DNA from: Paracoccaceae bacterium
GTDB taxonomy: Bacteria; Pseudomonadota; Alphaproteobacteria; Rhodobacterales; Rhodobacteraceae
Assembly (NCBI GenBank): GCA_009773055.1
Contig: WOUW01000010.1
Location: 2,448 to 66,447, forward strand
Direction of reading: 5' to 3'
DNA length: 64,000 nt
The notes below the pieces were generated by a model that had not been told where the DNA came from, did no database searches, and saw nothing but the letters and a program-made list of their open reading frames with translations. Shown here in pieces: positions 1 to 64,000 of this stretch (position 1 is the first letter of the stretch; each line of letters begins with the position of its first letter). Position numbers and translations under genes: made by a program.

Positions 1-1299
1 ACGTGGGAGGCCTGTTCGGGCACCTCACGCTTCAAACCAGAAGGCGCGCAAGAGGACCTTGTTCGTGGGATCAAGGAGCTGACGGCGAAACCGGTCGTCG
101 GTGTCGGTCGGTTCACCAGCGCGGATGCCATGGTCCGCCAGATCAGATCCGGCGTGCTCGACTTCATCGGGGCCGCCCGACCCTCCATCGCCGACCCGTT
201 TCTGCCAAAGAAGATCGAGGAAGGCCGGTATGAGGACATCCGCGAATGCATCGGTTGCAACATCTGCGTGTCCGGTGACATGACCGGCAGCATCAGCCGC
301 TGCACCCAGAACACCGCCTTCATGGAGGAATGGCGCAAGGGCTGGCATCCCGACCGAGCCCGGCCCAAGGGGGTATCCGAAAGCGTCCTTATCGTCGGTG
401 CCGGTCCCGCCGGCCTTGAGGCGGCCCTGCAGGCTGCCAAACGCGGTTACAGGGTCACGCTGGCCGAAGCCACCAAGAGCCTCGGCGGCCGCGTGGCCAA
501 GGAACGCCTCCTCCCCGGCCTCTCCGCCTGGGGTCGCGTCGCCGACTACCGAACCGGCCAACTTGGCCCCATGCCGAACGTCGCGATCTACCGCGACAGC
601 CCCCTCACGCCCGAGGACGTCCTTGCCATGGGTGTCGACCATGTCGCCATCGCCACTGGAGCCACGTGGCGCCGCGATGCCGTCGCCCGCCTGCACCTCC
701 ACCCGATTCCAACCGATCCGGCATTGCCCCTTTTCACGCCCGACGACCTGATGTCCGGGCACTGCCCCGAGGGCCAGACTGTCGCCATCTACGACGACGA
801 CCATTTCTACATGGGCTCGGTCCTGGCCGAGCTTCTGGTCCTTAGGGGCAACCGCGTCCACTTTGTCACCCCCGCTGTGAAGGTTGCCGAATGGACCGAC
901 AACACTCTGGAACAGGGAACGATCATGAGACGTCTCCTGGAGCTTGGGGTCGAGGTTCAGCTGAACAAAGCCCCGGAAGCCGTTCTGAAAAGCGAGATCA
1001 TCCTTGGTTGCACCTGGACTGGCCGCCAATCCGCGCTGTCTTGCGACGCGCTGGTCTACGTTACATCCAGAACACCGAACGACGACCTTTTTCAGGCCTC
1101 GAAAACGCTCGACTGGCAGGCCGTCGGTATCAGGTCCCTGCACTTGATTGGCGACGCCGCCGCGCCCGGTCCGATCGCCTGGGCCACTTATGCTGGCCGC
1201 GCTTGGGCCGAGGGTCTCGACATGCCCGACCGGGCTGATGCACTGTCGTTCCGCCGCGAGATCGCCGCGCTGGAGCCCGGCCAATCTTTGCTTCCCTGA
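1..1299 (+). CDS. Histamine/trimethylamine dehydrogenase-family flavoprotein (FMN, [4Fe-4S], ADP), 5'-truncated at the window edge
   Basis: Frame 1 is open from base 1 (TWEACSGTSRFKPEG...). It contains GAARPSIADPFLP, the [4Fe-4S] motif CIGCNIC...CTQN, EEWRKGWHP and GAGPAG. CVSGDMT resembles histamine dehydrogenases rather than TMADH. Confidence 0.88.
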   Translation, partial: TWEACSGTSRFKPEGAQEDLVRGIKELTAKPVVGVGRFTSADAMVRQIRSGVLDFIGAARPSIADPFLPKKIEEGRYEDIRECIGCNICVSGDMTGSISRCTQNTAFMEEWRKGWHPDRARPKGVSESVLIVGAGPAGLEAALQAAKRGYRVTLAEATKSLGGRVAKERLLPGLSAWGRVADYRTGQLGPMPNVAIYRDSPLTPEDVLAMGVDHVAIATGATWRRDAVARLHLHPIPTDPALPLFTPDDLMSGHCPEGQTVAIYDDDHFYMGSVLAELLVLRGNRVHFVTPAVKVAEWTDNTLEQGTIMRRLLELGVEVQLNKAPEAVLKSEIILGCTWTGRQSALSCDALVYVTSRTPNDDLFQASKTLDWQAVGIRSLHLIGDAAAPGPIAWATYAGRAWAEGLDMPDRADALSFRREIAALEPGQSLLP

Positions 1300-1311
1300 A
1301 GGAACCCGACC

Positions 1312-1734
1312 ATGACCCATTTCCGCCATCGCAAGTTCAACACCAAGGACACCTACCCCGAGCAGAAACTGGACAATGACCTGGCGCAGGCCGTCGTTGC
1401 GCGTGGGCGGATCGTCTTTCTCCGTGGCCAGTGTCCGCAGGACCTCGACACAGCCAAGGACATCGGCAGCCATGACCCGGTCGAGCAGACCCACAAGGTG
1501 ATGCAGAACATCCGGCAGCTTCTGGAAGAGGTCGGCGGCAAGATGGAGCACCTCTGCAAGGTCGTGGTCTATCTTACCGACGTCCGTCACCGCGAGGCGG
1601 TTTACCGGACGATGGGGGAGTATATCAAGGGCGTGCATCCGGTTTCGACCGGGGTGGTCGTCACCGCGCTCGCCCGGCCGTCCTGGCTGGTCGAGATCGA
1701 CGGGACCGCTGTCATTCCGGACGACGCAGCATGA
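1312..1734 (+). CDS. RidA/YjgF-family enamine/imine deaminase (HinL-like)
   Basis: VFLRGQ, KVVVYLTD, R-x-x-VY and P(S)WLVEIDGTAV motifs; 140 aa. Confidence 0.85.
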   Translation: MTHFRHRKFNTKDTYPEQKLDNDLAQAVVARGRIVFLRGQCPQDLDTAKDIGSHDPVEQTHKVMQNIRQLLEEVGGKMEHLCKVVVYLTDVRHREAVYRTMGEYIKGVHPVSTGVVVTALARPSWLVEIDGTAVIPDDAA

Positions 1735-2402
1735 CCTTCTCCATCGTCGCGCGCTGTGCCCGGACCGGGCAGTTCGGGATGGCGATTTCGTCCTCCTCGC
1801 CCGCCGTCGCGGCGCGGTGCGCCCATGTCCGGGCGGGGGTCGGAGCAGTGGCGAGCCAGAACATCACAGACCCTGCATTGGGGCCGCTGGTGCTGGATCG
1901 GCTGGAGGCGGGCTTATCCGCCGCCGAGGCCTTGCAGGCCGTCACCGAGGGGCGCGCTTTCATCGACTACCGGCAGTTGCTGGTCGTCGACCGAGCAGGG
2001 CGGACGGCGATCCATTCGGGGGGGCAGGTGCTGGGCCTCTGGGGTGAGGCGCGGGCGACGGATTGCGCGGCGGGGGGAAACTTGCTGGCGGGGGAGTTGG
2101 TTCCGATGGCGATGGTGGAGGCTTTCGCGACCTCGAAAGGGCATCTGGGGGAGCGGCTGATGCTGGCCCTGGAGGCCGGGTTGCAGGCGGGGGGTGAGGC
2201 GGGGCCGGTGCATTCGGCGGGGCTGAAGGTGGCGGACCGGCTGTCGTGGCCTCTGATCGACCTGCGGATCGACTGGGCGGACGATCCCATCGGGATGCTG
2301 CGGGCCGCCTGGGAGGTCTACGCGCCGCAGATGGGCGCCTATGTCCAGCGGGCGGAGGACCCGACCCAGGCCCCGAAATACGGGGTGCCGGGGGATGAGT
2401 GA
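1731..2402 (+). CDS. DUF1028 Ntn-hydrolase-like protein (HinH-like)
   Basis: N-terminus MTFSIVARC, GVGAVASQ, GGEAGPVHSA and DLRIDW; ATGA overlap with the RidA gene. Confidence 0.85.
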   Translation: MTFSIVARCARTGQFGMAISSSSPAVAARCAHVRAGVGAVASQNITDPALGPLVLDRLEAGLSAAEALQAVTEGRAFIDYRQLLVVDRAGRTAIHSGGQVLGLWGEARATDCAAGGNLLAGELVPMAMVEAFATSKGHLGERLMLALEAGLQAGGEAGPVHSAGLKVADRLSWPLIDLRIDWADDPIGMLRAAWEVYAPQMGAYVQRAEDPTQAPKYGVPGDE

Positions 2403-2410
2403 GGTTGGGC

Positions 2411-2483
2411 TGCCCGCGCGTGGGCACTTTCGTCACATCAATGAAATCAGAGATTTGCCTGCGGGCATTCAGGAAATCTTAAC
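2411..2483. repeat. 73-bp composite intergenic element, copy A
   Basis: Palindrome TGCCCGCGCGTGGGCA (2411-2426), AATCAGAGATTTG (2445-2457), TTCA-N7-TTAAC (2468-2483). Same layout as 35421-35493. Confidence 0.7.
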
Positions 2484-2504
2484 TTCCTTAACGGGGCTCT
2501 GAAC

Positions 2505-3719
2505 ATGGTCGAGAAGGTTCACACGCTGGTCATCGGTGGCGGTCAGGCGGGGGTCGCCACATCGGCGCACTTGCAGAAGCATGGTGTTCCGCACCTGGTC
2601 CTGGAGCGCGACCGGATCGCGGAACGCTGGCGGTCCTGGCGCTGGGACAGCCTGGTAGCGAACGGCCCAGCCTGGCACGACCGCTTTCCTGAGGCCGAGT
2701 TCAGCGATCTCGACCCTGACGCATTCGCCCCGAAGGAAGCCGTCGCCGACTACTTCGTGCGCTTCGCCAAGGACCGTAGCCTGCCGATCCGAACCGGGGT
2801 CGAGGTCACGAAGCTGGAGCACCAAGGCGACGCCTACCGCGCCATCACGTCGAAAGGGGCCATCGAAGCGCAGAACGTCGTCGTCGCGACCGGACCATTC
2901 CAGAAGCCAGTCATTCCGACCGTCATCACTGATCCGTCGATCACGCAGCTCCATTCCAACAGCTACCGCAACCCCGCAGCCCTGCCCGAGGGCGCGGTGC
3001 TGGTCGTCGGTGCGGGGTCCTCAGGTGCGCAGATTGCCGAGGAGCTGGTGCGGGCGGGCCGCAAGGTCTTTCTGTCGGTCGGTCCGCATGACCGCCCGCC
3101 ACGCCGCTATCGGGGGCAGGATTTCGTCTGGTGGCTGGGCCGCTTGGGCAAGTGGGACATGAAGGCTCCCACGCCCGGAACCGAGCATATCACGATTGCG
3201 GTCAGCGGTGCCTATGGCGGGCACACGATGGATTTCCGCCGTCTTGCAGGGCTGGGGGTGACGCTTGTGGGCCGGGCAGGCGCATATCGTGACGGGACGC
3301 TGCAAATTGCGAGTGACCTGCAGACCAACATCGCGAATGGCGACCGCAACTATCTGTCGGTGCTGGACGAGGCCGACGCCTATGCGAAGGCGCACGGCCT
3401 TGACCTGCCGGAGGAGCCCGACGCGCGCAACCTTTTGCCCCTGCCCGGCTGCGTGACCGATCCCACGAGGGCGCTGGACATGCAGGCTGAGGGGATCGGC
3501 ACGGTGATCTGGGCCACCGGGTTTCAGCTGGATTTCGGCTGGATCGACCTGGACATCTTCCGCGAGGATGGCCGCCCGCGGCATCAGGACGGCGTGACGG
3601 ACCTTCCCGGTCTCTACTTCATGGGCCTGCCCTGGCTGTCCTGCCGGGGCTCGGCGTTCATCTGGGGAGCCTGGAAGGATGCCGAACGGCTGGCGGGGTT
3701 GATCGCGGCGCGCGGGTGA
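2505..3719 (+). CDS. Flavin-containing monooxygenase-like NAD(P)/FAD oxidoreductase (HinF-like)
   Basis: Two Rossmann motifs (GGGQAG, GAGSSG), W-x-x-x-RWDSL, LHSNSYRNP, WATG and GLYFMGLPW. Confidence 0.82.
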   Translation: MVEKVHTLVIGGGQAGVATSAHLQKHGVPHLVLERDRIAERWRSWRWDSLVANGPAWHDRFPEAEFSDLDPDAFAPKEAVADYFVRFAKDRSLPIRTGVEVTKLEHQGDAYRAITSKGAIEAQNVVVATGPFQKPVIPTVITDPSITQLHSNSYRNPAALPEGAVLVVGAGSSGAQIAEELVRAGRKVFLSVGPHDRPPRRYRGQDFVWWLGRLGKWDMKAPTPGTEHITIAVSGAYGGHTMDFRRLAGLGVTLVGRAGAYRDGTLQIASDLQTNIANGDRNYLSVLDEADAYAKAHGLDLPEEPDARNLLPLPGCVTDPTRALDMQAEGIGTVIWATGFQLDFGWIDLDIFREDGRPRHQDGVTDLPGLYFMGLPWLSCRGSAFIWGAWKDAERLAGLIAARG

Positions 3720-3743
3720 GGGTTTTGCGCGTCGAAGGCCCCG

Positions 3744-4208
3744 TCAGTCGTCCTCGGTGATCGCACCGTCGGATTGCAGGGCAATGATTTCGCGCAGGAT
3801 GCTGTCGACCCGGGCGGCAACGTCGGGACCGAGGCGGGTCCGCAGGTCGGCGTCGAAGGCAAGGGCGCGCTGGCCGATCTCGGCAAACACCGCGCGGCCC
3901 TTGGGGGTGAGGCTCAGGTTCTCGACCCGCCGGTCCTGGTCGCTGGTGGCGCGGGTGAGAAGGCCCTCGGCCTCCATCCCCGCGACGGCGCGGGAGACCT
4001 TGGTTTTCTCGATATGGCTGATCCGGCAGATGTCGCGGGCGGTCATTGCGCCAAAACGGCCGAGGTTGGCCATCACGCGCCACTGCGTGCGGGTCAGGCC
4101 GTACCGGTCGCGGTAGGTGGACTGAAAGCCGCGGCTGGTGGCCTCGGCGGCCTGGTTCAAAAGGTAAGGCAGGAAATCCTGCAGGTCGAAGGTGCCGCCC
4201 GCTGCCAT
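3744..4208 (-). CDS. MarR-family regulator of the homogentisate cluster
   Basis: FLPYLLN, WRVMA, KTKVSRAV and DRR...LT-x-KG winged-HTH motifs. Confidence 0.88.
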   Translation of the reverse strand: MAAGGTFDLQDFLPYLLNQAAEATSRGFQSTYRDRYGLTRTQWRVMANLGRFGAMTARDICRISHIEKTKVSRAVAGMEAEGLLTRATSDQDRRVENLSLTPKGRAVFAEIGQRALAFDADLRTRLGPDVAARVDSILREIIALQSDGAITEDD

Positions 4209-4209
4209 A

Positions 4210-4833
4210 TCAGGCCCCCGGCTTCACGCGGTCGGGATGCGCGGCGGCAACCTGCGGGATCGCCTCCATCCGGTCGGCAATGGCAGCGATGCGCGGAAAT
4301 GGGGTCAGGTCCACACCCCAGCGGTTGGCGTTGTAGACCTGGGGGTGAAGGCAGAGGTCGGCAAGGCCGGGGTTCTGTCCGTGCGCGAACGGAGTGTCAC
4401 CGGTCAGCATCGGCTCCAGCCCCTGAAAGCCGAGCGTGATGAAGTGGTGCATCCAGTCTTCGGTAGTGCCGCCAAGGCCGACGACGTGCTGGGCCACGCG
4501 AAGGTTGCAGACGGGCTGGATATCCATCGCGACCGCCATGGCCAGCGCGCGGGCGCGCGCGCGCTCTGCGGGGGCTTTGGGCAAGAAACCGGCGGCGCGC
4601 GTCTCGTCCAGGTATTCCAGGATCGCTAGCGACTGGGTCAGGCGGAGGCCGTCGATTTCCAGCACCGGAACAAGACCCTGCGGGTTGACCTTCAGGTGGT
4701 CTGGCGCACGTTGTCCGCTGCTGGTCAGGTCCACCGGGATGGACCGGTAGGCGATGCCCAGAAGGTTCAGCCCGATCCGGACCCGATAGGCCGAGGACGA
4801 GCGCCAGTAGTCGTGTAAGATAACATCTGTCAT
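4210..4833 (-). CDS. maiA: Maleylacetoacetate isomerase (zeta-class GST)
   Basis: [42 protein letters not shown]; adjacent to hmgA. Confidence 0.92.
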
Positions 4834-4875
4834 GCGCTGGCTTTAGCCGGTTCGGAATTGCTTGTCATGTTAAGC

Positions 4876-4904
4876 TTGACTTGGTTGCAGTTGCAACTAT
4901 TAAT
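4876..4904 (+). promoter_or_regulatory. hmgA promoter (TTGACT -35, TATTAAT -10 region) with inverted repeat GTTGCA-N2-TGCAAC in the spacer, probable MarR operator
   Basis: TTGACT at 4876-4881, inverted repeat at 4884-4897, TATTAAT at 4898-4904, in the divergent maiA/hmgA gap. Confidence 0.6.
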
Positions 4905-4931
4905 CGAGGCAGTCGGCTGCAGGAGGTTCGC

Positions 4932-6287
4932 ATGACCCACCATTCCCTTCCTGAAGGCATGATCCGCGCCGCAAGTGGGACCGGGTTGACCGAAGGCTAC
5001 ATGCCGGGCTTTGGCAACGATTTCGAGACCGAGGCCCTTCCGGGTGCCCTGCCCCAGGGCCAGAACAGCCCGCAGAAATGCGCCTACGGGCTTTATGCCG
5101 AGCAGTTGTCGGGGTCGGCCTTTACCAAGCCGCATCCAGAGCGGACCTGGTGTTACCGCATCCGGCCTTCGGTGAAGCACACGACCCGGTTCACGAAGAT
5201 CGACGTGCCGTTCTGGAAATCCGCACCGCACGTGCTGCCGGAGGTGATTTCGCTGGGCCAATACCGCTGGGACCCGGTGCCGCATGGCAACGAACATCTG
5301 ACCTGGATCACGGGGATGCGGACGGCGACGACGGCGGGAGATGTCAACACCCAGACCGGGATGGCAGCGCATGTTTACACGGTCACGGCATCGATGGTGG
5401 ACGAGTATTTCTATTCGGCCGATGGCGAGTTGCTGGTGGTGCCGCAAGAGGGTCGGCTGCGGTTCTGCACCGAACTGGGGGTGATTGCCCTCGAGCCGAA
5501 GGAGATCGCCGTCTTGCCGCGCGGGTTGGTCTACCGGGTCGAGGTGCTGGAAGGCCCGGCGCGCGGCTTTGTCTGCGAGAATTACGGGGTGCCGTTCACG
5601 CTGCCGAACCGCGGGCCGATCGGAGCGAACTGTCTGGCGAACCCGCGGGACTTCAAGGTGCCGGTGGCGGCCTTCGAGGACCGGGAGGTGGCGTCGCGGG
5701 TGGTGCTGAAGTGGTGTGGGCAGTTTCATGAAACGCGGATCGGGCATTCGCCCCTGGACGTGGTCGCGTGGCATGGGAACTACGCGCCCTACAAGTATGA
5801 TTTGCGGACCTATTCTCCGGTCGGGGCGATCCTGTTTGATCATCCGGACCCGTCGATCTTTACGGTGCTGACAGCGCCGTCGGGCTTGGAGGGGACGGCG
5901 AATATCGACTTTGTCCTCTTCCGGGAACGCTGGCTGGTGGCGGAGAACAGCTTCCGCCCGCCGTGGTACCACAAGAACGTCATGTCCGAGCTGATGGGCA
6001 ATATCTACGGCATCTATGATGCGAAGCCGAAGGGGTTCGTGCCCGGCGGGATGAGCTTGCACAACTGCATGTTGCCACATGGGCCGGACAAGGGGGCGTT
6101 CGAGGGGGCGTCGAACGCGGCGCTGAAGCCGGAGAAGCTGGAGGAGACAATGTCTTTCATGTTCGAGACGCGGTTTCCGCAGCACCTGACGGAATGGGCG
6201 GCGAAGGCGGCTCCGATGCAGGACGATTACATCGACTGCTGGGCGAGCCTGGAGAAGAAATTCGACGGGACGCCGGGCGTTAAATGA
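4932..6287 (+). CDS. hmgA: Homogentisate 1,2-dioxygenase
   Basis: [10 protein letters not shown]-x-YRIRPSV, [18 protein letters not shown]-x-N and SLHN..PHGPD; AGGAGG SD before ATG 4932. Confidence 0.96.
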
Positions 6288-7591
6288 CAGGCGGGGGGCC
6301 AGCCCCCCGCACCCCCCGGAAGAAAGCAGGGCAGATGCCACTTCTCCGATCATGGGTAGAAAGCGCCAACGCGCCGGACCATCCGTTTCCGCTGAACAAC
6401 CTGCCCTGCGGCGTGTTTTCGCTGCCCGGGGAGGAGCCGCGTTGCGGGGTGGCCATCGGGGACTTCGTGCTGGACGTGGCGGCGCTTGAGGAGGTGGGGC
6501 TACTGGAGTTGCCGGGAGCGCCCTTGCTGGACGTGCCCTACTGGAACGAGGTGATGGAGGCGGGGCAGGAGGTTTGGGCGGCGTTGCGCGCGCAGCTGAC
6601 GGCTCTGCTGGCCGAGGGGTCTGCCACGCGGGCGGAGGCAGAGCCGCATCTGGTCAGGCGCGATGGGGTGGCTTTGCATATGCCCTTTCTCGTCAGCGAA
6701 TACACCGACTTCTACGCGGGCCGTCATCACGCCACCAACGTCGGGACCATGTTCAGGGGGGCGGAGAATGCGCTGCCGCCGAACTGGTTGCACATCCCGA
6801 TTGGCTACAACGGGCGGGCGTCCTCGGTGGTGGTGTCGGGCACTCCGGTGCGACGGCCCTGGGGGCAGGTGAAGGGGCCGGATCAGGTGGTGCCTGCCTT
6901 CCAGCCTTCGCGCCGGTTCGATATCGAGCTGGAGTTGGGGGCGGTGGTGGGTGTGCCTTCGGACGGCCCGGTGACGGTAGCCGAGGCCGATGCGATGATC
7001 TTCGGCTATGTGCTGCTGAACGATTGGTCGGCGCGGGACATCCAGGCCTGGGAGTATCAGCCGCTGGGGCCGTTCCAGGCGAAAGCCACCGCCACGACGA
7101 TCAGCCCTTGGATCGTGATGAAAGCGGCGCTGGAGCCGTTCCGCTGTTCCACCCCACCCCGCGAGGTGCCGCTGCTGCCGCATCTGCAGGAGCCGGGGCC
7201 GATGCTGTATGACATAGCACTGGAGGTCGGCCTGACGCCCGAGGGGGGCCGCGAGACAGTGATCGCGCGAACCAACTACCGCGAGATGTATTATTCGGCC
7301 GCGCAGCAGTTGGCGCATCACACGACGAGCGGCTGTCCGATGAATGTGGGCGACCTTCTGGGGTCGGGCACGATCTCTGGCCCGACGAAAGACTCACGAG
7401 GAAGCCTTCTGGAACTGTCCTGGGGCGGCAAGGAACCGATTGCCATCGACGGAGGGACGCGGACCTTCATCGAGGATGGCGATACGCTGGTGCTGCGGGG
7501 CAAGGCGCAGGGCGACGGCTACACAATTGGCTTTGGCGACTGCGCGGGCCAGGTTCAGGCAGCGCTTGAAGATCCATACGCAAGGACATGA
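6284..7591 (+). CDS. fahA: Fumarylacetoacetase (start 6284 or 6335)
   Basis: [52 protein letters not shown] and GSGTISG. Confidence 0.95.
6291..6320. repeat. REP-like hairpin GCGGGGGGC-CA-GCCCCCCGC followed by ACCCCCCGG
   Basis: Perfect 9-bp stem at 6291-6310; similar architecture at 35594-35625. Confidence 0.6.
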
Positions 7592-7592
7592 C

Positions 7593-8543
7593 ATGACGAA
7601 AGCTTTTGCATCCCAGGGCGACCTTGCGGAGAAGACCATCAGCTTCACCGAGATTGGCGACGGCCTTTACGCCTTCACGGCCGAAGGGGACCCGAACAGC
7701 GGCGTCATCATCGGCGATGACAGCGTGATGGTGGTCGAGGCGCAAGCCACGCCGCGACTGGCGCAGAAGGTGATCGACTGCATCCGGGGGGTGACGGACA
7801 AGCCGATCTCGCATGTCGTCCTGACACATTATCATGCAGTGCGGGTGCTGGGGGCTTCGGCTTTCAACGCCCCGCAGGTGATCATGTCGGAAGCCGCCCG
7901 CAACATGGTGGCCGAGCGCGGGCAAGAGGATTGGGACAGCGAATTCCAGCGCTTTCCGCGCCTGTTTCAGGGCCACGAGTCAATCCCCGGACTGACCTGG
8001 CCGACCACGACCTTCAACGGGAAGATGACGGTCTGGCTTGGCAAGCGGCGGGTCGATATCTGCCAAGTCGGCCGGGCGCATACCGCAGGCGACGCGGTGA
8101 TCCATGTCCCCGACCAGAACGTGATGTTCACCGGCGACATCGTAGAGGCGCATTCCGCCTGCTACTGCGGCGACGGCCATTTCGCCGATTGGGGCGGCAC
8201 GCTGGAGGCGATCCGGGCCTATGATCTGGACGCGATTGCTCCGGGCCGGGGGGATGCGGTGATTGGCCGGACGGCGGTGAACGGGGCGCTGGACCGGACG
8301 AAGGATTTCGTGGACAGCACCTACAGGCCGGTGGCGCGGGTCGCGGCGCGCAACGGGTCACTGAAGGAAGCCTGGGACGCCTGCCGCGCCGAGTGTGACC
8401 CGAAGTTCAAGGACTACGCGATCTACGAGCACTGCCTGCCCTTCAACGTCGCCCGCGCCTATGACGAGGCGCGCGGCATTGCTCACCCCCGCATCTGGAC
8501 CGCCCAGCGCGATCTGGAGATGTGGGCAGCGTTGCAAGGGTGA
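7593..8543 (+). CDS. MBL-fold metallo-hydrolase associated with hmg clusters
   Basis: THYHAVR (variant of HxHxDH), AHT.GD, FTGD and PGRG motifs; start MTKAFASQGD. Confidence 0.82.
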   Translation: MTKAFASQGDLAEKTISFTEIGDGLYAFTAEGDPNSGVIIGDDSVMVVEAQATPRLAQKVIDCIRGVTDKPISHVVLTHYHAVRVLGASAFNAPQVIMSEAARNMVAERGQEDWDSEFQRFPRLFQGHESIPGLTWPTTTFNGKMTVWLGKRRVDICQVGRAHTAGDAVIHVPDQNVMFTGDIVEAHSACYCGDGHFADWGGTLEAIRAYDLDAIAPGRGDAVIGRTAVNGALDRTKDFVDSTYRPVARVAARNGSLKEAWDACRAECDPKFKDYAIYEHCLPFNVARAYDEARGIAHPRIWTAQRDLEMWAALQG

Positions 8544-8547
8544 TCTG

Positions 8548-10095
8548 ATGCCTTACGACTACCGCCCCTTCCCTTACGTCGCCCCTCCCGGCCTGACGGC
8601 ACCGGAGCCGCGCCACAAGGTCGTCATCGTCGGGGCCGGGCCGATCGGTTTGGCGCTGGCGATTGACCTGGCGCAGTACGGCGTGGCCTCGGTGGTGCTG
8701 GACGACAACAACGTCGTCTCGGTCGGTAGCCGGGCGATCTGCTGGTCAAAGCGGTCCTTGGAAATTCTCGACCGGCTGGGGGTTGGTCAGCGGTGTGTCG
8801 AGAAGGGCGTGATCTGGAAGGTGGGGCGGACTCTGCATCGCGAGGACGAGGTCTGGACCTTCGATCTGCAGCCTGACCCTGGCCACAAGATGCCGGCCTT
8901 CGTGAACCTGCAGCAGTACTACGTCGAGGAGTATCTGGTGGCGCGGGCGCTGGAGTTGTCCCCGCTGATCGACTTGCGCTGGAAGAACAAGGTGATGGCA
9001 GTAGAAGTTGGCGGTCATGCGGCGCTGACGGTGGAGACGCCGGACGGGACCTACCGGCTGGAAGCGGAGCATGTCGTAGCCTGCGAAGGGGCGCGCAGCG
9101 CGGTGCGGGGGATGCTGGGGCTCGACTTCGACGGGGAGCTCTTCGAGGAGCGGTTCCTGATCGCCGATATCGAGATGACGGGGGATTTCCCGTCCGAGCG
9201 GCGGTTCTGGTTCGAGCCGCCCTTCCATGCCGGGCAATCGGCGCTGCTGCACAAGCAGCCGGACAATATCTACCGGATCGATTTGCAGCTGGGCTGGGAT
9301 GCGGACCCCGAAACGGAAAAGACGCCGGAGCGGGTGATCCCGCGGATCGAGAAAGCCGTGGGGCACAAGGATTTCCGGCTGGATTGGGTGTCGGTCTATA
9401 CCTTCCAGTGCCGCCGTTTGGCAAAGTTCGTGCATGGGCCGGTGATGTTTTGCGGCGACAGCGCCCATGTCGTTTCGCCCTTTGGCGCGCGCGGCGGGAA
9501 TGGCGGGTTGCAGGACGTGGATGCCTTGGGCTGGCGGCTGGCGGTCGTGGCGAAAGGCGCGGATGCGGGGATCTTGCAGGCCTATGACCGCGAACGGCAA
9601 CACGGGGCGGATGAGAACCTGTTGAATTCCTCGCGCACGACGCGGTTCATGTCGCCTGCCCCTGGTGCAGAACGGCTGTTTCGCGATGCGGTGCTGGCAT
9701 TGGCGGGCAAGGCAGCTTTCGCGCGGCCGCTGGTGAATTCGGGCCGGTTGTCGCGGCCTTGCGTCTATCCCTTGGCGGGGCCGGATGACCCTGCCCTGCC
9801 TGTCGGGGCGCGGCCAGGGGCGGTGGCCCCGGATGCGCCTTTGGACAATGGCTGGCTGATCGACCGGCTGGGGCGGGAGGTTGTGGTGCTTGCCATCGGA
9901 CAGCTTGCGCCGAAAGTAGCTGGGGTGAAGACGGTCGATCTGCCGGTGACGCCCGAGTTGCAAGCACGGTATCTGGGCGGTGCGGCGCAGGCGGTCTACC
10001 TGATCCGGCCGGACCAGATTGTTGCTGCGCGCTGGGTTACGGCTTCCCCCGGGGCCGTCAACAAGGCCGCCGACGATATCTGGAGGGGCGCATGA
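8548..10095 (+). CDS. FAD-dependent aromatic hydroxylase (MhaA-like, 3-hydroxyphenylacetate 6-hydroxylase large subunit)
   Basis: GAGPIG, CEGARS (DG motif), GDSAH..SPFGARGGNGG and a C-terminal LIRPDQ; followed by DUF2783. Confidence 0.75.
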   Translation: MPYDYRPFPYVAPPGLTAPEPRHKVVIVGAGPIGLALAIDLAQYGVASVVLDDNNVVSVGSRAICWSKRSLEILDRLGVGQRCVEKGVIWKVGRTLHREDEVWTFDLQPDPGHKMPAFVNLQQYYVEEYLVARALELSPLIDLRWKNKVMAVEVGGHAALTVETPDGTYRLEAEHVVACEGARSAVRGMLGLDFDGELFEERFLIADIEMTGDFPSERRFWFEPPFHAGQSALLHKQPDNIYRIDLQLGWDADPETEKTPERVIPRIEKAVGHKDFRLDWVSVYTFQCRRLAKFVHGPVMFCGDSAHVVSPFGARGGNGGLQDVDALGWRLAVVAKGADAGILQAYDRERQHGADENLLNSSRTTRFMSPAPGAERLFRDAVLALAGKAAFARPLVNSGRLSRPCVYPLAGPDDPALPVGARPGAVAPDAPLDNGWLIDRLGREVVVLAIGQLAPKVAGVKTVDLPVTPELQARYLGGAAQAVYLIRPDQIVAARWVTASPGAVNKAADDIWRGA

Positions 10096-10289
10096 GTCTG
10101 ATCACCACGCCGAACCTGCGCGATCCGGATGCCGCCTATGCCGCCCTTCTGGCCACCCACAAGGGGCTGAGCGAGGCGGAAGCCCATGCGCTGAACGCCC
10201 GGCTGGTGCTGATCCTGATGAATCATCTGGGCGACGGCCCCGAGTTTGCCGAGGCGCTGAAGCTGGCGCGGGAGGCGGCGGCGGCCTAG
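10092..10289 (+). CDS. DUF2783 small protein (MhaB-like)
   Basis: PD..Y..L...H.GLS.....LNARLVLIL.NH; ATGA overlap with the hydroxylase. Confidence 0.8.
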   Translation: MSLITTPNLRDPDAAYAALLATHKGLSEAEAHALNARLVLILMNHLGDGPEFAEALKLAREAAAA

Positions 10290-11380
10290 GACGCCTTCAG
10301 CACGCCACGGTCGATCTGGTCCTGTTCGATCGATTCGAAGAGCGCGCGGAAGTTGCCTTCGCCGAAGCCCTCATCGCCCTTCCTTTGGATGAATTCGAAG
10401 AAGATCGGGCCGATTACGGTCTTGGAGAAAATTTGCAGAAGGATCTTGGTCTCGCCGCCGTCCACGACACCTTCGCCGTCGATCAGGATGCCATGCTTGG
10501 CGAGCTTCTCGATGGGTTCCTGGTGGCCGACCACGCGGGTCTTCGACAGCTCGTAATAGGCCATCGGCGGCTTCGGCATGAACTTCAGCCCGGCCCCGGC
10601 AATCGCGTCGGTGGCCGCGTAGAGGTCGTCGGTTCCAACCGCGATGTGCTGGATCCCCTCGCCATTGTAGCGCTTGAGGTATTCGACGATCTGGCCGGTC
10701 TCGCCCCGGTCTTCGTTCACCGGAATGCGGATGCGGCCGCAGGGGCTGGTCAGCGCGCGGGAGTGCAGGCCGGTGAACTTGCCCTCGATGTCGAAGAACC
10801 GGATCTGGCGGAAGTTGAAGAGCCGCTGGTAGAAGTCGAACCAGGTGTCCATGTTGCCGCGGTGGACATTGTGGGTGAGGTGGTCGAGGTAGTGGAAGCC
10901 TACGCCCTTCGGCTTTGGGGTTGCCAGCCAGTCGAACGCGGCGTCGTAGGGGTTCGCGTCGCCGTAGCTGTCGGTGAAGTAGATCAGTGAGCCGCCGATA
11001 CCGACGATAGCAGGAAGATCGAGGGTTTTTCCTGTCCCTTCATAGGGTTCCGCACCGCTCTTCACAGCATGGTTGAAGGCATGGGCCGCGTCGGCCACCC
11101 GCCAGCCCATCGAGGGGGCGCAGGGGCCGTGCTCATCCACAAAGCGGCGGGCGTGGCTGCCGGGCTCATTGTTCAGGATGTAGGTGATGTCGCCCTGCTG
11201 CCAAAGCTCGATCGCCTTGGTCTTGTGCCGGGCGGTCAGCGTGTAACCCATGCGGGCGAAAAGGGCGCGCAACTCATCGGGGTTCGGATGGGCGAATTCG
11301 ACGAACTCGAAACCGTCGGTCCCGGCGGGGTTTTCGGGCGAGATCACCGCGCGGGGTGCTTCGTGCGGAAAGGGACCCAT
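10286..11380 (-). CDS. hppD: 4-hydroxyphenylpyruvate dioxygenase
   Basis: DGFEFVEF, DHLTHNV, GEGIQHIA, LLQIFS and FFEFIQRKG.GFGEGNF.ALF. Confidence 0.96.
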   Translation of the reverse strand: MGPFPHEAPRAVISPENPAGTDGFEFVEFAHPNPDELRALFARMGYTLTARHKTKAIELWQQGDITYILNNEPGSHARRFVDEHGPCAPSMGWRVADAAHAFNHAVKSGAEPYEGTGKTLDLPAIVGIGGSLIYFTDSYGDANPYDAAFDWLATPKPKGVGFHYLDHLTHNVHRGNMDTWFDFYQRLFNFRQIRFFDIEGKFTGLHSRALTSPCGRIRIPVNEDRGETGQIVEYLKRYNGEGIQHIAVGTDDLYAATDAIAGAGLKFMPKPPMAYYELSKTRVVGHQEPIEKLAKHGILIDGEGVVDGGETKILLQIFSKTVIGPIFFEFIQRKGDEGFGEGNFRALFESIEQDQIDRGVLKAS

Positions 11381-11517
11381 GGCTATATCCTTCAGGCAGA
11401 CCGTGTCCCATACAAGATGCCACGCCGCTCCTGAGAATGGCGCGCATTCTTAAGCTTGATTCGCCGGAAATATGCGCGCTTCCTTTTGATTGAGCCATTG
11501 CGACGCGAGAAAAGCGC

Positions 11518-11973
11518 ATGATCGACGAAACCGATTCCCGCCTGCTTGCTGCAGTTCAGTCCAACGCGCAGATCACGGCGCAGGAGCTGGGCGAGCTTTT
11601 GAACCTTTCGGCCAGCCAGGCTGCCCGCCGTCGTGCCAAACTTGAAGCCGACGGTTTTATCACCGGCTATGCCGCCCGCCTTTCTCCCGCGAAGCTGGGC
11701 CTCACCGTGCAGGCCTTCGTCCAGGTTCAGATGGCCGCGCATTCGCCCGACACCGCACGCGAGTTCCTGCGCCTGATTGCCACCCTGCCCGAGGTCGTTG
11801 CCTGCTGGACCCTGACGGGCGAGGCGGACTACCTGCTCCGCGTCTGGTGTGTCGACCTGCCAGCGCTCAACACGCTCGTCCACCACCGCCTCTTGCCAAA
11901 CCCCGCCGTAGCCCGGGTGCAAAGCCAGATCGTCATGGCCCAGCCCAAGCCGGATGCGGGCCTGCCTGTCTGA
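11518..11973 (+). CDS. Lrp/AsnC-family regulator divergent from hppD
   Basis: N-terminal HTH (LNLSASQAARRR.KLE..G.I.GY), TGEADYLL. Confidence 0.9.
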   Translation: MIDETDSRLLAAVQSNAQITAQELGELLNLSASQAARRRAKLEADGFITGYAARLSPAKLGLTVQAFVQVQMAAHSPDTAREFLRLIATLPEVVACWTLTGEADYLLRVWCVDLPALNTLVHHRLLPNPAVARVQSQIVMAQPKPDAGLPV

Positions 11974-12033
11974 AACGGGAGCCAAACACATCCGTTTGGC
12001 GTTGCCACATCACATGGATGACGGAGGACCAAG

Positions 12034-12384
12034 ATGGCTTACGTTGACGGATTTCTTATCCCCGTGCCGAATTCCCGCAAGGCCGAGTATCAGGCGCATG
12101 AGGAGAAATGGTGGCCGTGGTTTCGGGACCGGGGTGCAACTTCGATGACAGTCTGCTGGGCGGACGACGTCAAGGCCGGGAAATGGACCGACTTTCAGCG
12201 CGCTGTGGCGTTGGAGCCAGAGGAGAGCGTGGTCTTTGCCTGGATGATCTGGCCCGACAAGGCCATGCGCGACGAGGCTTTCGAAGGGATGGACGACGCG
12301 GCGATGGACATGTCCGAAATGCCCTTCGACGGCAAGCGCATGGTGTTCGGCGGATTTGTCCCCATCGTCGACGTCACGGCCTGA
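12034..12384 (+). CDS. DUF1428 (YbaA-like) protein
   Basis: YVDGF..PVP, TDF.RAV and MPFDGKRM.FGGF. Confidence 0.88.
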   Translation: MAYVDGFLIPVPNSRKAEYQAHEEKWWPWFRDRGATSMTVCWADDVKAGKWTDFQRAVALEPEESVVFAWMIWPDKAMRDEAFEGMDDAAMDMSEMPFDGKRMVFGGFVPIVDVTA

Positions 12385-12390
12385 CCGACG

Positions 12391-12975
12391 TCAGCTTTCC
12401 GCCTGCGGCAGGCAGCGGAGCAATACGGCGCGGATCATCGTCTCGCGCTCGGCGGGCGATTTTCCCTGCAAGGCCCGCATCTTGTGCCCCGCGGACAGGT
12501 CCGCGATGCCGTGGCTGGTGGCCCAAAGCGCGATGACATCCAATTCGCCGCCACCGAGGGCCGTGACCAGTCCGACAAGGTGCTGGTAGGCCCGGTTCGC
12601 CGCCGCGATCAGCTCTGGCGAAGCGAAATCCGGCCGGGCCGAGGAGAAGATCAGCCGGAACAGCGCAGGTCGGGCAAGCGCGAATTCCAGGTAGCCAAGG
12701 CCCGCGCGGACTGCCCGGTCGCGATCATCCGCCGCATCCCGCTCACGCGCGTCTAGCGTGTCCTGAAAGCGGATGAACCCCTCGGCTGCAAGTGCAGTCA
12801 GCAGTCCGCCGGTGTCACCAAAGTGATGCGCCGGGGCTGCATGGCTGACCCCTGCCCGCTTGGCGACGGATCGCAGCGAAAATCCCTCGACCCCGCGTTC
12901 GGCCAATTCTGATTCGCCGGCATCCAAGAGCGCGGCCCGCAGATCGCCATGGTGATAGGGCTTTTCGTCCTTCAT
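12391..12975 (-). CDS. TetR/AcrR-family regulator with WHG-type C-terminal domain
   Basis: YHHGDLR, FSLR.VA..AGVSHAAP.HHF and W...HG. Confidence 0.9.
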   Translation of the reverse strand: MKDEKPYHHGDLRAALLDAGESELAERGVEGFSLRSVAKRAGVSHAAPAHHFGDTGGLLTALAAEGFIRFQDTLDARERDAADDRDRAVRAGLGYLEFALARPALFRLIFSSARPDFASPELIAAANRAYQHLVGLVTALGGGELDVIALWATSHGIADLSAGHKMRALQGKSPAERETMIRAVLLRCLPQAES

Positions 12976-12994
12976 CCGCCAAGCATAGTTCTGC

Positions 12995-13070
12995 ATCTAT
13001 CCACTGTCAAAATATTATCTTGACAATGGATAGATCATTCCACACCCTATCCTGACACTGACAAGATAGG
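12995..13070. promoter_or_regulatory. Three TetR-type operator palindromes, consensus ATCTTGACANTGTCAAGAT
   Basis: ATCTATCCACTGTCAAAAT (12995-13013), ATCTTGACAATGGATAGAT (13017-13035) and ATCCTGACACTGACAAGAT (13049-13067); TTGACA -35 inside site 2. Confidence 0.75.
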
Positions 13071-13076
13071 TTCCCC

Positions 13077-13517
13077 ATGTCACCCGAAGCCATGTTTCAG
13101 ATTGCAAACCCGATTGCCTTGCTGGGCTGGGCGGCGCTGCTTCTTGCCCCTCTTGCCCCGCGCCTTGTTGACACGATCACCCATCTCATCATCCCGATGC
13201 TGATGGCACTGGCCTATTCTGCCCTGATGCTGGCCCACTGGTCCGGTGCAACGGGCGGCTATGGCAGCCTGCCCGAGGTGATGGCACTCTTTACCGACCC
13301 GCATGTCGCCCTTGCCGGATGGGTCCACTACCTTGCCTTCGATCTTTTCGTGGGGGCCTGGGCCACCCGCACTGCCCGTGCCGAGGGCATTCCACATCTT
13401 CTGGTGCTGCCCCACCTTGCCCTGATCTTCTTGTTCGGCCCCGCAGGCTTTCTGACCTTTTACGCAATGGTCGCGGCCTTCCGGCTGCGCGCCACATCAT
13501 CCGGAGCAACGATATGA
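13077..13517 (+). CDS. ABA4-like (DUF4281) membrane protein
   Basis: GWVHYLAFDLFVG and GP.G.L motifs. Confidence 0.85.
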   Translation: MSPEAMFQIANPIALLGWAALLLAPLAPRLVDTITHLIIPMLMALAYSALMLAHWSGATGGYGSLPEVMALFTDPHVALAGWVHYLAFDLFVGAWATRTARAEGIPHLLVLPHLALIFLFGPAGFLTFYAMVAAFRLRATSSGATI

Positions 13518-14347
13518 CCGCCCAATCCCTGCCTCAGTCCCTGCCCCGCACCGTGAAGAGCCGTCTGTGGGCCGATGCGCCCGCGTTCACCGGACTTGCC
13601 CTTTTCATCACGCTGACAGCCCTGCCACTGATCGGTGCCGCGATGATCGACACGCGAACCTTTCTGGATGCGCCCGTCTGGCAAAAACCCCTGCAGTTTC
13701 ACCTTGCCCTGGCGACATATGTTCTGACGCTTGCGTTTTTCGCGCGCTTCCTGCCGCAGGGCATGACCTCGCGCCGCTGGCGCATCTACGCCGCAGTTGT
13801 CTCTTTCTGCGTTCTGGCTGAACTCGTTTGGGTCGGATCGGCGGCAAGCTATGCCACCGCGTCACATTTCAACGTCGACGATCCGGTCATGGGGGCGATC
13901 TACGGCCTAATGGGCGTCTTCGCGGTGATCCTGACGTCGGCCAGCCTAGTCATGGGCGTGGCGATCTGGCGCAACCCCGCCACCGGCCTTGCCCCGGCGT
14001 TGCATCTTTCGGTCGCCCTTGGCCTGATCCTTACGTTCGTGCTGACCCTGATTGCCGCTGGCACCCTGTCCTCGATGCTTGGCCACCATATCGGCACCCC
14101 GGTAACCAATGCCGCCCTGCCAATCCTGGGCTGGTCGCGAGAGGTCGGTGATCTGCGGGTTGGCCATTTCTTCGCCACCCACGCGCTGCACGTCCTGCCG
14201 ATAGTTGGCCTGATCGCAAGCCGCGCCTTCTCCGCCGATGTGGCGCGCGGAACCGTCCTTGCCGCAGCACTTGCCTACGTGGCCCTTGTCCTTCTGACCA
14301 TGCTGCAGGCTTTTCAAGGGCAACCGTTCCTTCCCTGGCTGGGCTGA
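13514..14347 (+). CDS. Conserved integral membrane protein coupled to the ABA4-like gene
   Basis: W.KP..F, SHFN and GWS...GDLRV.HF.A.HA motifs; about 7 TM segments; ATGA overlap. Confidence 0.7.
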   Translation: MTAQSLPQSLPRTVKSRLWADAPAFTGLALFITLTALPLIGAAMIDTRTFLDAPVWQKPLQFHLALATYVLTLAFFARFLPQGMTSRRWRIYAAVVSFCVLAELVWVGSAASYATASHFNVDDPVMGAIYGLMGVFAVILTSASLVMGVAIWRNPATGLAPALHLSVALGLILTFVLTLIAAGTLSSMLGHHIGTPVTNAALPILGWSREVGDLRVGHFFATHALHVLPIVGLIASRAFSADVARGTVLAAALAYVALVLLTMLQAFQGQPFLPWLG

Positions 14348-14404
14348 AGCAAACCGCTTTTCCTTGTGCCTGTGGCAGGCTAGAACCCGCCCCAAGCACA
14401 AGGA

Positions 14405-17400
14405 ATGACGCCGATGTCGATGGAAAAGACCTTCAACGCCGCCGAGGCCGAGGCCCGCATCTCGAAGCTTTGGCTCGACGCCAAGGCCTTCAAAGCGGGC
14501 GCGAATGCCAAGCCGGGGCGGCCCGCGTTTTCGGTCATGATCCCGCCGCCGAACGTCACCGGGGCCCTGCACATGGGCCATGCGTTCAACAACACGCTGC
14601 AGGATATCCTGACCCGCTGGCACCGGATGATGGGGGACGACACGCTGTGGCAGCCAGGAACGGACCATGCGGGGATCGCGACCCAGATGGTGACCGAGCG
14701 CGAGATGGCGCTGCAACAGGAGCCCGACCGCCGCACGCTGGGGCGCGAGAAGTTCCTGGCCCGCGTCTGGCAGCAAAAGCAGAAGTCGCGCGGCAATATC
14801 CGCAGCCAGCTGGAGCGGCTGGGCGCGTCCTGCGACTGGGACCGTGAGGCGTTCACCATGTCAGGCGCTCCGGGGGCGCCTGCGGGCGAGGAAGGGAACT
14901 TCCACGACGCGGTGATCAAGGTCTTTGTCGATCTTTACAACAAGGGCCTGATCTACCGCGGCAAGCGGCTGGTGAACTGGGACCCGCATTTCGAGACGGC
15001 GATTTCCGACCTTGAGGTCGAGAACACCGAAGTGCCGGGGCATATGTGGCACTTCAAGTATCCTTTGGCCGGGGGCCAGACCTACGAGTATGTCGAGAAG
15101 GACGCCGAAGGTCGGGTGACCCTGCGCGAGACGCGGAATTACATCTCCATCGCCACGACGCGCCCTGAGACGATGCTGGGCGACGGGGCGGTCGCGGTTC
15201 ATCCATCGGATGAACGTTACGCGCCAATCGTTGGGAAACTATGCGAAATTCCGGTGGGGCCGAAGGAGCATCGCCGGCTGATCCCGATCATCACGGATGA
15301 GTATCCGGACCCCACCTTCGGGTCTGGTGCGGTGAAGATCACCGGCGCGCATGACTTCAACGACTATGCGGTGGCCAAGCGCAGCGATATCCCCTGCTAT
15401 CGGCTGATGGACACCCGGGCGCAAATGCGGGCGGATGGGGTGCCTTATGCCGAGGCAGCGGAGATTGCTGGCCGGATGTCGCGGGCCTGGCTGGTCGCCA
15501 AGGGCTACGCGACGCCGGGGTTTGCGGAGCAGCCCTTCTCGCTGACGGAAGCCGAGATCGACGCGCTGAACCTTGTGCCGGATGAGTTGCGGGGGCTGGA
15601 CCGGTACGAGGCGCGGAAGCGCGTGGTCGAGGCGATCACGGCGGAGGGGCTGGCGGTCACGGTGCTCAAGAAATCCGTCGACAAGGAAACCGGCTCTGAG
15701 CATCTGGAACTGGTGCCTTACGTCGAGTCCAAGCCGATCATGCAGCCCTTCGGCGACCGCTCCAAGGTCGTGATCGAGCCGATGCTGACCGACCAGTGGT
15801 TCGTCGACACCGCGAAGATCGTGGAACCCGCGCTGGAGGCGGTGCGGACGGGCCGGACGAAGATCATCCCGCCCTCGGGCGAGAAGACCTATTACCACTG
15901 GCTGGAGAACATCGAACCCTGGTGCATCAGCCGCCAGCTTTGGTGGGGGCATCAGATTCCGGTTTGGTATGGACCGTCGAACGAAGCCTTGGCGCGCCGC
16001 AAAGCCGAGAGGTTAGACTTGGAAGGTGTTGATCTGGCGGAACATCCTTCGTTCTGCCCCGATTTGACCCTTTACATTCAAGATAAGTCGCAGCTCGTCG
16101 CATTCTGCGCGGCATCGCCAGAAGAAGCGGTTGAGCAAGCCAAGAAGTACTACGACGTTGAACGGCTCTTCGCGAAACCGCTGCGCATCCTGACGCATAA
16201 GGACTGGCAAGATCTATTCTACACCAACATCGGCGACGCGTTTGAGACCATTGGTCTGTGCCGCGACCCCGACGTCCTCGACACCTGGTTCTCCTCGGGC
16301 CTCTGGCCGATCGGCACGCTCGGCTGGCCCGAACCCACGGCGGAGCTGCAGAAATATTTCCCCACCTCGGTCCTCGTGACCGGGCAGGATATCCTCTTCT
16401 TCTGGGTCGCCCGGATGATGATGATGCAGCTGGCCGTGGTGAACGACATTCCGTTTCACACCGTCTACCTGCACGGCCTTGTCCGCGACGCCAAGGGCAA
16501 GAAGATGTCGAAGTCGCTTGGCAACGTCATCGACCCGCTGGAGATCATCGACGAATACGGCGCCGATGCGCTGCGGTTTGCCAATGCGGCGATGGCCTCG
16601 CTGGGGGGCGTGCTGAAGCTGGATACCCAGCGCATCGCGGGGTATCGGAACTTTGGCACCAAGCTCTGGAATGCCTGTCGCTTTGCCGAGATGAACGGGG
16701 TGTGGGAGGGTCATGCGACCGGCCCCGCGCCCTCGCCCCAGGCCACGGCGAACAAGTGGATCATCGGCGAGACGGCGAAAGCGCTGGCCGAGGTCAACGA
16801 GGCGCTGGCGGCGTTCCGCTTCGATACGGCGGCGGACGCGCTGTACAAGTTCGTCTGGGGCAAGGTCTGCGACTGGTATGTCGAGTTCGCCAAGCCCCTG
16901 TTCGACGGCCCCGACGCGGCGGAAACCCGGGCGACGATGGCCTGGGTGCTGGATCAGTCGATGATCCTTCTGCACCCCTTCATGCCCTTCATCACCGAAG
17001 AGCTGTGGGGCACGACGGGCAAGCGCGAGAAGCTGTTGGTGCATACCGACTGGCCAGAGCTGTCGGCGGGCCTGATCGACGCGGACGCAGACCGCGAAAT
17101 GTCCTTTGTCACGACGCTGATCGACGACATCCGGTCCGCCCGCGCGCAGGTGCATGTGCCGGTGGGGCTGAAGGCGGACCTTGTGGCGACGTCCCTGACT
17201 GACGAGGCGCGGGCGGCATTCCAGCGCAACGAGACCCTGATCAAGCGCCTTGCCCGGATCGACGCGGTCACCGAAGGCCCCGCCCCCAAGGGCAGCATTG
17301 CCGTGGCGGCGGAAGGGGCGGCTTTTGCCATCCCGCTGCAAGGCCTGATCGACATCGCCGAGGAAAAATCCCGCCTACAGAAGGCGTTGGATAAGCTGAT

Positions 17401-17560
17401 GAAGGAAATCGGCGGCCTCAAAGGCCGGCTCGACAACCCGAACTTCGCACGTTCGGCGCCGGAAGATGTGGTCATGGAGGCGCAGTCGAACCTCGAGGCG
17501 CGGCAGGACGAGGCCGACAAGATCAAGGCCGCGTTGTCGCGTCTTGCTGACCTGGGCTAG
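14405..17560 (+). CDS. valS: Valine--tRNA ligase
   Basis: PPPNVTG.LHMGH (HIGH), [32 protein letters not shown] and a C-terminal coiled coil. Confidence 0.97.
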
Positions 17561-17637
17561 GTTGCGGGGGGTAAAGCACCCAAGCTTTTCCGGGGCGAGT
17601 GCGTCAGACTGTGACCAGCCCCGGAAAGGACCTGACC

Positions 17638-18054
17638 ATGCGCCTGCACCTCGCCGCCCTTGCCGTGATCGGCCTCGCTTCCGCGGCCTTTCCGCAGACA
17701 GCCGAGATTTTGCCCCAGATCACCCTGACGGGTGGCGAGGCGCAGGTGATACCTGATTCCGGAGTTGCGCTGCTGTTGACCCGTGTCGACGACAGCCGCT
17801 GCCCGGGCGATGTGGACTGTGTCTGGGAAGGCATGATCCGGGCCGAGATCACGGTACTGACCGCGGCACCCGATCTGACGCAGATCGTCCTTTGCAATGC
17901 CTGCGACGATGCAAGCGGCCTGACCACTGTGGCGGGGCTGACCATCGGCCTAGTCAGCCTGTCGCCGTCGACGGTGGATCTGGCCAAGCTGGGGCGGCCG
18001 CCGCTCGTGACCGACTACCATCTGACGGTGAGTTATAGCCCCGCTGCCAAATGA
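17638..18054 (+). CDS. Secreted hypothetical protein with DSRCP..V.CVW.G motif
   Basis: Signal peptide MRLHLAALAVIGLASAA; four Cys. Confidence 0.65.
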   Translation: MRLHLAALAVIGLASAAFPQTAEILPQITLTGGEAQVIPDSGVALLLTRVDDSRCPGDVDCVWEGMIRAEITVLTAAPDLTQIVLCNACDDASGLTTVAGLTIGLVSLSPSTVDLAKLGRPPLVTDYHLTVSYSPAAK

Positions 18055-18164
18055 GTTCATCTGTCGGCACGTCTCATCGGGGAGTGAGGCCACAGCCGAA
18101 GGCGGTCAGACAGCCCTCTTGCAACGCTTGCCCGATGTGCACACCTTTGACCCGGAGGTGACGC

Positions 18165-18494
18165 ATGTCCTGGCTTTCCCGCCTTGCCGAACGACAGATC
18201 CAGAAAGCCCGCCTGAAGGGTCAACTTCAGGGGTTGGAAGGCGAAGGCAAGCCACTGCCAGACCGTCCGGGCGATGCTTTCGTATCCCCCGGCGATGCGG
18301 TGGGGTTCCGGATCATGGCCGAAGCGGGGGTGTTGCCGGAAGAAATCAGGCTGAAAAAGTTGGCCATGGCGCAGCGCGCGCTTCTTGCGACCCTGATTGA
18401 CGAGGCCGAGCGCAAGGTCGCGATGGCCGAGCTTGCGCGGCTGGAAATGCTGCAGGCCATCGCCGAGGAGAGCCGCCGCAAGTTCCTGCGCTGA
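18165..18494 (+). CDS. DUF1992 protein
   Basis: AE.QI.KA...G....L.GEGKPL and AGVLP motifs; GGAGG SD. Confidence 0.8.
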   Translation: MSWLSRLAERQIQKARLKGQLQGLEGEGKPLPDRPGDAFVSPGDAVGFRIMAEAGVLPEEIRLKKLAMAQRALLATLIDEAERKVAMAELARLEMLQAIAEESRRKFLR

Positions 18495-18570
18495 GGGTCG
18501 GTCATTGCGGGGCCCTGTCCCTGCACGGGACCCTTGCACCGACCCCGCTTGCCGTGCCAGCTTTCCACGC

Positions 18571-19671
18571 ATGAGCCGCTTTCTTACCCCCCATGCTGCC
18601 GCCCTGCCCTCCACCGTCCCCTTCACCGGACCCGAAGCGCTGGAGCGACGGAAAGGCGTTCCTTTCCGGGCGCGCCTTGGGGCGAACGAGTCGCTGTTCG
18701 GGCCCTCGCCTAGGGCCGTGGCCGTTATGGCGGCGGCGGCGCGGGACGTCTGGATGTATGGTGACCCGGAAAATCACGATCTGAAACAGGCGCTTGGCCG
18801 CCATCACGGTGTGACGCCCGCGCATGTGGCGGTGGGGCCGGGGATCGACGGGCTTCTGGGCCTGATCTGCCGTCTGGTGCTGGAGCCGGGGACGCCGGTC
18901 GTGACCAGTCTTGGGGCCTATCCCACCTTCAACTTCCACGTCGCGGGCTATGGGGGCGTCTTGACCCGTGTGCCCTATCTGGGGGATCACGAGGACCCGC
19001 AAGCGCTGCTGTCTGCCGCGAAAACCACGGGCGCGCGGCTGATCTACTTTGCCAATCCCGACAACCCGATGGGCAGCCATCATCCGGCGTCGGTGGTCGA
19101 AGACATGGTGGCGAACCTGCCCGACCACACGCTTTTGATCCTGGACGAAGCCTATGCCGACCTTGCCCCACCGGACGCGGTGCCCAGCATTGTGGCGGAC
19201 CATCCGCAGGTGATCCGGCTACGCACGTTTTCAAAGGGATACGGCATGGCGGGGGCCAGGGTTGGCTATGCGATCACCAACCCCGACCTTGCGCTGGCCT
19301 TCGACAAGGTGCGCGACCATTTCGGGATGGGGCGGGTGTCGCAAGCCGGGGCCTTGGCGGCGCTGGCGGATCAGGATTGGCTGCGCGAGGTGCAGGCGCG
19401 GACGCTGGCCGCGCGGGCGCGGCTGTCGGCCATTGCAGTGGCGAACGGGCTGCGCCCACTGGCTTCGGCCACCAACTTTGTGACCATCGATTGCGGGCGC
19501 GATGGCGACCATGCGCGCAAGGTTCTGGCCGAACTTGGCGCGCGCGGCATCTTCATCCGGATGCCGGGGGTGGCACCGCTGGACCGCTGCATCCGTATCA
19601 GCCTTGGTGATGATGCGACGCTGGATATGCTGGAGGAAGCCCTGCCCGTGGCGTTGCAGGCGGCGGGCTGA
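18571..19671 (+). CDS. PLP-dependent class II aminotransferase (HisC-like)
   Basis: LGANES.FGPSP, NPDNPMG, DEAY and RTFSKGYGMAG.RVGY. Confidence 0.85.
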   Translation: MSRFLTPHAAALPSTVPFTGPEALERRKGVPFRARLGANESLFGPSPRAVAVMAAAARDVWMYGDPENHDLKQALGRHHGVTPAHVAVGPGIDGLLGLICRLVLEPGTPVVTSLGAYPTFNFHVAGYGGVLTRVPYLGDHEDPQALLSAAKTTGARLIYFANPDNPMGSHHPASVVEDMVANLPDHTLLILDEAYADLAPPDAVPSIVADHPQVIRLRTFSKGYGMAGARVGYAITNPDLALAFDKVRDHFGMGRVSQAGALAALADQDWLREVQARTLAARARLSAIAVANGLRPLASATNFVTIDCGRDGDHARKVLAELGARGIFIRMPGVAPLDRCIRISLGDDATLDMLEEALPVALQAAG

Positions 19672-20049
19672 TCACTCGGCCGCGAGATCGGGCTTTGCCG
19701 GACCGACAGCGGGCGCGTGGCCGGGCAACGGAGCTTCGGCGGGACCGAGGCGAGGGGTGGTAGCGACAGCCTCGGTCAGCATCAGGCGTGCGGATTGCGA
19801 CTGGGCCTGCGGGCCGTCGATCACCCGGCGGAACACCAGAACATTCTGGAAGGTGGTCTTCGACCCGGTGAAGCCGACCCGTTCCTCGCAAGGCAGCGCG
19901 TCGGCGCGGACATAGTCCCAGCCCTCGGCTCCAAGCTGATTCATCAGGGTGGTGAGGGCCAGCGCGAAACGGTCCTCGGTGGACTTAACGCCCCGCGCCT
20001 TTTCGCCCCGCTTGGGGGCCGGAATGACTTTGAACTCGAAACGCTGCAT
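19672..20049 (-). CDS. DUF4177 protein
   Basis: EFKVIPAP, N.LGAEGWDY and LVFRR. Confidence 0.75.
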   Translation of the reverse strand: MQRFEFKVIPAPKRGEKARGVKSTEDRFALALTTLMNQLGAEGWDYVRADALPCEERVGFTGSKTTFQNVLVFRRVIDGPQAQSQSARLMLTEAVATTPRLGPAEAPLPGHAPAVGPAKPDLAAE

Positions 20050-20157
20050 CGGGTTGCTCCCGCACTGATTGCGCATGTAATATGAGATTCTGCGCGTAAC
20101 CGCAAATCACTGAAAGGTTTTCCGGCAGAACCGCGCCTGTCGGGCAACAGCGGGGGC

Positions 20158-21669
20158 TTAAAGCCCCAGCTTCTGCGCGACCAGGGCGTTCACGGTGGCC
20201 GGGTTGGCCTTGCCGCCGGAGGCCTTGATCACCTGACCTGTGAACCAGCCGGCAAGCTTTGGATTTGCCCTGGCTTTTTCGACCTGTTCGGGGTTCGCGG
20301 CGATAATCTCGTCCACTGCCGCCTCGATTGCGCCGGTGTCGGTGACCTGCTTCATCCCCCGCGCCTCGGCGATCGCCGCTGGGTCGCCACCTTCCGTGTA
20401 GACGATCTCGAACAGGTCCTTGGCCATCTTGCCGCTGATCGTGCCTGCGCCGATCAGGTCGATGATCCCGCCAAGCTGCGCGGCCGAGACCGGGCTTTCG
20501 CTGATGTCGTGGCCTTCCTTTTTCAGGCGGCCGAACAGCTCGTTGATGACCCAGTTCGCGGCTGTCTTGCCGTCGCGACCCTTGGCCACGTCGTCGAAGT
20601 AGCGGCCCGAGTCCAGTTCGGCGGTCAGGACGTTGGCGTCATAGTCGGTGAGGCCATAGTCGGCCATGAAGCGGGCCTTCTTGGCGTCGGGGAGTTCGGG
20701 CATCCTGGCGTGGATGTCGTCGACCCAGGCCTGCTCGATCTCGAGCGGCAGAAGGTCGGGGTCGGGGAAGTAGCGGTAGTCATGCGCCTCTTCCTTGGAC
20801 CGCATGCTGCGGGTTTCGTTCTTGTCGGGGTCGTAAAGCCGGGTTTCCTGCACGACCTTGCCGCCGTCCTCCAGAATCGCGATCTGGCGGCGAGCCTCGT
20901 AATCAATGGCCAACTGGATGAACCGCATGGAGTTCATGTTCTTGATCTCGCAACGCGTGCCGAGGTGCGAGAAATCCTGCGTCGCCTGGTATTTCTCGTA
21001 CTGGCCGGGGCGGCAGACGCTGACGTTGACGTCGGCCCGCAGGTTGCCGTTCTGCATGTTGCCGTCGCAGGTGCCAAGGTAGCGCAGAATCTGGCGCAGC
21101 TTGGTCACATAGGCCGCGGCTTCCTCGGGTCCCCGGATGTCGGGGCGCGAGACGATTTCCATCAGGGCAACGCCCGTGCGGTTGAAGTCGACGAACGAGA
21201 GGGTGGGGTCCATGTCGTGAATGGACTTGCCCGCGTCCTGCTCCAGATGGATGCGCTCGATCCGGACAAGACGCGCGACGCCCGGGCCCATTTCGACCAG
21301 CACTTCGCCTTCGCCCACTATGGGATGATAGAGCTGGCTGATCTGGTAGCCTTGCGGCAGGTCGGGGTAGAAATAGTTCTTCCGGTCGAAGGCCGAACGC
21401 AAGTTGATCTGCGCCTTCAGCCCCAGCCCGGTGCGGACCGCCTGTTCGACGCAAAATTCGTTGATGACCGGCAGCATGCCCGGCATCGCGGCATCGACGA
21501 AAGCGACGTTGGAGTTCGGTTCGGCCCCGAAGGTGGTCGAGGCACCTGAAAACAGTTTGGCATTCGACGAGACCTGAGCATGGATTTCCATCCCGATCAC
21601 CAGTTCCCAGTCGTGCTTTGCCCCGGCGATCACGCGGGGCACGGGCGCGGTATAGGTCAGGTCAAGCAT
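20158..21669 (-). CDS. gatB: Asp/Glu-tRNA amidotransferase subunit B
   Basis: [34 protein letters not shown] and [10 protein letters not shown]. Confidence 0.97.
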
Positions 21670-21777
21670 GGGGCCTCCGGCAAACGATCTTGCGCCCGGG
21701 TTTAGGCTGCAAGGCCCGACAGAGCAAGGGGCGGGGCAAGAGGATGCGTCGGAGTGGGCTGCCTTAGGGCGCGATGG

Positions 21778-22986
21778 TCAGGTGCGGCGCACCAGGGTTC
21801 CAAGCCCGTCGCCGCGCCGCACGATCCGCGCGCCGCGCTTCAGGGCAGGACCGAAGACTTCGGCCATCGCGAAGGCAAGGCTGTCGGTGCCGCGGGTCCA
21901 GGTGTCGAGATGGATTTCCCGCAGCCGGTTCCACAGGACATCGGACAGTGCCGCACGAACCTTGGTGAGCTGATAAGCTGCAGCGGCCCCTTCCTTGCGG
22001 AACTCCATGGCAAGGCGCGACAGGAGATGCGCCGCGATGTTCGCGCGGAGCTGGCAACCCGTTGCGGACTGGTAGTCGGCGATGGCTACGCAGAAGTATT
22101 CGAGGTCGATGGTGGGGGCGAGGTCGCCCAGCGTCTCGACCGCGGTGATGTGGAAGACGGCATAGGCGGCCTTGCCGGTTGCCGCATTGGTCATCCTGAC
22201 GGCGCGGCGCGCCTCTTTCTCGAAGGCGGAAAGCGAGCCATGCCAGCCCGGCAGCATGTTCACCGCATGGGCGGCATGGGCGGCGGCGTCTTCGGGGTCG
22301 AGGTCGATCCAGTCCTGATACCATTCGCGGCACACCGCGCCGCCGTCTTCGATCCCGGACAGAAGGGCATAGCGCGTTGCGGCCAGAAGGGGCGACATCT
22401 CTTCGATCGGGTCGAAGAGAGTGACCAGCGTCTCGGCGCGGTCAAAATGCACGGCACCTTCCGACCAGACCTCACGCGACAGTTGCCCCTGAGGCGCGGC
22501 TTTGCGCCGTGCAGCGGCATAGTCGATGTGACCCTGGGCAACCACTTGTGCGGCGCAATAGTCTTCCGAGTTGCGGTCGTAGAGACCTTCCAATGCCTCA
22601 AGTTCGGCGAGGGCGGCGGTCCAGTCCTGCCGCGCGATGGCCATCGACAGACCTGCCCGCATGCCTTCGCTGATCAGGGGGGCGACACGACGCCCGCCCG
22701 AGGCCACGACCCGTTCCTGGTCGGTGTAGCGCATGGCTTCCAGCAAGTCGGACCATTCCCCGGCCGCCGCCATCGCGGCATGGTCATCGCAGATGCACTG
22801 CCATTCGGTCTTTTCCGCGCCAACCCGCATCACGGGCGCATCCAGCCGTCCAAGGACCTGTTCGGCTGTCATCCCGTCCGGCAGGGCTGCCCCTGCCCGG
22901 GCCTGTTCACGCAGCGCCAAGGCGTCTTCTTGCTGACCGCGACCTGACCGGGTTTTCACATGCATAAGTGATGGTGTAACCAGCAT
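21778..22986 (-). CDS. Conserved hypothetical alpha-helical protein
   Basis: About 400-aa ORF with coding-like composition; LP.W.GS motif; no family assigned. Confidence 0.65.
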   Translation of the reverse strand: MLVTPSLMHVKTRSGRGQQEDALALREQARAGAALPDGMTAEQVLGRLDAPVMRVGAEKTEWQCICDDHAAMAAAGEWSDLLEAMRYTDQERVVASGGRRVAPLISEGMRAGLSMAIARQDWTAALAELEALEGLYDRNSEDYCAAQVVAQGHIDYAAARRKAAPQGQLSREVWSEGAVHFDRAETLVTLFDPIEEMSPLLAATRYALLSGIEDGGAVCREWYQDWIDLDPEDAAAHAAHAVNMLPGWHGSLSAFEKEARRAVRMTNAATGKAAYAVFHITAVETLGDLAPTIDLEYFCVAIADYQSATGCQLRANIAAHLLSRLAMEFRKEGAAAAYQLTKVRAALSDVLWNRLREIHLDTWTRGTDSLAFAMAEVFGPALKRGARIVRRGDGLGTLVRRT

Positions 22987-23086
22987 ATCGACGCCCTCCG
23001 GGGCGGATTTCGTCCGCCTCGGGTTCAATCTGAAGCCGGATCAGGGCGAAAAAAGGGAAATGCAGTGATCATCGGGTGACGTCGCC

Positions 23087-23680
23087 ATGCAGAAGCGCAT
23101 GATTTTGGGAATGTTTGCAGCGGCTTCACTGGCTGGCTGCATGAATGCCAAGGCGCCGGAGCCGATGGCTTTTGTTGCCCCGCCGATGCAATGGGACCAT
23201 CACCCCGAGGGCACAGAATGGACCGAATCGACCCTGGTCGCGCTGTCGACCAAGGACGCGGTCCTGTCCGAGAAAGTTCCGGCTGACATTGAAACCTGGT
23301 GTCCGGGCTATGTCGATGCCTCGGTCGATGAGCGTCGCGCCTTCTGGGCCGGGCTGTTGTCAGCGGTTGCAAAATACGAAAGCACCTGGAACCCGGCAGC
23401 CTCGGGCGGCGGTGGGCGCTGGATCGGGCTGATGCAGATCTCGCCCCGCTCGGCGGCGAATTACGGCTGCGAGGCAACCTCGGTCGGTGCACTGAAGGAC
23501 GGCGAGGCAAACCTGCAATGCGCCGTGGAAATCATGTCGACCCAGGTCGCCAAGGATGGCCTGGTGGCCGGTGGCGGCAACCGGGGCATCGGGCGCGACT
23601 GGGCGCCCCTGCGCAGCAACGAGAAGCGGTCGGCGATGTCGTCCTGGACCAGCGCGCAACCCTATTGCCAGGCAAGCTGA
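23087..23680 (+). CDS. SLT-domain lytic transglycosylase lipoprotein
   Basis: Lipobox LAGC, catalytic YES-x-W-N and GLMQI. Confidence 0.85.
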   Translation: MQKRMILGMFAAASLAGCMNAKAPEPMAFVAPPMQWDHHPEGTEWTESTLVALSTKDAVLSEKVPADIETWCPGYVDASVDERRAFWAGLLSAVAKYESTWNPAASGGGGRWIGLMQISPRSAANYGCEATSVGALKDGEANLQCAVEIMSTQVAKDGLVAGGGNRGIGRDWAPLRSNEKRSAMSSWTSAQPYCQAS

Positions 23681-23684
23681 CAGG

Positions 23685-26246
23685 TCAGCCCGCCGCGAGC
23701 ATCCGTTCCACCATTTCGCGCAGGTCACCCGACAGGTCGGGGGCGGCCAGCATCCGCTCAAGGGTCGCGCGCGCCAGCTTGCGGCGGGCGGCATCGTAGC
23801 GCGGCCAGGTCTCGAAGGCAGTTGACACCCGCGCGGCGGTCTGCGGGTTCAGGGGATCGAGCTTCAAAAGCCATTCGGCAACCAGCCGGTAGCCGTCGCC
23901 CGAGCGGTGGTGAAAGCCCGCATGATTGGCCGCCAGAGAGCCGACCACCGTGCGGAAGCGGTTGGGGTTTTTCCAGTCAAAGCCGGGCGATGCGATGAGT
24001 TTCGCAGTGATGGCGGCGGCATCCGCAGGCTCGGCATGGGCGATCTGCAGGGCATACCATTTGTCCATCACATTCGCGTCGCGGCCCCAGCGCGCGGCAA
24101 AGGTGACAAGCTCGGCCTGCCCTTGGTGGACATCGAGGAGGGCCGAAAGTGCGCCAATTTCCTCGGTCATGCTGCGGGCGCGGGCAAAGGCCGAGGCGGC
24201 AAGCTTGCCACCGTCCCGGCGGCTGAGAAGCCCGAGCACCGCGATCTTCAGGGCCCGCCGTCCGGCCTGCGCCGCAGAAGGCGAGAACGGGGCGTTGTCG
24301 TCCAGGTCCTTGTAAAGGCGTTGCAATCCTTCGCCAAGCCGGATCGCCAGCGCCCCGGTCATCTCGCGCCGGGCGGCGTGGATCTTGGCGGGATCGGGCA
24401 CGCGGCCACGGGCGTGGATCGTCTGGGCGATGTCATCTTCGCCCGGCAGGCGCAGACAGAGGGCGCGGAAGGCCGGGTCCAGCGTGTCGTCAAAGGTCAC
24501 TGCGGCAAGCGCGTCCAGCCAGTCCGCGCTGACCGGAGCGTCCTTCAGCGCGATGTCGGCCATCACTTCCTTGGCCAGCGCGCGACCTGCTTCCCACTTG
24601 TTGAAGGCATCGGTGTCGTGTTGCAGAAGGAAGGCGCGTTCCGAGGCCGGGACCTTGCGGTCAAGAACGACCGGGGCGGAAAAGCCGCGCAGGATCGAAG
24701 GGACAGGCTTCGCGGCCAGGCCTTCGAAGCGGAAGGACTGCTTGGCGCGGGTCATTTCCAGCATGATCGTCGGCACCACCTCGTCGCCGTTGGGATTCAG
24801 AAGCCCGACCTTGATCGGGATCACCTTCGGCTGCTTTTTCGGCTGGCCGGGGGTGGGTGGGTTCTTCTGCGTAAAGGTCAGGGTGTAGACGCCATTGTCC
24901 CAGACCTCGTCGACCTTGAGCTGGGGGGTGCCGGCCTCGGAATACCAGAGCTTGAATTGGGACAGGTCGCGGTCGGTGGCGTCTTCGAACACCTTGAGCC
25001 AGTCTTCGATCGTCGCGGCATCCCCGTCGTGGCGGTCGAAATAGAGATCAAGCGCGCGTTTGTAGCCGCTTTCACCCGCGAGCGATTTCAGCATCCCGAT
25101 GACCTCGGCGCCCTTTTCGTAGACCGTGGCGGTGTAGAAATTGTTGATCTCTACAAAGCTTTCGGGCCGGACCGGATGGGCAAGCGGACCGCCATCTTCG
25201 CGAAACTGGCGGCCGCGCAGGGTCACGACATCCTCGATCCGGCGCACGGCGGCGGAGCGCATGTCGCCGGAGAACTGGTGGTCGCGGAAGACGGTCAGGC
25301 CTTCCTTGAGGCAAAGCTGGAACCAGTCGCGGCAGGTGATGCGGTTGCCGGTCCAGTTGTGGAAATACTCATGCGCGATGATCGCTTCGATCCGGGCATA
25401 GTCGTCGTCGGTCGCAGTTTCGGGGCTGGCCAGGACATAGCGGGAGTTGAAGATGTTCAGCCCCTTGTTCTCCATCGCGCCCATGTTGAAATCGTCGACG
25501 GCGACGATGTTGAAGACATCAAGGTCATATTCGCGGCCGTAGACCTTCTCCTCCCATTTCATCGAGCGGATCAGGCTGTCCATCGCGTAGGCGCAGCGGT
25601 TTTCGTCACCTGGGCGGACCCATATGTTAAGATCGACAGGCCTGCCCGATGCAGTGGTGAACTTCGCCGCATGGGCACGCAAATCGCCCGCCACAAGCGC
25701 GAACAGATAGGACGGTTTTGGCCAGGGATCGTCCCATTCTGCCCAACCGGGGCCGCTGTCGGTCGGGTTGCCGTTGGACAGAAGGATCGGAAGGTCCGCT
25801 TCGACCCGCACCTTGAAGTGCGCCATCACGTCGGGGCGGTCCGGGTAGTAGGTGATCTTGCGAAAGCCCTCGGCCTCGCACTGGGTGCAATACATGCCTT
25901 TGGACATGTAAAGTCCTTCAAGCGCGGTATTGGCTTCGGGATTGATCTCGACTTCAGTTTCCAGGGTGAAGGGGCCGTCGGGCAGGTCTTTCTCAGAAAG
26001 TGTCAGCGACTTGGCATCAAGCGTCGGCTGGACCTCTTTACCGTCAATCGTCAGTGACAGAAGTGTCAGGCCCTCGCCATCCAGCCGCAGGTGGTGGCGA
26101 CCGGGGCGTTCGGGATTGGGGCGCAGCAAAAGCCGAGCCGTCACCCGCGTCGCGTGCGGGGCCAGCCGGAAACCAAGGTCCACGCGATCGACGATATGGG
26201 TGAAGGGCTGGTAGTCGGCCAGGTGGACGGTCGTCTGCTCGGACAT
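23685..26246 (-). CDS. pepN: Aminopeptidase N
   Basis: TQCEAEGFR, GAMENKGLN, HEYFH (HEXXH) and NFYTATVYEKG. Confidence 0.96.
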   Translation of the reverse strand: MSEQTTVHLADYQPFTHIVDRVDLGFRLAPHATRVTARLLLRPNPERPGRHHLRLDGEGLTLLSLTIDGKEVQPTLDAKSLTLSEKDLPDGPFTLETEVEINPEANTALEGLYMSKGMYCTQCEAEGFRKITYYPDRPDVMAHFKVRVEADLPILLSNGNPTDSGPGWAEWDDPWPKPSYLFALVAGDLRAHAAKFTTASGRPVDLNIWVRPGDENRCAYAMDSLIRSMKWEEKVYGREYDLDVFNIVAVDDFNMGAMENKGLNIFNSRYVLASPETATDDDYARIEAIIAHEYFHNWTGNRITCRDWFQLCLKEGLTVFRDHQFSGDMRSAAVRRIEDVVTLRGRQFREDGGPLAHPVRPESFVEINNFYTATVYEKGAEVIGMLKSLAGESGYKRALDLYFDRHDGDAATIEDWLKVFEDATDRDLSQFKLWYSEAGTPQLKVDEVWDNGVYTLTFTQKNPPTPGQPKKQPKVIPIKVGLLNPNGDEVVPTIMLEMTRAKQSFRFEGLAAKPVPSILRGFSAPVVLDRKVPASERAFLLQHDTDAFNKWEAGRALAKEVMADIALKDAPVSADWLDALAAVTFDDTLDPAFRALCLRLPGEDDIAQTIHARGRVPDPAKIHAARREMTGALAIRLGEGLQRLYKDLDDNAPFSPSAAQAGRRALKIAVLGLLSRRDGGKLAASAFARARSMTEEIGALSALLDVHQGQAELVTFAARWGRDANVMDKWYALQIAHAEPADAAAITAKLIASPGFDWKNPNRFRTVVGSLAANHAGFHHRSGDGYRLVAEWLLKLDPLNPQTAARVSTAFETWPRYDAARRKLARATLERMLAAPDLSGDLREMVERMLAAG

Positions 26247-26372
26247 TGGGCGCTCCATTTGTCAAAGCAAGCTACGGTCAAAACCCCACGGCGCAAGGGG
26301 GAGGCCATCGAAAGCCTGGCAACAGTCTTTTGCGGCTTTACGAATCCCCGCTGAAAGCTACATCTATGTTCC

Positions 26373-27872
26373 ATGAATGTTCTCGTCTGGTTCAAGCGCG
26401 ACCTGCGCATCCATGACCATCCGGCGCTGACCCTTGCGGCGCGGATCGGTCCGGTTCTGCCGGTCTATGTGGTCGAGCCGGAGCTTTGGGCTGAAACCGA
26501 TGCCTCGGCCCGGCAATGGGATTTCGTGGCGGAAAGCCTGGGAGACCTGCGCGAGGATCTTGCGCGGCATGGTGCGCCACTCGTCGTCAGGGTCGGCGAC
26601 GCGGTAACGGTGCTGGAAGGGCTGTGTCGCCGCCATGGTATCACCCGCATCGTCAGCCATGAGGAGACTGGGAACCTGTGGACCTACGCCCGCGACCGCA
26701 GGGTGGCAGCCTGGGCAAAGGCAGCGGGGATCCATTGGACCGAGGTGCCGCAATCCGGCGTGGTCCGCCGTCTGCCAGACCGCAACGGTTGGGCGGCACG
26801 CCGAGACGCCTTTATGGCGGGCGCGGTGTTGCCTGTGCCCGCCGTTCAGGCCGTCGCAGGCGTTGAGCCCGGGCTGATCCCATCGGCCCGTGCCTTGAAG
26901 CTGGCCCCGGACCCCTGCCCCCATCGCCAGCTGGGCGGCCGGGCGCACGGGCTGGACCTGCAGGACAGCTTTCTTGCCCAGAGGGGTGAGCCCTACCGCA
27001 CCGCGATGTCCTCGCCCCTGTCGGCAGAACGCGCCTGTTCCCGGCTGTCTGCGCATTTCGCCCAAGGCACCCTGACCCTGCGCGAGGTGGTGCAGGCCAC
27101 GGCCCAGCGGCAGGCGGAACGGCCCGGCGGGCGCTGGGGCGGGGCTTTGGCGAGTTTTCAGTCGCGGCTCGCCTGGCGCGACCACTTCATGCAGAAGCTG
27201 GAGGATCAGCCCTCGATCGAGATGCGTGACCTGCATCCCGTCGCGATCACCCGGCCGCGTGACAGCGATGCCGCGCGGTTGGCAGCGTGGGAGAACGGGG
27301 AAACCGGCCTCCCGTTCCTCGACGCCTGCCTGCGCTATCTGCGGGCGACGGGCTGGCTGAACTTCCGCATGCGGGCGATGGTGATGTCGGTGGCAAGCTA
27401 TCACCTGTGGCTGGACTGGCGGGTGACGGGGGCGCATCTGGCGCGGATGTTCACCGATTATGAACCGGGCATCCACTGGCCGCAGGTGCAGATGCAGTCG
27501 GGGACAACGGGGATCAACACGCCGCGCATCTACAATCCGGTGAAGCAGGGCTATGATCAGGACCCGACCGGGGTTTTCACGCGCCGGTGGTTGCCGGAAC
27601 TGTCTTCGGTCCCCGATGCTTTCCTGCACGAACCCTGGCTTTGGCCCGACGCACAGCGCCTGCTGGGCCATCGCTACCCCGAGCCGGTGATCGACCTGGC
27701 CACCGCGGCGCGAGAGGCCCGCGACCTGATCTGGCAGGCTCGCCGCAGCGCGGGCTTTGGTGACATCGCCAGCGGCATCGTCAAGCGCCATGCCAGCCGG
27801 TCCGAGCGGCGTTCGGGAAAGCCGCGACCGCAACCGGCGGCGGCCCGGAACCAGCTGATCCTGCCGTTCTGA
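26373..27872 (+). CDS. Cryptochrome/DNA photolyase family protein
   Basis: VWFKRDLR..DH.AL, SRLS, TG.PFLDAC.R.L..TGW.NFR.R and DYEPGIH. Confidence 0.88.
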   Translation: MNVLVWFKRDLRIHDHPALTLAARIGPVLPVYVVEPELWAETDASARQWDFVAESLGDLREDLARHGAPLVVRVGDAVTVLEGLCRRHGITRIVSHEETGNLWTYARDRRVAAWAKAAGIHWTEVPQSGVVRRLPDRNGWAARRDAFMAGAVLPVPAVQAVAGVEPGLIPSARALKLAPDPCPHRQLGGRAHGLDLQDSFLAQRGEPYRTAMSSPLSAERACSRLSAHFAQGTLTLREVVQATAQRQAERPGGRWGGALASFQSRLAWRDHFMQKLEDQPSIEMRDLHPVAITRPRDSDAARLAAWENGETGLPFLDACLRYLRATGWLNFRMRAMVMSVASYHLWLDWRVTGAHLARMFTDYEPGIHWPQVQMQSGTTGINTPRIYNPVKQGYDQDPTGVFTRRWLPELSSVPDAFLHEPWLWPDAQRLLGHRYPEPVIDLATAAREARDLIWQARRSAGFGDIASGIVKRHASRSERRSGKPRPQPAAARNQLILPF

Positions 27873-27947
27873 GTGCTGCCGACCGGGTGCGGCTTGACGC
27901 GGGTTTGGCCTCGCCCCTACTGTCCGGCCAAACCACAAGGCCGCCCG

Positions 27948-29972
27948 ATGCCCCGCGATCCGCGTTACGACATCCTGTTCGAGCCTGTCCGCATCGGCCC
28001 GGTCACCGCCCCAAACCGCTTTTATCAGACCCCGCACGCCACCGGCTTTGGCTGGCAGCGTCCGCAGTCGGGTGCGGCGTTGCGCGGCGTGAAGGCCGAG
28101 GGCGGTTGGGGCGTCGTGTGCACCGAATACTGCTCGATCCACCCGTCGTCGGACGACAGCCCCTATGCGTTTCTGACGCTATGGGACGACGACGATATCG
28201 CGCCGCTGGCCCTGACGGCAGAGGCGATCCATGCCCATGGGTCGCTGGCCGGGATCGAGCTTTGGCATGGGGGATCGCATGCGTCGAACCGGATGACGCG
28301 GGTGCCGGGGATCGCGCCGGATGTGCAGCCCGCGCTTTACCATCTGCCCGCGACGGCGCGGGCAATGGACCTGAGCGATATCAAGGCTTTCCGGGGCTGG
28401 CAGCGGGATGCGGCCAAGCGCGCAAAGCGGGCCGGCTTCGACATTGTCTATGTCTATGCCGGGCACGATTACTTGCCGTTCCAGTTCCTCTCGCGCCGAT
28501 CGAACCAGCGAGGCGATGCCTATGGCGGGTCCTTGGAGAACCGGGTCCGCCTTCTGCGAGAGATGATCGAGGATACGAAGGAGGCGGTCGGCGACACCTG
28601 CGCCGTGGCGGTGCGGCTGGCCGTGGACGAGTTGCATGGGCCGGAGGGGATCACGTCCGAGGGCGAGGGCCGCGAGATCATCGAGATGCTGGCGGAACTG
28701 CCCGACCTTTGGGATGTGAACGTTGCGGGGGCGTTGGGAAATGACTCGCGGTCAGCGCGGTTTTCGGCCGAGGGGTTTCAGGAGGAGAATATCGCCTTCG
28801 TGAAATCCTTGACCTCGAAGCCGGTGGTGTCGGTCGGCCGCTTCACCTCGCCCGACCGGATGGTCAGCCAGATCAGGCGCGGGGTGCAGGACTTCATCGG
28901 GGCGGCGCGGCCGTCGATTGCCGATCCGTTCCTTCCCGCCAAGATCCGCGACGGGCGCGAGGACGAGATCCGCGAATGCATCGGCTGCAACATCTGCCGG
29001 GCGGCGAACAACGAAGGTGTGGGCCTGCGCTGCACGCAGAACCCGACGATGGGCGAGGAATGGCGGCGTGGCTGGCATCCCGAGCGGATCGCGGTCTACC
29101 CGAAGCGCCAAAAGGCGCTGGTGATCGGCGGCGGCCCGGCGGGCTTGGAGGCGGCGCTGACGCTGGGACGGCGGGGCTTGGAGGTGTCGTTGGCCGAGGC
29201 TGGGGATACCTTCGGCGGGCGTCTTCTGCGCGAGGCGACGCTGCCGGGGCTGTCGACCTGGCTAAGGGTGCGGGACTGGCGGATCACCATGATCGACAAG
29301 CTGCCGAACGTCGAGTTGTTCCCGGCCAGCCGGATGGGCACCGAGGACATCGCGGAGTTCGGGGCGGATCATGTGGTCTTGGCCACGGGGTCGCAGTGGC
29401 GGCGGGACGTCGTGGGCGTCTACGCGATCCGGCCCCTGACCTTGCCAGACGCCCTGACCCCCGATGACGTCTTTGCCGGCGCAAGGATCGTCGGCCCGGT
29501 CGTGATCTATGACGACGAACACTATTTCATGGGCGGGGCGCTGGCCGAAAGATTGTCGGGTCAGGGCCATACTGTCCACTATGTGACCACGGCCGCTGTG
29601 GCGTCGTCCTGGACCGTGATGACCAATGAGCAAGACTTTCTGCAGGCCCGGCTGATCGAGGCAGGGGTGGTGATTCACCCCCTGAAAGCCTTGAAAGCGA
29701 AGGGAAATGGCGAAATGCGGCTGACCTGCGTCTACACCGGGCGCGAAGAGGCCCTGCCCTGCGGCACGCTGGTCCTGTGCACCGGGCGGCTGCCAGAGAC
29801 CGACCTTTGGGAAGCGCTCCAGACCAAAGGCATCCAGGCCACCCGCATCGGGGATTGTCTGGCACCGTCATCTATCGCCGATGCGGTCCATTCTGCCCAC
29901 CGTTATGCCCGACTTCTGGGCGAGCCCGACTTGCCCCCGCGCCGCGAACGTGCGTCGCACGGGCCCGCCTGA
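27948..29972 (+). CDS. TMADH/HADH-family amine dehydrogenase paralog lacking the flavinylated Cys
   Basis: RDPRYDILFEP, KAEGGW, YVYAGH, CIGCNIC...C and GGGPAG. Confidence 0.88.
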   Translation: MPRDPRYDILFEPVRIGPVTAPNRFYQTPHATGFGWQRPQSGAALRGVKAEGGWGVVCTEYCSIHPSSDDSPYAFLTLWDDDDIAPLALTAEAIHAHGSLAGIELWHGGSHASNRMTRVPGIAPDVQPALYHLPATARAMDLSDIKAFRGWQRDAAKRAKRAGFDIVYVYAGHDYLPFQFLSRRSNQRGDAYGGSLENRVRLLREMIEDTKEAVGDTCAVAVRLAVDELHGPEGITSEGEGREIIEMLAELPDLWDVNVAGALGNDSRSARFSAEGFQEENIAFVKSLTSKPVVSVGRFTSPDRMVSQIRRGVQDFIGAARPSIADPFLPAKIRDGREDEIRECIGCNICRAANNEGVGLRCTQNPTMGEEWRRGWHPERIAVYPKRQKALVIGGGPAGLEAALTLGRRGLEVSLAEAGDTFGGRLLREATLPGLSTWLRVRDWRITMIDKLPNVELFPASRMGTEDIAEFGADHVVLATGSQWRRDVVGVYAIRPLTLPDALTPDDVFAGARIVGPVVIYDDEHYFMGGALAERLSGQGHTVHYVTTAAVASSWTVMTNEQDFLQARLIEAGVVIHPLKALKAKGNGEMRLTCVYTGREEALPCGTLVLCTGRLPETDLWEALQTKGIQATRIGDCLAPSSIADAVHSAHRYARLLGEPDLPPRRERASHGPA

Positions 29973-31480
29973 TGCGTCAGCGCCGTCCACCCCGCAGCGT
30001 GAACGCCATTCCGCAACGCCCCTTTGGTCAGGTGACCCGGACCTATGATCCGATCCGGGTGATCAGCGAGGATCACGTCGAGGCGATCCATCAGGCGGCC
30101 TTGACCTTGCTTGCAACGCAAGGGATGCGGGTCTTGAACGCGCGCGCTCTGGACCACTTTCGCCGCGCCGGCGCACGAGTGGATGGGCAGATGGTCTACC
30201 CCGATTCCGGCCTGATCGAACAGTTGCTGGCGTCCGTCCCCCAGACCTTCACCATCGCCGCGCGGAACCGTGCCAAGGACCTGCGCTTCGGCGGAAATGA
30301 CATGGTGTTCTCGTCGGTCGGCGGCCCGGCCTATGTGATGGACCTCGACCGGGGCCGCCGCGATGGGACCTTGCAGGACATGCAGGACTTCCTCCGCCTG
30401 TGCCAAAGCCTGAACGTGATCCAGCAGGAATCCGGCGGGCCGCTGGAGCCGTTGGACCTGCCCGCAGCCACCCGGCATCTGGACCTCTACCTGTCGCAAT
30501 GCACGCTTCTCGACAAGAGCTGGAACCTGAACGCACTCGGGACCGAGCGGACGATGGACGGCATCCACATGGCGGCGCTTGCGATGGGCTGGTCGCTGGA
30601 TGACCTTGCGCGCCAACCGATGATGATGGGGGTGATCAACACCAACTCGCCGCGGCAGTTGGACGACCCGATGGGACAGGGGCTGATTGCGCTGGCCGAG
30701 CATGGGCAGGTCGCCATCGTGACGCCCTTCACGCTGGCAGGGGCGATGGCCCCGGTGAGTCTTGCCGGGGCGCTGGTCTTGCAGCATGCAGAAGCGATGT
30801 TCGGGATCGCGCTGACCCAGATCGTGCGGCCCGGGGTGCCGGCGATGTATGGCGGGTTTACCTCGAACGTCGACATGAAGACCGGCGCGCCGGCCTTCGG
30901 CACGCCGGAATATGCCAAGGCGGCGCAGGCCTCGGGGCAGCTTGCCCGCCGGATCGGGGTGCCATTCCGGTCGTCGAATACCACGGCGGCCAATGCCCTT
31001 GATGCGCAGGCGGCTTACGAATCCATGATGTCGCTGTGGGGCTGCCTGATGGGCGGCGCGCATCTGGTGATCCATGGCGCAGGCTGGATGCATGGCGGGC
31101 TGACGGCGAGTTTTGAAAAGCTGATCCTCGATGCCGAGCTTCTGGGGATGATGCAGGCCTATTTCAGCCCGATCGCCGTCAACGATGACGCGCTGTCGCT
31201 GGCAGCCATCGCCGAGGCAGGCGTTGGCGGGCATTTCTTCGGCACCGCGCAGACGATGGCGATGTATGAAACCGCCTTTCATCCGCCCATGCTGTCGAAT
31301 TGGGACAACTTCCCGACCTGGCTGGCGCGGGGGTCGGAAGAGGCCCCTGCCCGCGCCAACCGGATCTGGAAAGAGCTGCTTTCAAGCTATGAAGAGCCGC
31401 AGCTTGACCCCGGCATTCGCGCGGCACTGAAGGAATTCGTCGCCCGCCGCAAGGCGGAAGGCGGCGCCCCCAACAACTGA
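29972..31480 (+). CDS. Trimethylamine methyltransferase (MttB) superfamily protein, non-pyrrolysine
   Basis: INTNSP, TPFTLAGAMAPV, FTSNVDMK.GAPAFGTPE, DAQAAYES and GGHFFG; no in-frame TAG. Confidence 0.9.
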   Translation: MRQRRPPRSVNAIPQRPFGQVTRTYDPIRVISEDHVEAIHQAALTLLATQGMRVLNARALDHFRRAGARVDGQMVYPDSGLIEQLLASVPQTFTIAARNRAKDLRFGGNDMVFSSVGGPAYVMDLDRGRRDGTLQDMQDFLRLCQSLNVIQQESGGPLEPLDLPAATRHLDLYLSQCTLLDKSWNLNALGTERTMDGIHMAALAMGWSLDDLARQPMMMGVINTNSPRQLDDPMGQGLIALAEHGQVAIVTPFTLAGAMAPVSLAGALVLQHAEAMFGIALTQIVRPGVPAMYGGFTSNVDMKTGAPAFGTPEYAKAAQASGQLARRIGVPFRSSNTTAANALDAQAAYESMMSLWGCLMGGAHLVIHGAGWMHGGLTASFEKLILDAELLGMMQAYFSPIAVNDDALSLAAIAEAGVGGHFFGTAQTMAMYETAFHPPMLSNWDNFPTWLARGSEEAPARANRIWKELLSSYEEPQLDPGIRAALKEFVARRKAEGGAPNN

Positions 31481-31483
31481 CCG

Positions 31484-32362
31484 TCAGTCCGCCCCGATGG
31501 ACCGCGCCAGCTTGCCCAGGGTCTGCAGGCCCAGCGCTTCGGCACCGAAGCCCTTCGCGTCCTGGTATTCTTTTGCGGTCGCCATCACCATGCCAAGGGT
31601 AACACGGGTTGCCCCGCCTTCCTCGGAGAACGAGGCCCAGGCGTCCGCGTGCTTTGGCCCGTTCTCGCCCCACAAAAGCGCATAGTCGAGCCGGACCTCG
31701 GGGATCACCTGGCCATAGCGATGATGGTTCGGGAACACCGTGCCGTCCGGCGCAATCATGTCGAAGACCCACTCGCCGCCCTGTCGCAGGTCGATGCGGC
31801 TGGTCTTGCAGGAAAACCCGTCCGGTCCCCACCATTTCGGCAGGGTTTCCGGGTTCATCCAGGCACCCCAGACCACTGACACCGGGGCCTTGATCACACG
31901 TTGCAGGATCATCGTGCGCTCCGCCACCCCGGTCAGGTTGGCAATGCCCGCATCAAACCCCTGAGTATAGCCCGCCGCCATGTCCTGCGCCTGCGAGGAC
32001 AGCTGGACCGTTACCGCCACCTTCGACGCCTTTGCGTCTCCGCTGAACTGTGCGGTCACCAGCGCCACGGAATCGATCGCACCCTTGCTGGACACCACCT
32101 CGTAATTCACGGTCACGCTGTCGGGCACAAGTTGCAGCCAACCCGCCTCGACATGGACATCCGGCGTGCCGGGAAAGCGGCAGATCGAGACTTCCCGGCC
32201 GCCGATGCGGGCGTCGGATTCAAGGAATTCGACGGTCACGCCCGGGGCGGGCGGGGCCCAGACCGCACGGGCCGCGGGCGCGATCCAGGCCTGATAGAGC
32301 GTGCCGATCGGGGCTGCGACGCTCCTCTCGAACGAAAGCGTGGCAAAGGGTGCGGCGGTCAT
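31484..32362 (-). CDS. Tandem SRPBCC (AHSA1-like) domain protein
   Basis: Two repeats with W..P....W motifs and D.R.GG; start MTAAPF overlaps the upstream stop. Confidence 0.8.
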   Translation of the reverse strand: MTAAPFATLSFERSVAAPIGTLYQAWIAPAARAVWAPPAPGVTVEFLESDARIGGREVSICRFPGTPDVHVEAGWLQLVPDSVTVNYEVVSSKGAIDSVALVTAQFSGDAKASKVAVTVQLSSQAQDMAAGYTQGFDAGIANLTGVAERTMILQRVIKAPVSVVWGAWMNPETLPKWWGPDGFSCKTSRIDLRQGGEWVFDMIAPDGTVFPNHHRYGQVIPEVRLDYALLWGENGPKHADAWASFSEEGGATRVTLGMVMATAKEYQDAKGFGAEALGLQTLGKLARSIGAD

Positions 32363-32829
32363 TTCTTCAACCCTTGGGCATATTCTTCCAGCTGGGTCAC
32401 GACCGTGCCCCACCCGTCGTAAAAGCCCATGTCCTTGTGCGCCTTGGCGGTGTCGGCGTTGCGATGCCGGGCGACGGCGGTGTATTTCGTCCGCCCGTTG
32501 CCGATATCCTCGAAGGTCAGGATCGCGGTCATGAACGGCTCGGGCGCCGGCTTCCAGCCTTCGGTGTAGGCATCGGTGAACACGAGCTTTTCGTTCGGCA
32601 CCACCTCCAGGTAGACACCGTTGTTCTGCATCTCGTTGCCCTCGACATTGAAGGTCGTGTTGCACTTGCCACCGACGCGGACGTCCAGCTCGCAAGCCGT
32701 CACCTTGTGGGGCTTCGGGACGAACCAGTGGACGAGATGTTCGGGCGTCGTCCAGCATGTGTAAAGGATCTCGCGCGGAGCGTTCACTTCGCGGGTGAGT
32801 ACGAGATCGAGTTCCGGATCAAGGTCCAT
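32359..32829 (-). CDS. SRPBCC (AHSA1-like) protein
   Basis: WTTPEHL..WF.PKP, DVRVGG, G.YLEVVP and H..MGF.DGW. Confidence 0.88.
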   Translation of the reverse strand: MDLDPELDLVLTREVNAPREILYTCWTTPEHLVHWFVPKPHKVTACELDVRVGGKCNTTFNVEGNEMQNNGVYLEVVPNEKLVFTDAYTEGWKPAPEPFMTAILTFEDIGNGRTKYTAVARHRNADTAKAHKDMGFYDGWGTVVTQLEEYAQGLKK

Positions 32830-33166
32830 GGTTCCGCTCCTTCATGAGATTTGTCACATAGTCGTCCAGCCGGTCCAACCGCCCTTCCCAAAGACGGCGC
32901 TGATCCTCCAGCCAGTCGTGCATCGGGGCCATCGCCTTGGGCTGAAAGGCACAGGACCGGACACGGCCGTCCTTCTGGCTTGCGACAAGACCCGCCGCCT
33001 CCAGCACCGAGAGATGCCGCAGGATTGTCGGCAAACGCAGACCGGTTGGCCCGGCAAGTTCGGTGACTGCCGCCGGCCCTCGGGCCAGCCGGTTCAGCAT
33101 CATGCGCCGCGTCGGATCGGACAACGCGTGGAACAAAAGGTCGAGGTGGGGATCATGCTTAGCCAT
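32819..33166 (-). CDS. ArsR/SmtB-family regulator
   Basis: FHALSDPTRR, HL.VLE.AGLV and K.GRVR.C. Confidence 0.9.
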   Translation of the reverse strand: MAKHDPHLDLLFHALSDPTRRMMLNRLARGPAAVTELAGPTGLRLPTILRHLSVLEAAGLVASQKDGRVRSCAFQPKAMAPMHDWLEDQRRLWEGRLDRLDDYVTNLMKERNHGP

Positions 33167-33230
33167 GTTGCTAACTATACTCCCTTCGCGGTCCAAGGAA
33201 AGCGAAACTTAGCAAGTTGGCGAAGTTTCG
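33159..33230. promoter_or_regulatory. Two ArsR-type operator inverted repeats
   Basis: TTAGC-N6-GCTAA (33159-33174, over the start codon) and CGAAACTTAGC-N6-GCGAAGTTTCG (33203-33230). Confidence 0.65.
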
Positions 33231-33370
33231 TATCATCCGTTTTCCACGACAAGTGATTTTCGACCCTTGCCTGAAATTGAGCCCCTGCTTTCCTTGCTGA
33301 CCCCCTGCCCTGTCGCCTATTGTGTGCCACAGCATACAAGCGGCCGGACCGGCCTTGCGGAGGACATGCG

Positions 33371-35419
33371 ATGACCAAGCGTCTGGATCGTTCGGGGCTT
33401 CAGGTGGACGCGGTGCTCGCCCGATTTGTCGAGGATGAGGCACTGCCGGGCACCGGGATCGCGGCAGGGGATTTCTGGTCGGGCCTGGCGGACCTGTTGG
33501 CGGATTTTGCACCGAAGAACCGTGCGCTGCTGGCCAAGCGCAACGATCTTCAAGCGAAGATCGACGCCTGGCATGTCGCCCGCCGCGGCCAAGCGCATGA
33601 TCATGGGGCCTATAAGGCGTTTCTGGCTGAAATCGGCTATCTCTTGCCCGAAGGCCCGGCTTTCACCATCCAGACGACCAATGTCGACGCCGAGGTGGCC
33701 AAAGTGCCCGGGCCCCAGCTTGTGGTGCCGGTGACAAACGCCCGCTACGCGCTGAACGCGGCGAATGCGCGCTGGGGAAGTCTGTATGATTGCCTTTACG
33801 GGACCGATGCGATGGGCTCGGCTCCACCGTTGGGCGGGTATGAGCGGGGCCGGGGCGCGCGGGTCGTGGCACGATCACGGGTGTTTCTGGACGAAGCCTT
33901 TCCGATTGTCGGAACGAGCCACGCCGACGTGCGCCGCTACGCCGTGAAGCGGAACAACGGGTTGCATGTGGAACTGGTCTTCGACCGCGCACATTTCATC
34001 GGCTCGCGCGATCAGGCCCTGCTGGCCGACGTGCAACTGGAAAGCGCGCTGACGGCGATCATGGATTGCGAGGATTCAGTCGCGTGCGTCGATGCCGAGG
34101 ACAAGGTTGGCGCTTACCGGAACTGGCTGGGGTTGATGAAGGGCACGCTGTCCGAGGTCTTCGAGAAGTCCGGTCGAAAGGTCGAGCGTCGGCTGGCGGC
34201 GGACCGCGAATATCTGGACCCCGCTGGCAGCCCGTTCACCCTGAAAGGCCGCGCGCTGATGTGGATCCGGAACGTGGGCCACCTGATGACCAACCCGGCG
34301 ATCCTGCTGCCGGACGGGTCCGAGGTGCCCGAGGGCTTGATGGACGCAATGGTGACTGTCGCGATTGCGCTGCATGACCTGAAGAAGGCCGAGGGGATGC
34401 GGAACTCGGTCCTGGGGTCGGTCTATGTGGTGAAACCGAAGATGCACGGGCCGGAGGAAGTGAGTTTTGCCGACGCGGTGATGGCGCGGGTGGAGGGGCT
34501 GCTGGGCCTGCCTGCGAACACGGTGAAGCTGGGTATCATGGACGAGGAGCGACGGACCTCGGTCAACCTGAAGGAGTGCATCCGGGCGGCGAAGGGGCGG
34601 GTTGCCTTCATCAACACCGGGTTTCTGGATCGGACCGGGGACGAGATTCATACCAGCATGGAGGCGGGGGCGTTCAGCCGGAAGGACTTCATCAAGCGGA
34701 AGTCCTGGATCACCGCTTATGAGAACCTGAACGTCGATATCGGGCTGGAGTGCGGGTTGTCTGGGAAGGCCCAGATCGGCAAGGGGATGTGGGCGATGCC
34801 GGACCTGATGGCGGCGATGCTGGACGAGAAGATCGCCCATCCCCGCGCGGGGGCGAATACGGCCTGGGTGCCCTCGCCCACCGCCGCGACGCTGCATGCA
34901 CTGCACTACCACAAGGTCGACGTCTTCGCGGTCCAGGCGCGGCTGGCGAAGGGGGGCCGGAGGGCGCATGTGGACGGGATCCTGGATATCCCGCTGGCCA
35001 GCTTTCAGGCCTGGAACCGGGCTCAGGTGCTGCGGGAGGTCGAGAACAACGCGCAGGGGATCCTGGGGTACGTGGTGCGCTGGATCGATCAGGGGGTGGG
35101 CTGTTCCAAGGTGCCGGATGTGAATGACGTGGGCCTCATGGAGGACCGGGCGACCTGCCGGATCTCGGCCCAGCACATCGCGAACTGGCTGCATCATGGG
35201 GTGGTGACGGCCGAGGAAGTCACCGAGGCGATGAAGAAGATGGCAGCAGTGGTGGACCGGCAGAACGCGGGCGATCCGCTGTACCGACCGATGGCCCCGG
35301 CCTTCCAGGGGGCGGCGTTTCAGGCGGCCTGCGATCTGGTCTTCAAGGGGCGGGAGCAGCCTTCGGGGTATACCGAGCCCCTCCTTCACGCCTGGCGGCT
35401 GCGGGTCAAGGCGGGGTGA
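33371..35419 (+). CDS. glcB: Malate synthase G (about 30 aa apparently missing at 33949/33950)
   Basis: [45 protein letters not shown] and LMEDRAT.RIS. Confidence 0.95.
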
Positions 35420-35420
35420 C

Positions 35421-35493
35421 TGCCCACGCGCGGGCAGGTTTTCGGGTTGTTTGATTTCAAGGGGTTGGCCGTGGGCGTTAGGGGTTGCTTAAC
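35421..35493. repeat. 73-bp composite intergenic element, copy B
   Basis: TGCCCACGCGCGGGCA (exact reverse complement of the copy A palindrome), TTTCAAGGGGTTG and TTAG-N7-TTAAC at the same offsets as copy A. Confidence 0.7.
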
Positions 35494-35535
35494 CTCTGGC
35501 GTTTCGCGCAGGTCGGGGCAGTTTCCGAGTTGAGC

Positions 35536-35811
35536 GCTTGCGCGCAAGCCTTCTGTCTCGCCTCTGGCGCAAGCGCCAACCGGCTTGAACGATGGGGGTT
35601 TCACCCCCAAACCCCCAGAGTATTTGTGAAATGAGCAAGTCAGGCGAAACGCTCCCTTTCTTGACCTCCGGGACAGGGAGTGGTGTTCGCGTGCGTTTGA
35701 ACTTTGATGCGTTCCCCGCCGTAGTGAGCAAGGATGCCGCATGAAATCCGCAACTTGCGGAGTGCTGGTGGGAGGCGGCGCGCTGTAGCGCACCTGCGAT
35801 GGCCCGCCTAC
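35536..35811. repeat. Stack of small palindromes and REP-like units between convergent glcB and bolA
   Basis: GCTTGCGCGCAAGC (35536-35549), TGGCGC-AA-GCGCCA (35565-35578), GGGGGT-TTC-ACCCCC-AA-ACCCCCAGAGTATTT (35594-35625) and an imperfect GGTGGGAGG...CCCGCCTACC (about 35767-35812). Confidence 0.5.
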
Positions 35812-35812
35812 C

Positions 35813-36064
35813 CTACCCGATATCCAGCGCAATCGCATGCACCCGCTGGTTCAGGTCGCCCAGTGCGGCATGCACGGCGCGGTGGCGGGCGACGCGGGAC
35901 AGGTCGCGGAAGGCCTCGGCCCGGATGGTGATGTGGAAGTGGCTGGCACCAGAGCCGTCATCGCCCGCGTGCCCGGCGTGCTTGTGGCTTTCGTTCACCA
36001 CGTCCAGCACCGAAGGGTGAAAGGCGGCGGTCAGGCGGTCCTCGATGTCGTCTTTCACACCCAT
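35813..36064 (-). CDS. bolA: BolA-family protein
   Basis: NESHKHAGH, SHF.I.I...F....RVARHR.V and VHA.A. Confidence 0.9.
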   Translation of the reverse strand: MGVKDDIEDRLTAAFHPSVLDVVNESHKHAGHAGDDGSGASHFHITIRAEAFRDLSRVARHRAVHAALGDLNQRVHAIALDIG

Positions 36065-36138
36065 GTCAGTCCTGCCCCCTTCCAACTTCCGGGATAAGCC
36101 CTAAACTCGTGGCCCCGAGTCGGAAAGGCCCAACCCGC

Positions 36139-36771
36139 ATGTCCAATCGCCCGCCCTTTGAATTCAACCTGAGCGCTGCGGCGGACAAGAAGCGCAAGAA
36201 GGCGGGTCGGCGGGGCATGTCGGGCGCGTTCGACACCGCCGACAAGCCCTGCGATTATCCCGGCTGCAAGGTCAAGGCCGCCTTCCGCGCGCCGAAATCG
36301 CCAGACCTGCTGGATGAGTTCTTCTGGTTCTGCAAGGACCACATCCGCGAATACAATCTGAAATGGAATTTTTTCAACGGCACCACCGACGAGGAGTTCC
36401 AGAAGTTCCTCGACAAGGATCGGGTCTGGGAACGCGAGACCAAGCCGTTCAGCCGCCTCGGTGACGGCAACGCCTGGGCGCGGCTTGGGGTGAACGACCC
36501 GATGTCCCTGCTGGGAGAGAAGGCCACGCAGAACCCCGGCAAGCCGACCTCGACCGCGACGCGGAAACTGCCGCCGACCGAGCGCAAGGCGATCGAGATC
36601 CTCGATGCGCGCGACACCTGGACCAAGACCGAGATCCGCAGGCAGTACAAGGTTCTGGTCAAGGATCTGCACCCCGACATGAACGGCGGCGACCGGCGCG
36701 ACGAAGAGCGGCTGCAAGAGGTCGTCTGGGCTTGGGACCAGCTGAAGGACAGCCGGTTTTTCAGGGAATAG
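36139..36771 (+). CDS. J-domain protein with N-terminal Cys/His motif (cobS-linked)
   Basis: CDYPGC...APKSP...WFC.DH and C-terminal LHPD.NGG. Confidence 0.88.
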   Translation: MSNRPPFEFNLSAAADKKRKKAGRRGMSGAFDTADKPCDYPGCKVKAAFRAPKSPDLLDEFFWFCKDHIREYNLKWNFFNGTTDEEFQKFLDKDRVWERETKPFSRLGDGNAWARLGVNDPMSLLGEKATQNPGKPTSTATRKLPPTERKAIEILDARDTWTKTEIRRQYKVLVKDLHPDMNGGDRRDEERLQEVVWAWDQLKDSRFFRE

Positions 36772-36774
36772 CGC

Positions 36775-37227
36775 TCAGGCCGGTTTGAAGGCCAGCGACA
36801 CGCCGTTCATGCAGTAGCGCAGGCCCGTGGGTTCGGGACCGTCGGTGAACACATGGCCGAAATGGCCACCGCAGCGGCGGCAATGCACCTCGGTCCGCGC
36901 GCCGAAGAGGCCGCCGTCCTCGCGGGTGCGGATGGCGTCGGGCAGCGGTTGCCAGAAAGAGGGCCAACCGGTGCCGCTTTCGTACTTGGTGTCCGACGAG
37001 AAGGCGGCAAGGTCGCAGCCGGCGCAGTGGTAGGTTCCCTTGCGCTTTTCCAGGTTCAGGCGGCTGGTGCCCGGGCGTTCGGTCGCCTCTTCGCGCAGGA
37101 CCCGGTAGGCGAGGTCGGACAGGCGGTCGCGCCATTCCGCTTCGGTCAGGGTGACCTCAAAAGTCTCGGCCCGTGCCATGGGGGCGGCGAAGGCGGCGGC
37201 GGTGATCAGGAACAGGCGGCGGTGCAT
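36775..37227 (-). CDS. msrB: Methionine-R-sulfoxide reductase with Tat-like signal peptide
   Basis: TERPG, CAGC, SGTGWPSF, C..CGGH.GHVF.DGP..G.RYC.N; N-terminus MHRRLFL. Confidence 0.92.
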   Translation of the reverse strand: MHRRLFLITAAAFAAPMARAETFEVTLTEAEWRDRLSDLAYRVLREEATERPGTSRLNLEKRKGTYHCAGCDLAAFSSDTKYESGTGWPSFWQPLPDAIRTREDGGLFGARTEVHCRRCGGHFGHVFTDGPEPTGLRYCMNGVSLAFKPA

Positions 37228-37413
37228 GGCGGACCTCTCTTTCAGACAGGCTATGCGGGAAACTACGTGGCGACGAAGCACGAAGTTGCAGGGTCACGCG
37301 AACGGGAAGACGGGGATGATGCGCCCCTTCCCCTTGAACCCCCCGGCGATATGTTCCAAGGATGACTTGGCGTGGCACAATGGGGTGCCGGGCTGCTTAC
37401 AAGGGCGCGTGCG

Positions 37414-38388
37414 ATGCTGGATCATGCGATGAAACCGACCGAGGAAGTCTCGGTCCGCGATGTGTTCGGGATCGACACCGACATGCGTGTGAAGGGCTTT
37501 GCCGAGCGCACCGACCGCGTGCCCGATATCGACCCGACCTACAAGTTCGACCCCGATACGACTTTGGCGATTCTCGCGGGCTTTGCCTACAACCGGCGGG
37601 TGATGATCCAGGGCTATCACGGGACGGGCAAATCGACGCATATCGAGCAGGTTGCGGCGCGGCTGCAATGGCCCTGCGTGCGGGTAAACCTGGACAGCCA
37701 CATCAGCCGGATCGACCTGATCGGCAAGGACGCGATCAAGCTGCGCGACGGCAAGCAGGTGACGGAGTTCCACGAGGGCATCCTGCCCTGGGCGCTGCGC
37801 AACCCCGTTGCCATCGTCTTCGACGAATATGATGCGGGCCGGGCCGACGTGATGTTCGTGATCCAGCGCGTGCTGGAGCATGACGGCAAACTGACGCTGC
37901 TGGACCAGAACGAGATCATCACGCCGCACCCCAGTTTCCGCCTGTTCGCGACGTCGAACACGGTGGGTCTTGGGGATACGACGGGGCTTTATCACGGGGT
38001 CCAGCAGATCAACCAGGCGCAGATGGACCGCTGGTCGCTGGTGGCGACGCTGAACTACCTGAGCCATGACGCGGAAACCGCGATCGTGCTGGCGAAAAGC
38101 CCGCACTACAACACCGACAAGGGCCGCAAGACCATCAGCCAGATGGTGACCGTCGCCGACCTGACGCGGACGGCGTTCATGAACGGCGATCTGTCGACGG
38201 TGATGAGCCCCCGGACGGTGCTGAACTGGGCTGCCAACGCCGAGATCTTCCGCAATGTAGGCTATGCCTTCCGACTGACCTTCCTGAACAAGTGCGACGA
38301 GCTGGAGCGTCAGACCGTGGCCGAGTTCTACCAACGCTGTTTCGCCGAGGAGCTGCCCGAGAGCGCGGCCAGCATGGCGATGAAGTAA
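37414..38388 (+). CDS. cobS: Cobaltochelatase subunit CobS (AAA+)
   Basis: GYHGTGKS (Walker A), FDEYDAGR and NQAQMDRW. Confidence 0.95.
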
Positions 38389-38389
38389 G

Positions 38390-38848
38390 ATGCGGGGGGC
38401 TTGGTTAGGCCGGGCCCTCGCGTTCCTGATAGGTGCGAACAATCTGGTGGCTTGCGTCCCGACGGCTGTCGCGATGCCCGGCGATCCTGCGGCTGCTCCC
38501 GGAAACGGGTGCCGCGTGACCTATGTCGTCGATGGAGACACGATCCACTTGGCCTGCCCGGGCACGGGTGAGGTCAAGGCGCGGCTGCTGGGTTTTGACA
38601 CGCCCGAGGTCTATTCGCCGGGTTGCAGCCAAGAGCTTGCCGCGGGACGTCAGGCGACAGAGATCCTGCGCGGGCTCCTGCGCAATGGCCCGATCACCGG
38701 CGCCCGATTTGCGGGCAACGACCGCTATGGCCGTGAGCTTGTCCAGCTGTGGGTTGGCGGCAGGGATGTCGCGCGCACGATGATCGCGACGGGATATGCC
38801 GTGCCCTATACGGGCGGGCGAAGCCCCGATTGGTGCCGGATGCTGTGA
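38390..38848 (+). CDS. Thermonuclease (SNase)-family protein, probable lipoprotein
   Basis: VVDGDTI, RLLGFDTPE, DRYGR and G.A..Y; LVAC. Confidence 0.85.
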   Translation: MRGAWLGRALAFLIGANNLVACVPTAVAMPGDPAAAPGNGCRVTYVVDGDTIHLACPGTGEVKARLLGFDTPEVYSPGCSQELAAGRQATEILRGLLRNGPITGARFAGNDRYGRELVQLWVGGRDVARTMIATGYAVPYTGGRSPDWCRML

Positions 38849-38916
38849 CATGGATTCTGTCGTAGAAGTTTTCATTTCGCCTTGAAAAGGGGCGATTCAT
38901 CGCGCCTCATGCTGAA

Positions 38917-39294
38917 ATGGCGCGCGGTTTGGAAACTTCTCTGGCCGTCTTCATGCTCGGGGTGATCCCTGCCTCCGGAGCGGCCGATCCCCTGTTGCGC
39001 GAGTTTGCGGTCTGCGCGGGGCGGCTTTCGGCGGTGATGGAAGATCAGTGGATGTTCGACGGGCCGGGGTCGGAGCAAACCGAGGCCGAGCTTCTGGCGA
39101 TGGTGTCGTTGATCGAAGCGTCGATGCCCGAGGGCGCGGGGCGGGAGGTAATGGCATGGCGGATCGACGCTAAGGTCGCGCAACGGGCATTGTTGCATCA
39201 GGCACGGTATTCCCAGGATGCGCGCATCGTGGAAACGGCAGCGGCCAGAGCCGAAGCCCTGGCCGCCGAATGTCGCGGGATGATCCTGAGCTAG
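38917..39294 (+). CDS. Conserved secreted hypothetical protein
   Basis: Signal peptide, FA.CAGRLSA..E.QW and RIDAK.AQ. Confidence 0.7.
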   Translation: MARGLETSLAVFMLGVIPASGAADPLLREFAVCAGRLSAVMEDQWMFDGPGSEQTEAELLAMVSLIEASMPEGAGREVMAWRIDAKVAQRALLHQARYSQDARIVETAAARAEALAAECRGMILS

Positions 39295-39303
39295 CTCAAG
39301 GCC

Positions 39304-39888
39304 TTAGCCGCGGGCAGCTTTGGTGGCGTGCGCCCACCAGACCACGTCATCGAGCATTGCCTTGGCGGAGGGCGCGATCGAACCTTCGATGTCACCGAGG
39401 TTGCCGCTGCCGCCAAATCCCGGGTGGACCTTGAAGAAGTCACCGCCGCCGATGCGGACGTTGTTGCGGGTCGGGACCATCTGCAGCTCGACGCCGATGT
39501 TCTGCAGGTGACCCAGCGCGTTGGCACCGCCCATCGAGCCGTAGGCGATAGCGCCCATCGGCTTTTTCGCCCATTCGACATAGGCTTGGTCCAGCGCGTT
39601 CTTCAGCTCGCCGGTGACCGAGCGGTTGTATTCGGCGACGACGAAGATGTAGCCGTCAAACTCGCCGACTTTCTTCTGCCAGGCCACGGCGGCCGGGTCT
39701 TGCGAGGGGGCCCAGGCGTTCGAGGCGACTTCGGCGAAGAAGGGCAGCTTGTGGTCGCGGAGGTCCACGACCTCGACGTCGATGTCGCCGCGGGCTTCAG
39801 CCTGGGCCTTGATCCAGGCGGTCGGGATGTCGGCAAAGCGGGTCGGGCGGGTCGAGGATACGATGATCGCGATTTTCGGGTTGGCCAT
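39304..39888 (-). CDS. NADPH-dependent FMN reductase
   Basis: STRP.R, EYN.S..G.LKNALD and W..KP...YG..GG. Confidence 0.88.
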   Translation of the reverse strand: MANPKIAIIVSSTRPTRFADIPTAWIKAQAEARGDIDVEVVDLRDHKLPFFAEVASNAWAPSQDPAAVAWQKKVGEFDGYIFVVAEYNRSVTGELKNALDQAYVEWAKKPMGAIAYGSMGGANALGHLQNIGVELQMVPTRNNVRIGGGDFFKVHPGFGGSGNLGDIEGSIAPSAKAMLDDVVWWAHATKAARG

Positions 39889-40038
39889 TGGTCAGGTTCC
39901 TTGGCTGAGTTTCTGCATGCGGTGCCGTGGTATGTGGGGTGAAGGGGGGGCCTGCCAATTCCACACTCCCGCGCCGGGTCTGTGCGAGGGCGCACGGGGG
40001 CGCTTGCTCACGCCGCCGGGTGGTGCTTTATCTGGGAT

Positions 40039-41916
40039 ATGAGCAACCGCAGCGACAACCCCGCAGATCCGTTCAAGAAAGCTCTGGCTGAGGCCACGCG
40101 CACGATGGCGGATGACCCCGAGATGACCGTGACCTATTCGGTCGATCCTGCGGGCATGAACAAGGAAGGCGTGCGACTGCCGCAGGTTTCGCGGCGGATG
40201 ACGCGGGACGAGGTGCTGCTGGCGCGGGGCACGGCAGATGCATTTGCCTTGCGGCGGAAGTATCATGACGACGCCGTGGCGACACGCTATGCCCCGACGG
40301 GCCCCTTGGCGCGCGATATCTACGACGCGATGGAAAACGCACGCTGCGAGGCGGTCGGTGCGCTTGCGATGCCGGGGACGGCTGGCAACATCGAGGCGAA
40401 GATCGGCAACGAAGCAGACCGCAAGGGCTATGGCCAGGTGACGCAGGCCAGCGAAGTGCCGCTGCCGGTCGCGGCGGGCTATCTCGTGCGGCAGATGGCC
40501 ACCGGACGGGCCCTGCCGAAGTCGGCAGAGCATGCGGCGGACCTTTGGCGCGGCTTTGTCGAGGAACAAGCGGGCGAGACGCTGTCCAACCTCGACAATG
40601 TCCTGGGCGACCAGGCGGCCTTTGCGCGGCTGACGCGGAAGGTGATTGCCGACCTTGGCTATGGCGACCAGTTGGGTGACGACCCCGACGCGCCGGAAGA
40701 CGCCGGCGACGATCAGGCCGAGGAGGACCAGGACAGCCCGGATTCGGCCGGCGAAGAGCAGGAGGAATCCGAGGACAGCGAGGCGTCGCCCGAGCGGTCG
40801 CAGGAAGACCAGCAGGACCAGTCCCAGGCGCAGGTCACGATGGAAGACAGCGCCGACATGGAGCAGGGCGACGAGGCGGAGCTGCCCGAGGGCGAGGCCC
40901 CGCTGGAGCCGCCGCCGCCCGCCCCGCATTCGGACGCCGATCCGAACTACGGCGTCTATACCACGGATTTCGATGAGGAAATCAAGGCCGAGGAACTTGC
41001 TGAACCCGCCGAACTGGAGCGTCTGCGCGCCTATCTGGACCAGCAGCTTGAGCCCTTGAAGGGGGCCGTCAGCCGGTTGGCGAACAAGCTGCAGCGTCGC
41101 TTGCAGGCGCAGCAGAACCGGTCGTGGCTGTTCGATCTGGAGGAAGGCACGCTGGACGCCGGGCGACTGGCCCGGGTGGTGGCGAACCCGACGACTCCGC
41201 TGAGCTTCAAGCAGGAGAAGGACACGGAGTTCCGCGATACTTGCGTGACGTTGCTCCTCGATAACTCGGGGTCGATGCGGGGGCGGCCGATTTCCATCGC
41301 GGCGATCTGCGCGGATGTGCTGGCCCGGACGCTGGAGCGGTGTTCGGTTAAGGTCGAGATCCTGGGCTTTACCACGCGGGCCTGGAAAGGTGGGCAGTCA
41401 CGCGAACGGTGGCTGGCACAAGGACGGCCGCAGGTGCCGGGACGGCTGAACGACCTGCGGCACATCATCTACAAATCGGCGGACGCGCCGTGGCGTCGGG
41501 TGCGACCGAACCTTGGGCTGATGATGAAAGAGGGACTGCTGAAGGAAAACATCGACGGCGAGGCGCTGGAATGGGCACACCGGCGGATGCTGGCGCGGCC
41601 CGAGGCGCGCAAGATCATGATGGTGATTTCCGACGGGGCGCCGGTGGACGATTCGACGCTGTCGGTGAACCCGGCGAGCTATCTGGAAAAGCACCTGCGC
41701 GATGTGATCGCGATGGTCGAACGGCGGCGGGCGGTGGAGTTGATCGCGATCGGCATCGGGCATGACGTGACGCGCTATTATCAACGGGCAGTGACCATCA
41801 CGGACGTCGAGCAGTTGGCGGGGGCGATGACCGAGCAGTTGGCGGGTCTGTTCGAGGTGGACCCGAAGAAACGCGCCCGGGCGCTGGGGATGCGGCGGGC
41901 CGGGGCGGGCCCCTGA
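40039..41916 (+). CDS. cobT: Cobaltochelatase subunit CobT (vWA)
   Basis: DNPADPFK, acidic linker, [12 protein letters not shown] (MIDAS), KENIDGEA and [11 protein letters not shown]. Confidence 0.95.
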
Positions 41917-41944
41917 ACGATAGCTGTGCAAGGGAAAGCGGCCG

Positions 41945-43744
41945 ATGTTTCAAAGCTTTGAGAGCCATGCTTCACCTGACCAGGGGCCGCCGCGGCTGTC
42001 GGCGTTGCGCGCGCGGTTGCGGGATATGGGACTTGCCGGGTTCATCGTGCCCCGGTCCGATGTGCATCAGGGCGAGTATGTCGCGGCGCGGGATGAAAGG
42101 CTGCAATGGCTGACCGGGTTCACCGGATCGGCCGGGTTCTGCATCGTGCTGCCGGACGTGGCGGGGGTGTTCATCGACGGGCGCTACCGGACACAGGTGA
42201 AGGCGCAGGTTGACCTTGGGTCGTTCACCCCGGTCCCCTGGCCAGAGGTGAAGCCGGGCGACTGGGTCCGAGAGAAGCTGGCGGCGGGTGTGGTCGGGTT
42301 CGACCCCTGGCTGCATACGGCGGATGAGGTCGAAAGACTTCAGAAGACGGTTGAAGGAACGGGCGTAAGCATTTCTGCTGTCAGTGGAAATCCGGTGGAC
42401 ATGATCTGGCCGGATCAGCCTGCGGCACCGATGGGGATGGCTTTTGCCCATCCGGTCGAACTGGCCGGGGAAAGCCATGCGGACAAGCGCGCCCGACTGG
42501 CCGAGGGACTGCGGAAGGCGGAACAGACGGCGGCGGTGATCACGCTGCCGGATTCGCTTTGCTGGCTATTGAACATCCGGGGCGCAGATGTGCCGAAGAA
42601 CCCGGTGCTGCATGGCTTTGCGGTGCTGCGGGATGATGGGCGGGTCGATCTGTTCGTGAACCCGCCGAAGCTGGATGACGCCGTGCGGGCCCATCTGGGG
42701 CCGGAGGTCACGTTGCATCCGGCCGAGGCCTTCGTGGGTGCGCTGACCGGGCTGCGGGGGCCAGTAAGGGTGGACAAGGGAACGGCGCCGATTGCAGTTT
42801 CGGATATCCTGAAAGGCGCGGGAGTGGACGTCGTCTGGGGCGATGACCCCTGCCGCCTGCCCAAGGCCTGCAAGAACGCCGCCGAGATCGCCGCCACGCG
42901 CGAGGCGCATCTGCGCGACGGCGCGGCGATGGTGGAGTTTCTGCGCTGGCTCGATGAGGCGTCGCCTTCGGGCGGGTTGACCGAAATTTCGGTAGTGACC
43001 GCGCTGGAGGGGTTCCGGCGGGCGACGAATGCGCTGCATGACATCAGCTTTGACACGATCTGCGGCGCCGGGCCGAACGGCGCGATCATGCATTACCGGG
43101 TGACCGAGGAGACCAACCGCCCAGTGCAGCAGAACGAGCTTCTGCTGGTCGATTCGGGGGCGCAGTATGTCGACGGAACGACAGACATCACCCGGACTGT
43201 GGCCATCGGTGATCCGGGTCAGGAGGCGCGAGAGTGCTATACGCGGGTGTTGCAGGGGCTGATCGCGATCAGCCGGGTGCGGTTTCCGAAGGGGCTGCCG
43301 GGGCGTGACATCGACGCGCTGGCGCGGTTCAACCTGTGGGTTGCCGGGCAGGACTATGACCACGGCACCGGGCATGGCGTGGGGGCGTTCCTGTCGGTGC
43401 ATGAAGGGCCGCAGCGGATTTCGCGCGTCTCGGAAGTATCGCTGGAGCCCGGGATGATCCTGTCGAACGAACCGGGCTATTACCGGGAAGGTGCTTTCGG
43501 AATCCGGCTGGAGAACCTGATCGTGGTGCAGGAGGCCCCTGCCCTGGGTGACAACCGGGCGCAGATGTCCTTCGAGACGCTGACCTTCGTGCCGTTTGAT
43601 CGCCGCCTGATCCTGCGCGCGGAGCTGTCACCTGGCGAGGTACGCTGGCTGGATGCCTACCACGCCGAGGTGCTGGAAAAACTTGGCAACCGCGTGTCGG
43701 GTGCTACCCTTGGGTGGTTGAAGGGCGCTTGCGCCCCAATCTGA
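41945..43744 (+). CDS. Aminopeptidase P family (M24B)
   Basis: TGFTGSAG, DSG.QY.DGTTD.TRT, HGTGHGVG, VHEGP and EPGYY. Confidence 0.92.
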   Translation: MFQSFESHASPDQGPPRLSALRARLRDMGLAGFIVPRSDVHQGEYVAARDERLQWLTGFTGSAGFCIVLPDVAGVFIDGRYRTQVKAQVDLGSFTPVPWPEVKPGDWVREKLAAGVVGFDPWLHTADEVERLQKTVEGTGVSISAVSGNPVDMIWPDQPAAPMGMAFAHPVELAGESHADKRARLAEGLRKAEQTAAVITLPDSLCWLLNIRGADVPKNPVLHGFAVLRDDGRVDLFVNPPKLDDAVRAHLGPEVTLHPAEAFVGALTGLRGPVRVDKGTAPIAVSDILKGAGVDVVWGDDPCRLPKACKNAAEIAATREAHLRDGAAMVEFLRWLDEASPSGGLTEISVVTALEGFRRATNALHDISFDTICGAGPNGAIMHYRVTEETNRPVQQNELLLVDSGAQYVDGTTDITRTVAIGDPGQEARECYTRVLQGLIAISRVRFPKGLPGRDIDALARFNLWVAGQDYDHGTGHGVGAFLSVHEGPQRISRVSEVSLEPGMILSNEPGYYREGAFGIRLENLIVVQEAPALGDNRAQMSFETLTFVPFDRRLILRAELSPGEVRWLDAYHAEVLEKLGNRVSGATLGWLKGACAPI

Positions 43745-43753
43745 GGAGCCACC

Positions 43754-44095
43754 ATGTCCAGCCATATCACGATCACGCCGATTGAAGGGCCGGTTTCGAT
43801 CGCTGCCGGGAAGATCTCTCTGGGGGAAAGCCGGAACGCGCTTGAGATGCGGGAGGGGGGCTATCCCCCGGTCGTCTATGTCCCGCGCGGGGATATCGCT
43901 ATGGGCAAGCTGAAGCGGACCACCCGGGCGACAACCTGCCCCTGGAAGGGTCAGGCGAGCTATTATTCGATCACCACGCCGGACGGGGTGCTGGACAACG
44001 CGGTCTGGTCCTATGAGGAGCCCAAGGCAGATGTGGCGCAGATTGCGGGGCATCTGGCGTTCTACACCGACCGGGTGACGGTCACGCGCGGCTAG
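43754..44095 (+). CDS. DUF427 protein
   Basis: TTCPWKG.ASY, AVWSYE.P and IAGH.AFY. Confidence 0.88.
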   Translation: MSSHITITPIEGPVSIAAGKISLGESRNALEMREGGYPPVVYVPRGDIAMGKLKRTTRATTCPWKGQASYYSITTPDGVLDNAVWSYEEPKADVAQIAGHLAFYTDRVTVTRG

Positions 44096-44492
44096 CGGCT
44101 TCCTCGCGGATGCGCTGGACCATGGCGCGCAACCCGTTCGAGCGCTGGCTTGAGAGGTGGTCGTTCAGACCAAGCCGGCCCAGTTCGGCGACGGCGTCGA
44201 CTTTGGCGACCTCTGCGACGGGCAGGCCCGAGTACAGCGCATGAAGGACAGCGATCAGGCCGCGGACGATCATCGCGTCCGAGTCTCCCTGAAAGTCGAA
44301 ACTTTGGTTTTCGATCATCGGACGCAGCCAGACCTGGCTGGCGCAGCCCTGCACCTTGAGCGCTGGCACCTTGAAACTGTCGTCCAGGGGCGGCATCGCC
44401 TTGCCCAGTTCGATGACATGGCGGTAACGCTCTTCCCAGTCGTCGAGGAAGTCGAAGGTTTCGGCGATCTCTTCAAAGGCTTGGGTGGCCAT
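44082..44492 (-). CDS. sufE: SufE-family cysteine desulfuration protein
   Basis: DWEERY, V.GCASQVW, DSDA.IV.GL and LS.QRSNGL. Confidence 0.9.
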   Translation of the reverse strand: MATQAFEEIAETFDFLDDWEERYRHVIELGKAMPPLDDSFKVPALKVQGCASQVWLRPMIENQSFDFQGDSDAMIVRGLIAVLHALYSGLPVAEVAKVDAVAELGRLGLNDHLSSQRSNGLRAMVQRIREEAASRA

Positions 44493-44611
44493 CATGCTCT
44501 CCAACGCTGAAGGTGAGGTAAGGCGGGGTGCACCAAAGGTCCAGCCCAAGATGCGCTTTTCAAACGTCGCCCCATCGGCTACCCAAGGGGCAACGCATCA
44601 GGAAAGCCACC

Positions 44612-45070
44612 ATGACCCTGTCCCGCCGTCATCTTGTTCTTGGCCTTGGCGTCGCTCTTGCCGGATGCGGGGGTTTTCGCGAAAGCAAGCTGAACCCTCG
44701 CAACTGGTTCAGGAAGTCCCAGCCGCGCGATGCAATCGTCCTGCCGGGTAAAAAGGCCGATCCGCGGGGGCTGGTCGACGCCGTTGTATCGTTGTCGGTC
44801 GAGCCGATGCCGGGCGGCGCAATCGTGCGGGCACGGGGGCAGTTGCCAGTTCAGGGCTACTGGCAGGCCGAGCTGGTGCCGCAGCCAGTGAGCGACGATG
44901 GCTCGCTGGTCTACGAGTTCCGCATTTCGCCACCGCCCGGCAGAACGGACGCCAACACCCCGCAGTCGCGGCAGGTCGATGTTGCCACCTTCATCTCGGA
45001 TGTGAAGCTGTCGAACGTGCGCGAGATTGTGGTTCAGGGTGCCACCAACGCGCGAGCATCGCGCCGGTAA
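44612..45070 (+). CDS. Hypothetical lipoprotein with twin-arginine leader
   Basis: SRRHLV...LAGC; S.LNP.NWF. Confidence 0.7.
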   Translation: MTLSRRHLVLGLGVALAGCGGFRESKLNPRNWFRKSQPRDAIVLPGKKADPRGLVDAVVSLSVEPMPGGAIVRARGQLPVQGYWQAELVPQPVSDDGSLVYEFRISPPPGRTDANTPQSRQVDVATFISDVKLSNVREIVVQGATNARASRR

Positions 45071-45111
45071 GCGGGACGGTCTGCCTTTTGCGCCGTTTCG
45101 CCTGCGCCTCC

Positions 45112-46266
45112 TCAGAGATGGACGACACGGACCTCGTTGCCCTTCGCCGAAAGCGCGATCTCGCCCTTGCAAAGCCGGATTGCGTCGTCGCCGAAAGCTT
45201 CACGCCGCCAGCCTGCCAGCGCAGGAACCTCGCGTTCTCCGGCGGCGATCAGGTCAAGATCGGCTGAGGAGGCTATCAGGCGGGGGGCGACGCCGAGGCT
45301 TTCGGATTTGGCCTTCAGAAGCACACGCAGAAGGTCGGCCAATGCCGGGTTGACCTGCATCTGGTCGCGCGAGGTTTCGACCCGGGGAATGTCTTCGGGC
45401 CGCATTTCGAGGCCTTCCTTCACGGCGGAAAGGATGCCTTCGGCGATCTCGGGCTTGCGGCCTTCGCGCAGAAGAAGGCGCGAGCGGCCCAACTCCTCGA
45501 CCGTGGAGGGCCGGGTCGAGGCGAGTTCGAGAAGGGCGTCATCCTTCATCACGCGGCTGCGCGGCACGTTCTGACCCTGGGCATAGGCTTCGCGGAAGCG
45601 CGCAAGCGCCTTGACCACGGCCAGAAAGCGGCCCGAGGTGGTGCGGGTCTTGATCCGCTGCCAAGCCTCATCCGGGGCGACGGTATAAGTCGCGGGATCG
45701 GTCAGGACGGCAAGCTCTTCGGCCACCCAGTCAGCGCGGCCGTTCTTCTTCAACTGCGCGGCGAGCCATTCGTAGATGCCCCGCAGGTGGGTCACGTCGG
45801 CCAGCGCATATTCCTTCTGCGCGTCCGATAGCGGTCGGCGCGACCAGTCGGTGAAGCGCGAGGTCTTGTCGAGGTCGGCGCGGGCGATCTTCTTGACCAG
45901 GGTTTCATAGCCGACCTGTTCGCCAAAGCCGCAGACCATTGCGGCGATCTGGGTATCGAAAAGGGGTTTGGGAAAGACTCCGCCTTCGACGAAGAAGATC
46001 TCCAGGTCCTGCCGGGCGGCGTGAAAGACCTTCACGGTCGCCTCGTGGCGGAAGAGGTCGTAAAGCGGTTCGAGCGACATCTCGTCGCCCTCGATCGGGT
46101 CGATGAGCACAGCCTCGCCCGCGCCGGGAAGCGCCATCTGGATCAGACACAGCTTGGACCAGTACGTGCGTTCGCGCAGGAATTCGGTGTCGATGGTGAC
46201 GAAGGGCTGGCTTTTGGCAAGCGCGCAATAGTCGGCGAGGTCTTCGGTCGTGGTGATCGTGCGCAT
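45112..46266 (-). CDS. rnd: Ribonuclease D
   Basis: IDTEF.RE.TY, HAARQDLE, FDTQIAA, DWS.RPL and YA.ADV; HRDC region. Confidence 0.95.
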   Translation of the reverse strand: MRTITTTEDLADYCALAKSQPFVTIDTEFLRERTYWSKLCLIQMALPGAGEAVLIDPIEGDEMSLEPLYDLFRHEATVKVFHAARQDLEIFFVEGGVFPKPLFDTQIAAMVCGFGEQVGYETLVKKIARADLDKTSRFTDWSRRPLSDAQKEYALADVTHLRGIYEWLAAQLKKNGRADWVAEELAVLTDPATYTVAPDEAWQRIKTRTTSGRFLAVVKALARFREAYAQGQNVPRSRVMKDDALLELASTRPSTVEELGRSRLLLREGRKPEIAEGILSAVKEGLEMRPEDIPRVETSRDQMQVNPALADLLRVLLKAKSESLGVAPRLIASSADLDLIAAGEREVPALAGWRREAFGDDAIRLCKGEIALSAKGNEVRVVHL

Positions 46267-46399
46267 GGGGCTTGCCTTTCGCCGCGGGGTCATCCCGCTT
46301 ATTTCCGCGTCGCTATAGGCGGGACCGGCGGAAAAGAAAAGAGCCGGGGTTGTGGTGGCGACGCTGGCGTGGCTTGCTGGCGCTTTCGTGGAGGGCGCG

Positions 46400-46762
46400 A
46401 TGCGAAGTCTGTGGCTGATGGCAGGACTTCTGTTGCTGGGTCTCGGGCTTATTGGGGTGGTGCTGCCGATCCTGCCGACGACGCCGTTCCTGCTGCTTGC
46501 GGCGGGGTGTTTCGCGAAGTCCTCGCCACGGTTACACCGCTGGCTGCTGGCACATCCGACGCTTGGGCCGCCGATCCGCAACTGGGAGAAGCACGGCGCG
46601 ATCTCGCGCCCGGCCAAGCGGTTGGCGGTGGGCAGCATGGCGGTGGTGTTCGCGGGGTCGCTTTGGTTCGGGCTGGCCTGGCCGCTGCTACTGGCGCAAG
46701 GCACGCTGATCGCGGTGGGCTGCGGGTTCGTGCTGTCGCGGCCGGACGGGCCGTCAGCTTAG
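46400..46762 (+). CDS. YbaN/DUF454 inner membrane protein
   Basis: LPILPTTPFLLLAA.CF..SS.R. Confidence 0.88.
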   Translation: MRSLWLMAGLLLLGLGLIGVVLPILPTTPFLLLAAGCFAKSSPRLHRWLLAHPTLGPPIRNWEKHGAISRPAKRLAVGSMAVVFAGSLWFGLAWPLLLAQGTLIAVGCGFVLSRPDGPSA

Positions 46763-47341
46763 GGTGACGGGCGTGCGGTCCCCGGCGGCAAAGCGGCGCA
46801 GGACGGCGGGGTAGAGGCGATGTTCCTGGGTCAGGACGCGGGCAGCGAGGGTGTCTTCAGTGTCGCCGGGAAGGACGGGGACGCGGGCCTGTCCGAGGAT
46901 GGGACCGGCGTCGAGATCGGCGGTTACCTCGTGAACGGTACAGCCGGCCTCACTGTCGCCTGCGGCAAGGGCGCGGGCGTGGGTGTGAAGGCCCGGGTAT
47001 TTCGGCAAGAGCGAGGGGTGGATGTTCAGCATCCGGCCCTGATAGCGGCGGATGAAGCCGGGCGTAAGGATGCGCATGAAACCCGCAAGGCAGAGGATGT
47101 CCGGGTTTGCGGCGTCGATATGGGTGATGAGGGCGGCCTCGAAAGCCGCGCGGCTGGGATAGTCGCGGTGGTCGACAGCGGCAGTCGGGAGGCCTAGGGC
47201 GGCGGCTTTCTGGAGGCCCGCGGCGATGGGGTCGTTCGACGCGACGAGGACAGGGCGCGCGGGATGGTCGCCCGCCATGTCCCGCACCAGCGCCACCATG
47301 TTCGAGCCACCCCCGGAAATCAGGATGGCGACGCGCTTCAA
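46754..47341 (-). CDS. purN: Phosphoribosylglycinamide formyltransferase
   Basis: [24 protein letters not shown] and GCTVH.V...LD.GPI. Confidence 0.96.
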
Positions 47342-48384
47342 AGAAGCTTGCCCCGGTAGATGACCCCCTGCCCTTCGACGATCCGGCCAAGGCGGGTGAC
47401 GGTTTCACCTTCGCCCTGGAGGAGCGCAGTCAGGCTGTCGGCTTCCGCTTCGGCGACGACGAGGATCATGCCGATGCCGCAGTTGAAGGTTTTCAGAAGT
47501 TCGGGTTCCGACATGTTGGCGGTCTGGGCGAGCCAACGGAAGTCAGGCGGCAGCTGCCATGACCCGAGGTCGATCTCGCAGGCGAGGCCTTCGGGCAGAA
47601 CGCGCGGGGGGTTCTCGGTCAGCCCGCCGCCGGTGATGTGGGCAAGGCCGTGGACCCCTCCGGCGCGAACGGCAGCGAGGGCCTGCTTGACGTAAAGGCG
47701 GGTGGGGGTCAGGAGGGCCTGGCCCAGAGTTCCATCCGAGAACGGCGAGGCTGCGTCCCAGCCCAGGCCGCTGAGTTCGACGACCTTACGGACGAAGCTG
47801 TAGCCGTTCGAATGGACTCCGCTGGAGGCGAGGCCGAGAAGGACGTCGCCCTTCTGGACGTCACGCGGCAGGTCCTGGCCGCGCTCCATCGCGCCGACCG
47901 CAAACCCGGCAAGGTCGAAGTCGCCTTTGTGGTACATGCCCGGCATCTCGGCGGTTTCCCCACCGATCAGCGCACAGCCGCTGTCGGCGCAGCCCTTGGC
48001 GATGCCGGTGATGATGCGGGCGGCCTGATCCACCTCAAGCTTGCCCGTGGCAAAATAGTCGAGGAAGAACAGCGGCTCGGCACCCTGGCAAACGAGGTCG
48101 TTGACGCACATCGCGACAAGGTCGATGCCGATGGTGTCGACATGGCCGGTGTCGATGGCGATGCGCAGCTTGGTGCCGACACCGTCGGTCGCAGCCACAA
48201 GGATCGGGTCCCGGTAGCCCGCAGCCTTGAGGTCAAAGAGCGCGCCGAAGCCGCCGAGGCCGCCCATAACGCCAGACCGGCTGGTGGATTTGGCGGCGGG
48301 CTTGATCCGGTCGACAAGGGCGTTTCCGGCGTCGATGTCCACCCCTGCATCCGCATAGGTCAGACCGTTGTGCCCTGCAGTCAT
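47338..48384 (-). CDS. purM: Phosphoribosylformylglycinamidine cyclo-ligase
   Basis: [28 protein letters not shown] and HITGGG. Confidence 0.96.
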
Positions 48385-48506
48385 CGCCCGCTCCTTCGCT
48401 GCCGCCCGTTCGCCCGTCCGCTACACCAGTTGCGGGGTATCGGCAACTGCGGGCTTGACGGGTTTCGCGGCTTGCTTGATGGCTTGGCGTAAGCCGGGGG
48501 TCGGGG

Positions 48507-49409
48507 TTGGACGCGATAAGCTTTGTCTATCAGGCGCTGTTCGGGCCGGGCTTGGTCACAGCCCCGGTCTATCTGGCGCTGGCGGGGCTGGTGGCCTTTG
48601 TGGTCTACCGGCGGCAGGGGGCAGGTCAGGGCTTCTGGCGCTGGCTTTTCCCGGCGCGCATCTGGCGGCATCCTTCGCATCTGATTGACCTGCAGTTGTT
48701 CGTGCTTGGCCGGTTGCTGGCCGTGCTGGGAGTTTTTGGGGGTGTTGCCCTGACAACGCTGGTCGCGGTCTGGGTGGCGAGGGTGGTGCCCCCCCTGCTG
48801 CCCGCCGGGAGCCTGGGGCCGGTGGCTCTGGCCCTGGTTCTTTGGTTGCCGTCGGACTTTGCGCTGTACTGGACGCACCGGTTCTTTCACCGCTGGTCGG
48901 TGATCTGGCCCCTGCATGCCGTCCACCACAGCGCCGAGGTCATGACACCGTTCACCACCTACCGGCAGCACCCGTTGTCGCTTTTGCTGACAGACGGGGC
49001 GGTGGCCATTTTCGTAGGTCTTTGCCAGGGCCTGCTGATAGGGTCTTTGACCGAAGGAATGGCGGTTGCGGAAATTGCGGGGATCAACGTTTTCATCGTG
49101 CTGGCGAATGCGGGGCTTGCCGCCTTGCACCATTCGCACGTCTGGCTGAGCTATGGCCCGGTTCTGGAGCACATCCTGATCTCGCCCGCGCAGCACCAGA
49201 TCCACCACAGTGTCGATCCCGCGCATTACGGCAAGAACCTGGGCAATTCGTTGGCGATCTGGGACTGGATGTTCGGGACCCTCTACGTGATCCGGGGGAC
49301 CGAGCGGGTGATCTTCGGGCTGACCGAAGAAATGGAAAAGCCGCTGATGACGCAGCGGCTTTGGCCTGTCTTGTGGGACCCGGTCCGCAGGATGCTGCGG
49401 CTGGGCTGA
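48507..49409 (+). CDS. Sterol desaturase/fatty acid hydroxylase family protein
   Basis: His boxes HRFFH, HAVHH and HQIHH; WD..FGT. TTG start is uncertain. Confidence 0.85.
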   Translation: MDAISFVYQALFGPGLVTAPVYLALAGLVAFVVYRRQGAGQGFWRWLFPARIWRHPSHLIDLQLFVLGRLLAVLGVFGGVALTTLVAVWVARVVPPLLPAGSLGPVALALVLWLPSDFALYWTHRFFHRWSVIWPLHAVHHSAEVMTPFTTYRQHPLSLLLTDGAVAIFVGLCQGLLIGSLTEGMAVAEIAGINVFIVLANAGLAALHHSHVWLSYGPVLEHILISPAQHQIHHSVDPAHYGKNLGNSLAIWDWMFGTLYVIRGTERVIFGLTEEMEKPLMTQRLWPVLWDPVRRMLRLG

Positions 49410-49413
49410 GGGA

Positions 49414-49659
49414 TCAGTACTTGCCGGTCCCCGCCCCGTCCTCGGCATCGACAATCTCGGGCGCGCCCGCTTCGACCGGTTTCGCCTTGCCCTTCGCCAA
49501 GGCGAAGATCACTGCGCCGACCAGGACAAGGAGCAGGAGGCCCTCATTGCCATTGTCGTTGTCGACGGCCGGAGGCGGAGCAATAACGCCAGCATGGGCC
49601 GTAACGTAGGATGTAACCCAGGCTGCGGCCGAGGTGAGTGCGGTCGTAACTGTTTTCAT
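49414..49659 (-). CDS. Small hypothetical membrane protein
   Basis: 81 aa; leader plus one TM segment; purine-rich SD. Confidence 0.5.
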   Translation of the reverse strand: MKTVTTALTSAAAWVTSYVTAHAGVIAPPPAVDNDNGNEGLLLLVLVGAVIFALAKGKAKPVEAGAPEIVDAEDGAGTGKY

Positions 49660-49791
49660 TTCCTGTCCCTTTTCGCGTGTTCGCGTTTTGTTGTGTGAAG
49701 TGTAACAGCGGCCTGGAATATCTCAAGTCCCTGTCCGATTCCGGCTTTGACTTGACCCGCACAGCGGGTCTGCTAGGCAAAGGGCGGCTAC

Positions 49792-49868
49792 GGGCCTGTA
49801 GCTCAATTGGTTAGAGCAGGGCGCTCATAACGCCTTGGTTGGGGGTTCGAGTCCCTCCGGGCCTACCA
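49792..49868 (+). tRNA. tRNA with CAT anticodon, most likely tRNA-Ile2 (lysidine-modified)
   Basis: Acceptor GGGCCTG/CGGGCCT, TAGCTCA..TGGTTAGAGC D-arm, loop CTCATAA (CAT 49826-49828), GTTCGAGT T-arm and encoded CCA. It lacks initiator features. Confidence 0.92.
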
Positions 49869-49883
49869 GTTTTCCCTCCTGAC

Positions 49884-50852
49884 TTACGCCACCCGGTCGC
49901 GGGGGGTGCGGCCCTCGAAGAAGGCGGTCAGGTTTTCCAGCACGCGGAAACCCATCGCCTCGCGCGTTTCGCGGGTGGCCGAGCCGAGATGGGGCAAGAG
50001 GACCAGGTTGTCGGCGTTCAGAAGCGCGTCGGGGACAGAGGGTTCGCGTTCAAAGACGTCGAGGCCCGCGCCCGCGATGGTGCCGAACCAGAGGGATTGG
50101 GCGAGGGCGTGTTCGTCGACGACCTCTCCCCGCGCGGTATTGATGAGGTAGGCTGTGGGCTTCATCAGGTCTAGGCGGCGGGCGTTGATCAGGTGGCGGT
50201 TCGCCGTGCCGCCGGGGCAGTGGAGCGAGACGAAATCGCTTTCCGGGAGCAGATCCTCGATCGTCGGGACCTGGGTGGCGTTGTAGCGCGCAAGGACTTC
50301 AGGGGAAACCGGGGAGCGGTTCTGCACAAGGATCTTCATGCCAAAGCCGAAATGCGCCCGTTGGGCCATTGCCTGACCGATGCGGCCGAAGCCGATGATA
50401 CCAAGCGTCGCGCCCGAGACCTTGGTGCCGATCAGGTGCGTCGGGCGCCAGCCTGTCCAGCGACCCTCACGCAGTTCACGCTCGCCCTCCCCTGCCCGGC
50501 GGGCGACCATGAGAAGGAGCGTCATCGCGATGTCAGCGGTGCATTCTGACAGAACGTCGGGAGTGTTGGTGACCGCGATGCCGCGGGATTTCGCAGCTTC
50601 GGTGTCGATATGCGCAAAACCCACGCCGTAGTTGGCGAGAATGCGGGTCCGGGGGCTGGTGTCGAAGACAGCCGCCGGAAGCTTGTCGGTGACGGTGGGG
50701 AGGATGGCGTCATAGCGGTTCATCGCGTCGCGGAAGTCGGCCTGAGAAAGGGGATTGTCCGCGGTGTTCAGATCGACGTCGAAGGTCGCGGCCATCTGCG
50801 CCTCGACCGCTTGGGGCCAGCGCCGGGTGACCAGGACCTTGGGCTTCAGCAT
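49884..50852 (-). CDS. D-2-hydroxyacid dehydrogenase (glyoxylate/hydroxypyruvate reductase type)
   Basis: GVG...ID, NTPDVL, GFGRIG, INTARG, DVFE.EP and PHLGSAT. Confidence 0.88.
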   Translation of the reverse strand: MLKPKVLVTRRWPQAVEAQMAATFDVDLNTADNPLSQADFRDAMNRYDAILPTVTDKLPAAVFDTSPRTRILANYGVGFAHIDTEAAKSRGIAVTNTPDVLSECTADIAMTLLLMVARRAGEGERELREGRWTGWRPTHLIGTKVSGATLGIIGFGRIGQAMAQRAHFGFGMKILVQNRSPVSPEVLARYNATQVPTIEDLLPESDFVSLHCPGGTANRHLINARRLDLMKPTAYLINTARGEVVDEHALAQSLWFGTIAGAGLDVFEREPSVPDALLNADNLVLLPHLGSATRETREAMGFRVLENLTAFFEGRTPRDRVA

Positions 50853-50866
50853 CTTCCCCTCCCCCA

Positions 50867-51760
50867 TCACGCGGCGCGTTTGGCCATGACCTTCGCGACG
50901 GTTTCGCCGATGATCGAAGGGTTCTCGGCCACTGTGACGCCCGCGGCGGTCAGGATTTCCACCTTTTCCGACGCGCTTTCCCCGAAGGCCGAGATGATTG
51001 CACCCGCATGGCCCATGGTGCGGCCCTTCGGCGCAGTCAGGCCCGCGATGTAAGCGATGACGGGCTTGGTCATATGCTCCTGAATATAGGCGGCGGCTTC
51101 GGCTGCCTGCGGGCCGCCGATCTCACCGATCATGCAGACGATGTGGGTGTCGAGGTCGGCCTCGAACCGTTCGAGAATATCGCGGAAGGAAGAGCCGTTG
51201 ATCGGGTCGCCGCCGATGCCGACGGAGGTCGAGACGCCGATGCCACGGTCTTTCAGCTGCTGGGCGGCCTCATACCCCAAAGTGCCCGAGCGGCTGACGA
51301 TCCCGACGTTGCCTTGAAGGTAGATGTGGCCGGGCATGATGCCGAGGATGGCCTTGCCGGGGCTGATGGTTCCGGCGCAGTTGGGGCCGGTGAGGACCAT
51401 GCGGCGTTCGCGGGGGTAGCGCATCATGTAGCGCTTTACCCGGATCATGTCCTGCGCGGGGATGCCGTCGGTGATGCAGACGCAGTAGCGGATGCCCCCG
51501 TCAGCGGCTTCCATGATGCTGTCGGCAGCAAAGGGCGGCGGCACGAAAACGAGGGAGGTGTCGCAGGCAGTGGCGGCGGCGGCCTCTTTCATCGTGTTGA
51601 ACACGGGGATGCCCATGACGGTTTCGCCGCCCTTGCCGGGCACGACGCCCGCGACGACGTTGGTGCCATAATCGAGCATTTCCTTCGTATGGAACTGCGC
51701 CATGCGGCCAGTGATACCTTGCACGACGACGCGGCTGGAACGGTCGAGAAAGATGCTCAT
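50867..51760 (-). CDS. mtkB: Malate--CoA ligase alpha subunit (SucD paralog)
   Basis: QGITG, GPNCAG, SRSGTL.YE, GEIGG and MGHAGA; follows a MtkA-like gene. Confidence 0.75.
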
Positions 51761-52950
51761 CAGACGGCCCTCATCATTTGCTTGCGGTCGTTCTTCCAGG
51801 CGATCACGGCGCGCTCGGCGGCCTCCATCAGCGTGTTGGCGCGGATGATCGGCAGGCCGGATTGCGCAAGGATCTTCTGGCCTTCCTCGACGTTGGTGCC
51901 CGAAAGGCGAACGATCACGGGCACGTCCACGGGTTCGGCCTTAAGGGCTTGGACGACGCCTTCGGCGACCCAGTCGCAGCGGTTGATACCGGCGAAGATG
52001 TTGACCAGCACCGCCTGCACATTCTTGTCGGACATGACCAGGCGGAAGGCCTTGGCCACGCGTTCGGGGGTCGCCCCACCACCGATGTCGAGGAAGTTGG
52101 CGGGCTCACCCCCGGCCAACTTGATCGTGTCCATCGTCGCCATGGCCAGGCCTGCACCATTGACGATGCAGCCGATGTTGCCCGAAAGGCCGATGTAGGC
52201 GAGGCCCCGGTCGGCGGCGCGGCTTTCGCGTGGGTCTTCTTGCGATTTGTCGCGAAGTTCCGCGATCTGCGGATGGCGGAAAAGCGCGTTGGTGTCGAAA
52301 GTCATCTTCGCGTCCAGTGCGAGGATGCGGTTGTCGTTGGTCACGACGAGCGGGTTGATTTCCACCATGGTCGCGTCAAGTTCGCGGAAGGCGCGGTAGC
52401 AGCCCAGCAAGGTGCGGACCATCGCCTGGGTCAGCGCGGGCGGGATGCCCAGCTTGTAGGCAATCTCGCGTGCCTGGAATTCCTGCAGGCCGACGGCAGG
52501 TTCGACAGTCGAGCGGACGATCGAGTCGGGGCGCGAGGCCGAGATATCCTCGATCTCCATCCCGCCTTCGGAAGAGGCGACGATCATCACCCGCTGCGAG
52601 GTGCGGTCGAGAACGAAGCCAAGGTAGATCTCGCGGCCGAAGTCCACGGCGGCCTCGACGTAGACGCGGTAGATGCCCTTGCCTTCGGGTCCCGTCTGAT
52701 GGGTGACGATCTTCTGGCCGAACATGCCTTCGGTCGCTTCGTGGATCTCGTTTTCCGAGGCGCAAAGCTTGACGCCCCCGGCTTTGCCGCGCCCTCCGGC
52801 ATGGACCTGGGCTTTGACGACCCAGCGGTCGCCGCCAAGTTCGCGCGCCCGGTAGGCGGCCTGTTCAGGGCTGTAGGCAAGCGCCCCGGGAGGCACGGCC
52901 ACGCCGAAACGGGCGAGGATTTCCTTGGCCTGGTATTCGTGAATGTCCAT
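51760..52950 (-). CDS. mtkA: Malate--CoA ligase beta subunit (SucC paralog)
   Basis: [21 protein letters not shown] and [11 protein letters not shown]; [14 protein letters not shown] is of the MtkA type, whereas SucC has NIFGGI.RCD.IA. Confidence 0.8.
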
Positions 52951-52963
52951 TCGGTCCTCCCGG

Positions 52964-54211
52964 TTATTCGGCAGCGATTGCAGAAGCGTAGTGTCGTTCG
53001 ATCACGGTCATCGCGGCGTCGAGATCGACGTCGGCACCCATGGCGCTCATCTCGGCGGCAAAGCGGGTGACGATTTCGGTGATCGCGGCTGCGCTGAGTT
53101 GGTTCAGAATGCCGATGCGGACCTGCACGGGTTCCGACAGCGTCGGCCAGATGCCGAAGCCCTTGGCGCGGGCATTCTGCACCAGTTCCTTCTCGCGGCC
53201 GGCAAGGCTGGCTGGCAGGTTCAGCACGACGAGGCTGGTCATGTTCGAGGTGACCTCGCAGCCAAGCGCCTGCACGGCGGCACGCAGGGCGGCTTCGTGG
53301 TGGGCGTAGTCTGCGGCCTTCTGGGTGCGGCCGTGCTGCAGGTTGATGCGCAGCGCCTCGTGGAAGGCCGCGACGGCATAGCCGGAATGGGTGCGGTGGT
53401 AGGTGCCCGCTGCGGTGTCTTTGCCGTCAACGATGCCCCAATGGCGGGCCTCGAAGATCGGGTTGTGGACGAAGGTGTAGCAGCCGTTTTCGCGCAGGTG
53501 AGCGATGTAGCGGTCGGTGAAGCTGACAGGGGCGTAGGTCAAGGGCAGGCAGAGGACGCCCTTCTGCGGGCAGGAGGCCCAGCCGACCACGCCGGGGAAG
53601 TCGTCGATGGCGAAGTCTTCGATGCCAAGGGAGGAGACGGCATCGATGAGACCCATCACGTTGTGGCGAAGGCAGGCGTCGGAGAAGCCCTGCAGATCGT
53701 TGATCCGGCCCGAGCCGGTTTCCCAATGCGCCATGACGGCCCAGGTGGGTTTGTGCTGGGCCAGGGCTTGTTCGATGACCTCGGCAGTGACCGACTGGCC
53801 GTGCGGGACGGTGATAACCGTGACGCTGGAGGGCTTGGGGTCAAGCGCGTTGGCCTTCAGGTCCTCACGCGTTGCCGCCCGGGTGCGGACGGTCAGTGCG
53901 TCGATGCCGGAGAACGTGCCGTTGACGAAGCAGACGACGCTGTCACCCGGCAGAATGGCCGAGAAGAGGGCGTCAAGACCGCTCCACCCCGTGCCGGCAA
54001 CGCCGAAGGTATAGGTGTTCTTGGTGCCCCAGACGCGCCGCAGCATGTGCTTGCATTCGATCATCCCGCGCAGGACGTCGGCCTGCATGTGGTCGGCGAG
54101 GCCTGCGTCGGCGAAAGCGGCAAGCACCCGCGCATCGGTGTTGCCAGGGCCCGGGCCGGCGGCCAGAGTCTCTGGAATCACAAGTTGCGGGAAAACTTCT
54201 GTGTCAGTCAT
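52964..54211 (-). CDS. Class V PLP aminotransferase (serine/alanine-glyoxylate aminotransferase-like, divergent)
   Basis: GPGP, NGTF, HWETGSG, DAVSSLG, PQKG (PLP Lys) and RIG. Confidence 0.8.
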
Positions 54212-54479
54212 GCGGCGCCCCTCCCAAGGCCTTTGACGTCTTTGGACTTCGGTCTGGGCCAAACCTGCGACCGTTCCGGGTGCAGCGGAAGAAAGGGTCG
54301 CGGGGTTTGTCTCAAACGTTGGTCCTGGTGCCTAGAAGAACGGCAGTCGACAAATGTAACAACATTCCTATATCCTGCTTTTGGATATCTAATTGGATAG
54401 GGTTATACCTACCCATATCGGCGGATATGCTGCATTGCGGAAAAATAGCCCCACCCAAGCGGGTAGGGAGGACGGGTTG

Positions 54480-55127
54480 ATGGCGCTTTGGGACAATGAG
54501 CGGAAGATGGTAGCGGTAACGCTGATGCTGGCGGACGGAAACCCGCTGATGCTGACGGCACTGTCGGAAATCTTCGAGAAGGACCCCCGATTCTCTCTGG
54601 TCGCCACGGCGGCAACGGCCGAAGGGTTCCTTGGCATGGTGATGCGAATGCCGGTGCAGGTGGGGGTGATCGACTGGAACCTGCCAGCCCTTGGGGGCGC
54701 GCGGCTGATTGACGTGCTGCGGGCGCAACCCAATGCGCCGCGGCTCGTTGTTTATGCCGAGGATAGTGGGGACATCCCGCGCAAGGCGATGGCGGCGGGG
54801 GCGGCGGGGTTCGTCTCGCGCTCCGAATCGGTGGACCGGCTGGTCGAGACCTGTGCGGCAGTGGCGAAGGGGCAGATGGTGTTCCCCTTCCTCGACATAC
54901 GGGGGTTGAAGCAGGACCCGATTGAATCGCTGTCCCCGCGGGAGAGGACGCTGCTGGAGGCGTTGTCGAAAGGCCTGACCAACCGGGAACTCGCGCGCGA
55001 CCTTGAGATCAGCGAGAACACGGTGAAATTCCACCTGTCGAACCTGTTCGAGAAGCTGTCCGTGAAGAACCGCGCGCAGGCTATTGCATTTTACTATGCC
55101 AACCGGGCCACGCGCGGAGAGATGTGA
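54480..55127 (+). CDS. NarL/LuxR-type response regulator with atypical receiver
   Basis: Receiver (LADGN...IDW.LP) plus HTH LSPRE..L...G.TN..LA..L.ISENTVKFH. Confidence 0.88.
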   Translation: MALWDNERKMVAVTLMLADGNPLMLTALSEIFEKDPRFSLVATAATAEGFLGMVMRMPVQVGVIDWNLPALGGARLIDVLRAQPNAPRLVVYAEDSGDIPRKAMAAGAAGFVSRSESVDRLVETCAAVAKGQMVFPFLDIRGLKQDPIESLSPRERTLLEALSKGLTNRELARDLEISENTVKFHLSNLFEKLSVKNRAQAIAFYYANRATRGEM

Positions 55128-55211
55128 CACTGCATTTTCCGGCTTGACGAAGGGCCCCGCCTTCGCCGATGCCTATCCCCGGGTGCAGCTCCTATCTTCA
55201 GGAGCCCAAAC

Positions 55212-56189
55212 ATGTCTTTCCACATCATCACGCAGGCGCCCGCGCGCCTGAACCGCAGCGAGCTGGCCGTTCCGGGCAGTGCCCCCCAGATGTTCGAAAA
55301 GGCCGCCGCTTCGGACGCGGACGTGATCTTCCTCGACCTGGAGGACGCTGTTGCGCCGGACGACAAGCCGCAGGCGCGGAAGAACATCATCAAGGCGCTG
55401 AACGAGATCGACTGGGGCAAGAAGACCATGTCGGTGCGGATCAACGGGTTGGATACCCATTTCATGTACCGGGATGTGGTCGACGTGGTGGAGCAGGCGG
55501 GCGAGCGGCTGGACCTGATCATGATCCCGAAGGTCGGGACGGCGGCGGATGTCTATGCCGTCGACATGATGGTGACGCAGATCGAGGACGCGAAGGGCTA
55601 CAAAAAGCGGATCGGGTTCGAGCATATCATCGAGACGGCCTTGGGGATGCAGAACGTGACCGAGATCGCGGGGGCGTCGAAGCGGAATGAATCGCTGCAC
55701 TTCGGGGTGGCGGATTATGCGGCCTCGACCCGGGCGCGGACGACGATCATCGGCGGGGTGAACCCGGATTATTCGGTGCTGACCGACAAGCTGGAGGACG
55801 GCAGCCGCGCGGTGCACTGGGGCGACATGTGGCACTACGCTCTGGCCCGGATGGTGGTTGCAGCGCGGGCCAGCGGGTTGCGCCCCGTGGATGGACCGTT
55901 CGGGGACTTCTCGGACCCGGATGGCTATCGGGCGGCGGCGAAGCGCGCGGCGGTCCTGGGGTGCGAAGGGAAGTGGGCGATCCACCCCAGCCAGATCGCG
56001 CTCGCCAACGAGGTGATGAGCCCTTCCGAAGCCGAGGTAACCCGCGCGAACCGCATCCTTGAAGCGATGGCGCAGGCAGCGGCCGAGGGCAAGGGCGCGG
56101 TGTCGCTGGATGGGCGGCTCATCGACTATGCGTCGATCCGGCAGGCCGAGGTGCTGGTGCAGAAGGCGCGGCAGATTTCGGGGGCCTGA
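55212..56189 (+). CDS. mcl: L-malyl-CoA lyase
   Basis: RSELAVPGS, DLEDAVAPDDK, RINGLDT, IPKVG, IETA.G, GVADYAAS and GKWAIHP.QI. Confidence 0.88.
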   Translation: MSFHIITQAPARLNRSELAVPGSAPQMFEKAAASDADVIFLDLEDAVAPDDKPQARKNIIKALNEIDWGKKTMSVRINGLDTHFMYRDVVDVVEQAGERLDLIMIPKVGTAADVYAVDMMVTQIEDAKGYKKRIGFEHIIETALGMQNVTEIAGASKRNESLHFGVADYAASTRARTTIIGGVNPDYSVLTDKLEDGSRAVHWGDMWHYALARMVVAARASGLRPVDGPFGDFSDPDGYRAAAKRAAVLGCEGKWAIHPSQIALANEVMSPSEAEVTRANRILEAMAQAAAEGKGAVSLDGRLIDYASIRQAEVLVQKARQISGA

Positions 56190-56197
56190 GGCCCCCG
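56179..56197. terminator. GC hairpin at the convergent mcl/acyltransferase junction
   Basis: CGGGGGCC-TGA-GGCCCCCG with the mcl stop codon as loop; no long U-tract. Confidence 0.45.
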
Positions 56198-56199
56198 GT

Positions 56200-57123
56200 T
56201 CACCAGCGGATATGCTCGGGCCAGACGTAGTGTTCGTCCGGCTCGGGCAGCGCGGGCGAGGCCAAGGCCATGGACCGGCGGCGCAGCGTGATGGTGACTT
56301 CGTCGCGAGGCAGGCTGCGCAGCTCCTCAGCGCTGATCGGCGCGCCGACGGTGATGTCTACCGGGCGCTGCATCCGGCGGCGCGTTTCGTGGAAAATCAA
56401 TGCGATCCGCAGCGGATAAGACGTGTGACTTGCGATCTGGAACAGGCGCGAGTTCTGGCCGGCGAAATGCAGGGGCAGCGTGGTGACCCCCGGGATGGTG
56501 GCCAGACGCGCGACAAAGGGATGCCAGGGCGCATCGACAGCGCGGCCCCGCAGCGGACGGTTCGCAGTCGCGACACCGCCGGCCGGGAAGATCGCGACGA
56601 CCTTGCCCTGAGCGAGTAGATCGGCGGCGCGACGGCGGGTCTCGCCGGTCAGACGACGGGCTTCAGGCGTGCCAGAGAAATCGACCGGCAGAAGGTGCGG
56701 GTCGATCTCGGGCACCCGGCACAGAAGGCTGTTGGTCATGATCCGCACGTTGCCGCGCAACCGCATGCCGATGTGGCCAAGCGTCAGACCGTCCACGACG
56801 CCGAAGGGATGGTTGGCAACCAGCAGGAGCCCGCCGGTTTCAGGGACCAGATCCAGATTCTCGGCCCCGCTGGCGATGCGCGGGGTGATGGACAGCTTGC
56901 GCAGTGCCGCGTCGAAAACCGGCTCACCCGGGCGCTTGTCGCAGATCACCCAATCGACATAGAGGCGACGCAAGGTGGGCTGGCCCGTCGCCATTTCGAT
57001 CGACCGGATCAGCGCACGGCGGAACGGCGACTGGCCGGGATGGGAATAGGTGAATCCGACCGGAGGCGAAATCGGAGCCTGGTCGAAGGTCAGAAAGTCG
57101 CTGTCAATCGTGTCGGAGGTCAT
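56200..57123 (-). CDS. Lysophospholipid acyltransferase family protein
   Basis: ANHPFG..DG (HX4D), IFPAG and G.NS..FQ. Confidence 0.85.
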   Translation of the reverse strand: MTSDTIDSDFLTFDQAPISPPVGFTYSHPGQSPFRRALIRSIEMATGQPTLRRLYVDWVICDKRPGEPVFDAALRKLSITPRIASGAENLDLVPETGGLLLVANHPFGVVDGLTLGHIGMRLRGNVRIMTNSLLCRVPEIDPHLLPVDFSGTPEARRLTGETRRRAADLLAQGKVVAIFPAGGVATANRPLRGRAVDAPWHPFVARLATIPGVTTLPLHFAGQNSRLFQIASHTSYPLRIALIFHETRRRMQRPVDITVGAPISAEELRSLPRDEVTITLRRRSMALASPALPEPDEHYVWPEHIRW

Positions 57124-57228
57124 TGCGCCGGGGGTCCTCGGACGAGAAGTGTTGTCGGACGGATTTAGCAAGCCCGGATGACAGGCGGGCGTCAGCGATA
57201 TGACACTTGCGCAACGAAAGCAGCGCGA

Positions 57229-57585
57229 TCAATCAACGGGGATGAGCGCAACGGCGACGCGACGGCCTTCGCCAAGAAGCACGTTGTAGGTGCGGGCCGC
57301 AGTCGGCGAGGCCATGATTTCCACCCCGATCCCCTGCCCTTCCAGCGCCTCGCAAAAGGCCTTGGGGACGGGGGCAATGTTTGTGCCGGTGCCGACGAAG
57401 AGGACGTCGATCCGGTCCACCAGCGACAGGGGCGTGGCGGTGTCGTCATAGCCGCCCCAGGGGCCGGCATCCCAGGGCGTGATCAGGCAGGGGCCGCGCA
57501 GCACATGGCCTGCCACGCGGAAAAAGCCAGGACCGTAGCCCTCGATCGCCTTGGCGCTGCCATAAGTGACTTCGGTGAGCCGCAT
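57229..57585 (-). CDS. Mth938/DUF498-like protein
   Basis: GTG, E.M.S..A.RTYNVL..EGR.VA. Confidence 0.88.
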   Translation of the reverse strand: MRLTEVTYGSAKAIEGYGPGFFRVAGHVLRGPCLITPWDAGPWGGYDDTATPLSLVDRIDVLFVGTGTNIAPVPKAFCEALEGQGIGVEIMASPTAARTYNVLLGEGRRVAVALIPVD

Positions 57586-57598
57586 CGCGGGATCCCGT

Positions 57599-58570
57599 TC
57601 AAGCTTCGACGTTGGCGAATTCGTTCTTGCCGGGCTTCTTGGGTGTATCGCCCCGGTCCACGCCCAGCATCAACACGATGTTCTTTGCCATGTAGAGCGT
57701 TGAGTAAGTGCCGAGAACAACCCCCAGCAGCATCGCGAAGACAAAACCGCGGATCACATCGCCGCCGAAGATGAACAGGACCAGAAGCGAGATGAACGTC
57801 GTCGAGGCGGTCATGATCGTGCGGCTGAGTGTCTCGTTCGCGGTGAGATTCATCATCTCGCGCAGCGGCATCTGCTTGTACTTCGCCAGGTTCTCGCGAA
57901 GCCGGTCGAAGATCACGACCGTGTCGTTGACCGAATAGCCGAGGATGGTGAGAAGCGCAGCCACAATGGTCAGGTCGAACTTTAGCTGAAAGAGGGCAAA
58001 GACGCCGACCGTCACCAGCACGTCGTGGATGAGGGCCGCGACTGTGCCGACGGCGAACTGCCATTCAAAGCGCACCCAGACGTAGAAGAGTATCCCGACT
58101 GCACCCGCCACCACGGCAAGGAGCGCCGAGGTGATCAGCTCTTGGCTGACCTTGGGGCCGACGGATTCGACCGAGGGGAAGGTGATGGCCGGGTCGATCT
58201 TCTGCAAGGCGGTCTCGACACTGGCAATCACTTCCGGGGTCACGGATTCCTCGCCTTCACGGGCGGAGAGGCGGATCATCGCGACATGCTGGTCGTCGCG
58301 GAAGGACGGGTCGAAGACCTCGGTGATCGAAACGTCGCCGGCGTCGATGCCGGAGAGCACTTTCCGATAGGCACCAATGTCCACCGGCAAGGTGGATTCG
58401 GTGCGGATCGTGGTCCCGCCCCGGAAGTCGATGCCGAAATTCAACCCCATGGTGAAGATCAGCACCAGCGAGGCGACCATCGCGAAGATTGATGTGCCGA
58501 AGGTCGCCCACTGAATGGCAAAGAAGTTGATGTTGGTCTTTTCGGGAACCAGTCGCAAGCGCCAGGCCAT
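57599..58570 (-). CDS. secF: Protein translocase subunit SecF
   Basis: GIDF.GG, VGP.VS, HD, GYS.NDTVV.FDR.RE and LSRTI.T. Confidence 0.96.
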   Translation of the reverse strand: MAWRLRLVPEKTNINFFAIQWATFGTSIFAMVASLVLIFTMGLNFGIDFRGGTTIRTESTLPVDIGAYRKVLSGIDAGDVSITEVFDPSFRDDQHVAMIRLSAREGEESVTPEVIASVETALQKIDPAITFPSVESVGPKVSQELITSALLAVVAGAVGILFYVWVRFEWQFAVGTVAALIHDVLVTVGVFALFQLKFDLTIVAALLTILGYSVNDTVVIFDRLRENLAKYKQMPLREMMNLTANETLSRTIMTASTTFISLLVLFIFGGDVIRGFVFAMLLGVVLGTYSTLYMAKNIVLMLGVDRGDTPKKPGKNEFANVEA

Positions 58571-58585
58571 TTCCATATCCTCCGG

Positions 58586-60253
58586 TCAGACCACAAGCGT
58601 CTTGGGACGTTTCCAGTCGACGTATATTTCGACGATAAGGCGGGTCACATAGACGGCCGTGAACATCGAGGTGATGATCCCGAGCCCGAGCGTCACCGCG
58701 AACCCGCGCACCGCGCCCGAGCCGAGCCAATACATGATGACCGCGGTCAGGAAGCCCGTCACGTTCGAATCCATGATCGCCGAAAAAGCACGGTCGAAGC
58801 CTTCGGCAATGGTCCGGCGCGGGTTGGCGCCGGCGCGTAATTCCTCGCGCATCCGCTCGAAGATCAGCACGTTGGCGTCGACGGCCATGCCCATGGTCAG
58901 AACGATGCCCGCGATGCCGGGAAGGGTCAGCGTGGCCCCGATGGCGGAGAGCACCGCCATGATCAGCGCGATGTTGATCGCGAGTGCTATGTTTGCGAAT
59001 ACGCCGAACATGCCGTAGGACAAGACCATATAGGTGGCGACCGCGACCATGCCGATCAGCGCTGCTTTTCGACCGGCGTCGATCGAGTCCTGGCCAAGCT
59101 CGGGGCCAATCGTGCGCTCTTCAAGGAAGGTCATTTCTGCCGGAAGCGCACCTGCGCGCAGCAGCACGGCCAGGCGAGTCGACTCTTCGACCGAAAAGCT
59201 GCCGGTGATGATGCCTGACCCGCCGGGGATGTGGCTCTGGATGACCGGGGCCGAGATCACCTTGCCGTCCAGAACGATGGCAAAGGGCGCGCCAATGTTG
59301 GCGGCAGTGTAGTCGCCGAAGGCGCGCGCGCCGGTGGAATCAAAGCGGAAACTGACAGCGGGCCTACCGTTCTGGTCAAACGAAGGCTGGGCGTCGACGA
59401 GATCCTCGCCCGAGACCACGGGGCTGTCCTCGACGATGTAGTAGACCCCCGCTTCATTCTGCGATGGCAAGAGGACATTGCGCGGACCTGCGGTGGCACC
59501 CGCGTCGGTCGTGCGGCTGATGACGGCATTGAAGGTCAGCTTTGCGGTCTGGCCGATGAGCGCCTTCAGTTCCGACGCGGACCCAATGCCTGGAACCTGG
59601 ATCAGAATGCGGTCGCTGCCCTGGCGCTGGATCGTGGGTTCGCGGGTACCGGCCTCGTCCACCCGGCGGCGAATGATTTCCAGCGACTGCTGGATCGTAC
59701 GCTCGTCCGTTGCCTGCATTTCGGCGTCCGAGAGGCGCACGACGATGTCGTTGCCCTCGGCCGTCACATCCAGCGTGCTTTGCCCGACTCCGGTCAGGGA
59801 CATCACGCCGCTACCAAGGCCGCGCACAGCCTCGAGTGCTGCAGTCATGCCTGCGGGATTGGTCAGAGTAACCCGCAGCACATCGTCGGGCGAGGGCGCA
59901 CGGCGGACTGCGCCGACCTGATCGCGCAGGTTGCGAAGGGTGTCCCGGACTTCTGGCCAAAGCGAATTCATCCGGCTCTTGTAGACATCCGCGACCTTCA
60001 CTTCGGCCAGCAGATGTGCCCCGCCCCGCAGGTCGAGGCCCAGGTTCATCAGCGCCGAAGGAAGGATGACCGGCCATTCCGCCAGCGCAGCGGTCTGTTC
60101 GGGGGTTGCCGTGCCTCCCGTCGCGGCAATGGCGGTTGCGGCGTCATTGTGGCGCTCGACCCGAGCGTAAAACAGGTTGGGGATCGCGGCAAGGATCCCC
60201 CAGCCGCAGATGAGCAGGATAAGAATCCGCTTCCAGAGCGCCATCGATTCCAT
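58586..60253 (-). CDS. secD: Protein translocase subunit SecD
   Basis: LGLDLRGG, G..EP.IQ.QG, GP.LG.DSI, TLPGIAG and AVDANVLI.ER. Confidence 0.96.
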   Translation of the reverse strand: MESMALWKRILILLICGWGILAAIPNLFYARVERHNDAATAIAATGGTATPEQTAALAEWPVILPSALMNLGLDLRGGAHLLAEVKVADVYKSRMNSLWPEVRDTLRNLRDQVGAVRRAPSPDDVLRVTLTNPAGMTAALEAVRGLGSGVMSLTGVGQSTLDVTAEGNDIVVRLSDAEMQATDERTIQQSLEIIRRRVDEAGTREPTIQRQGSDRILIQVPGIGSASELKALIGQTAKLTFNAVISRTTDAGATAGPRNVLLPSQNEAGVYYIVEDSPVVSGEDLVDAQPSFDQNGRPAVSFRFDSTGARAFGDYTAANIGAPFAIVLDGKVISAPVIQSHIPGGSGIITGSFSVEESTRLAVLLRAGALPAEMTFLEERTIGPELGQDSIDAGRKAALIGMVAVATYMVLSYGMFGVFANIALAINIALIMAVLSAIGATLTLPGIAGIVLTMGMAVDANVLIFERMREELRAGANPRRTIAEGFDRAFSAIMDSNVTGFLTAVIMYWLGSGAVRGFAVTLGLGIITSMFTAVYVTRLIVEIYVDWKRPKTLVV

Positions 60254-60262
60254 GGATCAGTC

Positions 60263-60598
60263 TCAGTTTGCCGCAGCGGGTTCGGTCTTGTTCAGGACCT
60301 GGGTGATGGTGTGCTTGACCACTTTCACCTTCACGCCCTCGGCAATCTCGACCTCGACCATGCCATCGTCCTGGACCTTCGACACCTTGGCGACGATGCC
60401 GCCCGACGTCACGATCTGGTCCCCACGACGCAGAGCATCAACCATGGCGCGGTGGTCCTTCATCTTCTTTTGCTGCGGACGGATCAGCAGGAAATAGAAG
60501 ATCACGAAGATCAGGACGATCGGCAGGAACTGGGCGAACACGGCGGCACCGCCGGGGGCGGCACCAGCGGCTTGCGCGAAGGCTGGGGTGACGAACAT
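60263..60598 (-). CDS. yajC: Preprotein translocase subunit YajC
   Basis: FYFLLIRPQQKK and GD.IVT.GG. Confidence 0.95.
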   Translation of the reverse strand: MFVTPAFAQAAGAAPGGAAVFAQFLPIVLIFVIFYFLLIRPQQKKMKDHRAMVDALRRGDQIVTSGGIVAKVSKVQDDGMVEVEIAEGVKVKVVKHTITQVLNKTEPAAAN

Positions 60599-60780
60599 GG
60601 ACATCCTCTCTGGGCCGGTCGGGCTGCTGCTGGCGTGCCCGTTTGCGATTGCTGGCTGATGTAAGGCCTTTCGCCGCGCATTGCCAGAGGGCGCGCGCGG
60701 ATGCGTTGGCGGGCGGTGCCTTCCCCCGGCGCACGCAATCGGGCATAAGCGCCGACGCAAGCTAGCAGGAGGCAAAGGCC

Positions 60781-62070
60781 ATGCACGACATCCGTTTCAT
60801 CCGCGAGAATCCGGCTGCGTTCGACACAGCGCTGTCGCGGCGCGGGCTGGAGCCGATGTCGGCGGAGCTTTTGGCCATTGACGAGGCGCGGCGAGCGAAG
60901 ATCCTGGCAGCTGAGACCGCGGCGGCGGCGCAGAATGCGGCCTCGAAGGACGTGGGGGCAGCCAAGGTGCGCGGCGATGACGCCGAGTTTGAGCGTCTGC
61001 GCGCGCTGGTGGCCGAGAAGAAGGCCGAGGGCGCCCGTCTGACCGAAGAAGCCGGGGCGGAGGATGCGCGGCTGCGCGACGCGCTGTCCCGCATCCCCAA
61101 TTTGCCCCTGGACGAGGTGCCTGACGGCCCCGACGAGACCGCGAACGTCGAGGTTCGCCGCTGGGGCACCCCGCGCGAGATGGCATTCAAGCCATTGGAA
61201 CATTTCGACATTCCGGCGGCGAAGGGCGGGTTGGACTTTCCGACGGCGGCGAAACTGTCGGGCAGCCGCTTTGTCGTCCTGCGTGGGGCGATGGCACGGG
61301 TCCATCGGGCGCTCGCGCAGTGCATGCTGGACATGCACACGACCGAACACGGGCTGGCCGAGACCTGGACCCCGGTCCTGGTCAAGGACGAGGCGATGTT
61401 CGGCACGGGCAACCTGCCGAAGTTCTCCGAGGACAGCTACCAGACCACAAACGGCTGGTGGCTGATCCCGACCTCGGAGGTCACGCTGACGAACACGGTC
61501 GCGGGGGATATCCTGGACGAGGCGGCGTTGCCGATCCGGCTGACCGCCCATACGCATTGCTTCCGGTCTGAAGCGGGGTCTGCGGGCAAGGACACCACGG
61601 GCATGCTGCGCCAGCACCAGTTCGAGAAGGTCGAGATGGTGACAATCTGCACGCCGGAAACAGCGCTTGCGGAACACGAACGCATGACCGGGTGCGCGCA
61701 GGCTGTGCTGGAACGGCTGGGCCTGCCCTACCGCACCATCGTTCTGTGCACCGGCGACATGGGATTCGGCAGCCAGAAGACGCATGATCTGGAGGTCTGG
61801 CTACCGGGGCAGAACACTTACCGCGAGATCTCCTCGGTCTCGACCTGCGGCCAGTTCCAGGCGCGGCGGATGAACGCGCGGTATCGGCCTGCGGGGGGCA
61901 AGCCCGACTTTGTCGCGACGCTGAACGGGTCGGGCCTTGCCGTCGGGCGCTGTCTGATCGCGGTTCTGGAGAACGGGCAGGAGGCAGACGGGTCGGTGAC
62001 CTTGCCTGCGGCGCTGGCGCCCTATCTTCATGGCAAGACCCGGATCACTGCGGACGGCGTCCTTGTCTGA
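60781..62070 (+). CDS. serS: Serine--tRNA ligase
   Basis: [37 protein letters not shown] and [10 protein letters not shown]. Confidence 0.97.
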
Positions 62071-62131
62071 CAGGTTCGGGATCCTTCGGGTGGGCCGGGC
62101 ATTGCCTTGTCCGCCCCAACTGGAGCTTTGA

Positions 62132-62839
62132 ATGCCTAGACTTCCAGCGCTGATCCTGCTGCTGGCCACGATTGCCTTCGCCGTGGCCCCCTTCATAACG
62201 CCGCCCTTCACCGGTTATCGGCCGGGCCAGTTCCCTGTCGAGATCCTGCGACCGGCGATCCAGCCTGCGGGCTATGCCTTCGCGATCTGGTCGGTGATCT
62301 ATCTCTGGCTGATTGCGCATGCCGGTTTCGGGCTGTGGCAGCGCGCCGAGAACCCGACCTGGGCGCGCGTGCGGGTGCCACTGACCGTGGCGGTCGTCTT
62401 GGGAACGGTCTGGCTGGCGATTGCCGGAGCAAGCCCGATCTGGGCCACGGTGGTCATCTGGATCATGGCTGCGGCCGCCATTGCCGCCTTCCTGCGCGCG
62501 CCGACCGAGCCGGACCGCTGGCTGTTGTCCGCCCCGACAGCCATCTTTGCGGGTTGGTTGTCAGCAGCTTCGGCGGTGTCGACGGGCGTGCTGATAGCAG
62601 GCTACGGGATCTTGCCCGACACCGGGTCGGCGCTGGCGATGCTGGCGCTGGTTCTGGCGCTGGCCCTGGTCGTGCAGGGACAAAAGTCCCGGATGCCGGT
62701 CTATGGCCTGACGGTGGTCTGGGCGCTGGCCGGGGTGATCGCGGCGAACCGGGCCGACAACACGCTGGTCGCGGGTGCGGCGGCGGCGGGTGCGGTGATC
62801 ATGCTGGGCGCGCTGGTCTGGAACTGGCGCAGGGTCTGA
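62132..62839 (+). CDS. TspO-related integral membrane protein
   Basis: PAGYAFAIWSVIY motif, GW...A and multiple TM segments. Confidence 0.65.
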   Translation: MPRLPALILLLATIAFAVAPFITPPFTGYRPGQFPVEILRPAIQPAGYAFAIWSVIYLWLIAHAGFGLWQRAENPTWARVRVPLTVAVVLGTVWLAIAGASPIWATVVIWIMAAAAIAAFLRAPTEPDRWLLSAPTAIFAGWLSAASAVSTGVLIAGYGILPDTGSALAMLALVLALALVVQGQKSRMPVYGLTVVWALAGVIAANRADNTLVAGAAAAGAVIMLGALVWNWRRV

Positions 62840-62845
62840 CCCGGG

Positions 62846-62885
62846 AGCCAAATTCCTTGAGTAAGGAATGCCCAGGAATTTGGCT
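62846..62885. repeat. AT-rich nested inverted repeat between convergent genes
   Basis: AGCCAAATTCCT (62846-62857) pairs with AGGAATTTGGCT (62874-62885); inner ATTCCTT-GAGT-AAGGAAT. Confidence 0.6.
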
Positions 62886-62902
62886 TAAAATTCTCGGGCC
62901 TG

Positions 62903-64000
62903 CTACTGGCCGGTGTTCTTCTCCTTGTGCTTGCGCAGCCGCGACGGCGTGTTGAACTTGCGTTCCTTCCAGGGATTTTCGTTCCCCTGGCTGCGCAGAT
63001 ACAGCCGGATCGGCGTGCCCGGCATGTCGAAATGGTCGCGGAGGCCGTTCACCAGATAGCGCTTGTAGCTTTCCGGCAGTTCATCCGGACGCGAACACTT
63101 GTGCGCCTCGGTCATGGCACCGAGCCACGTGTTCAGCCGCGCGGTCGGGATACGGCGGTTCCAGACATCGTGCGCCTTGCGGATCGCGTCGTGCAGCCGG
63201 TCAAGGCCCCTGCCCGTCTTGGCCGAAACCGTGACCAGCGGCGCGCCGCGCAACTGGGGCAACAGGCGGTCGAACATCTCTTTCAGCTCGGCCAGTTTTT
63301 CCTGCTTTTCGTCTTCAAGGTCCCACTTGTTGACGGCGACCACAACGGCGCGGCCTTCTGTTTCGGCGAAATCGGCGATGCGCAGGTCCTGGACTTCGAA
63401 AGGAATCTCGACGTCAAGGAGACTTCGAAAGGAATCTCGACGTCAAGGAGGACGACAACCACTTCGGCAAAGCGCACGGCGCGGATGCCGTCCGAGACAC
63501 TGAGTTTTTCCAGCTTTTCGGTGATCCGGGCCTTCTTGCGCATGCCAGCGGTGTCGAAGATGCGGATCGGCGTGCTCTGCCATTCGGTGCGGACCGAAAT
63601 CGCATCGCGCGTAATGCCGGCCTCGGGGCCTGTCAGCAGGCGGTCATATCCCAGTATCTTGTTGATAAGGGTCGATTTTCCGGCGTTCGGGCGACCGATG
63701 ACGGCAATCTGAAGCGGCTTCTTTGCGGTCGGATGGTGAGCGGTCTCGTCCGCTTCAAGCTCGGCGTCGGCTTCGGACAGGTCGATGTCAACTTCGGGCG
63801 CGTTCTCGGCTTCACGCTCGGCAAACTCGCCTTCCAGCGGCTTCAGTTCGTGGTAAAGGTCATCCATTCCCTCGCCATGTTCGGCGGAGATCCGGATCGG
63901 TTCGCCAAGGCCAAGGGAGTAGGCCTCCAGCGCACCGGCGTCACCGGCCTTGCCCTCGGCCTTGTTCACGGCAAGAAACACGCGGGCGTTCTTCTTGCGC
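62903..64000 (-). CDS. der: Ribosome biogenesis GTPase Der, 3' part; frameshifted by a 29-bp duplication and missing about 27 aa as assembled
   Basis: [27 protein letters not shown] and NKWD, then SY.RYL.N.LR..F...G.PIR, split across two frames. Confidence 0.9.
63392..63449. repeat. Exact 29-bp tandem duplication
   Basis: GACTTCGAAAGGAATCTCGACGTCAAGGA at 63392-63420 and again at 63421-63449. Confidence 0.95.

Follow-up and report, generated by a model that had tools for sequence, protein, structure and literature searches.

A gene pair encoding an amine dehydrogenase of the TMADH/histamine dehydrogenase (HADH) family and a non-pyrrolysine MttB-superfamily methyltransferase lies between a photolyase gene upstream and an AHSA1-domain gene downstream on the other strand (Table 1). 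The host is a freshwater Rhodobacter-type bacterium whose MAG is 59% complete, and the window, by which we mean the whole 64,000-nt stretch of DNA analysed, holds only this two-gene core. No consensus promoter was found in the 75-nt spacer that precedes the dehydrogenase gene. The two reading frames overlap by one base, as noted in a preliminary description of the locus: the dehydrogenase TGA occupies positions 29970-29972 and the mttB ATG positions 29972-29974. Such an overlap would result in coupled, approximately equimolar synthesis of both proteins.

Table 1. Features of the dehydrogenase-mttB locus (window coordinates)
Feature	Position	Strand	Remarks
Spacer of 75 nt, photolyase stop to dehydrogenase start	27873..27947	+	Possible promoter/RBS region
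TMADH/histamine-dehydrogenase-family amine dehydrogenase gene	27948..29972	+	674 aa; ORF translation, Pfam, PDB phmmer
GCC codon of Ala31, flavinylation Cys site (TMADH Cys30, HADH Cys35)	28038..28040	+	
TGATG junction, dehydrogenase stop and mttB start	29970..29974	+	
Non-pyrrolysine MttB-superfamily methyltransferase gene	29972..31480	+	502 aa; PF06253, 623 bits

The dehydrogenase translation begins with MPRDPRYDILFEP. Pfam matches to Oxidored_FMN (228 bits, residues 10-340) and Pyr_redox_2 (residues 390-626), together with an OYE-like second domain, reveal the three-domain architecture of TMADH and HADH, an OYE-like FMN barrel followed by two nucleotide-binding-like domains. A phmmer search against PDB returned 3k30 (650 bits), 6l6j (648), 6de6 (647) and 1djn (531), and alignments with the first three run end-to-end. 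Identity to histamine dehydrogenases is about 50%, and the protein shares the FMN/[4Fe-4S]/ADP architecture of HADH (Nocardioides simplex, 3k30; Rhizobium sp. 4-9, 6de6) and TMADH (Methylophilus methylotrophus, 1djn/2tmd). The four [4Fe-4S] cysteines are kept (C344/C347/C350/C362, corresponding to TMADH C345, C348, C351 and C364) and are invariant across 25 aligned orthologues. The catalytic site is likewise preserved: Tyr170-x-x-His173 (YAGH), Tyr175, Asp266 and Arg223 are all present, so that the TMADH Tyr169-His172-Asp267 triad and Arg222 read Y170, H173, D266 and R223. The retention of YAGH, TEY and the Fe-S cysteines, claimed earlier, is thus borne out.

In contrast to TMADH and HADH, the residue that should carry 6-S-cysteinyl-FMN is replaced. 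Translation and phmmer alignments with 3k30, 6de6 and 1djn agree with the preliminary description in placing Ala31, within NRFYQTPHATG, opposite the Cys of histamine dehydrogenases (NRFYQVPHC in 3k30 and 6de6) and of TMADH. Since the flavinylation Cys is replaced by Ala, FMN is very probably bound non-covalently. The substrate pocket differs as well. The earlier alignment of the TMADH bowl positions Trp264 and Trp355 with GALGND and CRAANN holds, the residues being Leu263 and Asn354; all three structure alignments agree on the former assignment, though a gap of 1-2 residues lies nearby. Tyr61 (in TEY), the equivalent of TMADH Tyr60, is the only residue of the aromatic bowl (Tyr60/Trp264/Trp355) that remains, a feature shared with TMADH but not with HADH. 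At the HADH pocket positions Gln/Glu65, Trp267 and Asp358 the window protein has Tyr, Leu and Asn, giving it the pocket signature Tyr61/His173/Leu263/Asn354. Across its lineage there is no variation in the triad, in Arg223 or in Tyr61 on the substrate side. Judged from these residues, the pocket appears to match neither trimethylamine nor histamine. The comparison supports a distinct, remodelled subfamily that would be neither TMADH nor histamine dehydrogenase at pocket positions, in line with the 'remodelled TMADH paralog' proposed earlier.

Ala31 is not a read error, because it is present in 28/28 loci of the genome_contigs set (at least 61% identity, Ala-Tyr-His-Leu-Asn signature) and in a further genome (G111); all orthologues at or above 61% identity carry Ala-Tyr-Leu-Asn. 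Nor is loss of the Cys unique: Ala occupies this site in 13 of 74 TMADH-family representatives and in PDB 6l6j. We take 6l6j to be the published P. geniculata 6-hydroxypseudooxynicotine dehydrogenase, although its PDB title does not say so. This TMADH-family (Pno/HisD-type) enzyme is reported to bind a planar FMN non-covalently and to use ETF as acceptor (PMC7688666). The two proteins differ at the three pocket sites, which read LEETMI, AWDS and CTAEV in 6l6j, and in gene context, a nicotine-degradation cluster as opposed to an MttB pair.

Counted from its ATG at 29972, the partner protein has 502 aa; a 503-aa version, read from 29969, carries one additional residue at the N-terminus. PF06253 covers residues 4-499 of 503, i.e. 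the domain is full-length, and the ORF is uninterrupted by an internal stop, hence there is no pyrrolysine codon. The nearest structures are 4yyc (346 bits) and MtgB (2qne/9yce, 315 bits). Within its own genome this MttB is 37-41% identical to two MtgB-like paralogues, from which it is separated as a paralogue clade of its own, and 26% identical to a third. The genome's fourth, divergent MttB paralogue, on contig C62, sits with two DMGDH-type (DAO plus GCV_T) amine dehydrogenases and so gives a second case of MttB beside amine dehydrogenases in this genome. By analogy with its superfamily, which includes the anaerobic MtgB, MtcB, MtpB and MtyB of Desulfitobacterium and Eubacterium limosum that act on quaternary amines, the window MttB would transfer a methyl group from a quaternary amine to a corrinoid protein. 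Unlike the window's pair, the anaerobic systems are equipped with their own linked genes for a corrinoid protein and a THF-methyltransferase.

The association of both genes is conserved when viewed from either side, as the preliminary description had left to be checked. MttB lies directly downstream of the dehydrogenase in 22 of the 28 loci at 61% identity or above; among the remainder, one (L019, Aestuariivirga) lacks MttB despite ample flank and five have a flank too short to judge (L017, L022, L024, L032, L033). In a survey of 151 Paracoccaceae genomes, one per genus, an MttB at least 63% identical to the window's was found in eight, the window's included, and a TMADH-family gene lies immediately upstream in 8/8. 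The 22 MttB paralogues ranking next, with identities of 53% or less, all lack a close TMADH-family gene (at least 44% identity) within 1.5 kb; at one of them (L124) there is a distant homologue of 33% identity and nothing closer. The junction is a TGATG or a 4-nt ATGA overlap in about 28 of 34 related loci, and the pair spans Alphaproteobacteria and a few Gammaproteobacteria MAGs. HADH-type homologues (C-E/Q-H-W-D) form separate clades, and none adjoins MttB in the loci examined. These comparisons support a stable, tight coupling of the dehydrogenase subfamily to one MttB clade.

Two further dehydrogenase lineages are also paired with MttB. One keeps the Cys; the other, plasmid-borne, combines Ala with a His172→Met replacement and has also lost Tyr60 and Glu59, while its MttB stays similar. 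Since the Cys-keeping sister lineage is still paired, Ala and pairing are separable. Each lineage is well supported in the tree (100, 97 and 100), and the AU test (p = 0.43) does not reject a single MttB-linked dehydrogenase clade. On the MttB side, the partners of the two Ala-bearing lineages fall into a single clade (100% local support).

None of the loci examined, the window included, has a corrinoid protein gene linked to the pair. The preliminary description was correct in this observation, but the absence is no special feature: in aerobic Rhodobacterales as many as seven MttB paralogues share one MtgC/MtgD pair (split methionine synthase) whose genes are unlinked to them (PMC12478193). 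The role of the MtgC/DUF1638/MtgD system in aerobic glycine betaine demethylation has been shown genetically in Ruegeria pomeroyi (Mausz et al. 2025, PNAS, PMC12478193), where the MtgB/MtgC/MtgD(E) system likewise combines a non-Pyl pfam06253 methyltransferase with an unlinked corrinoid gene. A comparable set of proteins is encoded by pair-carrying relatives: in 5/5 we found an unlinked stand-alone MtgC-like corrinoid protein of about 240 aa (B12-binding_2 plus B12-binding), followed by DUF1638 in T. flagellatus, the relative whose neighbours were checked, and a second, non-FolP pterin-binding ORF of about 330 aa (88-103 bits). In the window's own 59%-complete MAG no MtgC-type protein was found, its B12-binding matches being methylmalonyl-CoA mutase and an AerR-like regulator; neither was a second pterin-binding protein, FolP alone being present beside folB and glmM. 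The absence of a corrinoid gene from the locus fits the shared MtgC/MtgD system of aerobes, which the pair may also use. What distinguishes the window MttB clade from the glycine betaine system is its TMADH-family dehydrogenase partner in the same operon, for which the Mtg system has no counterpart.

In about one paired locus out of three, the neighbouring genes include those for a CocE/NonD hydrolase, an ABC importer of the Opp type and a repressor of the BetI type. The hydrolase was detected in 12/33 paired loci versus 0/52 unpaired, a family-5 binding protein in 7/33 versus 0/52, and a BetI-type TetR in 16/33 versus 2/52. By RefSeq (PGAP) annotation the extended gene order is also present on plasmids of Fuscovulum ytuae and of a Mesorhizobium, a location that would make the cluster mobile. 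Hydrolase, transporter and repressor are absent beside the pair in the window and in most Tabrizicola-group relatives, so their link to the window copy is indirect. The co-occurrence in relatives of a hydrolase, an Opp/Dpp-type importer and a BetI-type repressor suggests import of a conjugated betaine, the natural substrate being an ester or amide.

As long as a nitrogen is quaternary it is out of reach of a flavin amine dehydrogenase, and one methyl must come off first; sequential action of both enzymes on one N-methylated compound, as first proposed, is therefore chemically sensible, its order being deduced from chemical reasoning. DgcA/StcD-type FMN-FeS demethylases (dimethylglycine, N-methylproline), whose substrates are tertiary or secondary N-methyl amines from betaines, combine an OYE-like FMN domain with a nucleotide-binding domain, as does the window dehydrogenase; they would represent a far more remote family branch. 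On balance we consider it somewhat probable that the gene pair forms the conserved centre of a cobalamin-dependent module by which aerobes catabolise a quaternary (betaine-type) N-methyl compound in two steps; chemistry, cofactor state, partners and substrate class are here inferred from the observed sequence features, conservation and gene linkage. MttB would move one methyl from the quaternary nitrogen to the Co(I) corrinoid protein MtgC, whose gene would lie elsewhere in the genome and which also serves the split methionine synthase, and MtgD would pass it on to tetrahydrofolate. The tertiary amine product, now with a nitrogen lone pair, would be oxidised at a C-N bond by the TMADH-family flavoprotein, resulting in N-demethylation or dealkylation to an aldehyde, with electrons flowing from FMN through [4Fe-4S] to ETF. 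Oxidation of the tertiary-amine product by a linked flavoprotein would set the module apart from the anaerobic MttB-family systems. In the literature searched, no biochemical, genetic or expression study of a member of the pair was found.

A more specific version, which we regard as tentative and rather less than an even chance, makes the pair the core of a new aerobic conjugated-betaine pathway of import, hydrolysis, B12 demethylation and non-covalent-FMN oxidation. A trimethylammonium compound in ester or amide linkage, perhaps an acyl-carnitine or choline ester, a betaine lipid or an N-trimethylated peptide, would enter through the Opp-type importer and release its betaine through CocE/NonD; the betaine would be handed to the dedicated MttB, working via the shared B12 carrier, and then to the TMADH lineage. 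In this version the two core proteins might form a physical complex.

Some observations fit the two-step reading poorly. The Aestuariivirga orthologue has no MttB downstream, and a plasmid lineage without His172 and Tyr60 yet with a similar MttB is hard to reconcile with one pocket and one substrate. Both enzymes could instead serve the same compound in steps that are not consecutive: an imported conjugate would be split by CocE/NonD or another enzyme, MttB taking the betaine moiety and the dehydrogenase another amine moiety. The recurrence of hydrolase and Opp-type importer beside the pair agrees with such a branched route, as does the strong divergence of the dehydrogenase pocket (AYHLN versus AAM-W) between lineages whose MttB partners are 64-68% identical. 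Nevertheless, many genomes, the window's included, have the pair without the hydrolase, the stop/start overlap joins exactly dehydrogenase and MttB, and passage from quaternary to tertiary to oxidised amine is the simpler chemistry; we find the branched route improbable. Loss of His172, Tyr60 and Glu59 in the plasmid lineage could mean that the flavoprotein is a redox helper, for instance supplying or accepting electrons for reductive corrinoid reactivation with its FMN, [4Fe-4S] and nucleotide-binding domain. Strict conservation of the Tyr-His-Asp triad, Arg223 and Tyr61 in the window's lineage makes this very unlikely, and DUF1638, the proposed reactivation module, already adjoins MtgC in relatives (checked in T. 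flagellatus).

A corrinoid-independent MttB, serving as a substrate-binding or channelling subunit on the dehydrogenase or transferring methyl directly to another acceptor, would agree with translational coupling for equimolar synthesis and with the lack of a linked corrinoid gene in the loci examined and of any such protein in the MAG. We hold it to be quite unlikely: every non-Pyl MttB enzyme characterised to date works with a corrinoid protein, pair-carrying relatives encode MtgC-like and MtgD-like proteins elsewhere, and the window's own genome is incomplete. JGI automatic annotation of homologues as dimethylamine/trimethylamine dehydrogenase and the level of identity to histamine dehydrogenases would be expected of an ordinary trimethylamine, dimethylamine or histamine dehydrogenase beside an unrelated MttB gene. 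Such an enzyme is extremely improbable, given that two of three aromatic-bowl residues are replaced, the protein lacks HADH Gln/Glu65, Trp267 and Asp358 as well as the flavinylation Cys, HADH-type homologues never adjoin MttB in the loci examined, and pairing is conserved from both the dehydrogenase and the MttB side.

Among up to seven pfam06253 paralogues in aerobic Alphaproteobacteria, only that for glycine betaine has an assigned role (PMC12478193), and the pair offers a testable handle on one more. Should the substrate be an ordinary betaine, the module would extend the known demethylation pathways in a routine way; identification of the substrate would add a route to methylated-nitrogen cycling and, in lakes and soils, to the demand for B12. 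The TMADH active site occurs here in three natural versions within one gene context, with Cys, with Ala, and with Ala plus His172→Met, and these bear on the old question of the purpose of the 6-S-cysteinyl-FMN link.

The window comes from a MAG of 2.26 Mb with 59% completeness (contig C52), and its nearest relatives are Tabrizicola and Rhodobacter-like Paracoccaceae. By Pfam, the dehydrogenase encoded there has an OYE-like FMN domain and, behind it, domains of the pyridine-nucleotide-disulfide type. When compared with solved structures, it was about equally near to 3k30 (HADH from Nocardioides simplex, 650 bits), 6l6j (648 bits) and 6de6 (HADH from Rhizobium sp. 4-9, 647 bits), while 1djn (TMADH) was a more remote match (531 bits). 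At ~50% identity to the three nearest structures, sequence alignment already fixes the functional sites of the protein, which are listed in the table; all four Fe-S cysteines are kept.

The gene that follows encodes a full-length pfam06253 protein of the MttB family which, having no internal stop, is an MttB without pyrrolysine. It is 37–41% identical to two paralogues of the same genome and 26% identical to a third. The preliminary description had noted, from the sequence, Ala at the flavinylation site, the coupling to MttB and the lack of an adjacent corrinoid protein gene; translation, structure alignments, the junction and the neighbouring genes bore this out in every detail. A scan for promoters and terminators found nothing useful.

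Features of the dehydrogenase–MttB pair, its surroundings and the related loci discussed in the text (window coordinates unless a locus number is given)
Feature	Position	Strand	Description
TMADH-family gene, second copy	16-1278	+	Partial at window start
Photolyase gene	Upstream of pair	+	Pfam
Dehydrogenase gene	27948-29972	+	674 aa, by translation
Ala31 of dehydrogenase (GCC)	28038-28040	+	Aligns with TMADH Cys30 / HADH Cys35, which carries 6-S-cysteinyl-FMN
Tyr61 of dehydrogenase			Equivalent of TMADH Tyr60 (alignment to solved structures)
Tyr170, His173, Asp266 of dehydrogenase			Equivalents of Tyr169-His172-Asp267 triad (alignment)
Leu263 of dehydrogenase			At Trp264 position (alignment)
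Asn354 of dehydrogenase			At Trp355 (TMADH) / Asp358 (HADH) position (alignment)
Dehydrogenase stop codon (TGA)	29970-29972	+	Its A is also the first base of the mttB start codon (ATG)
mttB	29972-31480	+	pfam06253
AHSA1-domain gene	31484-32758	-	Downstream of pair; 424-aa ORF; Pfam
Malate synthase G gene	Downstream of AHSA1-domain gene		Pfam
BetI-type TetR gene, closest relative (Tabrizicola MAG)	L008:9541-10122		~590 bp, between mttB and AHSA1-like gene
BKACE and GNAT acetyltransferase genes, two Paracoccaceae MAGs	L009:1799-3252; L010:1410-2881		Adjoin the BetI-type TetR of the pair
DUF3419 and small SAM methyltransferase genes, Taklimakanibacter albus	L026:1747-3788		Just upstream of pair; also in near-identical L031
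AAM-W lineage dehydrogenase, example	L127:11175-13250		Fuscovulum ytuae plasmid NZ_CP124537
Gene cluster with divergent MttB, contig C62 of own genome	L137:770-9108		Co-directional

In the AHSA1-like ORF the AHSA1/SRPBCC domain is confined to the last 130 residues, and the homologue in the closest relative (90% identity) is 296 aa long; the window's ORF may have an over-called start or an N-terminal unannotated domain. The same relative carries a BetI-type TetR gene inserted at the equivalent of window positions 31480-31483, which is without counterpart in the window, T. flagellatus and Rhodobacter sp. SY28-1.

We examined the pairing from both sides. Searching with the dehydrogenase through one genome of each prokaryote species, we obtained 80 loci whose homologues are 55–90% identical to it. 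We refer to homologues with the window's residues at the TMADH Cys30, Tyr60, His172, Trp264 and Trp355 sites as AYHLN. At AYHLN loci of at least 61% identity and with enough downstream flank, MttB directly follows the dehydrogenase, the sole exception being an Aestuariivirga locus (L019). The hosts are Tabrizicola, Cypionkella and other Paracoccaceae, Hyphomicrobiales (Aestuariivirga, Pseudaminobacter, Taklimakanibacter), and unclassified Alpha- and Gammaproteobacteria MAGs. None of the HADH-type homologues (Cys, Glu/Gln, His, Trp, Asp) in the surveyed loci is followed by MttB. On the MttB side, 137 of 151 Paracoccaceae genomes (one per genus) contain some MttB paralogue, and eight, the window's included, have one at least 63% identical to the window's; in all eight a TMADH-family gene lies immediately upstream. 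Next-best paralogues (44–53% identity) have no close TMADH-family gene within 1.5 kb (0/22), one of them (L124) having only a distant homologue, 33% identical. About 28 of 34 loci have TGATG or ATGA at the junction; the remaining ones mostly have a gap of 3–17 nt, with ~65 nt in L077 and L131. The pairing noted in the preliminary description is conserved, as seen from the dehydrogenase as well as from the MttB. Nearly identical copies of the Paracoccaceae-type pair occur on contigs labelled as Variovorax paradoxus and Paracoccus haematequi MAGs, which are probably mis-binned.

MttB-linked dehydrogenases fall into three lineages. The AYHLN lineage of the window (L005-L032 except L030, and L126) has Ala at Cys30, Leu at Trp264 and Asn at Trp355. 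The CYHVN lineage, found in Rhodospirillales and Dongiaceae MAGs (L030, L036, L038, L077), keeps Cys at Cys30 and has Val at Trp264 and Asn at Trp355. The AAM-W lineage (L127-L132, six Paracoccaceae genera) has Ala at Cys30 and keeps Trp355; it differs in Tyr60 (Ala/Ile), His172 (Met), Glu59 (Gly) and a 5-residue insertion; TGA stands in place of TEY and YAGM in place of YAGH. Compared with the window's proteins, AAM-W dehydrogenases are only 46–52% identical and their MttB partners 64–68%. The MttB tree places the partners of AYHLN and AAM-W enzymes in one clade (100% local support), where AAM-W partners are nested among those that accompany AYHLN enzymes in Cypionkella and Aestuariivirga. 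In the dehydrogenase trees, each lineage has good support. FastTree united all three (support 88), while IQ-TREE (LG+G4), rooted on TMADH-like outgroups, drew the long AAM-W branch to the base; a single MttB-linked dehydrogenase clade was not rejected by the AU test (ΔlnL 4.1, P = 0.43). Comparison of lineages and trees indicates that linkage to MttB predates the Cys-to-Ala change and is more widespread than it, and that Ala appears to have arisen within MttB-linked enzymes, once or twice.

The window's enzyme is a member of the TMADH/HADH family, but it lacks the flavinylation Cys and has the defining substrate site of neither TMADH nor HADH; pocket residues together with phylogeny led us to reject a canonical enzyme of either kind. 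A sequencing error at the Ala codon was rejected as well, since all close orthologues keep the Ala.

Ala at this position turned out to be less unusual than the preliminary description had held. The TMADH C30A mutant (PDB 1djq), itself among the structure-search matches of the window's dehydrogenase, stays active. In 6l6j the flavinylation site reads PHATAMG; a literature search by this PDB code found nothing. Of 74 cluster representatives of the wider family that could be aligned from their N-terminus onwards, Cys is found in 44, Ala in 13 and Gly in 7, counts that come from a 50%-identity library in which the TMADH/HADH group collapses to few clusters and which served for this survey only. 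According to a nicotine-catabolism review, the crystal structure of 6-hydroxypseudooxynicotine dehydrogenase from Pseudomonas geniculata contains non-covalent, planar FMN, and the Agrobacterium enzyme reduces ETF and has FMN, ADP and a [4Fe-4S] cluster (PMC7688666). Taken together, these observations make a functional enzyme with non-covalently bound FMN plausible.

No other gene around the window's copy is conserved. The upstream photolyase and the downstream AHSA1-like gene adjoin it, but they are kept only within the Tabrizicola group, which rules out a link to either. At other loci, one particular set of genes repeatedly accompanies the pair. In AAM-W loci, the dehydrogenase, MttB, a CocE/NonD (S15) hydrolase, two Opp-type permeases, ATPases, a family-5 binding protein and a BetI-type TetR form a co-directional operon, with the hydrolase, transporter and TetR in that operon at five of the six loci (not L129); RefSeq annotates exactly these products on the Fuscovulum ytuae plasmid, and the same set, in convergent placement, on a Mesorhizobium plasmid. 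AYHLN loci of Cypionkella, Aestuariivirga and others have the hydrolase and transporter upstream and divergent, as are the hydrolase and TetR in a Tabrizicola MAG (L005). Hydrolase orthologues were found at 12/33 paired and 0/52 unpaired loci, BetI-type TetR at 16/33 and 2/52, and the binding protein at 7/33 and 0/52, counts that are limited by flank length and include related genomes as non-independent samples. The window's own genome also encodes an S15 hydrolase homologue; at only 42–43% identity and in a different context, it was not counted as a part of the module.

When used to search solved structures, the hydrolase and the binding protein gave distant matches only and no substrate clue: the nearest solved relative of the hydrolase is cocaine esterase (only ~100 bits), and the binding protein matched only distant peptide/opine binding proteins, with no close characterised relative. 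The BKACE (beta-keto-acid cleavage enzyme) family, represented next to the TetR in two MAGs, includes the dehydrocarnitine cleavage enzyme. The DUF3419 protein and methyltransferase of Taklimakanibacter we take to be the BtaA/BtaB pair making the betaine lipid DGTS; in this one lineage, they give a weak hint at trimethylhomoserine-type substrates.

In aerobic Ruegeria pomeroyi, MtgB proteins of the MttB family cooperate with the unlinked corrinoid protein MtgC and with MtgD, which binds pterin, and these two double as a split methionine synthase; as many as seven pfam06253 paralogues of unknown substrate occur per genome (Mausz et al., PNAS 2025, PMC12478193). The window's locus, with its non-Pyl MttB superfamily member, fits this aerobic framework. 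All five pair-carrying genomes searched (T. flagellatus, Rhodobacter sp. SY28-1, Cypionkella psychrotolerans, Pseudaminobacter soli and Taklimakanibacter albus) encode a stand-alone corrinoid protein of about 240–285 aa and, beside FolP, a second, divergent pterin-binding ORF. The T. flagellatus corrinoid protein has B12-binding_2 and B12-binding domains, and a DUF1638 gene comes after it. Neither an MtgC-type corrinoid protein nor a second pterin-binding protein was found in the window's own MAG, where the only matches were methylmalonyl-CoA mutase, an AerR-like regulator and FolP; the MAG's completeness of 59% gives this absence little weight.

The second TMADH-family gene is ~48% identical to the dehydrogenase over residues 267-673; the part in the window begins past the Cys30 and Trp264 sites and has no linked MttB. 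On contig C62 of the same genome, a fourth, very divergent MttB paralogue (26% identity) is co-directional with a PEP-mutase-family protein, two DMGDH/sarcosine-dehydrogenase-type proteins (DAO and GCV_T domains, 812 and 826 aa) and a Zn-dependent alcohol dehydrogenase. This cluster is another case of MttB joined to amine dehydrogenases, and the second example in this genome of the logic proposed here.

A flavin amine dehydrogenase requires a nitrogen lone pair, and a quaternary ammonium group is therefore not open to its attack. MttB-type methyl transfer would turn a quaternary amine into a tertiary one, accessible to oxidation by such an enzyme, and for this reason we read the pair as two putative consecutive steps on one betaine-type compound, each chemical step going beyond the observed sequence, conservation and linkage. 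Methyl groups would pass to tetrahydrofolate via the shared MtgC/MtgD, and electrons from the dehydrogenase to ETF. The hydrolase, Opp-type importer and BetI-type repressor of the relatives hint at uptake of the compound in conjugated form, as an ester or amide. Literature searches combining MttB with TMADH, histamine dehydrogenase, cocaine esterase, or CocE/NonD plus betaine found no paper on the pair or the cluster. We see no new mechanism or class in the pair; it offers a good and testable entry point to an unassigned MttB paralogue and to the natural loss of covalent flavinylation.
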